54,493 nucleotides of DNA from an uncultured virus (IMG/VR IMGVR_UViG_3300034095_001964) (IMGVR_UViG_3300034095_001964), one strand, 5' to 3'. Shown: positions 1 through 54,493, numbered from the stretch's first letter. Numbers and translations are program-made. Notes: a model not told the origin generated them from the sequence alone.

Positions 1-60
1 ACTGGTGCGTATTTTTATGGGCATACCCAAGGCCTTCATGTTGTTAGTGACGGCACAGGT

Positions 61-1020
61 ATGCAGGTTGACGCGATTCATGATACTGCTTTAATCTTGA
101 ATTCCTCTGATCGAGGAATTACTGTTAGTACTACTGCTATTGACGCTACTGCGATTTATGTTGATTCACCCGAAGGAGACGGAATCTATGTAGATTGTCT
201 AGGCGATGGATTTTCCACAACGATAAATGGTGGCGGAACAGGGTTTTTTGTATCTTGTAATGGTGCTGGGTCTACAGGTCTTAGAATTGTAAGTGGTGCA
301 GGAATAGCGAGCGGTCCGGGCATAGACTGTGAATCATATACAGTTGGAGCGATAATTTCAAACAAGGGTGGAGGTCAAGATTTGACAGGGTTTCCTGCTG
401 CTCACGCTCGATTTGGACATACCGCCGCAAACAGTATCTCCATCAGGCGTAGTGATGGGTCGCTGTATTGGAGGTTAGGAACTAGCGGAACGCAGACATT
501 AACTTTGGCGCGGTCGGCAACAATAACTGGTCAACAAACGGCAACGCTTCCTGACAGCAGCGGTTTGGTACAAGTAGCCAATACCAAATCCACCACAGCA
601 GACGTTACAGCGGCATTAAACTCAACTACTTTTGTTACGGTCACGGGATTAAGCTATCTCGCCACAGACCTTATTGCCAACGGTATGTACAAGCTGGAGT
701 TTTTCGCGCAAGTGACTCATGGAGCTGGATTTTGCAAGTTTCAAGCGTTAGCTGGATCTAACTTAGTCTATAGTGTAGGATCTAGAATCCTGTCTAGTGG
801 TGGTATTGTTAATGCAGAAGCAGCAACGGGTTCCAATGTAATCAATTTGGGAGCATCTGCTAGTGGCACGGTAACAGGCAGAGGTGTTTCTGCTACTTCA
901 ACATTTAAGGTTGGGGCTGCGAATACAACATTAGCCATTCAATTCGCTCAGAATGTTTCAAGCGGCACAGCATCAATCCTTCTTGCTGGAGCAACCGTAA
1001 CTCTAACCAGAATATCATAA
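61..1020 (+). CDS. Tail/fibre-like protein, C-terminal part (probably starts before the window)
   Basis: G/S/T/A-rich beta-repeat-like sequence; the frame is open from position 1; lies in a fibre gene cluster. Confidence 0.6.
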   Translation: MQVDAIHDTALILNSSDRGITVSTTAIDATAIYVDSPEGDGIYVDCLGDGFSTTINGGGTGFFVSCNGAGSTGLRIVSGAGIASGPGIDCESYTVGAIISNKGGGQDLTGFPAAHARFGHTAANSISIRRSDGSLYWRLGTSGTQTLTLARSATITGQQTATLPDSSGLVQVANTKSTTADVTAALNSTTFVTVTGLSYLATDLIANGMYKLEFFAQVTHGAGFCKFQALAGSNLVYSVGSRILSSGGIVNAEAATGSNVINLGASASGTVTGRGVSATSTFKVGAANTTLAIQFAQNVSSGTASILLAGATVTLTRIS

Positions 1021-1382
1021 TGATCATCACCGAAAAAACACAATTCCAAAAAGACTTGGACAAGAAAGACACATTTGTCCGTCAATCAGCACGCTCAACT
1101 TGTCGGTTAGCACGAGAACTTAACGACAACAACAAGGCTTTTTGGAGTTTGCCACCAGATCGATTGCTTGCAGTGCTAAACCATGATGTTGCTGCAAGTC
1201 TTGCCACCATTACTTTAAACACGCAACTACTACAAGGTCTCATGGCAGCAATATCTGTATTGGGCAGTGACTTTTTACGTTTTGCAGGAACTCCTTTTGT
1301 TCGTGAAGACATTGTGTTCGACGGCACGGCGTTTGTATATGTTGCTCCGCCAGAACCGGAATCGGAACCAGACGCGCAATAA
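1020..1382 (+). CDS. Fibre-associated hypothetical protein (possible chaperone)
   Basis: Overlaps the fibre stop codon; shares AFW and VY.PP motifs with 20101..20475, which also follows a fibre gene. Confidence 0.55.
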   Translation: MIITEKTQFQKDLDKKDTFVRQSARSTCRLARELNDNNKAFWSLPPDRLLAVLNHDVAASLATITLNTQLLQGLMAAISVLGSDFLRFAGTPFVREDIVFDGTAFVYVAPPEPESEPDAQ

Positions 1383-1390
1383 ATAGTATT

Positions 1391-3433
1391 ATGCCACTAT
1401 ACAACGTAAATGTGCCGGGCGGCGATTTAGGGACCACCATGGTTGCTACCGCGAGCGACGATATTAAAATTGCGTTTGCTTTAGATATGTTGCAAAATAC
1501 CAGCGACCTTGGCAAGCCGGTTACAACCGCGTTAACAGCAGCTCTTGTGCCGTTTGTTGATGTATCTGCTGTAGGAGAAGCGTTAAACAACGCTCCAGCG
1601 TTGGAATTTAATTTTAAGGAAGACCAGTATGTTACAAAAAACACTGCGGCTGCAAATGGTACTCTTATACATGGTAAAGCCGGGCCGCCCGCAGAATTCG
1701 CGAGAGCAAGTGGTGCTACATATAAAGATCATGCTGGTGCATTGCGCTATGCTCCTGAAAATCTTACACGCTATTCATACACATTTCAAAATGCAGTTTG
1801 GGATAGCAGCGCATATGTCACTGAAGCTGACGGTACAGCAACCGATCCATTTGGTGTTGCAAGCAATGCAACTACAATTACTCAGGTGATTGACGCGTCG
1901 ACACGCGCACGGCATATTCACGAAGCAACTGGGCCTTACACTCCAGTTATAGGTCAAACATATTGCATGAGTGTATATATCAAACAGCCCGAAACAACAC
2001 CAGCGCGATACTTTCAACTGGCATTTTGGAGTGGTGGATTTGGCGCAACCGCATTTAAAAACTTTGATATTCAAGATAAAATTGTAAGTACCAGCGAGGG
2101 TGGTAGCAGCATACTTTCATCTGGTATAGAAACATTATCGGATGGATGGATGCGCATTTACGCAACAGCGCCTGCAACGGATGTGACAGCGTCAGGTTTT
2201 CAATTGGCATTTGTAACCAGTCTAAACGCACCGCGGGCCGAGTCGTATGTCCTAGCTAGCGGTGCCAAATCGGCATACATACACGGCGCCCAAGTTGAGC
2301 GTTCACTCTATCCGCGTGCATACTTGTCTACAACCAGCAGCATAGTGTATGGTCCTCGCTTTCATTATGACTCTGTTGCCAACGAGTCATTGGGATTGAT
2401 ATTTGAAGAACAAAAAACAAACTATGCGCACCAAGTTTTTCAGAACGTTGCCGCTACAACTCTTACAGCCAATTATTCTATTGTTGCTGCACCGGATGGC
2501 TCTTATACAGCTACTAGGGTACGAAATACACCAGGCAGTGGTTCTAGAGTAGATTACCCAAGTATTGACGCTGGATTGGCATATGCACAATACACTACTT
2601 CATTTTTTATAAAATCTCTTGATACTTTATCAACAGGAGCTCTGGTGCTTGAAGCAAACGGAGGCGCGCCAATATACTTTGACATAAAAGGTAAAAGCTG
2701 GAATCATAATGGTCATACCGTGTCATATAATTTAATTACTGGCTATGAAGATTATGGAAATGGTTGGATCCGCCTGTGGGTATCATCAAAGTATGATGCA
2801 ACACATGGTTTTTTTACTCGCATTTATATTGGAGCGTATGGAGGAAGCAGCCAACAGCATGACATTTTATTTTGGGGCCCGCAGCTTGAAGCTGGCTATG
2901 TTATGACATCATATATACCCAACAGCGCAACACAATCGCTGACGCGCAGCGCGGACACCTGCGGCATAACTGGCACCAACTTTTCCAACTTCTACAATGC
3001 TGCAGCTGGTACACTTTGTGTTGACTATCGTTCAATACAATACGGCGCACGATATGCTTCTATAGTTTCATTTAATGATGCAACCGCTAATAGTAATCGT
3101 ATATACATAGGAACATATGGAGGAAATAACACCTCAAGTGGTACTGATACTGAATTGGTTATTACAACATCAGCAACAAACCAGTATGCTATAACAACTA
3201 ATACTGCTCAAGGAGTATTGCGAAAAACAGCATTTGCATATTCAAACAATACGTGCTCATCAGTTATCAACGGTCTTGCATTAACACCAAGCGCAAATTT
3301 AAGTACCAAAACACTTCCAATTGTTACGCGCATGATCATTGGGAGTTCAGGAGAAATAATGAATATCAGCGCAGTGCGATACTATAAGCAAAGGCTAAGT
3401 GTCTCTACATTGCAAACACTCACATCATTATAA
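1391..3433 (+). CDS. Head-spike-fibre-like protein with carbohydrate-binding-like repeats
   Basis: Motifs FARASGATYKD, YGPRFHYD..LGLIFEE.KTNY, GW.R, WGPQLEAG..TSYIP...TRSAD; NTSD..KPV fibre motif; late-promoter-like AATAAATA at 1378-1385. Confidence 0.7.
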   Translation: MPLYNVNVPGGDLGTTMVATASDDIKIAFALDMLQNTSDLGKPVTTALTAALVPFVDVSAVGEALNNAPALEFNFKEDQYVTKNTAAANGTLIHGKAGPPAEFARASGATYKDHAGALRYAPENLTRYSYTFQNAVWDSSAYVTEADGTATDPFGVASNATTITQVIDASTRARHIHEATGPYTPVIGQTYCMSVYIKQPETTPARYFQLAFWSGGFGATAFKNFDIQDKIVSTSEGGSSILSSGIETLSDGWMRIYATAPATDVTASGFQLAFVTSLNAPRAESYVLASGAKSAYIHGAQVERSLYPRAYLSTTSSIVYGPRFHYDSVANESLGLIFEEQKTNYAHQVFQNVAATTLTANYSIVAAPDGSYTATRVRNTPGSGSRVDYPSIDAGLAYAQYTTSFFIKSLDTLSTGALVLEANGGAPIYFDIKGKSWNHNGHTVSYNLITGYEDYGNGWIRLWVSSKYDATHGFFTRIYIGAYGGSSQQHDILFWGPQLEAGYVMTSYIPNSATQSLTRSADTCGITGTNFSNFYNAAAGTLCVDYRSIQYGARYASIVSFNDATANSNRIYIGTYGGNNTSSGTDTELVITTSATNQYAITTNTAQGVLRKTAFAYSNNTCSSVINGLALTPSANLSTKTLPIVTRMIIGSSGEIMNISAVRYYKQRLSVSTLQTLTSL

Positions 3434-3448
3434 ATAACAATACTGCTT

Positions 3449-5578
3449 ATGCCTTATACCATTGCAACAACAACACCCGGAGTAAGTCTAACCACAGTTG
3501 ATATAGGGCAGCAAGCAGGGGCATTTAAGACTGCATTAGCTCTCAATGCAGTTAACAATACATCTGATGTTGATAAACCAGTTAGCACAGCACAGCAAGC
3601 GGCATTAAATCTTAAAATGTCTAAATCGTTTGTAAGAGAATTGCTATACTCTCCGCCTTCGCTTGACCATGCATTTGCAGATGATAAAGCATTCACACGC
3701 ACCGCCGCTACGACAAATTCATTTGATATAACCGCACGCAAAGGCCCACCCTTAATCTATACAATGGGATCGGCTTCTACCACGGTTGATGCAGATGGCC
3801 TTGTTAAATACTCTCCTGAGAATCTTTTGTTGAGAAGCGAACAATTTAATAATGGCACTGATGGTACAACTACACCTTGGAATGTATTATTAGGACAAGC
3901 ATTTGGCAGTGGAAGCGTATCAAATGACACAGGGACTCTTGCGCCTGATAATACATATACTGCAGAAAAATTTCTTGAAGCAAGTAGTGCCAGTGGCCAA
4001 ACAATCTTAAGACAAGCATATGCTTTTGAACCTAGTACGGCATATACTTTTAGTGTATATGCTAAATATGGATCCCGCCAATTTTTGTCATTGTATTGTG
4101 TGGCTGGCGGTGGGTACCAACAAACATTTAACTTAATTACTGGAGTTAAAGGCTCCTTTAGTAGTGGTATTCTTTCATCAACTATGACAGCCGTTGGAAA
4201 TGGATGGTATCGTTGTAGTATAACATTCTTAAGCAGTACAACGCCAACTACCAATGTAGTTGACATTCGTTATTCTGGCACTGATGCTAGTAGTGATACT
4301 GCATATACACGCAACGGATCTTTCAATTTGTTGTGGGGTGCACAACTCGAACGTGCAACAGGTGTGCGTGCATACTTATCTACAACTACTAGTGTTGTGT
4401 ATGGCCCTCGATTTTGGCATGACCCTAGTGACTCCACCAGCCGCGGATTGCTGCTGGAAAGAGAATCCGCAAACCGCCTTTGGCCGTCAAATACATTTAC
4501 TTCGCTTTGGACGGCCGCCGCTGCAACCGTCACCGCAAACGTGAGCGAGGTGGCGGATCCAGCTGGTACATTTACGGCTGATTCTTTTAAAGAAACAGCT
4601 GGTGCAGCCGCTGCGCACACTGTTCAACATAACATACTTGCAGCAAACATAGCGACATACACAGACCCTGTTACATCGCAGCGATTTGTACTCAATCATA
4701 CCTTCTCGTGTTTTGTCAAGCCAAATGGACGATCATTTTGCAAATTAACGGTGTTTGGCTCTGCTGCAAACGGCACAACCACTGGCGCATGTGTGTATAA
4801 TTTGAGCGGAGCTGGTAGCATCGGTAGTCAATCTTCAGCAAATTACCCAGCCACCATCAAAGCCTTTGCCAACGGCTGGTATCGTATTTCAATAACAAGT
4901 AACACTGGCCAAGGTGTTGCTAGCAGCGTGACGATGGTGGATGACACAGTTGTTATTGCAATAGCAGCTGACAGCGGCGGTGGCAATTATGGAGGCAATA
5001 GCGCGCTTGGCTTATATGTATATGGTGCGCAACTTGAAGCAGGCGGGAGAGCATCAACGTATATTCCTACGGTAGGCACGACGGTCGCTAGAGCGGCCAG
5101 CGACTGCAGGCTTGAAGGCGCTGGCTTTGCTAGCATATACAATCAAAACGAAGGAACAGTTAAATTGGCGGTTAACCCTCTTGATCCTATCAATCAAACA
5201 CACGGGATGCTTGGTATTGAAGTTAACAGCAGACCAAATGGTAGTCTGGGAATAATCACAAATGGGATAGCAACATTTCAAGTTGCGTTGGCAAAAGAGT
5301 TCTACACCCCCGTTGCAACATACACTACAACATGGAATCCATCCAGCACAACTTCTGTTGCTCTTGCTTATAAAAGCAACGATTGCAATGCCGCATTTAA
5401 TGGTGTTGCACAAACAGCAATTACCAATACAACATTAGGAAGCGAACCAATGGTAAGAATGGTGTTGGGCGCAAATGGAATAACTAGTGGTCCGCAGCCA
5501 GGCAGTGGCATTTTCTCGCGACTTACAATATACAAAAAAAGAATATCAAACGAATATCTTACAATTGCAACATCATGA
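3449..5578 (+). CDS. Head-spike-fibre-like protein, paralog of 1391..3433
   Basis: Same architecture: NNTSDVDKPVSTAQQAAL, YSPENLL, NGWYR twice, WGAQLE, YGPRF, GLLLE, ASTYIPT; late promoter at 3429-3436. Confidence 0.7.
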   Translation: MPYTIATTTPGVSLTTVDIGQQAGAFKTALALNAVNNTSDVDKPVSTAQQAALNLKMSKSFVRELLYSPPSLDHAFADDKAFTRTAATTNSFDITARKGPPLIYTMGSASTTVDADGLVKYSPENLLLRSEQFNNGTDGTTTPWNVLLGQAFGSGSVSNDTGTLAPDNTYTAEKFLEASSASGQTILRQAYAFEPSTAYTFSVYAKYGSRQFLSLYCVAGGGYQQTFNLITGVKGSFSSGILSSTMTAVGNGWYRCSITFLSSTTPTTNVVDIRYSGTDASSDTAYTRNGSFNLLWGAQLERATGVRAYLSTTTSVVYGPRFWHDPSDSTSRGLLLERESANRLWPSNTFTSLWTAAAATVTANVSEVADPAGTFTADSFKETAGAAAAHTVQHNILAANIATYTDPVTSQRFVLNHTFSCFVKPNGRSFCKLTVFGSAANGTTTGACVYNLSGAGSIGSQSSANYPATIKAFANGWYRISITSNTGQGVASSVTMVDDTVVIAIAADSGGGNYGGNSALGLYVYGAQLEAGGRASTYIPTVGTTVARAASDCRLEGAGFASIYNQNEGTVKLAVNPLDPINQTHGMLGIEVNSRPNGSLGIITNGIATFQVALAKEFYTPVATYTTTWNPSSTTSVALAYKSNDCNAAFNGVAQTAITNTTLGSEPMVRMVLGANGITSGPQPGSGIFSRLTIYKKRISNEYLTIATS

Positions 5579-5952
5579 TTGACTATCTATTAAAATTCCC
5601 GGACAGAGAGACTGCAAATCAATATGGATTAGCCGCAGGTTATACAAGCTTAGATGGAGAAGGCTTTGCTATTACAAGCACATCAAGCCGTGATTATGCA
5701 TTATGTGTAATTGGTGAACACCATGTGGCCACTGGAGAAACAATAACAACGGCTGATGGCATACAATATGACGAAACCGAAAGCGATGGCTGTTGCTGGG
5801 TGTTGTTTAGAGATCTTGCAGACAAGATTGCGCCAGAGTCGGCAGCTCCGTACATTGTATGGAGCAGCACCATGACAACTGGCTCTGGCGCCAATGTGGT
5901 GTCGGTGCCGCGCCCTACAGACAATAGTGTTCCCAACCGCTTTTGGGCCTAA
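5575..5952 (+). CDS. Small protein typically following spike/fibre genes
   Basis: ATGA overlap with the upstream fibre; begins IDYLLKFPD and ends VPNRFWA, a pattern recalled from fibre-adjacent phage proteins. Confidence 0.6.
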   Translation: MIDYLLKFPDRETANQYGLAAGYTSLDGEGFAITSTSSRDYALCVIGEHHVATGETITTADGIQYDETESDGCCWVLFRDLADKIAPESAAPYIVWSSTMTTGSGANVVSVPRPTDNSVPNRFWA

Positions 5953-6125
5953 GCTAATCGCGCTTCTTCCAATTCAGCTTTTGTCATGTGAAACTTCCCA
6001 CGGTTAGCACTAAAGAAAACTTTATCACCTTCAATGCGATATACCGTAATATAGTCAACTGGTCCAATGTTTAGATTTGCGAGTTCTTCTTTAAGCGTAC
6101 TTTTAATATAGATTTGTTCATTCAT
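5949..6125 (-). CDS. Hypothetical protein (58 aa)
   Basis: Fills the gap between + strand genes; ATG at 6125 (MNEQIYIK...EEARLA). Confidence 0.5.
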   Translation of the reverse strand: MNEQIYIKSTLKEELANLNIGPVDYITVYRIEGDKVFFSANRGKFHMTKAELEEARLA

Positions 6126-6170
6126 ACAATTTATATATACTTTAAATTGCACAACATATAAATACATCAA

Positions 6171-6491
6171 ATGGAACCTGAGCGATCGTTAATAAAAGAG
6201 TTCATAAACGGAGGGTGGCTTATTCCACTGTTAGGATCAGCAAGCATGTTGGCAAGGCTGCTTAGCTCTAAAACCGACGCAACAATATTTGAACAAAGCA
6301 AGAAAGTATTTGTTGCTGCTCTAGCTAGCGGCGTTGCATGGTTCCTGTTGGAACACACTGATATAGGAAGCCTGTATAAAGCAATTACATATGGCGTCAT
6401 AGGAGTGATTAGTCCTGAAATTATAGACGGCGTTGTTAACATTGGGAAAAAGTTTGCATCCAAACCGGAATCGTTCTTACCGCGCAAATGA
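6171..6491 (+). CDS. Holin-like membrane protein
   Basis: 106 aa with about 3 hydrophobic segments and a basic C-terminus; TATAAATA at 6157-6164. Confidence 0.55.
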   Translation: MEPERSLIKEFINGGWLIPLLGSASMLARLLSSKTDATIFEQSKKVFVAALASGVAWFLLEHTDIGSLYKAITYGVIGVISPEIIDGVVNIGKKFASKPESFLPRK

Positions 6492-6733
6492 CCGCTCGCA
6501 CCATATTTTCAATAGCATTAGCGGCTATTGTTTTGGCCTTTTCGGTAAAAGGTGTGTTGCTGGTGTACAGCCTTGACAATTTTGTGCACACGCCATTTAA
6601 CAATCAAGAATCGCACACTGCTCAATTGGATGGCATTATACATTCCTTAAAGATGTTTTTGTATCTTTCAGGCGTATTGATGTTGGTCATCATTGAGCCA
6701 TTCATATTTAAAAGTATAAATAAACTACAATGA
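6488..6733 (+). CDS. Two-TM membrane protein
   Basis: Two hydrophobic helices; ATGA overlap with the holin-like gene. Confidence 0.55.
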   Translation: MTARTIFSIALAAIVLAFSVKGVLLVYSLDNFVHTPFNNQESHTAQLDGIIHSLKMFLYLSGVLMLVIIEPFIFKSINKLQ

Positions 6734-7011
6734 GTATTCCAAGTGTAAACAACGCAAGAGTTTTTGATAGTGCAATAGCCTATGAGCTGCCAAGCTTTGC
6801 CACTACTCTAGATGTGTATCATGTTAGCCCGCGCCACACAGGTAAATTTTTTAAAGGCCTGTTGGTAACAACTGCGGGCAGCATAACAATTACTGGCTGT
6901 GATGGCTTTGAAGTTGCTTTTGCCGTACCTGTTGGGTTGCTACCGTTGGCTGGCTCACGGTTAAAATTAACAGCCGCTAGCACCGCGGCCATTGCCGCAA
7001 TATTATACTAA
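6730..7011 (+). CDS. Spike-base-like protein (resembles the RcGTA Rcc01079 family)
   Basis: KGLLVTTAGSITITGCDGFEVAFAVPVGLLPLAGSRLKLTAASTAAIAAILY matches the recalled family pattern; late promoter at 6715-6722. Confidence 0.55.
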   Translation: MSIPSVNNARVFDSAIAYELPSFATTLDVYHVSPRHTGKFFKGLLVTTAGSITITGCDGFEVAFAVPVGLLPLAGSRLKLTAASTAAIAAILY

Positions 7012-7021
7012 TTGGCAGCAT

Positions 7022-7768
7022 ATGGCGCGCTTTACTACACGACAAGGATTGATAGACTATTGCTTGCGTGCATTGGGCGCGCCGGTCATTGAAATCAACA
7101 TTGATGATGATCAGGTTGAAGATCGTATAGATGAAGCTATTCAGTTTTATCAGGAATATCACAGTGATGCGGTAACACGCGTATTTTACAAACATGTTGT
7201 TACACAGGCTGATTACACCAACAACTATTTTACATTGCCAGACAACTTGATTAGCGTGCTGCGCGTAATGAATATCAACCGCGGTGATGCTGCTGATATG
7301 TTTAGTGTCAAGTATCAGATGTATCTCAATGACTTGTATGGGCTGCGTCGCCCTGAGAGTATTATCAGCTATCAGATGACCAAAGAATATATGGGTTTGC
7401 TAGAAATGATTCTTACCGGTTCAAGCCAACAAATTACTTTTAGTCGGCATATGAATCGGTTGAGCATTGACGACGATTGGAAGACTGCTTTAAAGATTGG
7501 GCAGTATATTGTGGTTGAAGCATATCAGACAATTGATCCGGCCGCGTATGGCGATGTGTACAATGATATGGTACTTAAACGTTATGCAACGGCATTGCTT
7601 AAAAGGCAATGGGGCGCCAATATGCTGAAATTTGAAGGCATGCAACTCCCAGGTGGTGTTACCTTAAATGGCCGCGCATTGTATGATGATGCAACAGCAG
7701 AGATACAAAAGATTGAGGAAGACTTTGAATCGCGCTACCAATTCCCGCCAGATTTTTACGTAGGTTAG
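7022..7768 (+). CDS. gp13: Neck protein gp13
   Basis: LIDYCLRALGAPVIEINIDDDQVEDRIDEA...KRQWGANMLKFEGMQLPGGVTLNG; start reassigned to ATG 7022. Confidence 0.95.
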   Translation: MARFTTRQGLIDYCLRALGAPVIEINIDDDQVEDRIDEAIQFYQEYHSDAVTRVFYKHVVTQADYTNNYFTLPDNLISVLRVMNINRGDAADMFSVKYQMYLNDLYGLRRPESIISYQMTKEYMGLLEMILTGSSQQITFSRHMNRLSIDDDWKTALKIGQYIVVEAYQTIDPAAYGDVYNDMVLKRYATALLKRQWGANMLKFEGMQLPGGVTLNGRALYDDATAEIQKIEEDFESRYQFPPDFYVG

Positions 7769-7784
7769 TAGAAAATGTTTAATT

Positions 7785-8378
7785 ATGTTTGAAGCATTTG
7801 TTTATAGTTTAAGAAATGTTAAAACTAATCGGTTATACATCGGTTGGCATAAAGGTAATATAGATGATGGATATATATGTTCAAGTAAACTGGTATTAGA
7901 AGAATACCATAAAGATCCTTCTGTGTTTGAACGATATATAATTTCTCGTGGCACCACAGATCAAATGATAAAATTAGAAGTAACTATATTAAAAGCTGTT
8001 GATGCAATGCATAATAAAGATTATTATAATCAACATAATGGCAGTTGTAAATTTGTATGTAAAGGACATACTGAAATAACTAAAGCAAAAATAAGTAAAG
8101 GTAATACTGGAAATAAAAGACCAGATCTTACAAAAAGAAATTTAGAAAATAATCCAGGAAAATCAGATGAGTCTAGAAAAAAACTTAGTGAATTTCGTAA
8201 AACTAGATTAGGTATTCTTAATGAAAATTTTGGAAAAAAAGCATCAGAGGAAACTCGGCAAAAAATGTCTAAGAATAGAAAAGGCAAATGCTTAGGCGTT
8301 CCAAAATCACAAGAAGTAAAAGATAAGATGTCTGCTGCCCGTAAATTATATTGGGATAAAAAGAAAGGACTGATTTAA
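7785..8378 (+). CDS. Free-standing GIY-YIG-type (Seg-like) homing endonuclease with NUMOD3 repeats
   Basis: FVY..RN.KTNRLYIGWHKG..DDGYICSS; HTEITKAKIS, SEETRQKMS and SQEVKDKMS repeats; AT-rich compared with its flanks. Confidence 0.85.
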   Translation: MFEAFVYSLRNVKTNRLYIGWHKGNIDDGYICSSKLVLEEYHKDPSVFERYIISRGTTDQMIKLEVTILKAVDAMHNKDYYNQHNGSCKFVCKGHTEITKAKISKGNTGNKRPDLTKRNLENNPGKSDESRKKLSEFRKTRLGILNENFGKKASEETRQKMSKNRKGKCLGVPKSQEVKDKMSAARKLYWDKKKGLI

Positions 8379-8380
8379 TT

Positions 8381-9298
8381 ATGGCACGTAATGTATATTT
8401 TTCGCATGGCACACGCAGTGAAAAGCACCTTTATGAAGACCTCATAATTGAAGCTATGTCCATCTATGGGCATGACGTTTACTATATACCACGTAAGGTT
8501 GTGCAGTTGGACACACTGCTCAATGAAGATATGCTTTCGCGCTTTGAGAGCGCATTTAAGATTGAAATGTATGTTGAGAGTGTTGATGGTTTTGAAGGTG
8601 ACGGCAAACTAATGAATAAGTTTGGGTTTGAGTTTCGAGACCAGGTTACTTTTGTTGTTGCTAATCGCCGTTGGAATGAACTTGTGGGACGCTATGGTGT
8701 TACCGCGGATGGAACGCGGCCGCGTGAAGGCGATCTTATTTACGTGCCATTGACAAAAGGTCTTTTTGAGATTAGGTTTGTTGAAGACAAAAAACCGTTT
8801 TATCAAGCAGGGCAAGTTCCTACATTTAAATTAACATGCGAGAATTTTGAGTATAGCAATCAAGATCTTGATACTGGCGTTGAAGAAGTTGATTCCATAC
8901 AATACACTGCGGCACAGGCACAAAGTGTGCTAACCACAGCGATAGTTAATCAAAGATTCGTCGATGGTGAAAAATTAACTGTAGGTGTCGCTGGTACCAG
9001 CGCAACAGCAACAGTAGAATTCCTTGGTTATCACAAGGACGCCAGCGGTGTAGTGCGCTCCAAAATTGGCGTTCCAACATGGAGCGATGCCACATATCGT
9101 GACATAGGCATTGGCAATACACTAACTGGTGCTGACAACGCCTATGTTGTGACTATTACACAAGTATATGATATGAGCAGCACCAACGCCGATTCATTTG
9201 AAAATGATCTTAACGCGCAAAACGACGTGTTTAAGAGCTTTGACGCTGCGTACATTGACTTTAGCGAAATGAATCCATTTGGCCAACCCAATCAATAA
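8381..9298 (+). CDS. gp14: Neck protein gp14
   Basis: LYEDLIIEAMSIYGHDVYYIPR...RPREGDLIYVP...IDFSEMNPFG. Confidence 0.95.
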   Translation: MARNVYFSHGTRSEKHLYEDLIIEAMSIYGHDVYYIPRKVVQLDTLLNEDMLSRFESAFKIEMYVESVDGFEGDGKLMNKFGFEFRDQVTFVVANRRWNELVGRYGVTADGTRPREGDLIYVPLTKGLFEIRFVEDKKPFYQAGQVPTFKLTCENFEYSNQDLDTGVEEVDSIQYTAAQAQSVLTTAIVNQRFVDGEKLTVGVAGTSATATVEFLGYHKDASGVVRSKIGVPTWSDATYRDIGIGNTLTGADNAYVVTITQVYDMSSTNADSFENDLNAQNDVFKSFDAAYIDFSEMNPFGQPNQ

Positions 9299-9304
9299 AA
9301 TACC

Positions 9305-10066
9305 ATGCTAGACAATTCATACTATTATCATGGAACAATCAAAAAGATTGTTGCGGTGTTTGGCACATTGTTCAACAACATTCATACAGCCAAACTTATA
9401 GATGGCGATTTAAATGCTGTTATGCGAGTTCCACTGGCATATGGGCCAAAGGAGCATTGGGTAGCGCGCATTCGTCAAAACAGTGTTGACCACAAAGAAA
9501 CTGAAATTGCCGTAAAGGTTCCGCGTATGAGCTTTGAAATATCAAGCATTGCATATGATAGCGCGTCAAAACTAAATCGGCTTAATCAGGAAATTATAAG
9601 CAGTGCCAACGGCAGCAAAAATTATTATTGGCAAACAGTGCCGTATATAATTGGCATGCAACTTAGCATATATGCGCGCAACCAAGATGATGCATTGCAA
9701 ATTTTTGAGCAAATTATTCCAACATTTTGCCCTGAGTATAGCGTGTCGGTAAAAGACTTGGCTGTACCAGGAACCACCACCGATGTGCCAATAATTTTGA
9801 CTGGCACAACTTTTAGTGATGATTATGAAGGTGACTATCAGACTAGTCGCCGTACTCTAATCTATACGCTTGATTTTAATATTAAAGTGCAATTTGCTGG
9901 GCAAACTACGCGCAGCAAGACCATAAAAACGGTTACCACCAACTTACTTGATACCACACTACAGGTGGGAGGCACGCCTCTTGATAAAATAACTGTACGG
10001 CTTGGCAACCTGACAACTGATACGCCAGACAGCTATACCACAGTAACTACATTTGGATTTTTATAA
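9305..10066 (+). CDS. gp15: Tail sheath stabiliser/terminator gp15
   Basis: YYYHGTIKKIVAVFGTLFNNI...VPLAYGPKE...PRMSFE; synteny. Confidence 0.93.
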   Translation: MLDNSYYYHGTIKKIVAVFGTLFNNIHTAKLIDGDLNAVMRVPLAYGPKEHWVARIRQNSVDHKETEIAVKVPRMSFEISSIAYDSASKLNRLNQEIISSANGSKNYYWQTVPYIIGMQLSIYARNQDDALQIFEQIIPTFCPEYSVSVKDLAVPGTTTDVPIILTGTTFSDDYEGDYQTSRRTLIYTLDFNIKVQFAGQTTRSKTIKTVTTNLLDTTLQVGGTPLDKITVRLGNLTTDTPDSYTTVTTFGFL

Positions 10067-10077
10067 ATCACTATAGC

Positions 10078-10542
10078 ATGAGCCTTAAACCAGTAAAGTC
10101 ACGTCAAGATATACTTGATTCATTGCAGACACATTTGCCAGCGACTGCGAACTCTACTCAGGAGACGGTTTTAGCCGTCACATTGCCCACAGCTGACGAT
10201 ATTAGCGTTGATGTTGAAGAAGACTATCGCTTTGCGCGTGAGCATATTAAGAAACTGATTGGTACAAGCGACGAAGCAATTGCCACGATGCATGCATTTG
10301 CGGCGGATGCTGAGCACCCACGCGCATTTGAAGTGCTGGCTGGCATGATTAAGAGCGCTGCAGATATGAATAATCAGTTGCTAACACTGCAACGCGACCG
10401 TAAGAAACTTGTTATTGAACCAGTTGCATCAAAAAGTGTAAGTGTTGGCTCCAATACTACAAACAACAGTATCTTTGTTGGAACAACCACCGAATTGCAG
10501 AAGTTCCTTAAAAGCCAAGGTGAAACAACAGTTGACGTTTAA
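10078..10542 (+). CDS. gp16: Terminase small subunit gp16
   Basis: DYRFAR...EHPRAFEV...TTNNSIFVGTTTELQKFLK. Confidence 0.92.
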   Translation: MSLKPVKSRQDILDSLQTHLPATANSTQETVLAVTLPTADDISVDVEEDYRFAREHIKKLIGTSDEAIATMHAFAADAEHPRAFEVLAGMIKSAADMNNQLLTLQRDRKKLVIEPVASKSVSVGSNTTNNSIFVGTTTELQKFLKSQGETTVDV

Positions 10543-10612
10543 TCATCCCTCTGGGAACCTTCGGTTAATGCAATATATAATCTGATTGCCATTAGCGGTT
10601 TGATCTAAAACA

Positions 10613-10640
10613 ATTGTAACAGGTTTTGCAAACTTGTAAA
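10613..10640 (-). promoter_or_regulatory. Antisense sigma70-like promoter
   Basis: Minus strand TTTACA-16-TACAAT in the gp16-gp17 gap. Confidence 0.5.
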
Positions 10641-10657
10641 GGATAAAAATATAATAT

Positions 10658-12253
10658 ATGTCAGCGCACCCCAATTCTTATAATGGCAATATGCAAGTTA
10701 AAGCGGATGGCGTGCAGCAAAACTTTACTTCATTTGAAATACAAGAATATCAGAAGTGCATGGCCGACCCGGTGTATTTCACCAAGACATATGTAAAAAT
10801 CATTCATGTAGACCATGGATTGGTGCCTTTTAAGTTGTATCCTTACCAAGAGAAAATGTTTAATCATTTTAATGACAATCGTTTCTCTATTGTTCTTGCG
10901 CCTCGGCAAGTTGGCAAAAGCGCAAGTGCCATTATATATCTCCTGTGGTATGCGCTGTTTCATAGCGAAAAGACAATTGCAATTTTAGCAAACAAAGGCG
11001 CAATAGCTAGAGATATGCTAGCGCGCATTACGCTTGCTTTAGAAAATGTGCCATTCTTTTTGCAGCCCGGGACAAAGGTGCTCAACAAAGGCTCAATTGT
11101 ATTTTCCAACAATTCAGAAATTTTAGCGGCAGCAACAAGTAGTAGTAGTATTCGAGGCAAATCGGTAGCACTTCTTATGTTGGACGAATTTGCATTTGTT
11201 GAAAATGCATCAGCCTTTTATACAGCTACCTATCCGGTAATTGTTAGCGGAAAAAATACCAAAGTAATTGTCACAAGCACGCCCAATGGAATTGGCAATA
11301 TGTTTCATAAATTGTGGGAAGGCGCTGTTCAAGGCACCAGCGATTACAAAGCGTTTCAGGTTGACTGGCGAGATGTTCCAGGACGAGACGAAGAATGGAA
11401 AAGGCAAACCATTGCCAACTCATCACAGCTGCAATTTGACCAGGAGTTTAACTGCGCTTTCTTGGGCAGTGGCAACACACTAATTGGCGCAAATGCACTG
11501 CTTGGCCTGCAAGGAGTTGAAGCAAACAAACAGCAATATGGTATAAAGTATTATGACGACCCGGTTGAAGCGCATGACTATATTATGACTGTTGATGTTA
11601 GCAAAGGCCGCGGCCAAGACTATAGCACATTTACTGTTTTTGATGTTAGCAGCATGCCATTTAAGACGGTGTGCACTTATCGTGATAATCTTATAAGTCC
11701 ATTGATATATCCAGAATTGATAGTTCGTGCCGCAAAGCAATACAACAATGCAATGCTTGTGATAGAAAACAATGATGTTGGGCAGGTGGTGTGTAATGCT
11801 GTATACTATGAATATGAATATGACAATATGTTTGTTTCAAGCAGCGTTAAGAGCAATGGTATTGGCGTGATAATGACCAAACGTGTAAAACGCATTGGCT
11901 GCAGCAATCTTAAAGATTTGATTGAAAATGGAAAGTTGCACATATGCGATATGGACACCATTGCAGAGCTAAGCAGCTTTGAGCCGCATGGAGAAAGTTA
12001 TGCTGCACGCGGTAGTGCACATGATGACATGGTTATGAATCTTGTGATGTTTGCATGGTTTGTTAGCACAGAAGCATTTGGCGGCATTAGCAATGTTGAT
12101 CTCAAACAATTGTTGTATAGCGAAAAGATACGCGAAATGGATGAAGACGTTCCATTGTTTGGCATCATAAATACATATGCATCTGATGCTCCGCCAAGCG
12201 CGCACTATTATGAAGAAGCGCTTGAACAAAATCGTGAATGGGCTGGCTTGTAA
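10658..12253 (+). CDS. gp17: Terminase large subunit gp17
   Basis: Walker A PRQVGKS, Walker B LDEFAF, TSTPNG, VDVSKGRGQDYS, HDDMVM. Confidence 0.97.
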   Translation: MSAHPNSYNGNMQVKADGVQQNFTSFEIQEYQKCMADPVYFTKTYVKIIHVDHGLVPFKLYPYQEKMFNHFNDNRFSIVLAPRQVGKSASAIIYLLWYALFHSEKTIAILANKGAIARDMLARITLALENVPFFLQPGTKVLNKGSIVFSNNSEILAAATSSSSIRGKSVALLMLDEFAFVENASAFYTATYPVIVSGKNTKVIVTSTPNGIGNMFHKLWEGAVQGTSDYKAFQVDWRDVPGRDEEWKRQTIANSSQLQFDQEFNCAFLGSGNTLIGANALLGLQGVEANKQQYGIKYYDDPVEAHDYIMTVDVSKGRGQDYSTFTVFDVSSMPFKTVCTYRDNLISPLIYPELIVRAAKQYNNAMLVIENNDVGQVVCNAVYYEYEYDNMFVSSSVKSNGIGVIMTKRVKRIGCSNLKDLIENGKLHICDMDTIAELSSFEPHGESYAARGSAHDDMVMNLVMFAWFVSTEAFGGISNVDLKQLLYSEKIREMDEDVPLFGIINTYASDAPPSAHYYEEALEQNREWAGL

Positions 12254-12264
12254 ATCACTCATTT

Positions 12265-12272
12265 TATAAATA
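12265..12272 (+). promoter_or_regulatory. T4-type late promoter for gp18
   Basis: TATAAATA upstream of the sheath gene. Confidence 0.8.
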
Positions 12273-12336
12273 GGATTATTGAAATACTTCTTATTATGAC
12301 AACTTATTATAACACAACAACTGAAAATAAAAAAAT

Positions 12337-14160
12337 ATGGCATTAACATCAGCTGGCGTCGAAATTAAAGAAATCGACCTGACAAACGTCGTACCTGCAC
12401 TTGCTACCAGCTTGGGCGGATACGCAGGATCATTCAACTGGGGACCTGCTGGGGTCCTGGTTAACGTAAGCTCTGAAAAAGATCTTATTAGGTTATTTGG
12501 CGCGCCAAATAATACAAACACATTGCAAACAGCAAGTTTTTTTACCGCAGCCAGTTTTCTAAAATATGGCAACAGTCTTAAAGTTTCACGTTCGGTTGAA
12601 GTAACCGATTATAATGCTGCCTCACCGTATTTGAGCGGAGCCAGTGCATATACTCCATATGCCGCAACGCTTATTAAAAACAAAGATGTGTTTGATGCTA
12701 TTATAGGTACAAATACTCTTAAAAGTGCAATTGTTGCGCGCTATGCTGGATCATTAGGCAATGCACTTAAAGTCGTCATTTGCCGTGCGTCTGCATTGGC
12801 GGCTGGAGGAACTGGTGTTACTCTTCGTACTGATGCTACGCTGTTTTCATATGCTCCAGGCACAAGTACTTTTGCAGCTGCCGTTAAAGCTGCAAATGCA
12901 AGTTTAACGTCAGCTAATATGGATGATGAAATTCACGTTGCGGTTATTGATAGTGACGGATCATTTACCGGTACTGCTGGTACCATCCTTGAAAAATATG
13001 AAGGTCTTTCAATCTTTACTGATGCAAAAACTGAAAACGGCGCGACCAATTACTATCGTGAAGTAATTAACCGTACTTCAAATTACATTTATATCAACAA
13101 ATTAAAAGATTGCCGTATTACAACTGGCAGCACTGGTGTAGTTGAAACTGAATTTGCTGTTACCGATGTGACTGCATTGAGCGTTGCTACAACTGCTTTA
13201 GGCACAAAGGCTGGAACGGGCGGTGTAACAATTACTTTAGCGTCTGGCACAAACGTTGCCATGACTGCCACTGGCATGATTGATGCATACAACATGTTTG
13301 CTGACTCACAAAGCGTTGACATTAGTTTGTTGTTTGGTGAAGTTCACAGCACAACAAGTGTTGCGCTTGTCAACGACGCTAAACTTTCAGCCATTGTGAA
13401 TGCTCGTAAAGATTGTGTTGGTTTCATAAGTGCTCCAATGAGCGTCGCGACAAAGACCATTGATAGCGAACGCCTCACTGAAATTACAACAAAGGTAGGC
13501 GATGCTGGTTGCCCAGTTAGCAGTTACATGGTAATGGATTCTTCGCCAGTTTACGTGTACAACAAGTATAATGACAACTATCTTTATATTCCCGCTTGCG
13601 GCCATGTCGCTGGCTTATGCGCAAATACTGATGCTGTTGCTGATGCATGGTTTAGTCCAGCCGGGTTTAACCGTGGACAATTGCAAGACGTAGTTAAACT
13701 TGCATACAATCCAAATCAGGCTGACCGTGATACCTTGTATAGCAAAGGTGTTAATCCGATTAGTGCATTTCCTGGGCAAGGCATCATATTGTATGGTGAT
13801 AAAACCCGTTTGGTAAAACCAAGTGCATTTGATCGCATCAACGTTCGTCGCCTATTCATTACACTTGAAAAGTCAATTGCTACCGCATCTAAATACCAGT
13901 TGTTTGAACAAAACGACGACTTTACGCGCGCAGCATTTAAGAATATGATTGAGCCATACTTGCGCGATGTTAAAGGCCGGCGTGGCATTACTGACTATCG
14001 CGTTGTATGCGACAGCACAAACAACACTGGTGCAGTGATTGACAGCAACTCATTTGTTGCCGACATTTATATCAAACCAACGCGTTCCATCAACTTCATT
14101 ACGCTTAACTTCATTGCTACGCGTACTGGCGTTGAGTTTAAAACAATCGTTGGCGCCTAA
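12337..14160 (+). CDS. gp18: Tail sheath protein gp18
   Basis: SAGVEIKEIDLT, FNWGP, WFSPAGFNRG, AFDRINVRRLF, IKPTRSINFITLNF. Confidence 0.97.
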   Translation: MALTSAGVEIKEIDLTNVVPALATSLGGYAGSFNWGPAGVLVNVSSEKDLIRLFGAPNNTNTLQTASFFTAASFLKYGNSLKVSRSVEVTDYNAASPYLSGASAYTPYAATLIKNKDVFDAIIGTNTLKSAIVARYAGSLGNALKVVICRASALAAGGTGVTLRTDATLFSYAPGTSTFAAAVKAANASLTSANMDDEIHVAVIDSDGSFTGTAGTILEKYEGLSIFTDAKTENGATNYYREVINRTSNYIYINKLKDCRITTGSTGVVETEFAVTDVTALSVATTALGTKAGTGGVTITLASGTNVAMTATGMIDAYNMFADSQSVDISLLFGEVHSTTSVALVNDAKLSAIVNARKDCVGFISAPMSVATKTIDSERLTEITTKVGDAGCPVSSYMVMDSSPVYVYNKYNDNYLYIPACGHVAGLCANTDAVADAWFSPAGFNRGQLQDVVKLAYNPNQADRDTLYSKGVNPISAFPGQGIILYGDKTRLVKPSAFDRINVRRLFITLEKSIATASKYQLFEQNDDFTRAAFKNMIEPYLRDVKGRRGITDYRVVCDSTNNTGAVIDSNSFVADIYIKPTRSINFITLNFIATRTGVEFKTIVGA

Positions 14161-14168
14161 TATAAATA
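14161..14168 (+). promoter_or_regulatory. T4-type late promoter for gp19
   Basis: TATAAATA. Confidence 0.8.
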
Positions 14169-14199
14169 AACCTATAACAATTTAACATAAAAAAATAAT

Positions 14200-14736
14200 A
14201 TGGCTGGAATCGAAGATTTTAAATCAAAACTAACAGGAGGCGGCGCACGGCCAAACTTGTTCCGAGTGACATTGGCATGGCCTGGAGCATCTAGTAATGA
14301 TCAAGAAAAGGCAAGCTTCCTGATTAAAGGTGCAGCATTGCCATCAAGCGTAATTGGAACAATCCCGTTAAAATTTCGCGGGCGTGAATTGAAAATTGCG
14401 GGCGATCGCACGTTTGAAACATGGAGCATTACTGTTATCAATGATAACAATATGACCATTCGCACTGCATTTGAAAATTGGATGAATCTCATCAATGCAC
14501 ATAGCGCAAACGTATCGGCATACGTTGGTGCTCAATCATTGGGATATATGGCACAAATGCAAGTTCAACAACTTGACCGGGCAGAAAACGTATTGAAAGA
14601 ATATACATTTATTGATGCATATCCAATTAATATTCAAGCAATTGAATTGAGTTATGATACAACCGACGCCATTGAAGAGTTCACGGTTGAAATGAACTAT
14701 CAATACTGGTCTGATGCAGTCAACAACATTTTCTAA
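14200..14736 (+). CDS. gp19: Tail tube protein gp19
   Basis: GGGARPNLFRV, FRGRELKIAGDRTFETWSITVIND, IEEFTVEMNYQYW. Confidence 0.97.
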   Translation: MAGIEDFKSKLTGGGARPNLFRVTLAWPGASSNDQEKASFLIKGAALPSSVIGTIPLKFRGRELKIAGDRTFETWSITVINDNNMTIRTAFENWMNLINAHSANVSAYVGAQSLGYMAQMQVQQLDRAENVLKEYTFIDAYPINIQAIELSYDTTDAIEEFTVEMNYQYWSDAVNNIF

Positions 14737-14755
14737 ACCTTAGAAGTGTTTACCT

Positions 14756-14793
14756 GAGCAGGAGCATGAAAAAATCGTGCTCCTGCTTTTCTT
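14756..14793 (+). terminator. Intrinsic terminator after gp19
   Basis: GAGCAGGAGCATGA-AAAAA-TCGTGCTCCTGCTT followed by TTCTT. Confidence 0.75.
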
Positions 14794-14806
14794 ATATATA
14801 AAACAT

Positions 14807-16438
14807 ATGAAGATATTTGGATTTGAAATAACCAAGCGGCTTGGCAAAGAAGCAGACAATAGCACTGCAGCTGCGCAAAGCTTTGCATTGCCAGTTGACA
14901 ATGATGGTGCAGCATATGTTAGTGCCGCAAGTAGTGCTGCTGGTTATTATGGGCAAATTCTCGATATTGATGGTGGCAGTCTAAACAATGAAAAAGATCT
15001 TATCTTGCGTTACCGTGCAAGCGCAGTTCAACCGGAATGCGACGCTGCAATTGGAGAAATTGTAAATGGCGCAATTGTAAGTGATAGCGATGGTGCGCCA
15101 GTTTCTCTTATTCTTGACCAGGTTGATCTCGCGGACAGCATAAAGAAAAAGATTCATGAAGAATTTGCACGTGTGCTGCGGCTCCTGTCATTTAACAGTA
15201 CGGGTTATGACCTGTTTCGCCGTTGGTATATTGATGGCCGTTTGTATTTCTATTTGATTATAGATCCCAACAAGCCAAAAGAAGGTATTAAAGAGATTCA
15301 ACAAATTGATCCACTAAAGATTAAAAAGATTAAAGAAGTTAGCACGCGCATTGACAGAGTAACTGGAATAAAAACCAGTGAAATTACTGATGAGTATTTT
15401 ATGTATACCGACGATTTTAATAGCAACTCTGGTGTGAGCGGCTTAAAGATTGACACAAATGCTATTGTGTATGTACCAAGCGGCGTGCTTGATGAGAATG
15501 GTAAAGTTAGTATTAGCCATCTGCACAAAGCCGTAAAGCTGGTGAATCAGCTGCGCATGATGGAAGACGCATTGGTAATTTATCGTATTGCACGTGCGCC
15601 TGAGCGCCGTATTTTCTACATTGATACTGGCAACTTGCCCAAAGGTAAAGCCGAAGAATATGTGCAAGGCATTATGGCCAAGTACCGCAACAAGCTGATG
15701 TATGATGCCAATACCGGTGAGATACGCGATGATCGCAAGACCATGAGCATGCTTGAAGACTTTTGGCTGCCGCGTCGTGAAGGCGGGCGAGGCACGGAAA
15801 TTACCACACTGCCTGGTGGTGACAATCTTAGTCAAATTGAAGATGTTATTTATTTTAAAAAGAACTTGTACAAAGCGCTAAATGTTCCTTCAACACGTCT
15901 TGAAAGTGACAGCATGTTTAGTGTTGGGCGCAGTACTGAAATTAGTCGTGAAGAAGTTAAATTTCAAAAGTTTATTAATCGCCTGCGCCGCAAATTCTCT
16001 ACACTATTCATTGACGTTTTGCGCGTACAGCTGATACTCAAAGGCGTTATTACAGCGGATGATTGGGAGTCTATTCGTGAAACTTGTAGTGTTGACTATA
16101 TAGAAGACAACTTCTTTAGCGAACTTAAAGACTTTGAAATTATGAAAGAACGCATTGGTATGTTGGACACCATCAGTGGCCAAATTGGCAAATACTATAG
16201 TGAAAAATGGGTTCGTTCAAACGTCCTAAATCAAAGTGATGAAGATGTAGAAAGAATGGACGAACAAATTAAACAGGAAGCCGCTCAAGCCGAATCGAGT
16301 TTGCCGGACGACAATGCTGACACAACCGAGTTTGCAAATACTCAGGAAGACACACATATAGATAATACTCATAAGGAAGAAATTCATGAAGCTCAATTAA
16401 AAATGATTGAAAGCATGACTAAAATTCTAGAAGAATAG
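14807..16438 (+). CDS. gp20: Portal protein gp20
   Basis: KIFGFEI, RWYIDGR, MMEDALVIYRIARAPERRIFYIDTGNLPK, EDFWLPRREGGRGTEITTLPGG; start at ATG 14807. Confidence 0.97.
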   Translation: MKIFGFEITKRLGKEADNSTAAAQSFALPVDNDGAAYVSAASSAAGYYGQILDIDGGSLNNEKDLILRYRASAVQPECDAAIGEIVNGAIVSDSDGAPVSLILDQVDLADSIKKKIHEEFARVLRLLSFNSTGYDLFRRWYIDGRLYFYLIIDPNKPKEGIKEIQQIDPLKIKKIKEVSTRIDRVTGIKTSEITDEYFMYTDDFNSNSGVSGLKIDTNAIVYVPSGVLDENGKVSISHLHKAVKLVNQLRMMEDALVIYRIARAPERRIFYIDTGNLPKGKAEEYVQGIMAKYRNKLMYDANTGEIRDDRKTMSMLEDFWLPRREGGRGTEITTLPGGDNLSQIEDVIYFKKNLYKALNVPSTRLESDSMFSVGRSTEISREEVKFQKFINRLRRKFSTLFIDVLRVQLILKGVITADDWESIRETCSVDYIEDNFFSELKDFEIMKERIGMLDTISGQIGKYYSEKWVRSNVLNQSDEDVERMDEQIKQEAAQAESSLPDDNADTTEFANTQEDTHIDNTHKEEIHEAQLKMIESMTKILEE

Positions 16439-16442
16439 CAAT

Positions 16443-19400
16443 ATGTATGACGCCAATAATGTATTACCCGTTGCACTATATAAGAAACTACAAAAACAAT
16501 TAGAACCAATTGTAGAAAAACTCAATGCTCTTGAGCATGATACTCGTATAATTGAATCTACGCCGGGCCCTAAAGGAGCACAAGGTAATAAAGGTGAGCC
16601 TGGCCTTACTGGTAAAGCGGGCCTGCAAGGCGAGCGCGGCGCGCAAGGAAAGCAAGGCCTTCAAGGTGAACGCGGCACGCAAGGAAAGCAAGGCGAAACT
16701 GGTGAACGCGGCACGCAAGGAATTCAAGGGTTGGCTGGAGAACGCGGTGAACAAGGCCAATCAGGCACGCAAGGAATTCAAGGCAAAACTGGTGAAAGCG
16801 GCACGCAAGGAATTAAAGGTGAAACTGGTGAACGCGGCACGCAAGGCCTTCAAGGCGAAACTGGTCCTCAAGGAATTGATGGTTTGTCTGGCGAAACTGG
16901 TGATCGCGGCGAGCAAGGCCTTCAAGGCGAAACTGGTCCTCAAGGAATTCAAGGAGAGTGTGGCCCAAAGGGTTTGTCTGGTGAACGCGGCGAGCAAGGA
17001 TTAAGCGGTCCTCAAGGCAAAACTGGTGAAAGCGGCACGCAAGGAATTAAAGGTGAAACTGGTGAACGCGGCACGCAAGGCCTTCAAGGTGAGCAAGGAT
17101 TAAGCGGTCCTCAAGGCAAAACTGGTGAACGTGGCGAGCGAGGAATTCAAGGTGAAACTGGGTCGGCTGGCAAAGATGCACTGCTGCCTGACATTAATGA
17201 TATTGTTGAGCCATTTATAACCAAGACTCAAACTGATATCAATAGTTATATTGATAAGTCAGAAAAAACTTTTAAAAGTTGGCAAACAATTGTAAACAAC
17301 CAACTGTCTAGCATTGGTGGCGGAGGCGAAGTATGGCTTCGTCATTTAAATGATGTTGATCGTACAAGTACACGAGTTGATGGCGCATATCTTAAATATA
17401 ATGCGGCTACAAAAAAATGGATCGGCGCGGTGGGCGGTGGCTCGAGCGGTGTTCAGACAATCACATTAACTGGCGATGTCACGGGAACTGGAACCGCATC
17501 ATTTGTTACTACACTAAAGAATGTAGGCGCGGCTGGTACATATAATAACAGCGCAACAAGTGTAACTCCGTTTACCACGGATGCACAAGGAAGAATTAGT
17601 AGCACAGGCACAGCGGTCACAATCACGCCGGCTTGGACTAATATTAGCAATACGCCAACAACCGTTAGCGGATATGGTATAACCGATGCTGTTAAAACAG
17701 CTGGCGATCAAAGCATAGATGGTGTTAAGACATTTAATGCTAGTCCATTGATTCCTAATTTAACTACAAGTTCAGTATCAACCAGTGCCGTCAATAAAGC
17801 ATACGTCGATGACGTTGCTACAGGTATTCATGTTCACACCGAAGCGCACGTAATACTTAAAACTGCAACATTAGCAACCGCGACAGGAGGCACAGTCGCA
17901 TATACAAATGGCATAGCTGGAGTAGGAGCAAAACTTACTGTTACGGGTGGCTCTACAATTATAGACGCGCTCAATGCAACTGGCGGCGTTGATGCTGACT
18001 TGACAAGCGGCGTTAATGGTTCGCGTATTGTAGTTGCGGCTGAAACCAATGCTGCTCATAATGGAATCTATACCATAAGTGCAGACCGTGAATTGACGCG
18101 CGCAACTGACTTTGATACACCAGACAAAATAAGTGGCGGCGACTTTGTGTTTGTTACGCACGGCACTAGCTATGCAGATACTGGTTGGATATGCAGCGAA
18201 CCGGTTTCCATTGTTGGTACAAGTCCAGTCATCTTTTTACAGTTTAGCGGAAGCGGAACTTATGATGTTGGCACAGGATTGACGCGCACTGGCACTGTGT
18301 TTAGCATAACCAATACTGGTGTCAACGCAACATCTACCACCTATGGCAGCAGCACAAGTATTCCTGTTCTAACCGTTAATCCTCAAGGTCAAATTACAAG
18401 TGTAACTCCTACGGCTGTTGCAAGTGATAGTGCAAAAGCAAATTTAACTGGTGCGGCATTTACAGGAGCAGTATCATCAACTGGTAATATTACTGGTGCC
18501 AACTTGGTATACAAGGGCGGCAATACTGATGCAGCTGCATTGACCGTTGGTACAACCGATGCCAATTCGCTTTCGCTTATTACCAATAACTCTGCTAAGA
18601 TGACACTTCTTAGCAACGGGAATGTTGGCATTGGTACAACATCTCCAGCAAATGCTCTGCATGTTGCTTCATCTAGTGGTATTAGGATTGATGCTGGCTC
18701 GCCCACTGGTGCGTTAAACGTTGGAGCAGATGTCAATGCAACTACAAGAACACCTAACGTAAGAAAACTTGCGTCTTTTGTAGCTCCCGAATATACAAAC
18801 GCCAGAAGTATCGAGTTTTTCAACTTTGATAGCGGAGGTTCCAGCAGTGCAACTGTTTCTTTTGGTGGTCGTTCTGGTGGTTCACAATACGCTGCAACAG
18901 AACTTAACTTTATAACCGCCGCTAACACATCAACCACTGGCGGAACTGTGGCGATGACTGTTGATTCATCACAGAGAGTAGGCATTGGCACAACATCTCC
19001 TTCCGCAAAAATACATTCCCTAGCTACAACAGAACAATTACGTGTAGGTTATGATGCTTCCAACTATGCAAGCACCACGGTCAGTAGTGCAGGTTTAGTT
19101 ACGTTGAATGCTGTTGGAGCGAGTGCTGGGTTTGCTCTGGCAAACCCTGTCACTGCTACGGCGCAACCCGCCCTGAGTGCGCTGTCGGATACTCACGTAA
19201 TGACTAGGGCGTTGTGTGATAATTACCTGATAGACCCCGACTACATCTTGGTCAGGGATGATTTTCTGGGTGTTTTTGATGCTCAAAACCCTTTTGGGAC
19301 GATGCCTTGGGCTTGGACAACCGCGAACGGAGCGGGAACCATAAGACCACAGGGAAACAGTGCTAACGTGAATTTTGGAGTAGCGGCGGCAGTGACTACC

Positions 19401-20096
19401 GCTGCATATCGTTCATCCGTTATAGTTAGGGCAGATGCCAGCAATACCGTGGGTGGCGGTGGATTTCAAGTAGTAGCCCTGCAAAATTCCTATACGTCCA
19501 TCCTGTTCAGGTTCCAAATCACTTCCCTAAGTTGCACCATAAACATCGGGATTGGTGGTTATGCCGACATAATCAGAACGAGTAGGTTCATCGGACTACG
19601 CTATGCCCCAGTATCTACGACTCGGACTGCCAACAATGTTGTAACCCTGAATGAATGGAGAGAGCCAACTGTCTCCAATGGTAGGAGGTATTACGCATCC
19701 ACTGGAGGAACCACCCACGCAGCAACGGAACCAGTTTGGCCCACCACAAACGGCGGAACTATCGCTGATGGAACCGTTGTATGGACGGAAGGAGGTGAGA
19801 GTGGTAATGCTAATTTACACCTTGCTGCATGGGCCAGCACCGATCAAGCACTGGGCAACTATACTGATACTGGGGTAGTTGCCGCCGCGAATACTTGGTA
19901 TAAGGGGTCTTTGCGTTGGGTGTCTGGATCAATATGGGCATTGAGCATAAACGGCGGGGCTGAAGTGCAGGTAACATCGCCTATTGGCGCTGGTGCACCT
20001 GGCGTATTCCTCTTCAATATCGAAAACACCAACAATGTATCAAACCAGTTGAACATGGACTACTACAACGCCTTTTCAAGAATCACCAGACCTTAA
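16443..20096 (+). CDS. Collagen-containing fibre protein
   Basis: 68 Gly-X-Y triplets, then GGGGEVWLRHLNDVD, fibre repeats (GNVGIGTTSP) and a C-terminal putative carbohydrate-binding region (EPVWPTTNGGTIADGTVVW). Confidence 0.8.
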   Translation: MYDANNVLPVALYKKLQKQLEPIVEKLNALEHDTRIIESTPGPKGAQGNKGEPGLTGKAGLQGERGAQGKQGLQGERGTQGKQGETGERGTQGIQGLAGERGEQGQSGTQGIQGKTGESGTQGIKGETGERGTQGLQGETGPQGIDGLSGETGDRGEQGLQGETGPQGIQGECGPKGLSGERGEQGLSGPQGKTGESGTQGIKGETGERGTQGLQGEQGLSGPQGKTGERGERGIQGETGSAGKDALLPDINDIVEPFITKTQTDINSYIDKSEKTFKSWQTIVNNQLSSIGGGGEVWLRHLNDVDRTSTRVDGAYLKYNAATKKWIGAVGGGSSGVQTITLTGDVTGTGTASFVTTLKNVGAAGTYNNSATSVTPFTTDAQGRISSTGTAVTITPAWTNISNTPTTVSGYGITDAVKTAGDQSIDGVKTFNASPLIPNLTTSSVSTSAVNKAYVDDVATGIHVHTEAHVILKTATLATATGGTVAYTNGIAGVGAKLTVTGGSTIIDALNATGGVDADLTSGVNGSRIVVAAETNAAHNGIYTISADRELTRATDFDTPDKISGGDFVFVTHGTSYADTGWICSEPVSIVGTSPVIFLQFSGSGTYDVGTGLTRTGTVFSITNTGVNATSTTYGSSTSIPVLTVNPQGQITSVTPTAVASDSAKANLTGAAFTGAVSSTGNITGANLVYKGGNTDAAALTVGTTDANSLSLITNNSAKMTLLSNGNVGIGTTSPANALHVASSSGIRIDAGSPTGALNVGADVNATTRTPNVRKLASFVAPEYTNARSIEFFNFDSGGSSSATVSFGGRSGGSQYAATELNFITAANTSTTGGTVAMTVDSSQRVGIGTTSPSAKIHSLATTEQLRVGYDASNYASTTVSSAGLVTLNAVGASAGFALANPVTATAQPALSALSDTHVMTRALCDNYLIDPDYILVRDDFLGVFDAQNPFGTMPWAWTTANGAGTIRPQGNSANVNFGVAAAVTTAAYRSSVIVRADASNTVGGGGFQVVALQNSYTSILFRFQITSLSCTINIGIGGYADIIRTSRFIGLRYAPVSTTRTANNVVTLNEWREPTVSNGRRYYASTGGTTHAATEPVWPTTNGGTIADGTVVWTEGGESGNANLHLAAWASTDQALGNYTDTGVVAAANTWYKGSLRWVSGSIWALSINGGAEVQVTSPIGAGAPGVFLFNIENTNNVSNQLNMDYYNAFSRITRP
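16566..17177 (+). repeat. Collagen (Gly-X-Y)68 coding repeat with internal DNA duplications
   Basis: 612 nt of 9-nt-period repeats; a 78-nt exact duplication at 16778-16855 and 17012-17089. Confidence 0.9.
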
Positions 20097-20100
20097 CCTT

Positions 20101-20475
20101 ATGTATAACGTAATCAAAACAGAAGAAATGAAGGCTATTGAAGAAGTCAACGCCATGAACACTCATGCTGAAAATGCACTGAGACAACTACAATCGTTTA
20201 CACAACAAGCGTATGATGCTTTTTGGTATGGCGAAACAAGTCCAAGTCTAAAAGTAACATTACTTGGAACACAAGCAATTAAAGTGTTTACCGATTCGGC
20301 GGAAGCTCAAAGTTTTCTTGCCAGTAAAATTGATGGATATGCGCCACTAGGTGTTCCAACAGGATACAGCGTATCATTTGCGGAAGATGGCAGTGCTGAA
20401 ATTGTTTATACACCGCCAGTAATAGAGGAAACAATTGAAGAAACACAAAAAATAATAGACGAACTTAACGCCTAA
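20101..20475 (+). CDS. Fibre-associated hypothetical protein
   Basis: Follows the fibre gene; weak similarity to 1020..1382. Confidence 0.6.
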   Translation: MYNVIKTEEMKAIEEVNAMNTHAENALRQLQSFTQQAYDAFWYGETSPSLKVTLLGTQAIKVFTDSAEAQSFLASKIDGYAPLGVPTGYSVSFAEDGSAEIVYTPPVIEETIEETQKIIDELNA

Positions 20476-20503
20476 AAGAATCATTTGTATAAATAACTAC
20501 CGT

Positions 20504-20977
20504 ATGAGTAACATCAAAAATTTTATAAAAAGCATTGCAGCTGGCAATACTGCCACCAGTGCTTCTTCATTGCAGTCGCTAATCATTGATAAAGTCAAGA
20601 CTGTTCTTGACATCAAAAGAATCGAATTGAGTGCCAGCATTTATGACACTCCAAAAATCACTGAAAGCATTGTAACTGAGGCGCTTGAGAAAAACACAAA
20701 AAAGTTTGATTATGCAAAAGGTTTAGACCTTGAGCGTAAAGACACAAAGTTCCGCGAAGCACAAGGAGAAATCTATCGTGCGCTTGATGATGAAGACAAA
20801 CGTGCGCTTTCTCGCATTATTCAAATTGATACACGTGATGACGACGGCAAGCAATTTGAAAAAGAAATTCGCATGCTATATACAAAGCTGCTGAAAAAGT
20901 TTAAGAATGTTAGTGTATCTGATGGTGGTAATCCAAAGGTTTATGATGCACTAAACTATGTGCTTGATAAAATCTGA
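20504..20977 (+). CDS. Prohead core protein-like (gp67/gp68 position)
   Basis: NIKNFIKSIAAGN...IIDKVKTVLDIKRIELSASIY is a typical core N-terminus; lies between gp20 and gp21; TATAAATA at 20488-20495. Confidence 0.65.
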   Translation: MSNIKNFIKSIAAGNTATSASSLQSLIIDKVKTVLDIKRIELSASIYDTPKITESIVTEALEKNTKKFDYAKGLDLERKDTKFREAQGEIYRALDDEDKRALSRIIQIDTRDDDGKQFEKEIRMLYTKLLKKFKNVSVSDGGNPKVYDALNYVLDKI

Positions 20978-21003
20978 CTTTGTATAAATAAACTATTATC
21001 AAT

Positions 21004-21648
21004 ATGAAGTTAATTACCGAACATTTAGAAGATTTACACTATTTGGTTGAATCGTCTGCGGATGGCAGTAAGAACTATGTGATTGAAGGGATATTCATGC
21101 AGGCCGAACAGCTTAATCGCAATCGCCGTGTGTATCCAAAACCAATTTTAGAAAGTGCAGTTGCAAAGTATGTAACTGAATATGTTAATCGCGGACGTGC
21201 TGTGGGTGAATTGAATCACCCTGAAGGCCCTGCAATTAACCTCGATAAAGTTTCGCATCGCATTACCGCTCTCAAGTGGAATGGTAATGATGTTGTTGGA
21301 AAAGCACTCATCCTGAATACGCCAATGGGTAAAATTGTGAAAGGACTATTGGAAGGCGGATGTCAGTTGGGTGTTTCAAGCCGTGGTATGGGAACCGTTG
21401 CAAGCAAGAATGGTCAAACATTTGTCAATGACGACTATGTGTTGTCCACAGTAGATATTGTACAAGATCCAAGTGCTCCGTCCGCTTTTGTGAACGGCAT
21501 TATGGAAGGAGTAGAGTGGATCTGGGATAACGGACTACTTAAGCCGCAACAAATTGAAATGTATGAGACAGAAATTAAGAAGGCCTCTTTTGCTAAACAA
21601 GCTATAGCTCAGGAACGCATCTTCAAAGATTTCCTCTCCAAACTCTAA
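21004..21648 (+). CDS. gp21: Prohead protease gp21
   Basis: MKLITE, IEGIFMQAE..NRNRRVYP, GELNHP, GVSSRGMG, DIVQDPSAPSAFV; TATAAATA at 20983-20990. Confidence 0.97.
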   Translation: MKLITEHLEDLHYLVESSADGSKNYVIEGIFMQAEQLNRNRRVYPKPILESAVAKYVTEYVNRGRAVGELNHPEGPAINLDKVSHRITALKWNGNDVVGKALILNTPMGKIVKGLLEGGCQLGVSSRGMGTVASKNGQTFVNDDYVLSTVDIVQDPSAPSAFVNGIMEGVEWIWDNGLLKPQQIEMYETEIKKASFAKQAIAQERIFKDFLSKL

Positions 21649-21670
21649 ACAAAATAAAGTAATATAACTT

Positions 21671-22801
21671 ATGCAAAAAACATACGAAACAATTGAAGAC
21701 GATATCATTGAAGATATCACCGAAGAAACATTACTTTCTCTTGACCAAACTTTAGAGGCGGACGCGGAATCTATTGAGATCGCTGAAGCTAAAGTTAAGG
21801 AAGAAGAGGAAGATGAAGACGAAGAAGAAGATGCTGACGAAATGGAAGATGACGAAATGGAAGAAGCAATGGATGGCGTTGGTAAAGAAGATGACGACGT
21901 CGACAACGACGGTGATTCCGATGAAACCGATGCGTATCTAAAGAATCGTCGAAAGAAGATTACGGCTGCTATTGAGAAGCAAAATGAAGATGTGCAACTT
22001 GAAGAAACGGTAGTTGTTGAAGAGCAGCTCGTTGTTGATTCAAGCGACATTACTCGCTTGGTTGAAAGCGAAGAAGGACTAACTGAACAATTTAAAGAAA
22101 AAGCAACGCTTATTTTTGAAACGGCAGTTCGCACCAAGGTTGCCGAAACTGAAGCAGTGCTTAAGGAAGAGTATGCAACGCGTTTGGCAGAAGAAGTTGA
22201 AAGCATCCAAGAAGACTTGGTTGAAAAGATTGACAGTTATCTGACATATGCAGTTGAAAGCTGGGTTGCAGACAATAAGGTTGCCGTTGAAAGTACATTG
22301 CGTACTGAGATTGCTGAAAACTTTATCACTTCACTTAAGAGCGTATTTGTTGAAAACTATATTGATGTGCCTGAAGGTAAGACAGATTTGGTTGCACAAA
22401 TGGAAGCCGAATTATCAGAAAGTCAAAAGGAAGCTGCAAAGCTTGAGCGTATTGCTGAGAGCCTTGCTGAAAAAGTGGAAACACTATCTCGCGCAAATGT
22501 TCTTGCCGAAGCTTCTCGTGACCTTGCTGATACACAAGCTGCACGACTGCAGTCACTATCTGAAGATGTACAATATGTTGATGCCATTTCATTCCGTAAG
22601 AAAATTGAAACTCTAAAGGAGTTTTATATCAATAGCCGTCAAAATGTCGAAGAAGAAACCGTTGAAGATTCTTCATACGTCAGTACAGAAACTATCGTCG
22701 AAAACGAAACATTTGGTGAAACAATTTCACCAAACATGCAAAACTATCTAACCGCAATATCTCGCCTCAACAATGCGTCTAGCGCAAATCTTGTAGGCTA
22801 A
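21671..22801 (+). CDS. gp22: Prohead scaffold gp22
   Basis: Acidic coiled coil; FKEKATLIFETAV, KIDSYLTYAVESW, LRTEIAENFI, FVENYIDVPE. Confidence 0.93.
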   Translation: MQKTYETIEDDIIEDITEETLLSLDQTLEADAESIEIAEAKVKEEEEDEDEEEDADEMEDDEMEEAMDGVGKEDDDVDNDGDSDETDAYLKNRRKKITAAIEKQNEDVQLEETVVVEEQLVVDSSDITRLVESEEGLTEQFKEKATLIFETAVRTKVAETEAVLKEEYATRLAEEVESIQEDLVEKIDSYLTYAVESWVADNKVAVESTLRTEIAENFITSLKSVFVENYIDVPEGKTDLVAQMEAELSESQKEAAKLERIAESLAEKVETLSRANVLAEASRDLADTQAARLQSLSEDVQYVDAISFRKKIETLKEFYINSRQNVEEETVEDSSYVSTETIVENETFGETISPNMQNYLTAISRLNNASSANLVG

Positions 22802-22847
22802 TACACGGTTCCCAAAAACAAAAACAACAACCTAGAAAATAAAAATT

Positions 22848-24284
22848 ATGTTTAATTCAGAACAACTACAAAAAAAATGGGCTCCAATCTTGGAAGCCAA
22901 AGACGCTCCTGCATTCAAGGACAACTATCGTAAAGCAATCACTGCCGTTCTCCTTGAGAACCAAGAGAAAGCACTTCGTGAAGAAAACTCACAAGCGTCG
23001 TTCCTCAACGAAGGCAACAGCATTGGTGCTGGCACCGGTGCAGTTAAGACCTGGGACCCGGTTCTTATTAGCCTTGTTCGTCGTGCAATGCCTAACATTG
23101 TTGCTTATGACATTGCTGGTGTTCAACCAATGACCATGCCTACCGGCCTGATCTTTGCAATGCGCTCAACCTATCAAAATGCTGCTGGCACAAACCAAGC
23201 TGAAGCACTCTTCAACAAGCCTGATACCGCTTTCTCTGGCGGTGTTACTACTGCACAAGGTGAAGCACTCACAGCAAATGGTACCAACGGTGGTTACTTT
23301 GATCCAAACATCGCCTTAGGCACTGGCATTTCTGGTGCTACCGTTAACGGTGCAACTGGTGCGTCTGGCCCTGGTGGAGAAAATGGTGCAAACGTTGTTC
23401 AAATCGGCCGTACGGCATCCGGTGGCGGTTTTGGTCAAATGGGTTTCACCGTTGACAAAACAACTGTTACTGCTCAGACACGTGCTCTTAAAGCAGAATA
23501 CACAATGGAACTTGCGCAAGACCTTAAGGCTGTTCACGGCCTTGATGCAGAAGCTGAACTTGCAAATATCTTGTCGGTTGAAATTCTTGCAGAAATCAAC
23601 CGTGAAGTTATCGAAACGGTTAACCTTAAGGCAATCACTGGTGGTATTCGTGGTGTAACACTTGTTGGTGCATCTGGTGCTGGTGGTGTTGCAACCGTTG
23701 GTAATCCAACCGGTTTATTTGATATTAACGAAGATGCAGATGGCCGTTGGGCTGTTGAGAAGTTCAAGTCACTTCTTTTCCAAATTGAAATTGAAGCCAA
23801 CAGTGTTGCTAGAGCAACACGTCGTGGCAAAGGCAACATTGTAATCTGTTCTTCAAACGTTGCAAGTGCTCTTGCAGCTGCTGGCGTTCTTGATTATGCT
23901 CCTGCTCTTGCAACCAACCTGAATGTTGATGATACTGGCAACGTATTTGCTGGTGTTCTTAATGGCCGCATGAAGGTGTTCATTGACCCATTTGCAGGAA
24001 ATGATTACATCACTGTTGGCTATCGTGGTACCAATGCATATGATGCTGGTATCTTCTATTGCCCATATGTTCCGTTGACAATGGTTCGTGCTGTTGATCC
24101 TAACACCTTCCAACCAAAGATTGGTTTCAAGACACGTTATGGTCTTGTTGCTAACCCGTTTGCAGGTGCTCCAACGGACAACAACAACACTGGTGCCAAC
24201 GCTCAAAACCCATACTTCCGTAGATTCGTTGTTACTGGTCTTGGTGGTGGTTCATACATCCCAACTGAGCAACCAGCTAGCTAA
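22848..24284 (+). CDS. gp23: Major capsid protein gp23
   Basis: KWAPILE, LISLVRRAMPN..AYDIAGVQPM..PTGLIFAMR, RALKAEYTMELAQDLKAVHGLDAE, FQPKIGFKTRYG. Confidence 0.98.
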   Translation: MFNSEQLQKKWAPILEAKDAPAFKDNYRKAITAVLLENQEKALREENSQASFLNEGNSIGAGTGAVKTWDPVLISLVRRAMPNIVAYDIAGVQPMTMPTGLIFAMRSTYQNAAGTNQAEALFNKPDTAFSGGVTTAQGEALTANGTNGGYFDPNIALGTGISGATVNGATGASGPGGENGANVVQIGRTASGGGFGQMGFTVDKTTVTAQTRALKAEYTMELAQDLKAVHGLDAEAELANILSVEILAEINREVIETVNLKAITGGIRGVTLVGASGAGGVATVGNPTGLFDINEDADGRWAVEKFKSLLFQIEIEANSVARATRRGKGNIVICSSNVASALAAAGVLDYAPALATNLNVDDTGNVFAGVLNGRMKVFIDPFAGNDYITVGYRGTNAYDAGIFYCPYVPLTMVRAVDPNTFQPKIGFKTRYGLVANPFAGAPTDNNNTGANAQNPYFRRFVVTGLGGGSYIPTEQPAS

Positions 24285-24311
24285 TTTGGAGTAATCCCTT
24301 TAGGGAATCGT

Positions 24312-24344
24312 AAGGCGGGCAATCGAAAGGTTGCCCGCCTTTTT
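24312..24344 (+). terminator. Intrinsic terminator after gp23
   Basis: AAGGCGGGCAATC-GAAA-GGTTGCCCGCCTT followed by TTT. Confidence 0.9.
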
Positions 24345-24366
24345 ACTTTAATAAATACCTTATAAT

Positions 24367-24819
24367 ATGGCTACCAATCTATTAGCATTGACCGGTTTTA
24401 AGATGCAGTTTAATACTGACCTGTTTCCATTGACACAACGCTTGGCCGTGGCCGCAAGCTTCCCGAGTATAAGCGTCAGTGAGGTTGCCATCAACTTCTC
24501 CAATAAAGCCGGTTTTGTTAGCAGTGGATTCCTACAATATGGCGAGTTGAGCGTACGCATTGGCGTTGATGAACGCCTAGGTGTGTATGATGAATTGTAC
24601 AATTGGTTAAAGCGCAACAGCGAAGGTGGAGCTTTAGAATCTTACGACTTGGTATTGAATTTTGTCACAAGTCATTTTAATGTATCACGCAGTGTACAAT
24701 TTACTCAAGTGTTTGCTAGCAGCATTGGCGGTATGGAATTAAACGCACAGGCAAGTGATGTTGAATATGCATTCATTGATGTAACGTTCAAATATGACAA
24801 TTTTAATTTCTTAGATTAA
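24367..24819 (+). CDS. gp3: Tail completion/tube terminator gp3-like
   Basis: NLLALTGFK, YGELSVRIGVDE.L..Y.ELYNW, VTFKY; position after gp23. Confidence 0.75.
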   Translation: MATNLLALTGFKMQFNTDLFPLTQRLAVAASFPSISVSEVAINFSNKAGFVSSGFLQYGELSVRIGVDERLGVYDELYNWLKRNSEGGALESYDLVLNFVTSHFNVSRSVQFTQVFASSIGGMELNAQASDVEYAFIDVTFKYDNFNFLD

Positions 24820-24843
24820 AAAGATATAAATCAATCTAGAACA

Positions 24844-25290
24844 ATGACTCTAGATGATATATTAAAAATGTGGACTGAGGACAGTAAGATTGACGAAATT
24901 AATCTTGATGTTACCAGTATGAAGAGCGCGCAGTTGCATGCAAAATATCTTGAGCTGTATGGCCTAAGTAAGCTGCAACTCAAGAAAGGCGAATTGGGTA
25001 TGGCTGTTTTAAAAAAAGACAAGTGGCTCTATTACAATGGAAAGATGAATAAAGAAGATATGGACGCGCGTGGATGGAGCTATGACCCATTTGCTGGTAT
25101 GGCAAAACCTCTTAAAAGTGATATGGACTTGTACTATGAAACTGACTCTGACCTTACCAAACTCCGCATGAAGTTGGATTATCAGCAGGTTATTGTTGAG
25201 AGTCTTAAGGATATTCTTGACAACATCAAATGGCGCCACACCCATATTAAAAATATGTTGGATTTTCGAAGATTCACAGCTGGAGTTTGA
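24844..25290 (+). CDS. uvsY: Recombination mediator UvsY
   Basis: W.EDSKID, LHAKYL, KWLYYNGK, IKNMLDFRRFTAG. Confidence 0.92.
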   Translation: MTLDDILKMWTEDSKIDEINLDVTSMKSAQLHAKYLELYGLSKLQLKKGELGMAVLKKDKWLYYNGKMNKEDMDARGWSYDPFAGMAKPLKSDMDLYYETDSDLTKLRMKLDYQQVIVESLKDILDNIKWRHTHIKNMLDFRRFTAGV

Positions 25291-25475
25291 TATGACAGTT
25301 ATAAAGGTTCAGGAACATTTTGGAAAAAGTATTTAAAAAATACGGAGATAACATTAAAACTGAACTTATCTTTGAAACCGCAGATAAAGATGAATTTAAA
25401 AAAGTTGCCACCGAAAAGAGTATCGAATATGAATAGATGGCATTTTGAAAATTGTAAATATAAAAATAATGTCTG
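25291..25475 (+). pseudogene. Decayed GIY-YIG homing endonuclease remnant
   Basis: YKGSGTFWKKYLK, then after a frameshift YGDNIKTELIFE, then SNMNRWHFENCKYK; no start codon; internally deleted. Confidence 0.7.
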
Positions 25476-26968
25476 ATATACGTGTACATAAAGTTGATGA
25501 AACTACATTAAGATTATTGTCTGACGATCACGGCATTTTAATGGAAGTAAATGAATATTTTACTTTCTTTGTTGAAGGCTACAAATATATGCCTCTCTTC
25601 AAAAATCGCATGTGGGATGGTAAATGTAGATTATATAATAGTAAGACTTCTACATTACCATATGGTCTCTTGTTGGAATTGCTAAAGTTTGCGGAAGCGC
25701 GGCAATACACTGTAGAGCTTGATCGTGATATATGTGAGCGCACTCCGCAGGACAAAAGTACACTCCTTGATTATGCAAGGCGCTTGACGCTGATGGGCGG
25801 CCCAAACCGCATTGAAGCACGCAGTTATCAATTGAGCGCTTACGCACATGCGTTGAGCGAAGGCCGCAGTTTGGTTATTAGCCCAACCGGCAGTGGTAAG
25901 AGTCTAATTATCTACATGATGATACGTTGGTATCTTGACAATCATGATGACAGCATTCTTATTGTGGTGCCCACCACAAGTTTGGTTGAGCAGCTTACAA
26001 AAGACTTTGCTGATTATAGCAGCGCTGATGATGGCTTTGCGGCTGACGCAGATGTACACAAGATATATAGCGGTAAAGAAAAAAATAACTTTGACGCACG
26101 CGTTGTGGTTACCACATGGCAAAGCGCCATCACCTTGCCTAAACCTTGGTTTGCAAAGTATGGAATGGTTGTAGGCGATGAAGCACACCTGTTTAAAGCC
26201 AAGAGTCTCAACGCCATCATGAGTGCACTTGTAAATGCCAGCTATCGTATTGGCACAACTGGAACCATTGACAACAGTCAGTGCAATGAATTGGTATTGG
26301 TTGGTAACTTTGGGCCAGTACATCGTGTTGTTACAACAAAAGAATTGATTGACAGCAATACACTTGCGCCGTTGCAAATCAAATGTATTGTATTGAATCA
26401 CGCTGAAGAGTTAAAAAAGATTGTGTGCAAGCTGGATTATCAAGCCGAGATTGCGGCTATTGTAAGCCACGCCGGCCGCAATGCTTTTATTACGCGACTT
26501 GCTCTTGATCAAAAAGGCAATACACTGGTGTTGTTTAACCTGGTGGCCAAACACGGCAAACCATTGTATGAAGCTATTCGTGCAGCTGCCGCGCCTGAGC
26601 GCAAAGTATTTTATGTAAGCGGAGAAGTAAATGCAACTGATCGTGAAACCATTCGTGAAATTACCGAACAGCAAACAGATGCAATTATTGTTGCATCAAG
26701 CGGGTGCTTTAGTGTAGGGATAAATATTCGTAATCTCCATCAAATTGTTTTTGCTGCACCAACCAAGAGTCAAATACGAGTATTGCAAAGTATTGGGCGA
26801 GGCCTACGCAAAAGCGATGATGGGCGTGGGTGTACCGTGTATGACATATCAGACAACTTTAGCTGGAAAAAGAAAAAGAATTATACTATGAATCACGCCA
26901 TAGACCGCATCAAGATATACAATAAAGAAGGATTTGATTATAAGATTTACGAAATTCAATTGCCATGA
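25469..26968 (+). CDS. uvsW: UvsW helicase
   Basis: WDGKCRLY, SPTGSGKSLIIY, GDEAH, LQSIGRGLR; start at ATG 25469. Confidence 0.96.
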   Translation: MSDIRVHKVDETTLRLLSDDHGILMEVNEYFTFFVEGYKYMPLFKNRMWDGKCRLYNSKTSTLPYGLLLELLKFAEARQYTVELDRDICERTPQDKSTLLDYARRLTLMGGPNRIEARSYQLSAYAHALSEGRSLVISPTGSGKSLIIYMMIRWYLDNHDDSILIVVPTTSLVEQLTKDFADYSSADDGFAADADVHKIYSGKEKNNFDARVVVTTWQSAITLPKPWFAKYGMVVGDEAHLFKAKSLNAIMSALVNASYRIGTTGTIDNSQCNELVLVGNFGPVHRVVTTKELIDSNTLAPLQIKCIVLNHAEELKKIVCKLDYQAEIAAIVSHAGRNAFITRLALDQKGNTLVLFNLVAKHGKPLYEAIRAAAAPERKVFYVSGEVNATDRETIREITEQQTDAIIVASSGCFSVGINIRNLHQIVFAAPTKSQIRVLQSIGRGLRKSDDGRGCTVYDISDNFSWKKKKNYTMNHAIDRIKIYNKEGFDYKIYEIQLP

Positions 26969-27381
26969 CCAAAGAAGACAACCAATTGTTAGACAGCCTT
27001 GACATTCGTGTATATACCACAGTAAGCGGACGGCAACTTGTTGGTGAATTTGAAGAGCTACACAATGAAGTAATCATACTCAACAGCACACTTGAAATGG
27101 TACGTGTACACACTAAAGATGGCGTTGGTATGCGTATGATTAACGCAGTAGCGCACAACAATGGTGCTCCAATGCACCTTTACTTGCAATCTATAGAAAG
27201 CGAAAGCTTTGCAAGCAATCAACTTAAACAATTGTATTATAAGCAACTGCTGCTTGATAGACTCGCTGAATTGTTAACGGAGTCAGACAGCGATAAAAAC
27301 AAAGGTTATAAACAAACCTTTACTGACCTTGATCCTCCAGATTATGATTGGAGCAATTCAATTGACCGTTGGAGCAACTAA
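26965..27381 (+). CDS. Conserved hypothetical protein between uvsW and gp55
   Basis: ATGA overlap with uvsW; usual position of a small conserved gene in T4-like phages. Confidence 0.7.
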   Translation: MTKEDNQLLDSLDIRVYTTVSGRQLVGEFEELHNEVIILNSTLEMVRVHTKDGVGMRMINAVAHNNGAPMHLYLQSIESESFASNQLKQLYYKQLLLDRLAELLTESDSDKNKGYKQTFTDLDPPDYDWSNSIDRWSN

Positions 27382-27405
27382 TTGGTTGTTAGTGAATCTT
27401 ATATT

Positions 27406-27434
27406 ATTATAACACAAGTGAATATTCTTGTAAA
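27406..27434 (-). promoter_or_regulatory. Antisense sigma70-like promoter divergent from gp55
   Basis: Minus strand TTTACA-17-TATAAT with an extended TGn. Confidence 0.65.
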
Positions 27435-27465
27435 CAACAAAATGCATTTGCATAGAAAAAAGTTA

Positions 27466-27493
27466 TTTACATTTCTCTACTTTTTGTTATAAT
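27466..27493 (+). promoter_or_regulatory. Early sigma70-like promoter of gp55
   Basis: TTTACA-16-TATAAT with TG; 6 nt before the ATG. Confidence 0.7.
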
Positions 27494-27499
27494 ATAGGT

Positions 27500-28114
27500 A
27501 TGGAAATTGAAAAACCAAAAAGAAAAAGCCGTGGCACTGACTATGTAAACAATGCACTATTTAGTGCAGAGGTTACAGCATATGTCAATGAAGTATCGGC
27601 ATCACTAGCAAGCGACACTGAAGCGCCAAACATTCCCAATCATATTGGTGAAGCATTTATGAAAATTTGCAACGGGTTGGCGCGCAGCCCAAGTTTCATG
27701 AATTATAGTTATCGCGAAGATATGGTTATGGATGCCGTAGAAAATTGTGTTAAAGCAATTATGAATTATGACGTCAACAAAACCACACGCACCGGCGCGC
27801 CCAACGCATTTAGCTACTTTACACAAATTGCCTACTTTGCTTTCCTGCGTCGTATAGCCAAAGAAAAGAAGCAAACCACCATAAAGCAGCTGCTTATTGA
27901 AAAAGGCGGTATTGGTATGTTTGCAGAATTTAATGATGACACACTCAATGGCGGAGAAACCATGGTTGAAAAGATTCGTCAAAAGAATGACGCGTTTTAT
28001 CATGTTGATCGCTGCACTGCAACCGCTGAAGCTTTACCCAAGAAGAAGCCAGCCGCATTTAAAAAGTCAGCCAAACCCAAGGCTGGTCCGCTTGCTGACT
28101 TTTTAAACTCTTAA
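27500..28114 (+). CDS. gp55: Late sigma factor gp55
   Basis: YVNNALF, IGEAFMKIC.GLA..PSF.NYSYREDMV.DAVENC, NAFSYFTQIAYFAFLRRIAKEKKQ. Confidence 0.96.
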   Translation: MEIEKPKRKSRGTDYVNNALFSAEVTAYVNEVSASLASDTEAPNIPNHIGEAFMKICNGLARSPSFMNYSYREDMVMDAVENCVKAIMNYDVNKTTRTGAPNAFSYFTQIAYFAFLRRIAKEKKQTTIKQLLIEKGGIGMFAEFNDDTLNGGETMVEKIRQKNDAFYHVDRCTATAEALPKKKPAAFKKSAKPKAGPLADFLNS

Positions 28115-28115
28115 C

Positions 28116-28143
28116 ATGAAGATTGCTCCTAAATCATGGTGTC
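28116..28143 (+). pseudogene. Eroded original 5' end of gp47
   Basis: ATG AAG ATT GCT (MKIA) then CTA AAT / CAT GGT GTC (LN..HGV), resembling the MKIAILNDTHxGV start of gp47 homologs. Confidence 0.45.
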
Positions 28144-28161
28144 TTTATTATAAATACAAAT

Positions 28162-28890
28162 ATGCACGTCATATATATAATATCATATTTACCACATATT
28201 CAAAATAATACTCCACCTTTTTATTATGTTGGGTCAAAGTGTAACTATAATAAAAAACGCAATTATCTTGGTTCATTAAGTAGTGTTCAATATACGTGGT
28301 ATAGTGATGATATCGGCGCAGGAGAATGGTGGACTAAACAAAAGAAAGAACATCCAGAGTATTTTGAATTTAAAATCCTTGAGGAATATGATCAATCGGT
28401 ATCGGCCAAAGATATGACTATATTTGAACTGGAATACCATAATTCACTTAACGTTTTAACCGATTTGTATTTTAATTTTGCAAAAGCAACCCGAGGATTT
28501 TGTGGCTGCAAACGCAGCCCAGAATCAAAACTATTAATATCCGAGAAGACTCGATCATTTTGGAAAAGTGATGAAGGGCAATTAAAAAAAAGTCGTCTGT
28601 CTAAACGAAATTCTTTAACAAAATCACATGAATTAAAAGAAAAGTGGCAAGACCCAGAGTTTATTGTGAAAATGGCGTCCAGACGCCCACCGGTCCACAC
28701 ACCTGAAGGTTTAATAGTTTTATCAGATAAAATGAAAGCTAGACGCAAACTCATTAAAAACAGAATGGTTGAAGTTGATGGTGTTTTATATGATGACGCA
28801 ATTGCTGCTTCAGTAAAATTTGGAATTGACGCCGTTAATGTAAGACGGCGTTGTAGAATGGGTAGATATCCTAATTGGAAATACGTATGA
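28162..28890 (+). CDS. Free-standing GIY-YIG-type homing endonuclease
   Basis: HVIYIISY...PPFYYVGSK...YLGS; NUMOD/HTH-like C-terminus (VEVDGVLYD..IAAS..FGI...VRRRC); AT-rich; TATAAATA at 28149-28156. Confidence 0.8.
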   Translation: MHVIYIISYLPHIQNNTPPFYYVGSKCNYNKKRNYLGSLSSVQYTWYSDDIGAGEWWTKQKKEHPEYFEFKILEEYDQSVSAKDMTIFELEYHNSLNVLTDLYFNFAKATRGFCGCKRSPESKLLISEKTRSFWKSDEGQLKKSRLSKRNSLTKSHELKEKWQDPEFIVKMASRRPPVHTPEGLIVLSDKMKARRKLIKNRMVEVDGVLYDDAIAASVKFGIDAVNVRRRCRMGRYPNWKYV

Positions 28891-29966
28891 AAATAGTTGT
28901 AATTTGCGACACACACTTTGGCGTTAAAAATGGATCTGATATATTTCTTAATTATCAGCAACGTTTTTTTAATGAAGTATTTTTCCCTTATTGTGTAAAG
29001 AATAATATAAAAAAGATACTTCACCTTGGCGATTTTTATGATCACCGCAGGTATATTAATTTTAAAGTATTGCAGCGAACTAATGAATTCTTAATGAGCA
29101 AATTAGGTGAGTATGGAATGCACATGGATATTATACCTGGAAACCATGATGTGTTTTTTAAAGGAACCAATGACCTGTGTAGCCTCAACGAAGTGCTTGG
29201 CAAGTATCCTGAGGTGATTAGCGTTCATATGAAACCCACAGTTGTAAGCTATGGTTCATTAGACATTGCACTGTTGCCATGGATCAATGCTGAAAATTAT
29301 GCAGATAGTATACGCTTTATTGAGAGCGCACCGGCAGCATGGCTTGGCAGCCACCTTGAATTGAGTGGATTTGAAATGATGAAAGGCGCACCAGCTACCA
29401 GCCATGGTATGGACGCCTCATTGTTTGCACGCTATGAAACTGTAATGAGCGGACACTATCACACCAAGAGTCAGCGTGACAATATTCATTATCTTGGCGT
29501 TGCCTACGAACACACCTGGGCAGATTGCAATGACCCCAAGTATTGGCATGTGATTGACACCGAAACGCGTGAGCTGTTGCCGGTACGCAATGACTTGTGC
29601 ATCTTTAAGAAACTGGTATATGATGATACACCATATGATTCACCGGTTGAGGCTGTCAACCGCATGGATGTCTCTGGAGTAAACGGCACCTTTGTCAAAG
29701 TAATTGTTGCTGCAAAGAAAGACCCATTTGCTTTTGACAAATACCTTGATCGTATCAGCGCTCAAGAGCCGTTTGACTTAAAGATTGTTGAAAATTTTGC
29801 AGAGTATAACAGCGAGAATGTTCTTGACGATGAAGTTAACATTAGCGACACCAGCACACTATTAAATACATATGTTGATGCTGTTGAAACCGAATTGGAC
29901 AAAGACCGTATCAAAGGCAAATTGCAAGAACTTTACGTTGAAGCGCAAACCGCAGACGCATTATGA
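28887..29966 (+). CDS. gp47: Recombination endonuclease subunit gp47 (Mre11-like)
   Basis: DTHFG, HLGDFYD.R, IIPGNHD, SGHYH. Confidence 0.95.
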   Translation: MKIVVICDTHFGVKNGSDIFLNYQQRFFNEVFFPYCVKNNIKKILHLGDFYDHRRYINFKVLQRTNEFLMSKLGEYGMHMDIIPGNHDVFFKGTNDLCSLNEVLGKYPEVISVHMKPTVVSYGSLDIALLPWINAENYADSIRFIESAPAAWLGSHLELSGFEMMKGAPATSHGMDASLFARYETVMSGHYHTKSQRDNIHYLGVAYEHTWADCNDPKYWHVIDTETRELLPVRNDLCIFKKLVYDDTPYDSPVEAVNRMDVSGVNGTFVKVIVAAKKDPFAFDKYLDRISAQEPFDLKIVENFAEYNSENVLDDEVNISDTSTLLNTYVDAVETELDKDRIKGKLQELYVEAQTADAL

Positions 29967-31684
29967 TAATTTTTCACAAACTAAAATATAAAAATTTCCT
30001 TAGCGTAGGAGACAACGAAATTGAAATTGACCTTAATGCTATTCGCTCTACACTTATTGTAGGCCACAATGGCAGCGGCAAGAGTCTCATGTTGGATGCA
30101 CTTAGTTTTGTCTTGTTTGGCAAACCACACCGTAGCATCAATAAACCACAACTGGTCAATAGTATCAATGGCAAAGGCTGTAAGGTTGAAGTGCAATTCA
30201 ACATTGGCCCAAGCGAATACAAGATTGTGCGAGGTCTTAAACCCAACATCTTTGAAATTTGGCTCAACGGCAATCTGGTCAATCAAGAAAGCCACAGCCG
30301 CGATTATCAAAAATTACTTGAGACAAACATTCTCAAATTGAATCACAAAAGCTTTCATCAAGTGGTGGTATTGGGCAGCAGTAATTTTGTTCCATTTATG
30401 CAGCTTAGTACCTATGCGCGCCGCGAGGTTATTGAAGACCTGTTGGATATTGGTATCTTTAGCAAAATGAATGTGGTGTTAAAGGAAAATCAGGCAAAGC
30501 TAAAAGATACACTTAAGGATACCGAATACCAATACAACCTGGCCAAAGAAAAGATTGTGCTGCAAAGCAAACACATCACCAATCTTAAAAACATCAATGC
30601 CAGCAATGCCGCTAAGTATGATGAAGAAATCACAGAGTTGAGCACTCATATAGCAACACTAGTTGAAGCCAACAGCACCCTTGCCACAGAGTATGGCACA
30701 GAGTATGGCAAGACAAAAACCAAAAGTGAGCGTGATCAAAAAACAAAAGCTAGTTTGTTGTCGTATGAAAGACAAATTAAAGACAACATCAAAAAGATTG
30801 TAGGCGAATCACGATTCTATGAGACCAATGCTGATTGCCCAACATGCAGTCAGACAATTGATGAAGGCATGCGAGACCATAAGATTGAGCAATGCAAAAG
30901 TAAAGCACACCAATTGAATGAAGGTTATGAGATGCTCAAGAGCAGCTTGGACGAAACCGCCGCAGCACTTGCACAAACCGAAAAGACACTGCAACGTCTC
31001 AATGGTCTTAACAATACAATTCACAGCAACCTTAAATTGATTGGCAACTTTGAGCAGCGCATATCTTCATTGCGCGCTGTTAAAAATCAGCAACACAGCG
31101 ATGTGGATTTGGATGGTGCAACAGCTGAGATTGACGCGCTAAAAGACACACGTGACACCCTTGGCAATCTTAAGAGTACACAACTTGAAGAGCGCACCTA
31201 TAATGAAGTGATTGGAGAGCTGCTTAAGGATACTGGTATCAAGACAAAGGTTATACGTCAATACCTGCCAGTTATGAACAAGATGATTAACCAATACCTA
31301 CAGGTACTTGACTTCTTTGTTTCATTTAATTTGGATGAAAGCTTTAATGAAACCATTCGCAGTCGCCATCGTGATGACTTTAGCTATGCCAGCTTTAGTG
31401 AAGGAGAAAAGAGCCGCATAAATTTAGCCATCCTATTTACATGGCGTCAAATTGCAAAAATGCAAAACTGTTGCAATACCAATCTTCTTATTCTTGATGA
31501 AGTATTTGACAGCAGCTTGGATCCTGATGGTATTGACAACCTATTGAAGATTATGAATACTCTTGATGCTGATACAAGTGTGTTTGTGATTAGCCACAAA
31601 CAGGATTTGCTGGAAGGAAAGTTCGAACAGAAGATCGAGTTTGAAAAGCATAAAAACTTTACTCGCATAAAAAGCATCTCGTAA
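29963..31684 (+). CDS. gp46: Recombination ATPase subunit gp46 (Rad50-like)
   Basis: KNFLSVG, GHNGSGKS, CPTC zinc hook, SFSEGEK, LILDEVFDSSLD. Confidence 0.96.
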   Translation: MIIFHKLKYKNFLSVGDNEIEIDLNAIRSTLIVGHNGSGKSLMLDALSFVLFGKPHRSINKPQLVNSINGKGCKVEVQFNIGPSEYKIVRGLKPNIFEIWLNGNLVNQESHSRDYQKLLETNILKLNHKSFHQVVVLGSSNFVPFMQLSTYARREVIEDLLDIGIFSKMNVVLKENQAKLKDTLKDTEYQYNLAKEKIVLQSKHITNLKNINASNAAKYDEEITELSTHIATLVEANSTLATEYGTEYGKTKTKSERDQKTKASLLSYERQIKDNIKKIVGESRFYETNADCPTCSQTIDEGMRDHKIEQCKSKAHQLNEGYEMLKSSLDETAAALAQTEKTLQRLNGLNNTIHSNLKLIGNFEQRISSLRAVKNQQHSDVDLDGATAEIDALKDTRDTLGNLKSTQLEERTYNEVIGELLKDTGIKTKVIRQYLPVMNKMINQYLQVLDFFVSFNLDESFNETIRSRHRDDFSYASFSEGEKSRINLAILFTWRQIAKMQNCCNTNLLILDEVFDSSLDPDGIDNLLKIMNTLDADTSVFVISHKQDLLEGKFEQKIEFEKHKNFTRIKSIS

Positions 31685-31707
31685 CCCATTACAAATCAAA
31701 AGGTTAC
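31681..31707. promoter_or_regulatory. Palindromic IHF-like binding site
   Basis: GTAACC...GGTTAC inverted arms; contains an exact WATCAANNNNTTR match (AATCAAAAGGTTA, 31694-31706). Confidence 0.55.
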
Positions 31708-31710
31708 AGC

Positions 31711-31755
31711 GCCCATTTTGCCTATTTTAGAGCAAAATGGGCATTTCTGCATTTT
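31711..31755 (+). terminator. Terminator-like hairpin after gp46
   Basis: GCCCATTTTGC/GCAAAATGGGC 11-bp stem with a T-rich tail. Confidence 0.6.
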
Positions 31756-31810
31756 TGCAGTAGAATACCTGTCCAGCACAGTTAAAATGCTTAAAAAAGA
31801 TGGTTTTGCC

Positions 31811-31908
31811 GTAACATGTTGCAAATCAATGGTTTTGCTGTCACTGTAAAACTTTTTTCACAATAAACGCATTTTTCTATTTACAAGTCGCGCAAAACAT
31901 GTTAATAT
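31811..31908 (+). promoter_or_regulatory. Early promoter cassette (GTAAC motif, A/T tracts, sigma70 promoter)
   Basis: GTAACATGTTGCAAATCAAT at 31811; TTTACA 31880-85, 17 nt, TAATAT 31903-08. Confidence 0.65.
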
Positions 31909-31914
31909 AACTGT

Positions 31915-34230
31915 ATGCAAGCCACAACGGTAAACCGTGAATCTCAGAAAATGCTAGCAAAGCTGCTGGCTAAAGAAAACATCAATGTTCGCGTTGGCAA
32001 TTACAGCACCGCATTCTTTGATGTAAAAAACCGTGTGTTGGGACTTCCAATGTGGAATGCTGAAAACAAGCAAGTGAGTGACTTGTTGGTTGGGCACGAA
32101 GTTGGGCATGCGCTATACACACCACCTGATGCGCAAGCTCGCTTCCACAAAGCACTTCCAGATGCTCCTTTTGATATTGCCAACATTGTTGAAGATGTTC
32201 GTATTGAGCGACTTATTCAAAACAATTACCCAGGCCTTGTGTATAGCTTTAAAGAAGGCTACCGCCACTTTATTGAGAAGGACTTTTTTAAAATTAAGGA
32301 CACCGACATAAGCAAACTTGGTTTTGCTGACCGCTTAAATATTCATGCTAAAATTGGTGGGCAATTGCGTGTACCGCTTAGCGCCATTGAAGAAGCGGTT
32401 TATGCACGCTGCCTTGCGGCTGAAACTTTTGATGAAGTTCTTGATATTTGCAAGACCATATATGAAATGGTTAAAAGCGAAAAGCCCAAAAAGCAAAGCA
32501 AAGATTCCAAACCAGCCGATGAAAATTCTCCAACCAATCCTCGCAACAAGGAAAGCAAGAAGAAAAGTGATGATGCTGGTCAAGGTGAGAACGGCAGTGA
32601 CGGAATTCAATCTGACTCTGCAAATGATGAATCACAGTCTGACTCCAAAAAAGATGAAGCAAAAAATCAGCGCAAGCACAAAGACGATCAGGCAGCTGAC
32701 GGCCAAGCGGCTGCCAATCAAGACAAAAACAATGATGGCGCCGACACTGAAGATGGTGGCACCAACGAAAGCACACCAGAATATGGAGATGCTAACGACG
32801 AATTGACCAGCCAAACCATGAAATCATTGGGCAAGCAACTCAATGATATGCAGGAGGCGGTTACTGATTATCTTGTTGGCAATGCTCCGGATCCAGATGA
32901 AATGATGCGCCATGTAATTCCCGTTGAGGAGATTATGGCTGAACGCCATTTGTCCAGTGTGTATGCGCAAATTATGGCATTGCCAAATGTTCAAGAAGAT
33001 TGGAAAACCTTTAAGGCTGCCACCAAAAAACACATCAGCGTATTGGTTAAAGAATTTGAACGCCGTAAGGCGGCTTTCCAATATAGCCGTGCCCAACAAA
33101 GTACCACTGGTACAATTGACGTGAATCGCTTGCATGCCTATAAGTTTGAAGACCAAATCTTCCGCAGCGTTACTCAACTTGCTGATGCTAAAAACCATGG
33201 CATGGTGTTTTTCATTGATTATTCAGGAAGCATGCATGGTACCATTGGACGTGTTATTGTTCAAACACTGCAACTGGTGTACTTCTGCAAAGCAGTGGGT
33301 ATCCCATTTGAAGTTTACGGCTTTACCAGCCCGGTTAGCTATTCACGCGAGAATGACAAGCCACCTCTAAAGTTTGGCAGTAACCTTGCATTCCGCTATA
33401 CACACATTTTTGAATTGGTCAACAGCAGCATGAAGCGCGATAAGTTTGAATTGGCCTGCCGCGAACTTAAAGCTCAGGCTTTTCTTCGTGCCGACAATAA
33501 TGGCGGATCTGGGAGTATGGCTTTTAGCAATCAGCGCTATGAGGTGATGAATGGTACACCGCTAAACGAGACCATTGTAATTGCGCATGAAATTGTGAAA
33601 CGCTTTAAAGCACGTCACCGTGTACAAAAGATGAATACCGTTTTCCTTACTGATGGTGATGCATGCGCATGTTGCTTTGACACCAACGAAGACGACGCGG
33701 CACACCGCAAGCTTTCTCACATACCAGACTGGAAATGCGGGCACCTGATTCCAATTAATGGTCGCAACATAATGTTCCGCACTCACGATAAATCGTCGCT
33801 TTATTCGGCATTGATTGAAAATCTTAGAATCACCTGCGGAACCACTGTGATTGGCTTCTTTGTTGCAAATTACCGCAGCGACTATAAGAGTACTGCAATC
33901 AGTGCATTGCGCTATGCTGAAAAAACGGCAGAAGGTATCTTGCCATGGCCGGCAGCCAATGAATTGTTCCAAAAGAAAAGCCGTGAAGCGCGCAAGGAAA
34001 AGTGCATGATGATTTTGGGAGGATTCAATTATGATGCATACTTTGTTTTTGACAGCAAAAATGGATTGGACATTAACGATGATGGCGAAGAATTTTCAAG
34101 CAATGTTGTTAGTGAAAGCTTCTCCGATGTATCTTCTCAAAACCGCCTTGCTAAGGAATTTACCAAATTCACCAGCGAGAAGAAGCTGTCTCGCGTATTC
34201 CTCAACAAATTTGCTGAGATTATTGCATAA
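31915..34230 (+). CDS. vWA/CobT-like protein with N-terminal HExxH metallopeptidase motif
   Basis: HEVGHALYT, NIVEDVRIE, acidic linker, MIDAS-like FIDYSGSM, GTPLNE, FLTDGD. Confidence 0.85.
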   Translation: MQATTVNRESQKMLAKLLAKENINVRVGNYSTAFFDVKNRVLGLPMWNAENKQVSDLLVGHEVGHALYTPPDAQARFHKALPDAPFDIANIVEDVRIERLIQNNYPGLVYSFKEGYRHFIEKDFFKIKDTDISKLGFADRLNIHAKIGGQLRVPLSAIEEAVYARCLAAETFDEVLDICKTIYEMVKSEKPKKQSKDSKPADENSPTNPRNKESKKKSDDAGQGENGSDGIQSDSANDESQSDSKKDEAKNQRKHKDDQAADGQAAANQDKNNDGADTEDGGTNESTPEYGDANDELTSQTMKSLGKQLNDMQEAVTDYLVGNAPDPDEMMRHVIPVEEIMAERHLSSVYAQIMALPNVQEDWKTFKAATKKHISVLVKEFERRKAAFQYSRAQQSTTGTIDVNRLHAYKFEDQIFRSVTQLADAKNHGMVFFIDYSGSMHGTIGRVIVQTLQLVYFCKAVGIPFEVYGFTSPVSYSRENDKPPLKFGSNLAFRYTHIFELVNSSMKRDKFELACRELKAQAFLRADNNGGSGSMAFSNQRYEVMNGTPLNETIVIAHEIVKRFKARHRVQKMNTVFLTDGDACACCFDTNEDDAAHRKLSHIPDWKCGHLIPINGRNIMFRTHDKSSLYSALIENLRITCGTTVIGFFVANYRSDYKSTAISALRYAEKTAEGILPWPAANELFQKKSREARKEKCMMILGGFNYDAYFVFDSKNGLDINDDGEEFSSNVVSESFSDVSSQNRLAKEFTKFTSEKKLSRVFLNKFAEIIA

Positions 34231-34235
34231 TTCCC

Positions 34236-34320
34236 GTAACCCATTGACAGTTAATGGCAAGAAAAAAACTTAAAAATTCTTTATTTTTTCCTTTACAAGA
34301 TGCAAAATTTAGAGTATAAT
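34236..34320 (+). promoter_or_regulatory. Early promoter cassette
   Basis: GTAACCCATTGACAG at 34236; TTTACA 34292-97, 17 nt, TATAAT 34315-20. Confidence 0.75.
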
Positions 34321-34341
34321 AATTCTGTAAGGCAATATATT

Positions 34342-34605
34342 ATGACAACACGCTGGACCACCGCCCAACTTAAGACACTCCAATCATATGGTTGGGTCCA
34401 ACCTTTTTCCGATTCAAAGACACTCTACTTTAGCGACAGCTCGCACGTCTTCCATCTTCGCCGCAGCGATTATGATGGCCGAATCTTTTTCGAAGAGCAC
34501 ACCGGTGACTCCTTTATAAAGCACGTGCTGCACAGCTTTGAAGAACTCCTTGAATTTCTTTCATATTTAAAGAGTGTGGCAGCATTTAATCCTTTACACG
34601 CTTAA
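34342..34605 (+). CDS. Hypothetical early protein
   Basis: ATG downstream of the promoter (MTTRWTTAQL...). Confidence 0.6.
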   Translation: MTTRWTTAQLKTLQSYGWVQPFSDSKTLYFSDSSHVFHLRRSDYDGRIFFEEHTGDSFIKHVLHSFEELLEFLSYLKSVAAFNPLHA

Positions 34606-34652
34606 GAAAATAGTTTACAATTACACTGTACTCGTTGACAAACCACTACATT

Positions 34653-35867
34653 ATGAATACACAAACCAAGATACAAAACACACTCGATGCACTGTTCGGC
34701 ACTGGTCCGATTTTTGAGGTAACCAGCGCAAAGCTGTATGAAACTGGTCGTGCAAATGGCATGACCTATAAGCAAGTTAAAGACAGCATGATGTGCGATA
34801 GGTACAAGAGTACTGTCAAGCGTGGCTTATATGACCTGCGCATGCTGTCTTCTCAGCCAATGGACATGTCCTGTGCGCAAAGTGTCTCTGCACCAGTTGC
34901 AACTTTTAAGCTTGCCGCAGCAGCACCGGCAGCCGCACCCAAGCCGGCACCCAAGCTTACGGCAATCAGCAATGATGATATTTACATTCCTGAGATTGAT
35001 CCCACCTTTGTGCAGTGGGGCGAATATAAAACCGTCAAGAAGGTGATTGAGAGCGGCATGTTTTTCCCGCTATACATTAGCGGTATGAGCGGCAACGGCA
35101 AAACCATGATGGTGGAACAAGCCTGCGCAAAGCTTAAGAAGGAATATATTCGCGTGCAAATTAGCCCAGAGACCGATGAAGACGATCTTATTGGCGGCTT
35201 CCGCTTGATTAACGGTGAAACCGTTTTCCACAAAGGACCGGTCATTAAAGCAATGGAGCGCGGCTGCATCCTGATGATTGACGAACTTGATCGCGGCAGC
35301 AACAAGATTATGTGTCTGCAAGGTGTTCTTGAAGGCAAGCCGGTTCTTGTGAAAAAGATTGGCCAAGTGATTCACCCAGCCAAAGGATTTAATGTGATTG
35401 CTACTGCCAATACCAAAGGCCGCGGCAGTGAGGATGGCCGGTATAGCGCAGCCAATGTAATTGATGAAGCATTCATTGAGCGCTTTGTGGCTACCATTGA
35501 CCAACCATATCCTGCATTCAAGATTGAGCGCAACATTGTTGCCAAACATATGGAATCCCATGATGTTGCTGATGACGAGTTTGTTGACAAGCTGGTTAGC
35601 TGGAGTGCAGTTATACGCAAGACATATGCCGATGAAGGCGTTGACGAACTTATTAGCACTCGCCGCCTGTGCCACATTGTCAAGGCCTACAGTGTCTTCC
35701 GCAACAGGCTTGAAGCAATCAGCCTTTGCATTGCACGCTTTGAAAATGAAACGCGCGAAGCATTCCTTGATCTTTACACCAAGATTGACAGCAATCAAAT
35801 TGCTGCACCGGGCGAGCCAATTGCTTCACCCGAGCCGGTGGATCCGGAAGATCTGAGACCTTTCTAA
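34653..35867 (+). CDS. cobS: CobS/MoxR-like AAA+ ATPase
   Basis: Walker A GMSGNGKT, ETDEDDLIGGFRL, Walker B IDELD, ATANTKGRGS.DGRY, ISTRRL. Confidence 0.9.
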   Translation: MNTQTKIQNTLDALFGTGPIFEVTSAKLYETGRANGMTYKQVKDSMMCDRYKSTVKRGLYDLRMLSSQPMDMSCAQSVSAPVATFKLAAAAPAAAPKPAPKLTAISNDDIYIPEIDPTFVQWGEYKTVKKVIESGMFFPLYISGMSGNGKTMMVEQACAKLKKEYIRVQISPETDEDDLIGGFRLINGETVFHKGPVIKAMERGCILMIDELDRGSNKIMCLQGVLEGKPVLVKKIGQVIHPAKGFNVIATANTKGRGSEDGRYSAANVIDEAFIERFVATIDQPYPAFKIERNIVAKHMESHDVADDEFVDKLVSWSAVIRKTYADEGVDELISTRRLCHIVKAYSVFRNRLEAISLCIARFENETREAFLDLYTKIDSNQIAAPGEPIASPEPVDPEDLRPF

Positions 35868-35937
35868 ACTTTAGCAATGGTCTTACGCTAAACATGTAAA
35901 CACAGACCACAAAAACAAAACACAAAACACACACAGT

Positions 35938-36192
35938 ATGAATAAAAAGCAAATTGCACAATTCGCCCGTATCGCCAGCCGCATGACTCAAAAGGAGGCA
36001 ATCTATGCTATCCTTGAGGCTGGTCAAGAATTCACCGTCGCCGATGCAAAGGCTGCGGGTATTGCTGATCCAGCACGCGTGGTCAACCAATTGCGTGACC
36101 TGGGCCATCCGGTCTACCTCAACGAACGCAAGACCAAGACTGGCGAGATTGTCAAGCGCTATCGTTTGGGAACACCACGTCGCAATGGCTAA
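35938..36192 (+). CDS. Small winged-HTH-like DNA-binding protein
   Basis: QKEAIYAILEAGQEFTVADAKAAGIADPARVVNQLRDLGHPVY...YRLGTP. Confidence 0.7.
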   Translation: MNKKQIAQFARIASRMTQKEAIYAILEAGQEFTVADAKAAGIADPARVVNQLRDLGHPVYLNERKTKTGEIVKRYRLGTPRRNG

Positions 36193-36200
36193 TTGTTAAC

Positions 36201-36243
36201 AATGCAGGAGCATGGCAAACACGCTGTGCTCCTGCATTTCTTA
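36201..36243 (+). terminator. Terminator-like hairpin
   Basis: AATGCAGGAGCATGGC-AAACAC-GCTGTGCTCCTGCATT followed by TCTTA. Confidence 0.65.
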
Positions 36244-36246
36244 CTT

Positions 36247-36561
36247 ATGATACACGACCACTCCAAACCAAAAGGCATCAAGTATGATGGTGAAAAACCA
36301 GATTACAGTTTGATTCCACCGTATGCTCTGGAAGAAGCGGTAAAAGTTCTTACTTATGGAGCGGTTAAGTATTCTCGGGACAACTGGAGACTGCTTGATG
36401 ATGCAAAGACGCGTTACTTTGCAGCTGCTCAACGACATATGTGGGCATTGCAAAAAGGCGAAACATATGATCCTGAGAGCGGCCTACATCACGCCGCACA
36501 TGCTGCTTGCTGTATGCTGTTTTACAATGAATTGCATTTTACAGCTAAAGAAAAAAAATAA
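36247..36561 (+). CDS. dATP/dGTP diphosphohydrolase-domain protein (DUF5664-like)
   Basis: GIKYDGEKPDYSLIP...VLTYGAVKYSRDNW...RYFAAAQRH...DPESGLHHAAHAACCMLF. Confidence 0.85.
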   Translation: MIHDHSKPKGIKYDGEKPDYSLIPPYALEEAVKVLTYGAVKYSRDNWRLLDDAKTRYFAAAQRHMWALQKGETYDPESGLHHAAHAACCMLFYNELHFTAKEKK

Positions 36562-36566
36562 AAAAA

Positions 36567-36595
36567 TTTACATTTTGAAGACAACCGTATACAAT
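36567..36595 (+). promoter_or_regulatory. Early promoter of gp45
   Basis: TTTACA-17-TACAAT, 7 nt before the ATG. Confidence 0.7.
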
Positions 36596-36602
36596 TAACC
36601 AT

Positions 36603-37277
36603 ATGACAAAACTATCCACACAGACACTAGACATTCTAAAAAACTTTGCATCAATCAATAGCAACCTGATTGTTAAAAGCGGAGAAGCGCTGTCAACCAT
36701 TTCCGAAGCAAAGAACATTATGGCAATTGCCGAGATTAGCGAGACTTTCGAATCCACATTTGGAATTTATGATCTTAATGAATTCATTAGCATGTTTTCA
36801 TTGATGAATGATCCAGATCTTGACTTTACGGCAGACAGCGTTGTATTTAAGAGCGGCCGCACCAAGGCAAGCTATCGCTTTGCTGATCAAAGTATTCTCA
36901 CAACTCCTAAGAGCAAAATCAACATGCCGGCTGCGGATTTGGTTGTGCACATTGGCAGTGACTTGCTTGCACAAATTCGTAAAGCGGCTGGCGTGCTTGG
37001 CCATACCATTGTAAGTATCAGCGGAGACGCTGGTGAAATTACATTGAGCGTGGTTGATCCAAAGAACAGTACAGCCAACAGCTTTAGTGTTATTCTTGAC
37101 GACGCCAACGACAATAAAAACAACTTTGATTTGCAATTCCTTATTGCCAATCTTAAAGTGATCCCAGGCGACTATGAAGTAAAAATTAGTTCCAAGCTTA
37201 TTAGTCATTGGACCAATACATCTTCTCCTATAAATTACTACATTGCTCTTGAAAAAACAAGCAGCTACAACGCATAA
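36603..37277 (+). CDS. gp45: Sliding clamp gp45
   Basis: LS.QTLDILKNFASINSNL, FGIYDLNEF, NLKVIPGDYEV.IS, YYIALE. Confidence 0.96.
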   Translation: MTKLSTQTLDILKNFASINSNLIVKSGEALSTISEAKNIMAIAEISETFESTFGIYDLNEFISMFSLMNDPDLDFTADSVVFKSGRTKASYRFADQSILTTPKSKINMPAADLVVHIGSDLLAQIRKAAGVLGHTIVSISGDAGEITLSVVDPKNSTANSFSVILDDANDNKNNFDLQFLIANLKVIPGDYEVKISSKLISHWTNTSSPINYYIALEKTSSYNA

Positions 37278-37295
37278 AACAATCCCACAAAACAT

Positions 37296-37574
37296 ATGAC
37301 TACACAAACCGAACAAACATACCAGATTAGCATTGATGATATTGCACTTATGGTCAATATCATTGGCACCGTATCGCGCCGCGGCGCATTTGAAGCAGCT
37401 GAATTTACCATCATTGGTGGTTTATTTGAAAAGCTTAAGGCCTTGCTGCCAGAGCCGGTTGCAGAAGACGCTGAAACCGCTGAAACAACCAACACATGTG
37501 CTGACACACAAGACACACCTCCAAATCAATTGAATTTTGATTTTGGAGCCGCTCAAGACACACCACAAGACTAA
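37296..37574 (+). CDS. Hypothetical protein
   Basis: IGTVSRRGAFEAAEFTIIGGLFEKL, recalled from T4-like environmental phages. Confidence 0.7.
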   Translation: MTTQTEQTYQISIDDIALMVNIIGTVSRRGAFEAAEFTIIGGLFEKLKALLPEPVAEDAETAETTNTCADTQDTPPNQLNFDFGAAQDTPQD

Positions 37575-37575
37575 T

Positions 37576-37857
37576 ATGAATATAGGCAGACATGACGGGG
37601 CTGACAAGGGCAGCTTTCCTTTTAGGTTGTTTACCGCACCTGGGCGGCTTATCCTGTGGATTCAATACATGAGTCCAGCCGGTGATGCATCTACACGTGG
37701 AATGGTTGAACAAACTAGGCGCCGCGCCAGCAGCCCCGCCATGGCTGTTTTATATTCGCTTGCGGTTTACGCGCTTGCGCTTGTGTACATATATGGAGTG
37801 TGCACACGCGACTCTACAAAAGCACCGCAAAGTTCTTCCGGGTATCACAGCAAATAA
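37576..37857 (+). CDS. Hypothetical membrane protein
   Basis: ATG 2 nt after the previous stop; one TM segment (AVLYSLAVYALALVYIYGV). Confidence 0.5.
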   Translation: MNIGRHDGADKGSFPFRLFTAPGRLILWIQYMSPAGDASTRGMVEQTRRRASSPAMAVLYSLAVYALALVYIYGVCTRDSTKAPQSSSGYHSK

Positions 37858-37900
37858 TGCTACCGTCGCGGTAAAAAACACTAATACACACACAACAACT

Positions 37901-38155
37901 ATGATTGATATTGAAGACGAAGAACAAAAACTTGACATGCTAAATGTCATCAAGGAAATTAGCGCTGAACTCTCCAAGATGGATGACAGCCGTGATCAAA
38001 TTAAACAAATCATTGGCGCAGCTGCAGAAGCATTTGATATTGGCAAACCGCTAATTCGCAAAGTTGCACGTCTCTATCACAAGAAGAATGTTGCTGATTT
38101 TGAAAATGAGACTAGTGATATTAAAAACCTTTACAAAGCAATCACAGTAGTATAA
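37901..38155 (+). CDS. DsbA/GapR-like dsDNA-binding protein
   Basis: IKEISAELSKMDDSRDQIKQII...FDIGKPLIRKVARLYHKKN...LY. Confidence 0.7.
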   Translation: MIDIEDEEQKLDMLNVIKEISAELSKMDDSRDQIKQIIGAAAEAFDIGKPLIRKVARLYHKKNVADFENETSDIKNLYKAITVV

Positions 38156-38200
38156 AATACTATTGCAACAATAAACACGCGTAAGAAACAAATCTATATT

Positions 38201-39151
38201 ATGAAAAAGAATGAAAAAGAATATTTGTGGGTAGAGCGATACAGACCACAAACCATTGATGAATGCATCCTGCCAGCAGCATTAAAGAAAACCTTTAATG
38301 CCATTGTGAAGGGCGGCCAACTGCCCAACCTGCTTCTTGCAGGAACGGCTGGCCTAGGTAAGACTACAGTTGCTAAAGCATTGTGCAATCAGCTTGATCT
38401 TGATTACATCATGATTAATGGCAGTGAGGAAAGCGGTATTGATGTGCTTCGCAATAAGATTAAGCAATTTGCAAGTAGCGTATCGTTGGCCGGCGGGTAT
38501 AAAGTAGTTATTCTAGATGAGGCAGATTATTTGCAAGCAACGTCTACACAACCGGCTCTGCGCGCATTCATTGAAGAGTTTAGTAACAATTGCCGCTTTA
38601 TTCTTACGTGTAATTTTAAGAACCGAATCATCGAGCCGTTGCACAGCCGCTGCAGCGTGATTGAATTTAATACTCCTAAGAAGGAGCTGGCTGCGTTGGC
38701 TGGCGACTTTATGAAGCGCCTGTCGGCCATTCTCAAAGAAGAAGGCGTAGCCTTTCAAGACAAAACCATTGCTGAACTTATTATTCGCTATGCGCCAGAT
38801 TGGCGTCGAGTGTTAAATGAATGTCAGCGCTATAGTACTAGCGGTGAAATTCCTACGGCAATTTTGGTAGGCATGAGCGATCAAAACATTGCTGAACTCA
38901 CAACACACTTGCGTGCTAAAGATTTTAAAAGTATGCGCAGCTGGGTTGTCAACAACAGCAGTCTTGATAGCACAGTTGTATTTCGTAAGATTTATGATAG
39001 TCTATATGACACCGCTGCTCCCAACAGTATTCCAAGCGCAGTTCTTATTCTTGCTGACTATAGTTACAAGGCATGTTTTGTAAGTGACAGAGAACTTAAC
39101 ATGGTTGCTTGTATGACAGAACTCATGAGTAGCGTTGAATGGAGCAAGTAA
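38201..39151 (+). CDS. gp44: Clamp loader large subunit gp44
   Basis: LWVERYRP, GTAGLGKTT, INGSEE.GIDVLR, ILDEADYL, PLHSRC. Confidence 0.97.
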   Translation: MKKNEKEYLWVERYRPQTIDECILPAALKKTFNAIVKGGQLPNLLLAGTAGLGKTTVAKALCNQLDLDYIMINGSEESGIDVLRNKIKQFASSVSLAGGYKVVILDEADYLQATSTQPALRAFIEEFSNNCRFILTCNFKNRIIEPLHSRCSVIEFNTPKKELAALAGDFMKRLSAILKEEGVAFQDKTIAELIIRYAPDWRRVLNECQRYSTSGEIPTAILVGMSDQNIAELTTHLRAKDFKSMRSWVVNNSSLDSTVVFRKIYDSLYDTAAPNSIPSAVLILADYSYKACFVSDRELNMVACMTELMSSVEWSK

Positions 39152-39152
39152 T

Positions 39153-39626
39153 ATGGCCGCAAAGAAAAAAGAAAGTGCGCAACCAGCAGCTGCTCCAAAA
39201 TTAAGTTTCTTTTCGTTTCTCAATAGCATAAATGAAGGAAGCAATGGTAAAAGTTTATTGGCCGAGTGTAAAGCTGACAGTAGCGAAGGCGCTGCAGACG
39301 CATCTAGTGTGGAGCGTGCATATGTACCATTCATGGTCAACCGTGGTCTCTCATACTATAATGATACTGTGTTGCTTGCCAATGAAATGAATCGTTATGC
39401 TGCGCTGCCAGTCAAGATGCAATATGATTTTCTAAAGAATACCGTTCGTGCAAAGAAACGCTTTAGCAAATGGAGCAAGAAGATGGATGACGGTGCAGAT
39501 GTACAGCTGCTAATGAATCATTATTGTTATAGTGCTGAAAAAGCGCGAGCAGTATTGCCATTATTTAGCGAGAGCGCTTTGTCAAGTATACGCGCAAGCC
39601 GCGTGCAAGGCGGCCATGCAAAATAA
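39153..39626 (+). CDS. gp62: Clamp loader small subunit gp62
   Basis: YVPFMVNRGLSY..DTVLLANEMN, QYDFL.N.VR.KKRFSKW. Confidence 0.93.
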   Translation: MAAKKKESAQPAAAPKLSFFSFLNSINEGSNGKSLLAECKADSSEGAADASSVERAYVPFMVNRGLSYYNDTVLLANEMNRYAALPVKMQYDFLKNTVRAKKRFSKWSKKMDDGADVQLLMNHYCYSAEKARAVLPLFSESALSSIRASRVQGGHAK

Positions 39627-39646
39627 TATAAATAGTTTATATTACC

Positions 39647-40072
39647 ATGAATGATTTGCAAACTGTTGTTGGCTGGACACCTGCTGATATGGTGGAGGTG
39701 GATTTAAACGAGCCGGATGATTTTCTTAAAGTAAAGGAAACATTAAGCCGTATTGGCGTAAGCTCAAAAAAGGATCACAACGTGTTGTATCAAAGTTGCC
39801 ACATCCTTCACAAACAAGGCCGCTATTTTATTGTTCATTTTAAAGAATTGTTTATGCTTGATGGTAAACCGTCAACATTCACATATGATGACTATTGCCG
39901 CCGCAATACCATTATTACACTGCTTAGTGATTGGGGATTGGTGCGCGTATTAAACGCGCAAAGCATTAAGGAAGTAACAAATCTTAAGCAAATTAAGATT
40001 ATATCACATGCCGTAAAGAGCCAATGGGACCTGCGTTCAAAGTATAGTATTGGTAACATTAAAAAGAAATGA
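39647..40072 (+). CDS. regA: Translational repressor RegA
   Basis: EPDDFLKVKETLSRIGV, LYQSCHILHKQGRYFIVHFKELF.LDGK, KYSIG. Confidence 0.97.
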   Translation: MNDLQTVVGWTPADMVEVDLNEPDDFLKVKETLSRIGVSSKKDHNVLYQSCHILHKQGRYFIVHFKELFMLDGKPSTFTYDDYCRRNTIITLLSDWGLVRVLNAQSIKEVTNLKQIKIISHAVKSQWDLRSKYSIGNIKKK

Positions 40073-40305
40073 TTAAATTGTTAGCAGCGTTGTTTGCGCT
40101 TTCACAGTGCAGTTGTTATGTAAGTTGGTATGATCCATATTATGTCAGCACACCAGCTCCCGTATATGTGGCACCAAGTGCTTATAGCGCTTATGGATAT
40201 ACTCAAACCCGCCGCAATTATTATTTGCGGCCATACACCAGCTGTGCTGACACCTATTTGCGCCGCTTTTGGGTTCCTTCATACAACAGAGCGCGCTGTT
40301 ACTAA
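40069..40305 (+). CDS. Small lipoprotein-like protein
   Basis: Signal-like MIKLLAALFALSQCSC followed by a Tyr/Pro-rich tail. Confidence 0.5.
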   Translation: MIKLLAALFALSQCSCYVSWYDPYYVSTPAPVYVAPSAYSAYGYTQTRRNYYLRPYTSCADTYLRRFWVPSYNRARCY

Positions 40306-40352
40306 AGAGTCAACGGTGTATAGCTTAAATATATAAATACACATATACCATT

Positions 40353-41276
40353 ATGTGCTGCATAGCTGTTAAATATATCAAGGGGTATGGTTGGGTTGGC
40401 GCTAAGAACCGCGATCGCAACTATAAGACCGAAATTGAAATTGTCAACTCCAACAGAGAAAACATTCAACGCTTATACATCGATGATCAGACCACTCGTT
40501 GGACCGAAGGCGTCAATGAATATGGCGTAGCAATTATCAGTGCTTCTTTTAGTGTCAAAAGCGACGAAAAAGAAGGCGGTAAAGTATTGGCCAAGAAGGG
40601 TAAAAACGGCAAAAAGAAAGCAATGATATCACCGGACGGCCTTGCTATTCGCAACTCATTGCTCTGTAAGGACCCTAAGAGCGCAGCAAAGATGCTTATT
40701 GAAAAGGAACTTGCTGGTGCAACTTTTATTTTTAACAGCGACAAATGCTATCTTCTTGAAGGCGGATTTACTGTTAAGAAAGCCGATAGCACCAGTAAGA
40801 AGCCGCGCAAATATATTTACAACTTAAAGGAAATATCTAAAGACGAGAATCATTGTGTTCGCACCAATCATGGTATTGATCTTCCGCAGCTAGGGTATAG
40901 CGCAAATGCTACCGACCCAAAAATAATTGAATCAAGAAAAAGTAGCGAAGAGCGTTGGAAAATAATCAACAACTACTTGCGTGACATTGAGATTAATGAC
41001 CCAGTTGACTTTCTTGAGGCAATGAGCCAAAAGCCAAATGATGACGCATTTATGAATCCAGTGCGCATGGGTGACCCAAGCAAAGGTGACATGGTTACAA
41101 CTGGTCAGTTGCTTATCAACAGTAAAGAACGCACTCTACACTATCGCCCAATTTACAGCAGTGTTCATTTTAGTTATGACAAACTAAATGGTCAAACTGC
41201 AAAGACTTTCTTTGAAATTATTAGTTCACGCAAATTGCTTTCTTTTAAAGAATTTGCGTCTAATAAGAATAAATAG
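40353..41276 (+). CDS. Ntn-hydrolase-like protein (N-terminal Cys nucleophile)
   Basis: MC start, AKNRDR, EGVNEYGV, VRTNHG; TATAAATA at 40332-40339. Confidence 0.7.
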   Translation: MCCIAVKYIKGYGWVGAKNRDRNYKTEIEIVNSNRENIQRLYIDDQTTRWTEGVNEYGVAIISASFSVKSDEKEGGKVLAKKGKNGKKKAMISPDGLAIRNSLLCKDPKSAAKMLIEKELAGATFIFNSDKCYLLEGGFTVKKADSTSKKPRKYIYNLKEISKDENHCVRTNHGIDLPQLGYSANATDPKIIESRKSSEERWKIINNYLRDIEINDPVDFLEAMSQKPNDDAFMNPVRMGDPSKGDMVTTGQLLINSKERTLHYRPIYSSVHFSYDKLNGQTAKTFFEIISSRKLLSFKEFASNKNK

Positions 41277-41342
41277 ATTTGTGACGAGGTTGGTCGCAAA
41301 GACAAATGCCGTTTCGGGTTTGCCTACCACATAAACCATAAA

Positions 41343-41358
41343 CTTGCTTAATAAGGAG
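41343..41358 (+). promoter_or_regulatory. ROSE-like RNA thermometer hairpin over the hsp20 Shine-Dalgarno
   Basis: CUUGCUU-AAU-AAGGAG: a U(U/C)GCU motif pairing with AGGAG, leaving a bulged G. Confidence 0.55.
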
Positions 41359-41368
41359 TTATATACAC

Positions 41369-41770
41369 ATGAAAATAAATACACTAGCCCCCTGGGGCAT
41401 TGGGTTCGATCGAGTCTTTGCAGACTTTGATGTCGCGTTTAAGGAAAATGCACAGGTATACCCACCGCATAATGTTGTCAAGATTGATGACGATTCGTTC
41501 TTGGTTGAACTTGCGGTTGCGGGATTCTCTATTGAGGATCTTAGCATTGAAACTGTTGAAAATTCGCTGGTGGTTACTGGTGAACACAGTGAAGATGACA
41601 CACGGGAATATACGCACAAAGGTATCAGCACGCGCCGGTTTACGCGCAAGTTTACATTGGCCGAATATGTCAATGTTGGTGAAGCGTCACTTACTAATGG
41701 TATCTTAAGCATCGCTCTTAAGCGAGTGATTCCTGATGTGAAAAAGCCACGCACTATTGCTATCAAGTAA
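41369..41770 (+). CDS. hsp20: Small heat-shock protein Hsp20 (IbpA-like)
   Basis: IGFDRVF, YPPHNVVK, ELAVAGF, HKGISTRRFTRKFTLAE, NGILSI.L.R.IP. Confidence 0.95.
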   Translation: MKINTLAPWGIGFDRVFADFDVAFKENAQVYPPHNVVKIDDDSFLVELAVAGFSIEDLSIETVENSLVVTGEHSEDDTREYTHKGISTRRFTRKFTLAEYVNVGEASLTNGILSIALKRVIPDVKKPRTIAIK

Positions 41771-41790
41771 AGCGGAGCAAAATAAAACCC

Positions 41791-41837
41791 AATCGGCCCA
41801 GTTTGTAGTTTACATCTGGGCCGATTTAGTTTATAAT
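41791..41837 (+). promoter_or_regulatory. Early promoter of gp43A overlapped by an inverted repeat/terminator
   Basis: TTTACA 41809-14, 17 nt, TATAAT 41832-37; AATCGGCCCAG/CTGGGCCGATT arms enclose the -35 box. Confidence 0.7.
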
Positions 41838-41845
41838 AACATATA

Positions 41846-43354
41846 ATGATTAACGGATTCTATACTTGCATCGACCGTCACATGAATTCACTGCGCTACA
41901 GAGGCTATGATGACGAAGGTAAAAAGGTTTACAACAGTTACAAATTCCGTCCAGTAATGTATCTGGAAAGTAAAGATAAAGCTGCAAAGTGGCGTAGCCT
42001 TGAAGGGCTCCCGCTTGAGCCGATGAGATTTAACAGCATGAGCGAATGCCGCGAGTTTGCAAAAAGCTATGAAGGTGTTCCTAACTTTAAGATTTACGGA
42101 AATGACCGTCACATTCCTGCATTTATTCAGGCGGAGTTTCCCAATGAAATTGTGTATGACCGTCGTCTTATTGACATTGCATACATCGATATTGAAACTG
42201 CTTATGGTGTAATCCCAGGCGTGACAACCACAAGTTTCCCTGAGCCTAGTGAGGCGCGGCATAGCGTGCTGACCATTGCACTAAAGAGCAGCAGAGCTGA
42301 GCAATACATTGTGTGGGGACTAAAGGATTATGACAGCAGCGCTAGCAGCGTCCCTCATCTCAAAAAGGAATATCGCCAATTTGAAACCGAAGGTGAAATG
42401 CTGTTGGACTTCATTGCATGGTGGAGCGACACTCTCAATACTCCAGATGTAATTACCGGCTGGAATACCACACTCTTTGATGTTCCTTATCTTGTGAATC
42501 GTATTAGTAGAGTATTGGGCAGTGATGAAGCTAGCAAGCTGAGCCCATGGGGCAAGATTGAGCAAAAGACGGTTACTGTGAAAGGCCGTGAGAATACTCT
42601 CTATAACATCGCCGGCATTCAGCAACTTGACTATATGGACTTGTTCCAAAAGTTTACGCTCAACACCTATGGCAAGCAGGAAAGCTACAAGTTGGACAAC
42701 ATTGCTGAAGTAGTGCTTGGTCAAAACAAGTTGGACTATGGCGAAGAAGGCACGCTAGCCAAACTGTATGAGCGGGATTTTCAAAAGTTTGTGGACTACA
42801 ACATTGTCGACGTTGAACTTATTGAACGATTTGAAGCTAAGCTAGGATTGATTAACCTTGTGTTTACGCTTGCATATTTTGGTGGTGTCAACTATAGTGA
42901 TACATTGGGTACGGTTGCCATTTGGGATAGCATTATCTTCCGTCGCCTTGCATTAAAAAAGATTGCGGTTCCGCCAAGTCGCCCAAGTCAAAAGGTTAGC
43001 TACCCAGGCGGATTTGTCAAGGAGGTGGTGCCGGGCATGTATGATTGGGTTATGAGTTTTGACCTTAACAGCCTTTACCCCAACATCATTATTCAGTACA
43101 ACATGAGTCCTGAAACACTTGTGCGGCACATGCATCTACCAAGCATGAATCCTGATGTTGTATTGGCCAACAAGACGCACATCAGCCCTGAGTCTAATCT
43201 TGCGGTTGCTGCAAACGGCGCATGCTTCCGTCGTGATAAGCAAGGATTCCTTCCAGAGATTATTGAGGAGCTATACAATCGTCGCGTTGGCATTAAAGCT
43301 GAGATGATTCGCAAGAAGAAGGAAAAGGAAACGCTGCTTAGGGCAGCTGAGTAG
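41846..43354 (+). CDS. gp43: DNA polymerase gp43, N-terminal part (gp43A: exonuclease, palm motif A, first finger helix)
   Basis: DIET, GWNTTLFDVPYL, YNIVDV, SFDLNSLYP, GFLPEIIEELYNRR; ends in TAG before motif B. Confidence 0.95.
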   Translation: MINGFYTCIDRHMNSLRYRGYDDEGKKVYNSYKFRPVMYLESKDKAAKWRSLEGLPLEPMRFNSMSECREFAKSYEGVPNFKIYGNDRHIPAFIQAEFPNEIVYDRRLIDIAYIDIETAYGVIPGVTTTSFPEPSEARHSVLTIALKSSRAEQYIVWGLKDYDSSASSVPHLKKEYRQFETEGEMLLDFIAWWSDTLNTPDVITGWNTTLFDVPYLVNRISRVLGSDEASKLSPWGKIEQKTVTVKGRENTLYNIAGIQQLDYMDLFQKFTLNTYGKQESYKLDNIAEVVLGQNKLDYGEEGTLAKLYERDFQKFVDYNIVDVELIERFEAKLGLINLVFTLAYFGGVNYSDTLGTVAIWDSIIFRRLALKKIAVPPSRPSQKVSYPGGFVKEVVPGMYDWVMSFDLNSLYPNIIIQYNMSPETLVRHMHLPSMNPDVVLANKTHISPESNLAVAANGACFRRDKQGFLPEIIEELYNRRVGIKAEMIRKKKEKETLLRAAE

Positions 43355-43356
43355 AT

Positions 43357-43364
43357 TATAAATA
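43357..43364 (+). promoter_or_regulatory. Late promoter for the endonuclease between the polymerase halves
   Basis: TATAAATA 8 nt before ATG 43373. Confidence 0.75.
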
Positions 43365-43372
43365 ACATTGTT

Positions 43373-44278
43373 ATGAATAGACTTGAGAAACAGATGCAGA
43401 CGTTAACACAACACGGCAATGACTTTGTACATCGTATCAAAAATGGCGAGAATTTAAAGGACGTATGCAAATCATATGACATCATGTATAATGGCTCACT
43501 TAAAATTCTTAAAAATTTTGGATTTGATGTTAATAAGCGCTGTTATATTCCACAAAAACAAATCATAATTAGTGATGATGAATTAAACCAAGTAATTTTT
43601 GCGATTAAAACACAAGGTGAATCGCTTCGTAATTTTTCTAAAGAGCATAATTTAAATTATTCTGCTTATTATAAAGCTATTAAGAACTGTTCACCTGAGG
43701 TTCTTAATATGAAAAAATCTTTGGCTGTTCGTAAACGGCAGTCTATCGGTAAAGAAAAATTAAACTTTACACAGGAGGTAGATATTGTTAGACGATATAC
43801 AAAAGACAACGAATCTTCTTATGCAATAGCAGATGTGTACGGTGTATCGGCAAATACTATATTGCGTATTCTTCGTAAGCATGATGTCGCACTTAACCAA
43901 CAGAGCATATATTGGACAGATGATCGTCGAGCTCAAGCTAGACAATATATGCATAATAGAATGTTTTCAAATCCTAGGTATAAAGACACCAGCATCGAGA
44001 GGATGTTTATGAAATTTTGTGATGACCATAAAATTTTGTATTTTAAACAATACCAAATAGAAGATGGAACACATAAATTTGATTTTAAAATTGGTGGGAC
44101 TAATCTGCTCGTTGAGACGGATGGATCATATTGGCATTCAACAGCAGACCAGATTACCAAGGACGCTATGTTTGATCTATACGCAAGCTCTCATGGGTAT
44201 AAAGTAATGCGTTTGACTGATACTGAAATTTATGATACTAATGGTGAATGTTTTAGTAAAATTCTAGTTTACATTTAA
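43373..44278 (+). CDS. Free-standing homing endonuclease, Vsr/DUF559 (EDxHD)-type with N-terminal HTH repeats
   Basis: TSIE...FDFKI....LVETDGSYWH...KD......GYKVMRL; HTH SSYAIADVYGVSANTILRIL; AT-rich. Confidence 0.85.
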   Translation: MNRLEKQMQTLTQHGNDFVHRIKNGENLKDVCKSYDIMYNGSLKILKNFGFDVNKRCYIPQKQIIISDDELNQVIFAIKTQGESLRNFSKEHNLNYSAYYKAIKNCSPEVLNMKKSLAVRKRQSIGKEKLNFTQEVDIVRRYTKDNESSYAIADVYGVSANTILRILRKHDVALNQQSIYWTDDRRAQARQYMHNRMFSNPRYKDTSIERMFMKFCDDHKILYFKQYQIEDGTHKFDFKIGGTNLLVETDGSYWHSTADQITKDAMFDLYASSHGYKVMRLTDTEIYDTNGECFSKILVYI

Positions 44279-44296
44279 TGAATATCTTGATATAAT
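44268..44296 (+). promoter_or_regulatory. Sigma70-like promoter for gp43B, overlapping the endonuclease 3' end
   Basis: TTTACA 44268-73, 17 nt, (TGA)TATAAT 44291-96; ATG 5 nt downstream. Confidence 0.75.
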
Positions 44297-44301
44297 AATT
44301 T

Positions 44302-45635
44302 ATGAACGAAAACAAAAAAAATATAAGAGACAAACTTTCAGCACTTGATTCTGATATTGCTAGGCTTGATACCGAGCAAATGTGTATAAAGATCCTAAAC
44401 TAATTGGGCGATTATGCAGTAATGCATAATATGAATTGGGTGAATTCAGGGAAGGCTTTAACATGCTAATCCTGAGCCAAGCTTTACAATAGTAAAGAAG
44501 GTGCAACGACTATCCAGCAATGGAGTAGAAACCAAGTGGTTTCGAAGCGCCCGACGTCCGTTTGACGGATGATGATATAGTCTGAACTTTACGCGAAAGC
44601 GTAAGTAGGTTTAAACCTAGACGAAATTAACGATTTTGTTTAACATAATGAATGAACTCACTTTACGGTGCTATCGGCAACAACTATTTCCGCTACTTTG
44701 ATATTGCAGTTGCTGAAGGCATTACACTTACAGGCCAGTTGGTTATTCGCTGGGCTGAAGAGCATGCTAATGTTTGGCTTAGCAAATATCTTAAGGATGA
44801 AGGCGTTGTGGATCGAGTTATTGCAGCCGACACGGACAGTTTGTATATTCACATGAAGGATGTGATTGATCGCTTTAAGCCCAACAACCCAGTTGCATTT
44901 CTTGATGAATTTGGCAGCAAGGCCGTTGAGCCAATGCTGGCTAAAGCATTTGCAAATTTGGCCGATCTTACCAATGTTTATAAGCCAGCGATGGTTATGA
45001 AGCGGGAGGCTATTGCTGACCGTGGAATCTGGACTGCCAAGAAGCGATACATTCTTAATATTCACAACAATGAAGGCGTTCAATACACCGAGCCTAAAAT
45101 CAAGATGATGGGTATTGAAGCAATCAAGAGCAGTACTCCTAAAGTATGCCGTGGCGCATTCAAGGAAATCTTTAAGATTATTATCAATGAGGATGAAGCC
45201 AAGACACAGGCTGCAATCAAGCTGTTCCGCGCGCATTTTGCAACCATTCCAATCGAACAGGTTGCTTTTCCTCGAGGCATTACTGATATTGTAAAGTGGC
45301 GTGATAAACAAACCATCTATAAGAAAGGTACACCAATGCATGTGCGTGCTGCTCTAATGTATAATCATATGCTTAAGCAGAAAGGATTGGCTGATACATA
45401 TCAACCAATTCAAAGTGGTGACCGTATCAAATACATTCCACTTAAGATGCCTAACCCAACAGCCGAAAATGTTATTGGATTTGTGGATACACTGCCAGCT
45501 GAATTTGATATGAACAAGTATGTCAATTATGATCATCAATTCAACAAGACTTTCATTGAACCACTTGAGCTGATTCTTGATGCAATTGGCTGGAGCGCAG
45601 AACCACGTGCAACTCTTGATGATTTCTTTAACTGA
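44302..45635 (+). CDS. gp43: DNA polymerase gp43, C-terminal part (gp43B), spliced: join(44302..44396,44651..45635), 359 aa
   Basis: Exon 1 MNENKKNIRDKLSALDSDIARLDTEQMCIKI+CT joins exon 2 A+ATG AAC to restore KILMNSLYG (motif B); then ADTDS, AKKRY, MGIEAIKSSTP and the PIP-like TLDDFF. Confidence 0.88.
44397..44650 (+). ncRNA. Group I self-splicing intron (254 nt, no ORF)
   Basis: Exon ends in U; P1 CCUAA/UUGGG with U.G at the splice site; P2 AUUAUGC-AGUAAU-GCAUAAU; P3 UUGGGUG/CGCCCGA; P4 UCAGG/CCUGA; P7 GACUA (44508-12)/UAGUC (44578-82); P9 UUACGC-GAAA-GCGUAA; terminal G at 44650. Confidence 0.92.
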
Positions 45636-45646
45636 TAAATTACTAT

Positions 45647-46159
45647 ATGAATACTACAAACACACAAGACAGTCATATGCAAAGACAAGCAACACATCGA
45701 TGGGAACAAATAAAAGAAGTGTGGAGCCGCGGAAAAAATGTTGAAGAAGACGTTAGTACCGATATGCACATGATGCATCAGTATTATGGAGTCAATGACG
45801 CCGTTGAAAACTTATCACCGGCTGATTTGGCTAGCTTTATCCGATTCCGTTATGACTTTTTGCAGGAAGAAGTTAATGAAGGTAAGGCCGCAATCATTGA
45901 GCGCAACAGCGAAGAAATTGTTGACAGCCTCATTGATATTATTGTGGTTGCGGCTGGAACTCTTGACCTGCTTCAAGTTGATTTTCAAAAAGCCTGGTTT
46001 GAAGTGCTGCGTGCAAACATGACTAAGCAGGTTGGAGTTAAAGCTAGCCGGCCAAACCCACTTGGATTACCAGATTTAGTAAAAATGCCAGGCTGGACAC
46101 CTCCATCTCATGAGGACAACTATGGCCTTGTTGAAAAAGCATTTGCTGACCGCGCATGA
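45647..46159 (+). CDS. MazG/all-alpha NTP pyrophosphohydrolase-like protein
   Basis: FRYDFLQEEVNE...EEIVDSLIDIIVVA.GTLD...EVLRANMTK...PDLVK. Confidence 0.8.
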   Translation: MNTTNTQDSHMQRQATHRWEQIKEVWSRGKNVEEDVSTDMHMMHQYYGVNDAVENLSPADLASFIRFRYDFLQEEVNEGKAAIIERNSEEIVDSLIDIIVVAAGTLDLLQVDFQKAWFEVLRANMTKQVGVKASRPNPLGLPDLVKMPGWTPPSHEDNYGLVEKAFADRA

Positions 46160-47097
46160 AGTATAGATTAACCATCTTTAAAAGCATCTATGACAACAAG
46201 ACGCATCGTCAACTGACGTTTGACACCTGGGACGCATTTGAAAGTTTGTTGTATAAGCTAAGCAATCAGCCAGGCTACAAGCCCAAGAAGGACGAGCGTA
46301 AAGATGGCAGCGCTCTTATCAGCCCAGCTGTATTTCCAACTGGCACAACTCGTGCAAATGCTAATGTAAGTGTATGGGGAGGCTGGGCCGCACTTGATGT
46401 TGACACTTATGAAGGACATTGGATGGATGCTATAAGCGTGTTTAGAGATGTACGATATGTGTGTTATAGCTCTGCCAGTTCAACCGACGAACATCCTAAG
46501 TTTAGAGTGGTGCTCCCGCTAACATGTGAAGTACCGGCTGATCGTATACGTCACCTGTGGTATGCGCTAAATAAAGAGTACAATGGTTTAGGAGATCCTC
46601 AAACAAAAGATCTTAGCCGCATGTATTATGTGCCGGCTGATTACCCAGGCAGCAAAAAGTTTATCTTTAGCAACAGCGATGCGCCATTCATTGATCCATA
46701 TGAGATTATGGCAAAGCATCCATGGAGCGGAAATGTTGCGCGCTTGTCGTTGTCTGATAAACTACCTGAGGAAATGCGTCGTAAGATTGAGCAGTACCGC
46801 AAAGAAAAGCTCAACAACACCAGTTACCGTTGGTCGTCATACTCCGATTGCCCTTTTGTAAACAAGCGAATGGTTGCGGAATATCGTACAATACAAGAAG
46901 GCGGCTGGTATCACATGATGTATAAAATTATGATGAGTATTGCCTCAAGTGCAATGAAACGTGGTTATCCTATTACACCATCTGAAGTTGCCAAGCTGTG
47001 TAAAGATATAGACAATGATACTGGCGGCTGGTATAAGAACCGGCCTATGGAAAATGAAGCTAGCCGTGCTATTGACTTTGCCGTACGAAGTTTATAA
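46156..47097 (+). CDS. AEP/PrimPol-like primase domain protein
   Basis: WAALDVD, YSSASS..HPKFRVVLPL, DPQTKDLSRMYYVP. Confidence 0.7.
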   Translation: MKYRLTIFKSIYDNKTHRQLTFDTWDAFESLLYKLSNQPGYKPKKDERKDGSALISPAVFPTGTTRANANVSVWGGWAALDVDTYEGHWMDAISVFRDVRYVCYSSASSTDEHPKFRVVLPLTCEVPADRIRHLWYALNKEYNGLGDPQTKDLSRMYYVPADYPGSKKFIFSNSDAPFIDPYEIMAKHPWSGNVARLSLSDKLPEEMRRKIEQYRKEKLNNTSYRWSSYSDCPFVNKRMVAEYRTIQEGGWYHMMYKIMMSIASSAMKRGYPITPSEVAKLCKDIDNDTGGWYKNRPMENEASRAIDFAVRSL

Positions 47098-47106
47098 ATA
47101 ACGGAT

Positions 47107-47277
47107 ATGGCTAAGAATAAAAAACAAATTGCTGAAGAAGAAACCGTGGACGCAGTTGAAGAAACTACGGTTGCAACACCGGCTGAATATGCTAAACCTA
47201 AGCTCTCGGACGCGCAAATTAAACAATTGCTGAAAGACTATAGTAAAGTTACTCTAAAAGCTCGCGGAATCATCTGA
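47107..47277 (+). CDS. Small late protein (56 aa), not in the ORF track
   Basis: MAKNKKQIAEEETV...LKARGII; TATAAATA at 47093-47100. Confidence 0.65.
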   Translation: MAKNKKQIAEEETVDAVEETTVATPAEYAKPKLSDAQIKQLLKDYSKVTLKARGII

Positions 47278-47345
47278 TTCACCAAAACCGCAAAAGGCCT
47301 CGGCGTCTGCAAAACTCTTGCGGCCCGAGGATTTTTTGTGCTGGC

Positions 47346-47432
47346 GTAACTCGTTGGTAATCAATAAAAATGAAAAAATATGCATTTTTACTCAAAAAAG
47401 TCCTGTACAAGTAGGATTTTTTAGTGTATAAT
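47346..47432 (+). promoter_or_regulatory. Early promoter cassette
   Basis: GTAACTCGTTGGTAATCAAT, then GAAAAAATATGCATTTT.ACT.AAAAAAGTCC, TGTACA 47404-09, 17 nt, TATAAT 47427-32; near-duplicate of 51905-51989. Confidence 0.75.
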
Positions 47433-47460
47433 AATCTTGTAAGGCGACAATAACTACACT

Positions 47461-47661
47461 ATGAAAAATACTTCCACTCCTGCTCTCACCGCTCGTAAAA
47501 ATCTCATTGCTCAAATTGCTCAACGCCATGCCGCTGACCGCGAATTTGTGAAAAGTGTTGCTGTTAAGCAAAGCACCGATACTGAAAGCGAATATCAAAG
47601 TGTCATTACCGAAGAATTTGACCGACTGCAAAAAGCAAGCATCAACACCTCTGGTTTTTAA
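47461..47661 (+). CDS. Hypothetical early protein
   Basis: First ORF after the promoter. Confidence 0.6.
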   Translation: MKNTSTPALTARKNLIAQIAQRHAADREFVKSVAVKQSTDTESEYQSVITEEFDRLQKASINTSGF

Positions 47662-47662
47662 T

Positions 47663-47797
47663 ATGAAAAAGAACAAGACAGTTACATTTGACTATAGCCC
47701 AATTGCACTGCGTGCGTTGACGCGCCACAAATGTGCGCCAGCTACAGTTTACTTTAAAGACCGAAAAAAAGAAGGCTCAAAGAAAGCCTGCCGATAA
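47663..47797 (+). CDS. Small basic hypothetical protein
   Basis: MKKNKTVTFDYSPIALRALTRHKCAPATVYFKDRKKEGSKKACR; tightly packed between neighbours. Confidence 0.5.
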   Translation: MKKNKTVTFDYSPIALRALTRHKCAPATVYFKDRKKEGSKKACR

Positions 47798-47805
47798 AAT
47801 ACATT

Positions 47806-47991
47806 ATGAAAATCGCACTAGTTACAGCAATCGCTTCACTCTCGCACATTGGCGTTTACCTGCTTGTTCGTCAAGCAAACGTTATTCCTCAGGAGTTGAA
47901 TGTGTACGCATTGTGGGCCTCGCTTGCGCTTACCTTCTCTTTCAGTTTTACTGCTACTCTCAATCAAGCCGTGGTTAACGGCGCTCGCTAA
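47806..47991 (+). CDS. Small membrane protein
   Basis: Two hydrophobic segments. Confidence 0.55.
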   Translation: MKIALVTAIASLSHIGVYLLVRQANVIPQELNVYALWASLALTFSFSFTATLNQAVVNGAR

Positions 47992-48010
47992 TTTTTACAC
48001 ACACTATATT

Positions 48011-48310
48011 ATGACTAAAGACATTGACGAATTGTTTGACACCTACTTTGAACAACAATACCCAGGCCCGTGCCGCACCGCTGGATGGACCGGCGTGAAC
48101 AATCTTGAAAAGCTTTGTGGCGATCTGGGTTATGGCGGAGGCTCAATCTCTATTGTAAATTTTCTTGCTGATAACCAGCGAGCAATCGAGATGCTGTTAG
48201 CATTGATTCGCAACGGTGTGTGCGACCCATACAACATGAGCTGGGCCGAAGCACTCAATCTTGAGCGCTATCAAGATGAAGCAAATGACGGCGCCGTGTC
48301 CAGCAACTAA
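48011..48310 (+). CDS. Hypothetical protein
   Basis: Start at ATG 48011; GVNNLEKLC..LGY...I.NFLADN..AIE. Confidence 0.6.
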   Translation: MTKDIDELFDTYFEQQYPGPCRTAGWTGVNNLEKLCGDLGYGGGSISIVNFLADNQRAIEMLLALIRNGVCDPYNMSWAEALNLERYQDEANDGAVSSN

Positions 48311-48320
48311 TATATAAACC

Positions 48321-49010
48321 ATGGGAATGTTTGATTACATACACTGTGAATATCCGCTGCCTTCATGCCCACAAGCATTGATTGATCGTTGGGGCAAAAG
48401 CGTCCGAGACATTGCTTTTCAAACAAAGGACACTCCAGATCAAGTCATGACTGCATACACCATTACTGCAGATGGGTACTTATTGGTTAACCGTACACAA
48501 TATGAATGGATTGATACACCTGAAAAAGTAGATAAGAGTGCAGGTGAATTGCAGGCCTGGTTTAACCGTGGTTACAATAAAGTAGTTCGCGAGTGGACTG
48601 AGCAGTGTCTCGGTTTTAACGGAGCCATTGAGTTTTATGAAAGCTATGCGCACGCTGATAAAAAGCCAGGCGATGATTACCAGCGAGACTCTTATGCTGA
48701 CGGTTGGGTTGAATACAAATCTTTATTTCAAAACGGGCAATTGCTGCAAATCTCGCAAAGCAAACATACGCGGCCAGTCAAATATACACAACTTGAAACC
48801 GCGGATCGGCAGCTAGCACGCGCAATGGCAATTCGTGAGAATCACGCTAAACAACACAAATCACGTCACGAGAATCCTAATCCTGAGCAGCGCCTTATTG
48901 ACACTATTAAAACATTGTTGCCTCAAGACAAATGCGAGGCTTTGCAACAAATAGACAACCTAATAAATGAATATAGAACAAAACACGATCGGTGGTACGC
49001 CCAATCTTAA
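48321..49010 (+). CDS. Conserved phage hypothetical protein
   Basis: MGMFDYIHCEYPLP...FQTKD...YTITADG...WVEYKSLFQNG, a recurring phage family pattern. Confidence 0.7.
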   Translation: MGMFDYIHCEYPLPSCPQALIDRWGKSVRDIAFQTKDTPDQVMTAYTITADGYLLVNRTQYEWIDTPEKVDKSAGELQAWFNRGYNKVVREWTEQCLGFNGAIEFYESYAHADKKPGDDYQRDSYADGWVEYKSLFQNGQLLQISQSKHTRPVKYTQLETADRQLARAMAIRENHAKQHKSRHENPNPEQRLIDTIKTLLPQDKCEALQQIDNLINEYRTKHDRWYAQS

Positions 49011-49102
49011 ACAAGAATTGTATACTTTCCGAGGCAAAACATTTCCCTGTGATGCCTCAATAATCAAACAATTAAACTATGCGCTAGCATTAAACCGGTC
49101 AA

Positions 49103-49339
49103 ATGAAAGATATGAAAAAGTTTAGTAAAGAAGAAGAAAGAAATATTGAAGGTTCGCGTGAAGTCATACAAAGCTTGTTGCGCACACAAGATGCCGTGTT
49201 TGATTTGCTGTGCGAACAAATTGGCGTCACTGATGATGATGACATTAACTGGCTGTTTGATTACATCTACAATACACTTGGTGATTCTTCTAAATATACA
49301 GCCTATGTAAAAGAAAAAATTTATGGCAGCACGCAATGA
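49103..49339 (+). CDS. Hypothetical protein
   Basis: ORF in a packed early cluster. Confidence 0.55.
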   Translation: MKDMKKFSKEEERNIEGSREVIQSLLRTQDAVFDLLCEQIGVTDDDDINWLFDYIYNTLGDSSKYTAYVKEKIYGSTQ

Positions 49340-49529
49340 TATAACTGGTGCAGAAATTAAAAGCCGCATCCTTAGCGCTGAAGGGCGCGACAACTGGGAT
49401 AAAGCTTTCACAAAGAAAACACCAGCCGAATGGTTGCGCTACGAACAAAACGATACCGCTCTTCTTGCGGTTGATACTCCAATATCATATAAAGAATTTT
49501 GCGAACTATTAAATAAAAATACTCTATGA
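49323..49529 (+). CDS. Hypothetical protein
   Basis: ARNDITGAEIKSR...NWDKAF motif recalled from T4-like phages. Confidence 0.6.
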   Translation: MAARNDITGAEIKSRILSAEGRDNWDKAFTKKTPAEWLRYEQNDTALLAVDTPISYKEFCELLNKNTL

Positions 49530-49717
49530 ATTTAGAAAACGAAAAAAAGACGCTTAAAGAATGGAAACGTGAATATCAGCTCTATGATCAGGATGTACTA
49601 ACCGATCCGCTGCTTGAGCAAATGGACAGCCCAGGCGACGCGCTTATGACGCGCGCTTTCTTCGAGCAGGTGTATAACGTTCAAGGTCATACACACACTG
49701 GACGCCACCGCATATGA
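49526..49717 (+). CDS. Hypothetical protein
   Basis: ATGA-coupled ORF. Confidence 0.55.
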   Translation: MNLENEKKTLKEWKREYQLYDQDVLTDPLLEQMDSPGDALMTRAFFEQVYNVQGHTHTGRHRI

Positions 49718-49923
49718 ATAGCATAGATCAAGCGCTGCTTGACAAGTATCCAGTCGTGATTGGGCGGCAGTATACAAGTTGGGCATTAAATGATCGCCAT
49801 TGTGAAGCACAGCTTGTGTCGGCTGATATTGAAGGCGCTGGCGATTTTCTATTGAGAGATGGCAATTGGGAATGGCGCGGAGGCTTTAAAGAATTTATAC
49901 ATCATTGGGATATAACAACATAA
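49714..49923 (+). CDS. Hypothetical protein
   Basis: ATGA-coupled ORF. Confidence 0.55.
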   Translation: MNSIDQALLDKYPVVIGRQYTSWALNDRHCEAQLVSADIEGAGDFLLRDGNWEWRGGFKEFIHHWDITT

Positions 49924-49927
49924 AAGT

Positions 49928-50098
49928 ATGACTGACGACGAATGCATCACCAAGACTCAAAAAGAGCTGGAAAATTTTAAAAATGAATTTGCCAAACTGT
50001 TAAGAAAATATCCTAACGTCACGGTGTCAAGCAATAACGCCGGTCATCTGATGGCATATCACGACACCACTTTTCTTGCCAAAATACGCATTTGGTAA
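49928..50098 (+). CDS. Hypothetical protein (56 aa), not in the ORF track
   Basis: MTDDECITKTQKELENFKNEF...AKIRIW fills the gap. Confidence 0.5.
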   Translation: MTDDECITKTQKELENFKNEFAKLLRKYPNVTVSSNNAGHLMAYHDTTFLAKIRIW

Positions 50099-50133
50099 AC
50101 ACCAACATTCACCATCTCTTTTACAAAAATACT

Positions 50134-50277
50134 ATGAAACTTACATTCTCTGACGCAATAACATTGTCGGTTGCTATTCTATGCCCGATTTTTCTAGCTA
50201 TGAAAGATCCAGCGCTATTCACAATAGGAATAGTGCTTGTGTCAATTCATTCATTAAGACTGATACATCAATTATGA
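50134..50277 (+). CDS. Small membrane protein
   Basis: Hydrophobic 47-aa ORF. Confidence 0.5.
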   Translation: MKLTFSDAITLSVAILCPIFLAMKDPALFTIGIVLVSIHSLRLIHQL

Positions 50278-50567
50278 TTCCACTTATTTCAATTGCCATC
50301 GCACATCACTTTAAAGAAGACGCCCTAGTTGAATTGCGTTTTAATCACGCGTCCAGCAATGCATACCACACAACCGTGTATGATGCACTTGTGGGCGGCA
50401 CGGTAGTGTTATCGTCTCTGCGCATACCAGATATGATTCTTGACTTTCGCAAGGAAAGCAATTGGAGTGATGAGCGCATTCAGGCCGAAATGACAACCAT
50501 TCTAATCGGTTATATCACCCAAGCAATGAACTCTTCTGCCACTCCTACACAAATGGTTGACAATTAA
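50274..50567 (+). CDS. Hypothetical protein
   Basis: ATGA-coupled start at 50274. Confidence 0.5.
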   Translation: MIPLISIAIAHHFKEDALVELRFNHASSNAYHTTVYDALVGGTVVLSSLRIPDMILDFRKESNWSDERIQAEMTTILIGYITQAMNSSATPTQMVDN

Positions 50568-50574
50568 AACACCT

Positions 50575-51144
50575 ATGAAACAACTAATACTATTCTTTAC
50601 CAACAAGTTTGCACGCTACCATGTTTACCAGAAAATCCGCAGCTTCTTCTGTTCGCGACAACATTGGCTAACGCGTGCTATACCGCGTACTTACTGCGAT
50701 AAAGTTGAATTGGTGCCATGTGTATTGTTCGCAATCCTGGTTGACTTTGTGGAGAAAGAAAAGGGGTTGAGTCAACTTGATGCTGATTGGACGCAAGACC
50801 TTGCTGACGGCCATGTCAGCCAAGACTACATTGATGCCACCAACACCAAATATGGCCAATTGCGCGATGCATACAATTATATTAAAACTGAACGTGAGCT
50901 GTTGCAAAGCGCATATGACAATAGCTATCCGGTGCTGCTTACTGGTGTGAATGGCATGTTTGAAGAGCCAACATTTGATGCCGCCGGAAACAAGTCGTCG
51001 TTCATGCGATCATGTGAAACAATGTATGGCATGAGTTATGCTGAAGCTTATGCCGAAACCAATCGGCTTGAAGCACTACTTGAAGAGCGTGATCAAGATG
51101 CAATGATGACCATCGTACGGCATGTAAAATTGCTTTGGACATAA
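50575..51144 (+). CDS. Hypothetical protein
   Basis: WLTRAIPRTYCDKVEL...FAILVDFVEKEKG...LWT, a recurring phage family pattern. Confidence 0.65.
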   Translation: MKQLILFFTNKFARYHVYQKIRSFFCSRQHWLTRAIPRTYCDKVELVPCVLFAILVDFVEKEKGLSQLDADWTQDLADGHVSQDYIDATNTKYGQLRDAYNYIKTERELLQSAYDNSYPVLLTGVNGMFEEPTFDAAGNKSSFMRSCETMYGMSYAEAYAETNRLEALLEERDQDAMMTIVRHVKLLWT

Positions 51145-51151
51145 ATGCTTT

Positions 51152-51290
51152 GATAAATATTTTGTAGGGATTCCTACAAGCAAATGGAGACGCCTATAGA
51201 CGTCTCTGCACTCGTGTGAGACATCAGGTAACACTGCGTCGATGCACAAAATGGAGAAGAGTATGCAAAGTGGTATGGTACTCTCTCTGA
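51152..51290 (+). other. Structured leader or possible ncRNA of four tandem hairpins after a late-like promoter
   Basis: GATAAATA 51152-59; TTGTAGG/CCTACAA; GAGACG/CGTCTC; TGCA..CAG-GTAACA-CTG..TGCA; AGAGTA/TACTCT. Confidence 0.5.
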
Positions 51291-51328
51291 AACTAAAGCA
51301 AAACAAAATACCACAAACCAACAACACA

Positions 51329-51760
51329 ATGAAAAGAATAGCAATATCCCTAGCATTGGTGCTGTCTCTACCCAGCTGTTCAGTTGCTTCCAATGGTGAA
51401 GCAACGCGTCCAGATACAGCAGCTGCGCGTAAAGTAAGAGCCCGCATTACATATTACTGCCCAGGCGAAGACCGCTGGGGCAGCCGTGTAGCATCGCAAG
51501 ATGTAAAGAGAGCCAAACCAGGAATAACAGTGGCCGCACATCCAGACTTTAAGTTTGGAACGCAGGTTTATATTCCAGCACTCAAGAACAAGATTGACGA
51601 CGGTAAATTTACCGTTCAAGATCGTGGTCGTGCAGTGACAAGCAAAAAGGCAGCACGCGGGCGGGCATATGTGTTTGATGTATTTGTTGCATCAAACCGG
51701 GCCATAAAGATGATGACGCGCAATGTGCCACAATGGGCTGATGTGTACATCTTAAATTAA
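51329..51760 (+). CDS. 3D-domain cell-wall-active lipoprotein
   Basis: Lipoprotein-like signal MKRIAISLALVLSLPSC; ITYY, TVAAHPDFKFGTQVYIP, VQDRGRAV, FDVFV. Confidence 0.75.
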   Translation: MKRIAISLALVLSLPSCSVASNGEATRPDTAAARKVRARITYYCPGEDRWGSRVASQDVKRAKPGITVAAHPDFKFGTQVYIPALKNKIDDGKFTVQDRGRAVTSKKAARGRAYVFDVFVASNRAIKMMTRNVPQWADVYILN

Positions 51761-51790
51761 AAAGTGTCGTCACCGAGAGTTGAAGACCCA

Positions 51791-51831
51791 AAAGGCGCCA
51801 ATCTTTTAAAATGAGATTGGCGCCTTTATTC
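51791..51831 (+). terminator. Intrinsic terminator
   Basis: AAAGGCGCCAATCTT/GAGATTGGCGCCTTT followed by ATTC. Confidence 0.75.
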
Positions 51832-51904
51832 TGTGTCCGCTGCATGTTTTGCTGCAAAGAAGCCGACGGCGTGCTAGATTTGGGCCTAAAATTGTCTTAT
51901 TTAC

Positions 51905-51989
51905 GTAACTTGTTGACTGTCAATCACAAGAAAAAATATGCATTTTACTGAAAAAAGTCCTGTACAAGCGGCCTTTTTTGTTGTATAAT
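51905..51989 (+). promoter_or_regulatory. Early promoter cassette
   Basis: GTAACTTGTTGACTGTCAAT, then GAAAAAATATGCATTTTACTGAAAAAAGTCC, TGTACA 51961-66, 17 nt, TATAAT 51984-89. Confidence 0.78.
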
Positions 51990-52011
51990 AATTCTGTAAG
52001 GAAAATAAAAT

Positions 52012-52392
52012 ATGACAAGAGTAAATGAAATGATTGATGCGCTCAATGCGCAACCCGACGCCGCCGCTGGTTTTTCAGCAAAAACACTTTACAGCACTGG
52101 CCAACAATACGGCCTCACTTGTAAGCAAGTTTTGGAAACATTCCTAGGCAAAGAAAAAGCAATTTCCCGCGGTCTTTATGCTGCGGCAATTGGCGCTAAT
52201 GTAAAAGTTGTTAAGGCTGCTGCAAAGAAGGCCACAAAGACTGTTGCAAAACCTGCTGCAAAACCTGCTGCAAAACCTGCTGCAAAGAAGGCCACTGTTG
52301 CCGAGGCGGTTGTCAATGATTATGCTGACGGCGACTTTGATGGTGTTTGCTATATTGCAACGCCTGAGGAAATTGCTGAAAGCTTTAACTGA
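52012..52392 (+). CDS. Stand-alone paralog of the CobS N-terminal domain with PAAK repeats
   Basis: IDAL...SAKTLYSTGQQYGLTCKQV...RGLY aligns to CobS LDAL...SAKLYETGRANGMTYKQV...RGLY. Confidence 0.7.
   Translation: MTRVNEMIDALNAQPDAAAGFSAKTLYSTGQQYGLTCKQVLETFLGKEKAISRGLYAAAIGANVKVVKAAAKKATKTVAKPAAKPAAKPAAKKATVAEAVVNDYADGDFDGVCYIATPEEIAESFN
52246..52281 (+). repeat. Tandem 12-nt repeat x3 (AKPA)
   Basis: GCAAAACCTGCT three times. Confidence 0.9.
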
Positions 52393-52400
52393 AAACACCT

Positions 52401-52631
52401 ATGATTATCAAATTCATTTGGAGAACATATTATAAGGCCAAGCTTGGCGATCAGTATGAAGCAACACTCGCGCGGGCAACCAGTCTTGGGCGCACCACGG
52501 CTGAAAGTACGCGCGGCGGTCTCCACACCTTTTTTGATATGAACGGCAACCGTATTCGCGGGTTTGACAATGGAGCAGTAAAAGTAAGGCATGCTAATAA
52601 GCATCCGTTAATTGTAAAATACGGACAATAG
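52401..52631 (+). CDS. Hypothetical protein
   Basis: ORF in the early operon. Confidence 0.55.
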   Translation: MIIKFIWRTYYKAKLGDQYEATLARATSLGRTTAESTRGGLHTFFDMNGNRIRGFDNGAVKVRHANKHPLIVKYGQ

Positions 52632-52649
52632 AATTTTACGTTTGTAAAA

Positions 52650-52925
52650 ATGAAAACAAAAACAATAGTCATTGCGGCATTTGCATTTGCGTATTTAATT
52701 TTGGAAACAGTTTGGGCAAGCATTCTGGTGGACCGATTACTTAAAGTATTTTTTACACAAACCGTTTTTAATTATTTTCTATTGCTTGCCATTTGCGGCG
52801 TAGTATTAAACACGTTTGATATGGTTTGCAAATGTGATTACAATCTTAAAGCAGCATTGAGATTAAATACTTTTATGTGGCTTGTAATCATTACCATTAT
52901 TGAACTTGCAACTGGGATTTTGTGA
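52650..52925 (+). CDS. Membrane protein (about 3 TM)
   Basis: Three hydrophobic segments; AT-rich. Confidence 0.6.
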   Translation: MKTKTIVIAAFAFAYLILETVWASILVDRLLKVFFTQTVFNYFLLLAICGVVLNTFDMVCKCDYNLKAALRLNTFMWLVIITIIELATGIL

Positions 52926-52945
52926 ATCAGCGTTCATAAAAATCC

Positions 52946-52974
52946 TTTACACATTGCAGTAATTCGGATATAAT
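52946..52974 (+). promoter_or_regulatory. Early sigma70-like promoter
   Basis: TTTACA-17-TATAAT. Confidence 0.72.
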
Positions 52975-53027
52975 AATTTACAGGCACGGCGCGGCCGCGC
53001 GTCTTATATAAACCACAAACTAAATAT

Positions 53028-53186
53028 ATGTTAACACAAGTAGAAGAAACCATCACAGAGTTGCATTCTCACGCTAATGCTAAATCCGGGTTTACCGCAA
53101 AACTAGTAAACCCCGCTCCAGTTGAAGAGTCATCTGCCTTTCTCTTTGACCATTGCAGGCCTACAGACGATTCTTTCGATGCCTAA
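53028..53186 (+). CDS. Short paralog of the 52012..52392 N-terminus (52 aa), not in the ORF track
   Basis: MLTQVEETITELHSHANAKSGFTAK versus MTRVNEMIDALNAQPDAAAGFSAK. Confidence 0.55.
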   Translation: MLTQVEETITELHSHANAKSGFTAKLVNPAPVEESSAFLFDHCRPTDDSFDA

Positions 53187-53210
53187 TGCAATCATCCAAA
53201 AATCTATTTA

Positions 53211-53906
53211 ATGCAAATTAAAGTAAAAGACATTCGCGCCGCGCTCGCACAACAACTAATCAATGAAGCTTTCACAACAGACAAAAGTGGTGTGAAAACC
53301 ATAGAGTTGATTGGAGCAAGTTTCATTGCTGATGAGGCGCTAATCTTTGGCGCTAAAAATACAGAATATATTGAGAATGAATTGGAATGGTATCTTTCAC
53401 AAAGCCTCAACGTAAATGATATTCCAGGAAAGACACCAGCCATCTGGAATGCTGTGGCAAGTCCAGATGGATTGATCAATAGCAATTATGGTTATCTTGT
53501 GCTAAGCAAAGAGAATGGTTCTCAATACGAAAATGTTCGCAACGAGTTGCTGATTAATCCTGAAAGCCGTCGTGCAATTATGATTTACACTCGGCCAAGC
53601 ATGCACAAGGATTGGTGCACTGATGGAATGAGCGACTTTGTTTGTACCAATGCCGTGCAGTTTCTACTGCGCGATGGCCACCTGCACATGATTGTTCAAA
53701 TGAGAAGCAATGATGCAGTGTTTGGCTATAAGAATGATTTTGCATGGCAAAAATATATTCAATGGAGCATGCTTGAGAGTCTCGTGCGGCGCACTGGTCA
53801 AACCATTCTCGCTGGCAGCATCACTTGGCAAGTCGGCTCGCTGCACGTATATGAGCGTCATTTCGGCTTTATCGCCGACCATCTCGCTGAAAAAGCACAA
53901 GCCTAA
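53211..53906 (+). CDS. gp42: dCMP hydroxymethylase (T4 gp42-like)
   Basis: NSNYG, SRRAIMIYTRPSM, DGMSDFVCTN, MRSNDAVFGYKNDFAWQ (Asp at the cytosine-specificity position), VGSLHVYERHF. Confidence 0.88.
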   Translation: MQIKVKDIRAALAQQLINEAFTTDKSGVKTIELIGASFIADEALIFGAKNTEYIENELEWYLSQSLNVNDIPGKTPAIWNAVASPDGLINSNYGYLVLSKENGSQYENVRNELLINPESRRAIMIYTRPSMHKDWCTDGMSDFVCTNAVQFLLRDGHLHMIVQMRSNDAVFGYKNDFAWQKYIQWSMLESLVRRTGQTILAGSITWQVGSLHVYERHFGFIADHLAEKAQA

Positions 53907-53913
53907 AAAGTCC

Positions 53914-53942
53914 TTTACAAATCTCTCTAAATAGTATACAAT
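53914..53942 (+). promoter_or_regulatory. Early sigma70-like promoter
   Basis: TTTACA-17-TACAAT, 6 nt before ATG 53949. Confidence 0.7.
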
Positions 53943-53948
53943 AAATTT

Positions 53949-54074
53949 ATGAAAAACAGCAATCCCAAAGTAAAACGCAAGAAAATTCGGCGCAAAGGAA
54001 TTCATGCCAAAAGCAAAAGCTCACACCTCAAGCAAAGCAAAAACTACAAGAAACTCTCACGTGGCCAAGGTTAA
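53949..54074 (+). CDS. Very basic 41-aa peptide, not in the ORF track
   Basis: MKNSNPKVKRKKIRRKGIHAKSKSSHLKQSKNYKKLSRGQG. Confidence 0.6.
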   Translation: MKNSNPKVKRKKIRRKGIHAKSKSSHLKQSKNYKKLSRGQG

Positions 54075-54090
54075 TCCAAACACAATTGCT

Positions 54091-54435
54091 GTGACGCCAC
54101 ACGTTAAAGAAAGCATTGCCATATTGCACGAATGTGCACAACTGCAAGAACGCAAGAGCCGCGACTATCAAAATCCAAACAGTCGTATTCGTCAAGCAAA
54201 CTATTATCCGCGAGGAGTAGCTAGCATTCTTGATATTATTCAAGCCAAGGTGTTGCGAATGTATAGTGTGATTGAAGCTATGGAGAATGATCCTGGCTAT
54301 CAACCCAACTTTGAGAGCATTGAAGATAGCGGTAAGGACTTGATCAATTACAGCTCATTCCTTGTAGCATATATGCGCGGCAAAGTTGATGGCCAAGAAG
54401 CCGATCGTGATTTTCTTAATCGCCGTCAAAGCTGA
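54091..54435 (+). CDS. Nucleotide-modification-associated domain 1 (DUF1599-like) protein
   Basis: LHECAQLQERKSRDYQ...FESIEDSGKDLINYSSF; probable GTG start at 54091. Confidence 0.7.
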   Translation: MTPHVKESIAILHECAQLQERKSRDYQNPNSRIRQANYYPRGVASILDIIQAKVLRMYSVIEAMENDPGYQPNFESIEDSGKDLINYSSFLVAYMRGKVDGQEADRDFLNRRQS

Positions 54436-54450
54436 TCATATATACATCAT

Positions 54451-54493
54451 ATGAGTTTAGACTATACAACCACTCTTGTTGTTGACTTTGATG
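54451..54493 (+). CDS. Partial HAD-like phosphatase (truncated by the window end)
   Basis: MSLDYTTTLVVDFD contains the DxD motif I. Confidence 0.4.
   Translation, partial: MSLDYTTTLVVDFD

Follow-up and report, generated by a model that had tools for sequence, protein, structure and literature searches.

How is a DNA polymerase made from a gene that is interrupted twice? The question is raised by gene 43 of an uncultured freshwater (lake) T4-like phage, in which the polymerase reading frame stops, an endonuclease gene follows, and the remainder of the polymerase is itself interrupted within motif B by a group I intron. The locus lies in a 54,493-nt stretch of DNA (IMGVR_UViG_3300034095_001964), referred to here as the window, in which the gene order is clamp loader, regA, Hsp20 and gene 43; the nearest sequenced genome belongs to the Kyanoviridae. 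Our reading, to which we assign a probability of roughly 80% as a whole, is that a mobile cassette split gene 43 so that the polymerase would be made as two proteins, the second from a transcript spliced in motif B, and that the endonuclease drives the spread of the cassette. Of an earlier note on this DNA, the split, the endonuclease, the intron and the cassette-borne start and promoter stand, but not the novelty of the arrangement or a pair of basic and acidic helices as a special adaptation.

Results

Layout of the gene 43 locus

The locus is ordered gene 43A, endonuclease gene, 43B exon 1, intron and 43B exon 2 (Table 1), and the coordinates that the earlier note gave for these parts are all correct, with every feature found in place. 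gp43A matches the Pfam families DNA_pol_B_exo1 (3.2e-17) and DNA_pol_B (2.1e-17), and over residues 1-497 it shares 97-98% identity with the first part of gp43 in four close relatives whose gene is uninterrupted (L003, L004, L005 and L007). The proposed break at the tip of the fingers is borne out by the ORFs, by the Pfam matches and by alignment: both halves match intact gp43, and the intact homologue L003 can be aligned to RB69 DNA polymerase to the left and right of the break, the flanks of which fall at about RB69 residues 500 and 543, at the fingers tip. The features of the locus exceed chance, as follows from this alignment on either side of the break and from the early-type promoter motif, since exact matches to TTTACA-N16-18-TATAAT number 7 in the window versus 0.07 expected.

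Table 1. Features of the gene 43 locus, with positions counted from the first base of the window.
Feature	Position	Strand	Remarks
Early-type promoter-like motif TTTACA-17-TATAAT	41809..41837	+	8 nt before the gp43A ATG
Gene 43A	41846..43354	+	502 aa; N-terminal, exonuclease and palm (motif A) domains and first finger helix
Cassette-borne 43A tail (LLRAAE) and TAG	43334..43354	+	left edge of the inserted block
T4-type late-promoter-like motif TATAAATA	43357..43364	+	8 nt before the endonuclease ATG
Free-standing homing endonuclease gene, EDxHD/Vsr-like	43373..44278	+	301 aa; Pfam, PDB and alignment
Early-type promoter-like motif TTTACA-17-TATAAT	44268..44296	+	overlaps the endonuclease 3' end; 5 nt before the 43B ATG
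43B exon 1	44302..44396	+	95 nt; new start, diverged head, second finger helix to motif B K-I-L
ORF-less group I intron	44397..44650	+	254 nt; within the Leu codon of K-I-L/M-N-S-L-Y-G; RF00028
43B exon 2	44651..45635	+	rest of motif B, palm motif C (DTDS), thumb; Pfam DNA_pol_B

The inserted cassette

Across the site of the cassette, intact close relatives read ...KEKET/INSK..., which identifies the 43A tail, the stop codon, the endonuclease gene, the promoter motif, the ATG and the diverged 43B head as a single inserted block. At the left edge of this block, divergence from the DNA of the intact relatives begins directly after ...GGAAAC (DNA and peptide comparison), and gp43A ends in ...KKKEKETLLRAAE before the TAG at 43352-43354. 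The tail is not conserved, as strain X12 (~95% identical) has a 1-nt deletion within it at 43340; the hairpin in this tail does not exceed shuffled sequence in stability (z -0.77).

The ORF that follows is the separate endonuclease that had been claimed. Its C-terminal domain is Vsr-like, matching Pfam DUF559 (PF04480; 26.6 bits versus a cut-off of 20.6, residues 202-299), and its residues 206-289 match PDB 3r3p, the catalytic domain of I-Bth0305I (E 1.6e-5); no GIY-YIG match to the window endonuclease was found. Residues E248, D250, H255 and D264 are invariant in an alignment of 18 sequences and, judging from the 3r3p alignment and the text of PMC3239194, would be those of the published EDxHD motif. 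In the N-terminal region the Pfam matches are sub-threshold (Mga, 19.4 versus 21.1; HTH_38, 16.5 versus 27), and PHROG ‘DNA binding protein’ matches fall at residues 112-197. A profile search with the endonuclease returned 374 representative clusters at E<=1e-10.

Both kinds of promoter-like motif recur elsewhere. The late motif of the TATAAATA type has 12 matches in the window, all on the + strand, versus 3.5 expected, and 10 of the 12 sit 5-13 nt ahead of the ATG of an ORF; it also precedes the endonuclease gene in the related loci L008/L006 and L085-L087. L085-L087, a distant lineage, likewise have the TTTACA-17-TATAAT motif in the corresponding position, within the 3' end of their homologous endonuclease gene. 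Together with the uninterrupted reading of the intact relatives and the block in L008/L006, this sequence evidence supports the proposal that the insert supplied the start and the promoter of 43B. With 5 nt between the end of the -10 hexamer and the 43B ATG, the promoter would allow only a leaderless or nearly leaderless mRNA. We infer that 43B may have its own promoter and hence be independent of transcription through the endonuclease gene.

Gene 43B and its group I intron

The ATG at 44302 opens a 33-codon ORF, MNENKKNIRDKLSALDSDIARLDTEQMCIKILN, after which the unspliced reading stops, and exon 1 is read in the same frame as ...RL(D/E)TEQMCIKIL, a sequence conserved in intact relatives. Joining 44396 to 44651 yields a 359-aa gp43B (...EQMCIKILMNSLYGAIGN...), in agreement with the earlier figure of 502 + 359 aa for the two halves, and the predicted junction K-I-L-M-N-S-L-Y-G is the sequence of the intact relatives; exon 2 is 90-95% identical to that of close relatives. 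An intron in motif B, as had been claimed, is thus indicated by the restoration of the motif upon predicted splicing and by the match to Rfam RF00028 (group I intron) at 44387-44605 (104.2 bits versus a gathering threshold of 50, E 5.6e-27), besides which the 54.5-kb window has no Rfam match at gathering level. In P1, the exon CCU is paired with GGG and the 5' splice site is marked by a U.G pair; the last intron base is G. The intron fold has a z-score of -4.8, and 26 of its 74 predicted pairs have compensatory changes among the only three homologous introns compared. The intron of L086, at the identical insertion site, is 83.5% identical over aligned positions. As the sequence reads, the intron must be removed for the predicted gp43B to be made.

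A two-chain polymerase

The complex was predicted with the halves of the close relative L008, which are 98% and 92% identical to those of the window and stand in for the window’s own spliced protein. The gp43A-gp43B pair scored 0.83, versus 0.30 for the best of three controls, and so passed a mark that is reached by 51 of 78 solved complexes and by 2 of 108 mismatched pairs. Contacts agreed by at least 96% across three runs, the partner pLDDT was 88, and the predicted interface includes 43A residues 463-504 and 43B residues 1-34. Resemblance to solved single-chain polymerases of the RB69 type may account for this pass. We infer that gp43A and gp43B would reassemble via antiparallel finger helices and a shared palm. 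The 43B head contains 5 basic and 6 acidic residues by manual count, the same balance as the corresponding stretch of intact relatives, which gives no support to a basic/acidic helical pair as a special adaptation. Both polymerase halves are under purifying selection, with pN/pS values in the L008/L006 sister pair of 0.066 for 43A and 0.113 for 43B.

The cassette among related phages

A tblastn comparison left 80 distinct gp43B-related IMG/VR loci (L081 is the L002 contig), of which L001 and L002 are identical to the window. Where gp43A is at least 95% identical to that of the window, the gene is intact in four of the 80 (L003, L004, L005 and L007), and in L006 and L008 it is split without an intron, by an endonuclease 35-36% identical to the window’s. 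The endonuclease family behaves as a mobile element, being patchily present and absent among relatives at least 95% identical and, in a test on the L008/L006 cassette, a sister of the window’s, less diverged than the flanks. In this pair the block including tail and head is 93-100% identical and the flanks ~84%; pS is 0.092 in the endonuclease gene, 0.583 in 43A and 0.485 in 43B, and the tract of low divergence extends from the 43A tail to about 43B codon 15. The far lower divergence of the cassette than of its flanks suggests that this sister cassette, new polymerase ends included, was recently transferred.

All of the best 21 of 80 endonuclease loci kept (L083-L103) have gp43A-like sequence on one side and gp43B-like sequence on the other, and their gp43 is 34-100% identical to that of the window. 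Their 43A tails have a common motif, E-x-x-[KR]-R-[GK], which is missing from intact finger tips. Only 5 of the 21 have the promoter motif ahead of 43B, and in four of the remaining loci the start of 43B and the stop codon of the endonuclease gene overlap. In L085-L087, with gp43 40-53% identical, the endonuclease is 41% identical and is accompanied by the promoter motif and by a homologous 255-nt intron at the identical site. The intron thus occurs in only 5 of the 21 loci, in two lineages (the window type and L085-L087), from which it follows that the endonuclease does not need it. An Rfam search of 14 other A-endonuclease-B loci (L088, L089, L090, L093, L094, L095, L097, L098, L099, L100, L102, L103, L006 and L008) found no intron, and in L096 and L101 its absence was judged by tblastn spacing only. 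In another lineage (L165, L166, L168 and L174) the gene is split and carries the intron without the endonuclease, a persistence that would allow endonuclease and intron to be mere neighbours. Comparison of alleles at the intron insertion site did not discriminate between the models.

Discussion

In the reading that we favor, a mobile cassette has replaced the tip of the fingers hairpin in a family B DNA polymerase gene. The cassette holds the six-codon 43A tail with its stop, the late-promoter-like TATAAATA, the EDxHD/Vsr-like endonuclease gene and the early-type promoter motif, and at its right end a new ATG with about 20 diverged codons for 43B; with this stop, promoter motif and start, the polymerase would be made as gp43A (502 aa) and gp43B (359 aa). 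In mixed infections, at a late stage, gene 43 alleles free of the endonuclease would be cut by it, and repair from the donor genome would copy the cassette and co-convert its flanks, including the intron 118 nt past the endonuclease stop codon. A spread of this kind would match what has been reported for phage 25 as trans or ‘collaborative’ homing.

Since the window is metagenomic, and related strains with other states of the locus occur in the same kind of sample, the locus could in principle be a chimeric join of reads from different phages. We consider this extremely improbable, because contigs from X5, X9 and X10, which are lake-water metagenome runs of different studies that were not flagged as a possible source, bridge the junctions of 43A with the endonuclease gene and of the endonuclease gene with 43B and the 5' splice site with 0-1 differences each, those from X5 and X9 also bridge the 3' splice site with 0-1 differences, and X12 has the same order in one 4,003-nt contig without gaps over 43492-45199; two IMG/VR contigs are also identical across the locus. 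A single large group I intron from the 43A stop to 44650, with the endonuclease ORF inside it and about 43350 spliced to 44651 to give one polypeptide, would fit the habit of phage group I introns of holding an endonuclease ORF in a loop, the intron-encoded I-Bth0305I, and the mere ~120 nt between the endonuclease gene and the ribozyme core. Splicing of this kind would nevertheless remove the second finger helix, and with it the motif B lysine and the conserved ...RLETEQMCIKIL, all of them encoded without a break in intact relatives. Exon 1, moreover, is in frame with conserved polymerase sequence, P1 with its U.G pair forms at 44396, the Rfam match begins at 44387 with model position 1, and some relatives have the endonuclease and the split without the intron while others have the intron and the split without the endonuclease, all of which makes the single intron very hard to credit. 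Much the same low standing must be given to a decaying pseudogene in a phage that uses another polymerase: an essential gene interrupted twice could resemble decay, and the genome is known here from the 54.5-kb window alone, but both halves are similar over their full length to intact gp43 and retain motifs A, B and C, the pN/pS values of the sister pair are low (0.066 and 0.113), the layout is gap-free in a ~95% identical strain and found in several independent runs, and the split enzyme of phage 25 is reported to be active in a review, in the passage that cites the original study.

More weight, though still on the doubtful side, attaches to the possibility that endonuclease and intron are independent neighbours, the endonuclease cutting the fingers tip at, or next to, the point where its own gene is inserted, so that the cassette destroys its target, and the intron being an unrelated older resident of motif B that is sometimes co-converted and has no role in endonuclease protection or spread. 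Consistent with this, the intron is missing from 16 of the 21 endonuclease loci in gp43 (two by spacing only), four loci have the intron without the endonuclease, and introns occur at three different positions in motif B (that of the window and L086, that of phage 25, and that of L105/L116), which suggests that motif B is a general intron hot spot. Against it, endonuclease, promoter motif, intron lineage and site co-occur in two lineages whose gp43 is no more than 40-53% identical, and the free-standing endonuclease of phage 25 is, according to a review that cites the primary work, predicted to mobilize the intron. What separates this alternative from our preferred reading is only where the cut falls and how strong the dependence is.

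The combination of a split, a free-standing endonuclease and an intron in one gene 43 had been thought new, but the same trio is annotated in gene 43 of Aeromonas phage 25 (NC_008208), from which a split with a free-standing endonuclease and an ORF-less intron is already known (Petrov, Ratnayaka & Karam 2010, J Mol Biol 395:457, cited in PMC2988022 and PMC2993671). According to the review passages that cite this work, the halves co-purify and show polymerase activity (PMC2988022), and the intron is predicted to be mobilized by the free-standing endonuclease (PMC2993671). In both phages gene 43 is split near the fingers tip, with a first half of 498 aa in phage 25 and 502 aa in the window, a free-standing endonuclease (seg43(25) in phage 25) lies between 43A and 43B, and an endonuclease-less group I intron interrupts motif B in 43B. 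The endonuclease of phage 25 is, however, a segD-like GIY-YIG enzyme, the N-terminus of whose ORF we take to be GIY-YIG-like, whereas that of the window is EDxHD/Vsr-like; the phage 25 intron follows ...NSLYGAL, whereas that of the window follows ...KIL, ~7 codons upstream; and the Rfam intron match spans 329 nt (20159-20487) there, compared with a 254-nt intron here. No DNA-level similarity was found between phage 25 and the window phage, which is Kyanoviridae-like and from freshwater.

Other known systems share single elements with the locus. The window endonuclease resembles I-Bth0305I in the match of its C-terminal catalytic domain (3r3p) and in the E, D, H and D residues, while its helix-turn-helix-like Pfam matches at the N-terminus are sub-threshold; it is free-standing, whereas I-Bth0305I lies inside a recA intron and is intron-encoded (PMC3239194). 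Members of the EDxHD/Vsr-like family are known to stand free in aquatic phage-like DNA and to break genes of DNA metabolism there, and most of the ‘fractured genes’ of ocean metagenomes are rejoined by split inteins (Dassa et al. 2009, PMC2677866). At the new ends of gp43A and gp43B, in contrast, there are no split-intein halves and no Pfam intein domain, the 43A tail being 6 aa long and the 43B head aligning to polymerase without an intein. A Vsr-like endonuclease that splits gp43 or is paired with a separate intron is not described in the consulted portions of PMC3239194 and PMC2677866. As summarized in PMC2988022, nrdA of Aeromonas phage Aeh1 is split by mobE into two polypeptides that reassemble, and T4 mobE acts in trans-homing of the nrdB intron, a ‘collaborative homing’ in which a free-standing endonuclease mobilizes an adjoining endonuclease-less intron. 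These cases resemble the window in having an endonuclease inserted in an essential gene or beside an endonuclease-less intron, but they concern another host gene and endonuclease family, and the window unites the splitting with the partner intron. The cyanophage S-PM2 pair of F-CphI and the psbA intron presumably belongs with the collaborative homing of mobE and nrdB. Finally, an engineered Pfu DNA polymerase, likewise of family B, is reported to stay functional when divided close to the finger tip through termination and reinitiation (PMC3061061); it differs in being a laboratory product made from an archaeal enzyme, without a mobile element.

Structure of the split polymerase gene

In the uncultured phage, the family B DNA polymerase gene (gene 43) is distributed over several ORFs that are interrupted by an endonuclease gene and a segment closed in every frame, as listed in the table below. 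Pfam places family B polymerase domains in the first ORF (exonuclease and polymerase) and in the last (polymerase), and the Rfam group I intron model matches positions 44387-44605 (104.2 bits vs a threshold of 50, E 5.6e-27), the sole Rfam family across the whole window. The exon sequence CCU pairs with GGG to form P1, with a U.G pair at 44396, and the last intron base is the G at 44650; because of this intron structure, the splice sites are placed at 44396/44651. Joining these positions yields a predicted product of 359 aa that reads ...EQMCIKILMNSLYGAIGN..., and relatives encode the residues of the spliced junction uninterrupted. ORF reading, Pfam, Rfam and translation of the splice junction agree with all of the coordinates and lengths in the earlier note, which had described a polymerase of 502 and 359 residues split by an endonuclease and an intron; its observation is confirmed, and the locus has a good explanation. 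Readings of the locus as one large intron spanning the 43A stop to 44650, or as a pseudogene, were rejected.

Features of the gene 43 locus, expression motifs in the window and gene order in the related IMG/VR locus L086
Feature	Position	Strand	Remark
First ORF (43A)	41846-43354	+	502 aa; ends ...KKKEKETLLRAAE-TAG
Middle ORF (endonuclease)	43373-44278	+	301 aa
33-codon ORF (43B start)	from ATG 44302	+
Segment after 33-codon ORF		+	~250 nt; stops in every frame
Last ORF (43B)	44652 to stop codon 45633-45635	+	327 aa
TTTACA-TATAAT motifs before ATGs	27466-27493, 41809-41837, 44268-44296	+
TATAAATA sites	e.g. 3429, 6157, 20488, 39627, 40332, 43357, 47093	+
L086, upstream part			43A tail, 51-aa ORF, TATAAATA and hairpin, endonuclease gene
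L086, downstream part			TTTACA-17-TATAAT within endonuclease 3' end, GAGGAA (Shine-Dalgarno-like), 43B start
L086, intron			255 nt; codon position exactly as in window

The stretch is present in lake-water metagenome runs of different studies, and contigs of four of these runs (X5, X9, X10 and X12) were compared with it. Contigs of X5 span 43196-43736, 43728-44512 and 44513-44995 with no differences from the window, X9 and X10 provide additional pieces that bridge the junctions, and two IMG/VR contigs match the window identically over the locus. Run X12 contains a strain that is ~95% identical and keeps the layout, as a single contig covers 43492-45199 with 74 substitutions and no gaps; this strain has a 1-nt deletion at 43340, within the 43A tail. 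Misassembly between 43300 and 44700, a concern of the earlier note, is thus ruled out by bridging contigs from separate lake-water runs. No contig in these runs joins across the endonuclease gene or the intron, and contigs cannot show absence.

The break lies where the earlier note had placed it, at the tip of the fingers. When the intact polymerase of a close relative (locus L003) is aligned with the RB69 DNA polymerase, two aligned blocks are obtained, the first ending at residue 500 and the second starting from residue 543, and the break in the window's gene 43 falls exactly between these residues, at the tip of the fingers hairpin. The intron interrupts the Leu codon of K-I-L|M-N-S-L-Y-G, a motif B segment that is aligned with ...RKLLINSLYG in RB69.

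States of gene 43 among relatives

IMG/VR was scanned with exon 2, 80 distinct loci were kept (L081 is the L002 contig), and the state of each gene was judged by tblastn. Two loci (L001 and L002) are identical to the window. In L003, L004, L005 and L007, whose gp43A is 97-98% identical, gene 43 is a single unbroken gene that reads ...KEKET|INSK(T/N)DARKYKSIDIEVERLETEQMCIKILMNSLYG. Loci L006 and L008 (95-98% identical) have the same split point and an endonuclease only 35-36% identical to that of the window, without an intron; L034 (58% identical) is split, and its gap carries a 69-aa ORF of no known family. L039 has no 43A region, and the remaining 69 of the 80 kept loci are continuous across the split site. 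One further candidate for an interrupted locus, L027, was rejected as it merely has a frame shift within 43A. When the two halves of the window's gene are aligned to intact gp43 relatives, as the earlier note had envisaged, the edges of the foreign block are located in the DNA alignment at ~43334 (directly after ...GGAAAC) and ~44364; the block contains the 43A tail, the endonuclease gene, the 43B start and ~20 diverged codons. A small group of related contigs holds the gene in intact, endonuclease-split and endonuclease-plus-intron states, and other lineages keep the split after loss of the endonuclease. Together these states form a natural series for the life cycle that a homing endonuclease goes through in an essential gene. 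Judging from these alleles, reversal of the split looks difficult. In L034 (5641-5850), the tip split is the same as in the window, the 69-aa gap ORF has a hydrophobic stretch and no PHROG match, and the 43A tail is similar to the tails of endonuclease-bearing loci.

Comparison of L008 with L006 indicates what moves. Their synonymous divergence is 0.092 in the endonuclease gene, as compared to 0.583 in 43A and 0.485 in 43B, and when the two are compared in 60-nt windows, identity is 93-100% from the 43A tail to about 43B codon 15 and averages ~84% outside. This sharp drop in divergence over the tail-to-head tract, along with the edges of the cassette, shows, at the level of sequence comparison, that the new protein termini travel together with the endonuclease as a cassette. 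Within the window's own clade the same site was invaded at least two times, by endonucleases that share 35% identity. Polymerases at a greater distance (40-43% identical) bear endonucleases closer to the window's (41-43%). Most likely, the endonuclease would be made late and would cut endonuclease-free gene 43 alleles during mixed infections, after which repair would copy the cassette and its flanking DNA.

Predicted assembly of the two chains

The earlier note had proposed that the halves reassemble in trans through a basic helix at the end of gp43A and an acidic helix at the start of gp43B. Complex prediction was performed on the two unaltered ORFs of L008, which share 98% and 92% identity with the halves in the window. 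Against 0.30 for the best of three controls, the L008 gp43A and gp43B pair scored 0.83 in three of three runs. Among solved complexes, 51 of 78 attained this mark, and among mismatched pairs 2 of 108; the three runs share at least 96% of their contacts, with a partner pLDDT of 88. The predicted interface includes 43A residues 463-504, in a roughly heptad pattern, and 43B residues 1-34, and so takes in both finger helices up to the ends that the cassette supplies. Assembly of the L008 halves is thus predicted, but a pass was expected because of their likeness to solved single-chain RB69-type polymerases, and the modeled complex shows such likeness, not binding. The proposed charge pairing adds little, as the 43B head contains, by count, 5 basic and 6 acidic residues, the same as the matching stretch of intact relatives. 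To enzymologists, the cassettes point out a position at which a family B polymerase tolerates a break, together with natural terminal extensions for a two-chain form of the enzyme.

An EDxHD endonuclease lineage associated with gp43

The C-terminal 100 residues of the endonuclease match DUF559 in Pfam (26.6 bits vs a cut-off of 20.6) and the solved catalytic domain 3r3p (E 1.6e-5). The latter is I-Bth0305I, the prototype EDxHD (Vsr-like) homing endonuclease, and such enzymes join an N-terminal NUMOD/helix-turn-helix region to a C-terminal nuclease (PMC3239194). Residues E248, D250, H255 and D264 are invariant among 18 aligned homologues; helix-turn-helix matches in the N-terminal region stay under Pfam thresholds. 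A profile of the endonuclease run against 1.84 billion representative proteins gave 6,009 hits at E<=0.001, 374 at E<=1e-10 and 40 at E<=1e-30; a word-index protein search retrieved 2 proteins only, and wider reach needed the profile search. Cultured phages gave no tblastn match to the window's endonuclease and only partial matches to that of L086, none of them in gene 43. Megablast matches of the locus to cultured phages were limited to cyanophage polymerase genes, over short stretches of 59-132 nt (76-85% identity), and blastn of the intron found core similarity only (69-77%). An earlier description of an EDxHD-split gp43 was not found in the openly readable papers searched.

IMG/VR was then searched with the 18-homologue alignment, followed by tblastn with the polymerase halves. 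The best 21 of 80 kept loci (L083-L103) are all ordered gp43A-like, endonuclease, gp43B-like, with endonucleases 24-100% and polymerases 34-100% identical to the window's. Their 43A tails have a common motif, E-x-x-[KR]-R-[GK] with a few residues after it, to which the window's LLRAAE is an exception; the motif is absent from 59 distinct finger-tip sequences of intact relatives. The 43B start overlaps the endonuclease stop codon in L089, L090, L091 (the L008 contig) and L092 (the L006 contig). Endonucleases of this kind also occur with more distant polymerases, lying on the opposite strand in L105 and L118. By these homologies, the locus is part of a widespread, apparently gp43-specific endonuclease lineage.

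The gp43A tail of Aeromonas phage 25 (L082, ~21460-21490), ...SRGIKTDH, resembles the tail ...ERRGIKTK of the EDxHD-split locus L103, and the endonuclease families of the two differ; split ends may be older than the resident endonuclease, or may be swapped independently of it. Further insertions of ~770-840 nt are present in the gp43A-like part of L085-L087 (~1663-2499, between window-gp43A residues ~250-307) and L094 (~2255-3022, between residues ~431-453). Rfam detects no intron in these extra insertions, so they may be further endonuclease, intein or other insertions.

Possible intron partnership and cut site

Among 18 loci scanned with Rfam, a group I intron was detected in L086 (which stands for L085-L087), L105 and L116, and the remaining 15 gave none. 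In its layout (see the table), L086 parallels the window most closely. At aligned positions its intron is 83.5% identical to the window's, as compared to 71-76% for the coding DNA on either side. Searching with the intron core adds four loci (L165, L166, L168 and L174), in which gene 43 is split, the ~200-nt gap holds no endonuclease and a homologous intron occupies the same site. Compensatory changes occur in 26 of 74 predicted intron pairs across three sequences. The introns of L105 and L116 occupy a third motif B position, after ...LNS. A 35-nt intron core with at most one base changed is also found in L171, L172, L173 and L176, contigs without gp43 similarity, and therefore the intron lineage also resides in other genes; L171 and L172 have a second intron-like match ~950 nt away.

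The endonuclease may cut at the intron insertion site, making it the partner of the intron in collaborative homing (a free-standing endonuclease mobilising an endonuclease-less intron), or at the fingers tip. A partnership is favored by the co-occurrence of the same endonuclease lineage, promoter motif, intron lineage and insertion site in two polymerase lineages only 40-53% identical. Dependence is argued against by 16 of 21 loci where the endonuclease occurs with no intron (for two of them, spacing was the sole criterion), and by the four loci with an intron and no endonuclease. The sequence around the intron site gives no clear sign of a cut site among endonuclease-free, endonuclease-only and endonuclease-plus-intron alleles. 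A bolder reading, less likely than not at a probability of about 0.35, is that an EDxHD lineage has specialised on the fingers tip of T4-type DNA polymerases as a self-contained cassette (two protein ends, a late promoter and sometimes a 43B promoter), with a stable motif B intron partnership in two lineages and an insertion site that would also be the cut site. On this reading the lineage would have entered polymerases with as little as 34% and up to 100% identity to each other, at least two times inside the window's clade of 95% or higher identity. If this were true, collaborative homing would be a recurrent, convergently evolved composite (GIY-YIG in phage 25, EDxHD here) and no single curiosity.

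Comparison with Aeromonas phage 25

The earlier note knew of no split, free-standing endonuclease and intron combined in one gene 43. This three-part layout already exists in the annotation of phage 25 and in reviews, so the combination is not new. Phage 25 is annotated in the order 43A, homing endonuclease, and 43B 'split by group IA2 intron', the same architecture as in the window, and Rfam detects a group I intron in its gene 43. The two loci differ in the nuclease, which in phage 25 has an N-terminus that we take to be GIY-YIG-type, whereas the window's is EDxHD (Vsr-like). They also differ in the intron site, which in phage 25 lies after ...NSLYGAL, ~7 codons downstream of that in the window. 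According to two reviews citing Petrov, Ratnayaka and Karam 2010, the phage 25 endonuclease is segD-like, its intron has no endonuclease of its own and would, by prediction, be mobilised by the free-standing one, and its polymerase halves co-purify with polymerase activity (PMC2988022, PMC2993671). In this uncultured freshwater T4-like phage, the layout of phage 25 recurs with an endonuclease of EDxHD type and with the intron at another site. A shared layout with different nuclease families suggests convergence on the fingers tip and motif B as preferred landing sites. The locus adds comparative material for homing endonuclease biology and two-chain polymerases, and no new principle.

Expression signals and gene neighborhood

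The window contains seven copies of TTTACA-N16-18-TATAAT, where 0.07 are expected, and of the five copies on the + strand, three stop 5-8 nt short of an ATG (27500, gp43A at 41846 and 43B at 44302). The sequence TATAAATA, the T4 late-promoter consensus, occurs 12 times, on the + strand only, vs 3.5 expected; at 10 of the 12 sites it lies 5-13 nt before an ORF ATG, including that of the endonuclease gene. Shine-Dalgarno-like 4-mers precede 7 of 53 ORFs, equal to the background rate of 12.9%. Given start-proximal motifs and this background-level Shine-Dalgarno frequency, many mRNAs may therefore be leaderless or nearly so, and the picture is of a phage with putative start-proximal promoters and little Shine-Dalgarno use. 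An early-type promoter for 43B and a late-type promoter for the endonuclease are plausible; T4 endonuclease genes have a late promoter just upstream, according to a review (PMC2988022). A hairpin in the 43A tail as a phage 25-like regulator received no support, as it folds no better than shuffled sequences (z -0.77).

Exact TTTACA-N17-TATAAT motifs at 8023-8051 and 27406-27434 lie on the - strand, opposite all long ORFs. The latter stands back to back with the + strand copy at 27466-27493, and the two - strand motifs could serve as divergent or antisense promoters. The genes at 38201-41770 and 45647-47097 place gene 43 in the order clamp loader (gp44-like), RegA-like translational repressor, a 307-aa ORF of no family, Hsp20, gene 43 and a MazG/PRA-PH-like ORF, and this order around gene 43 matches that of Phage C48C1 (Kyanoviridae).
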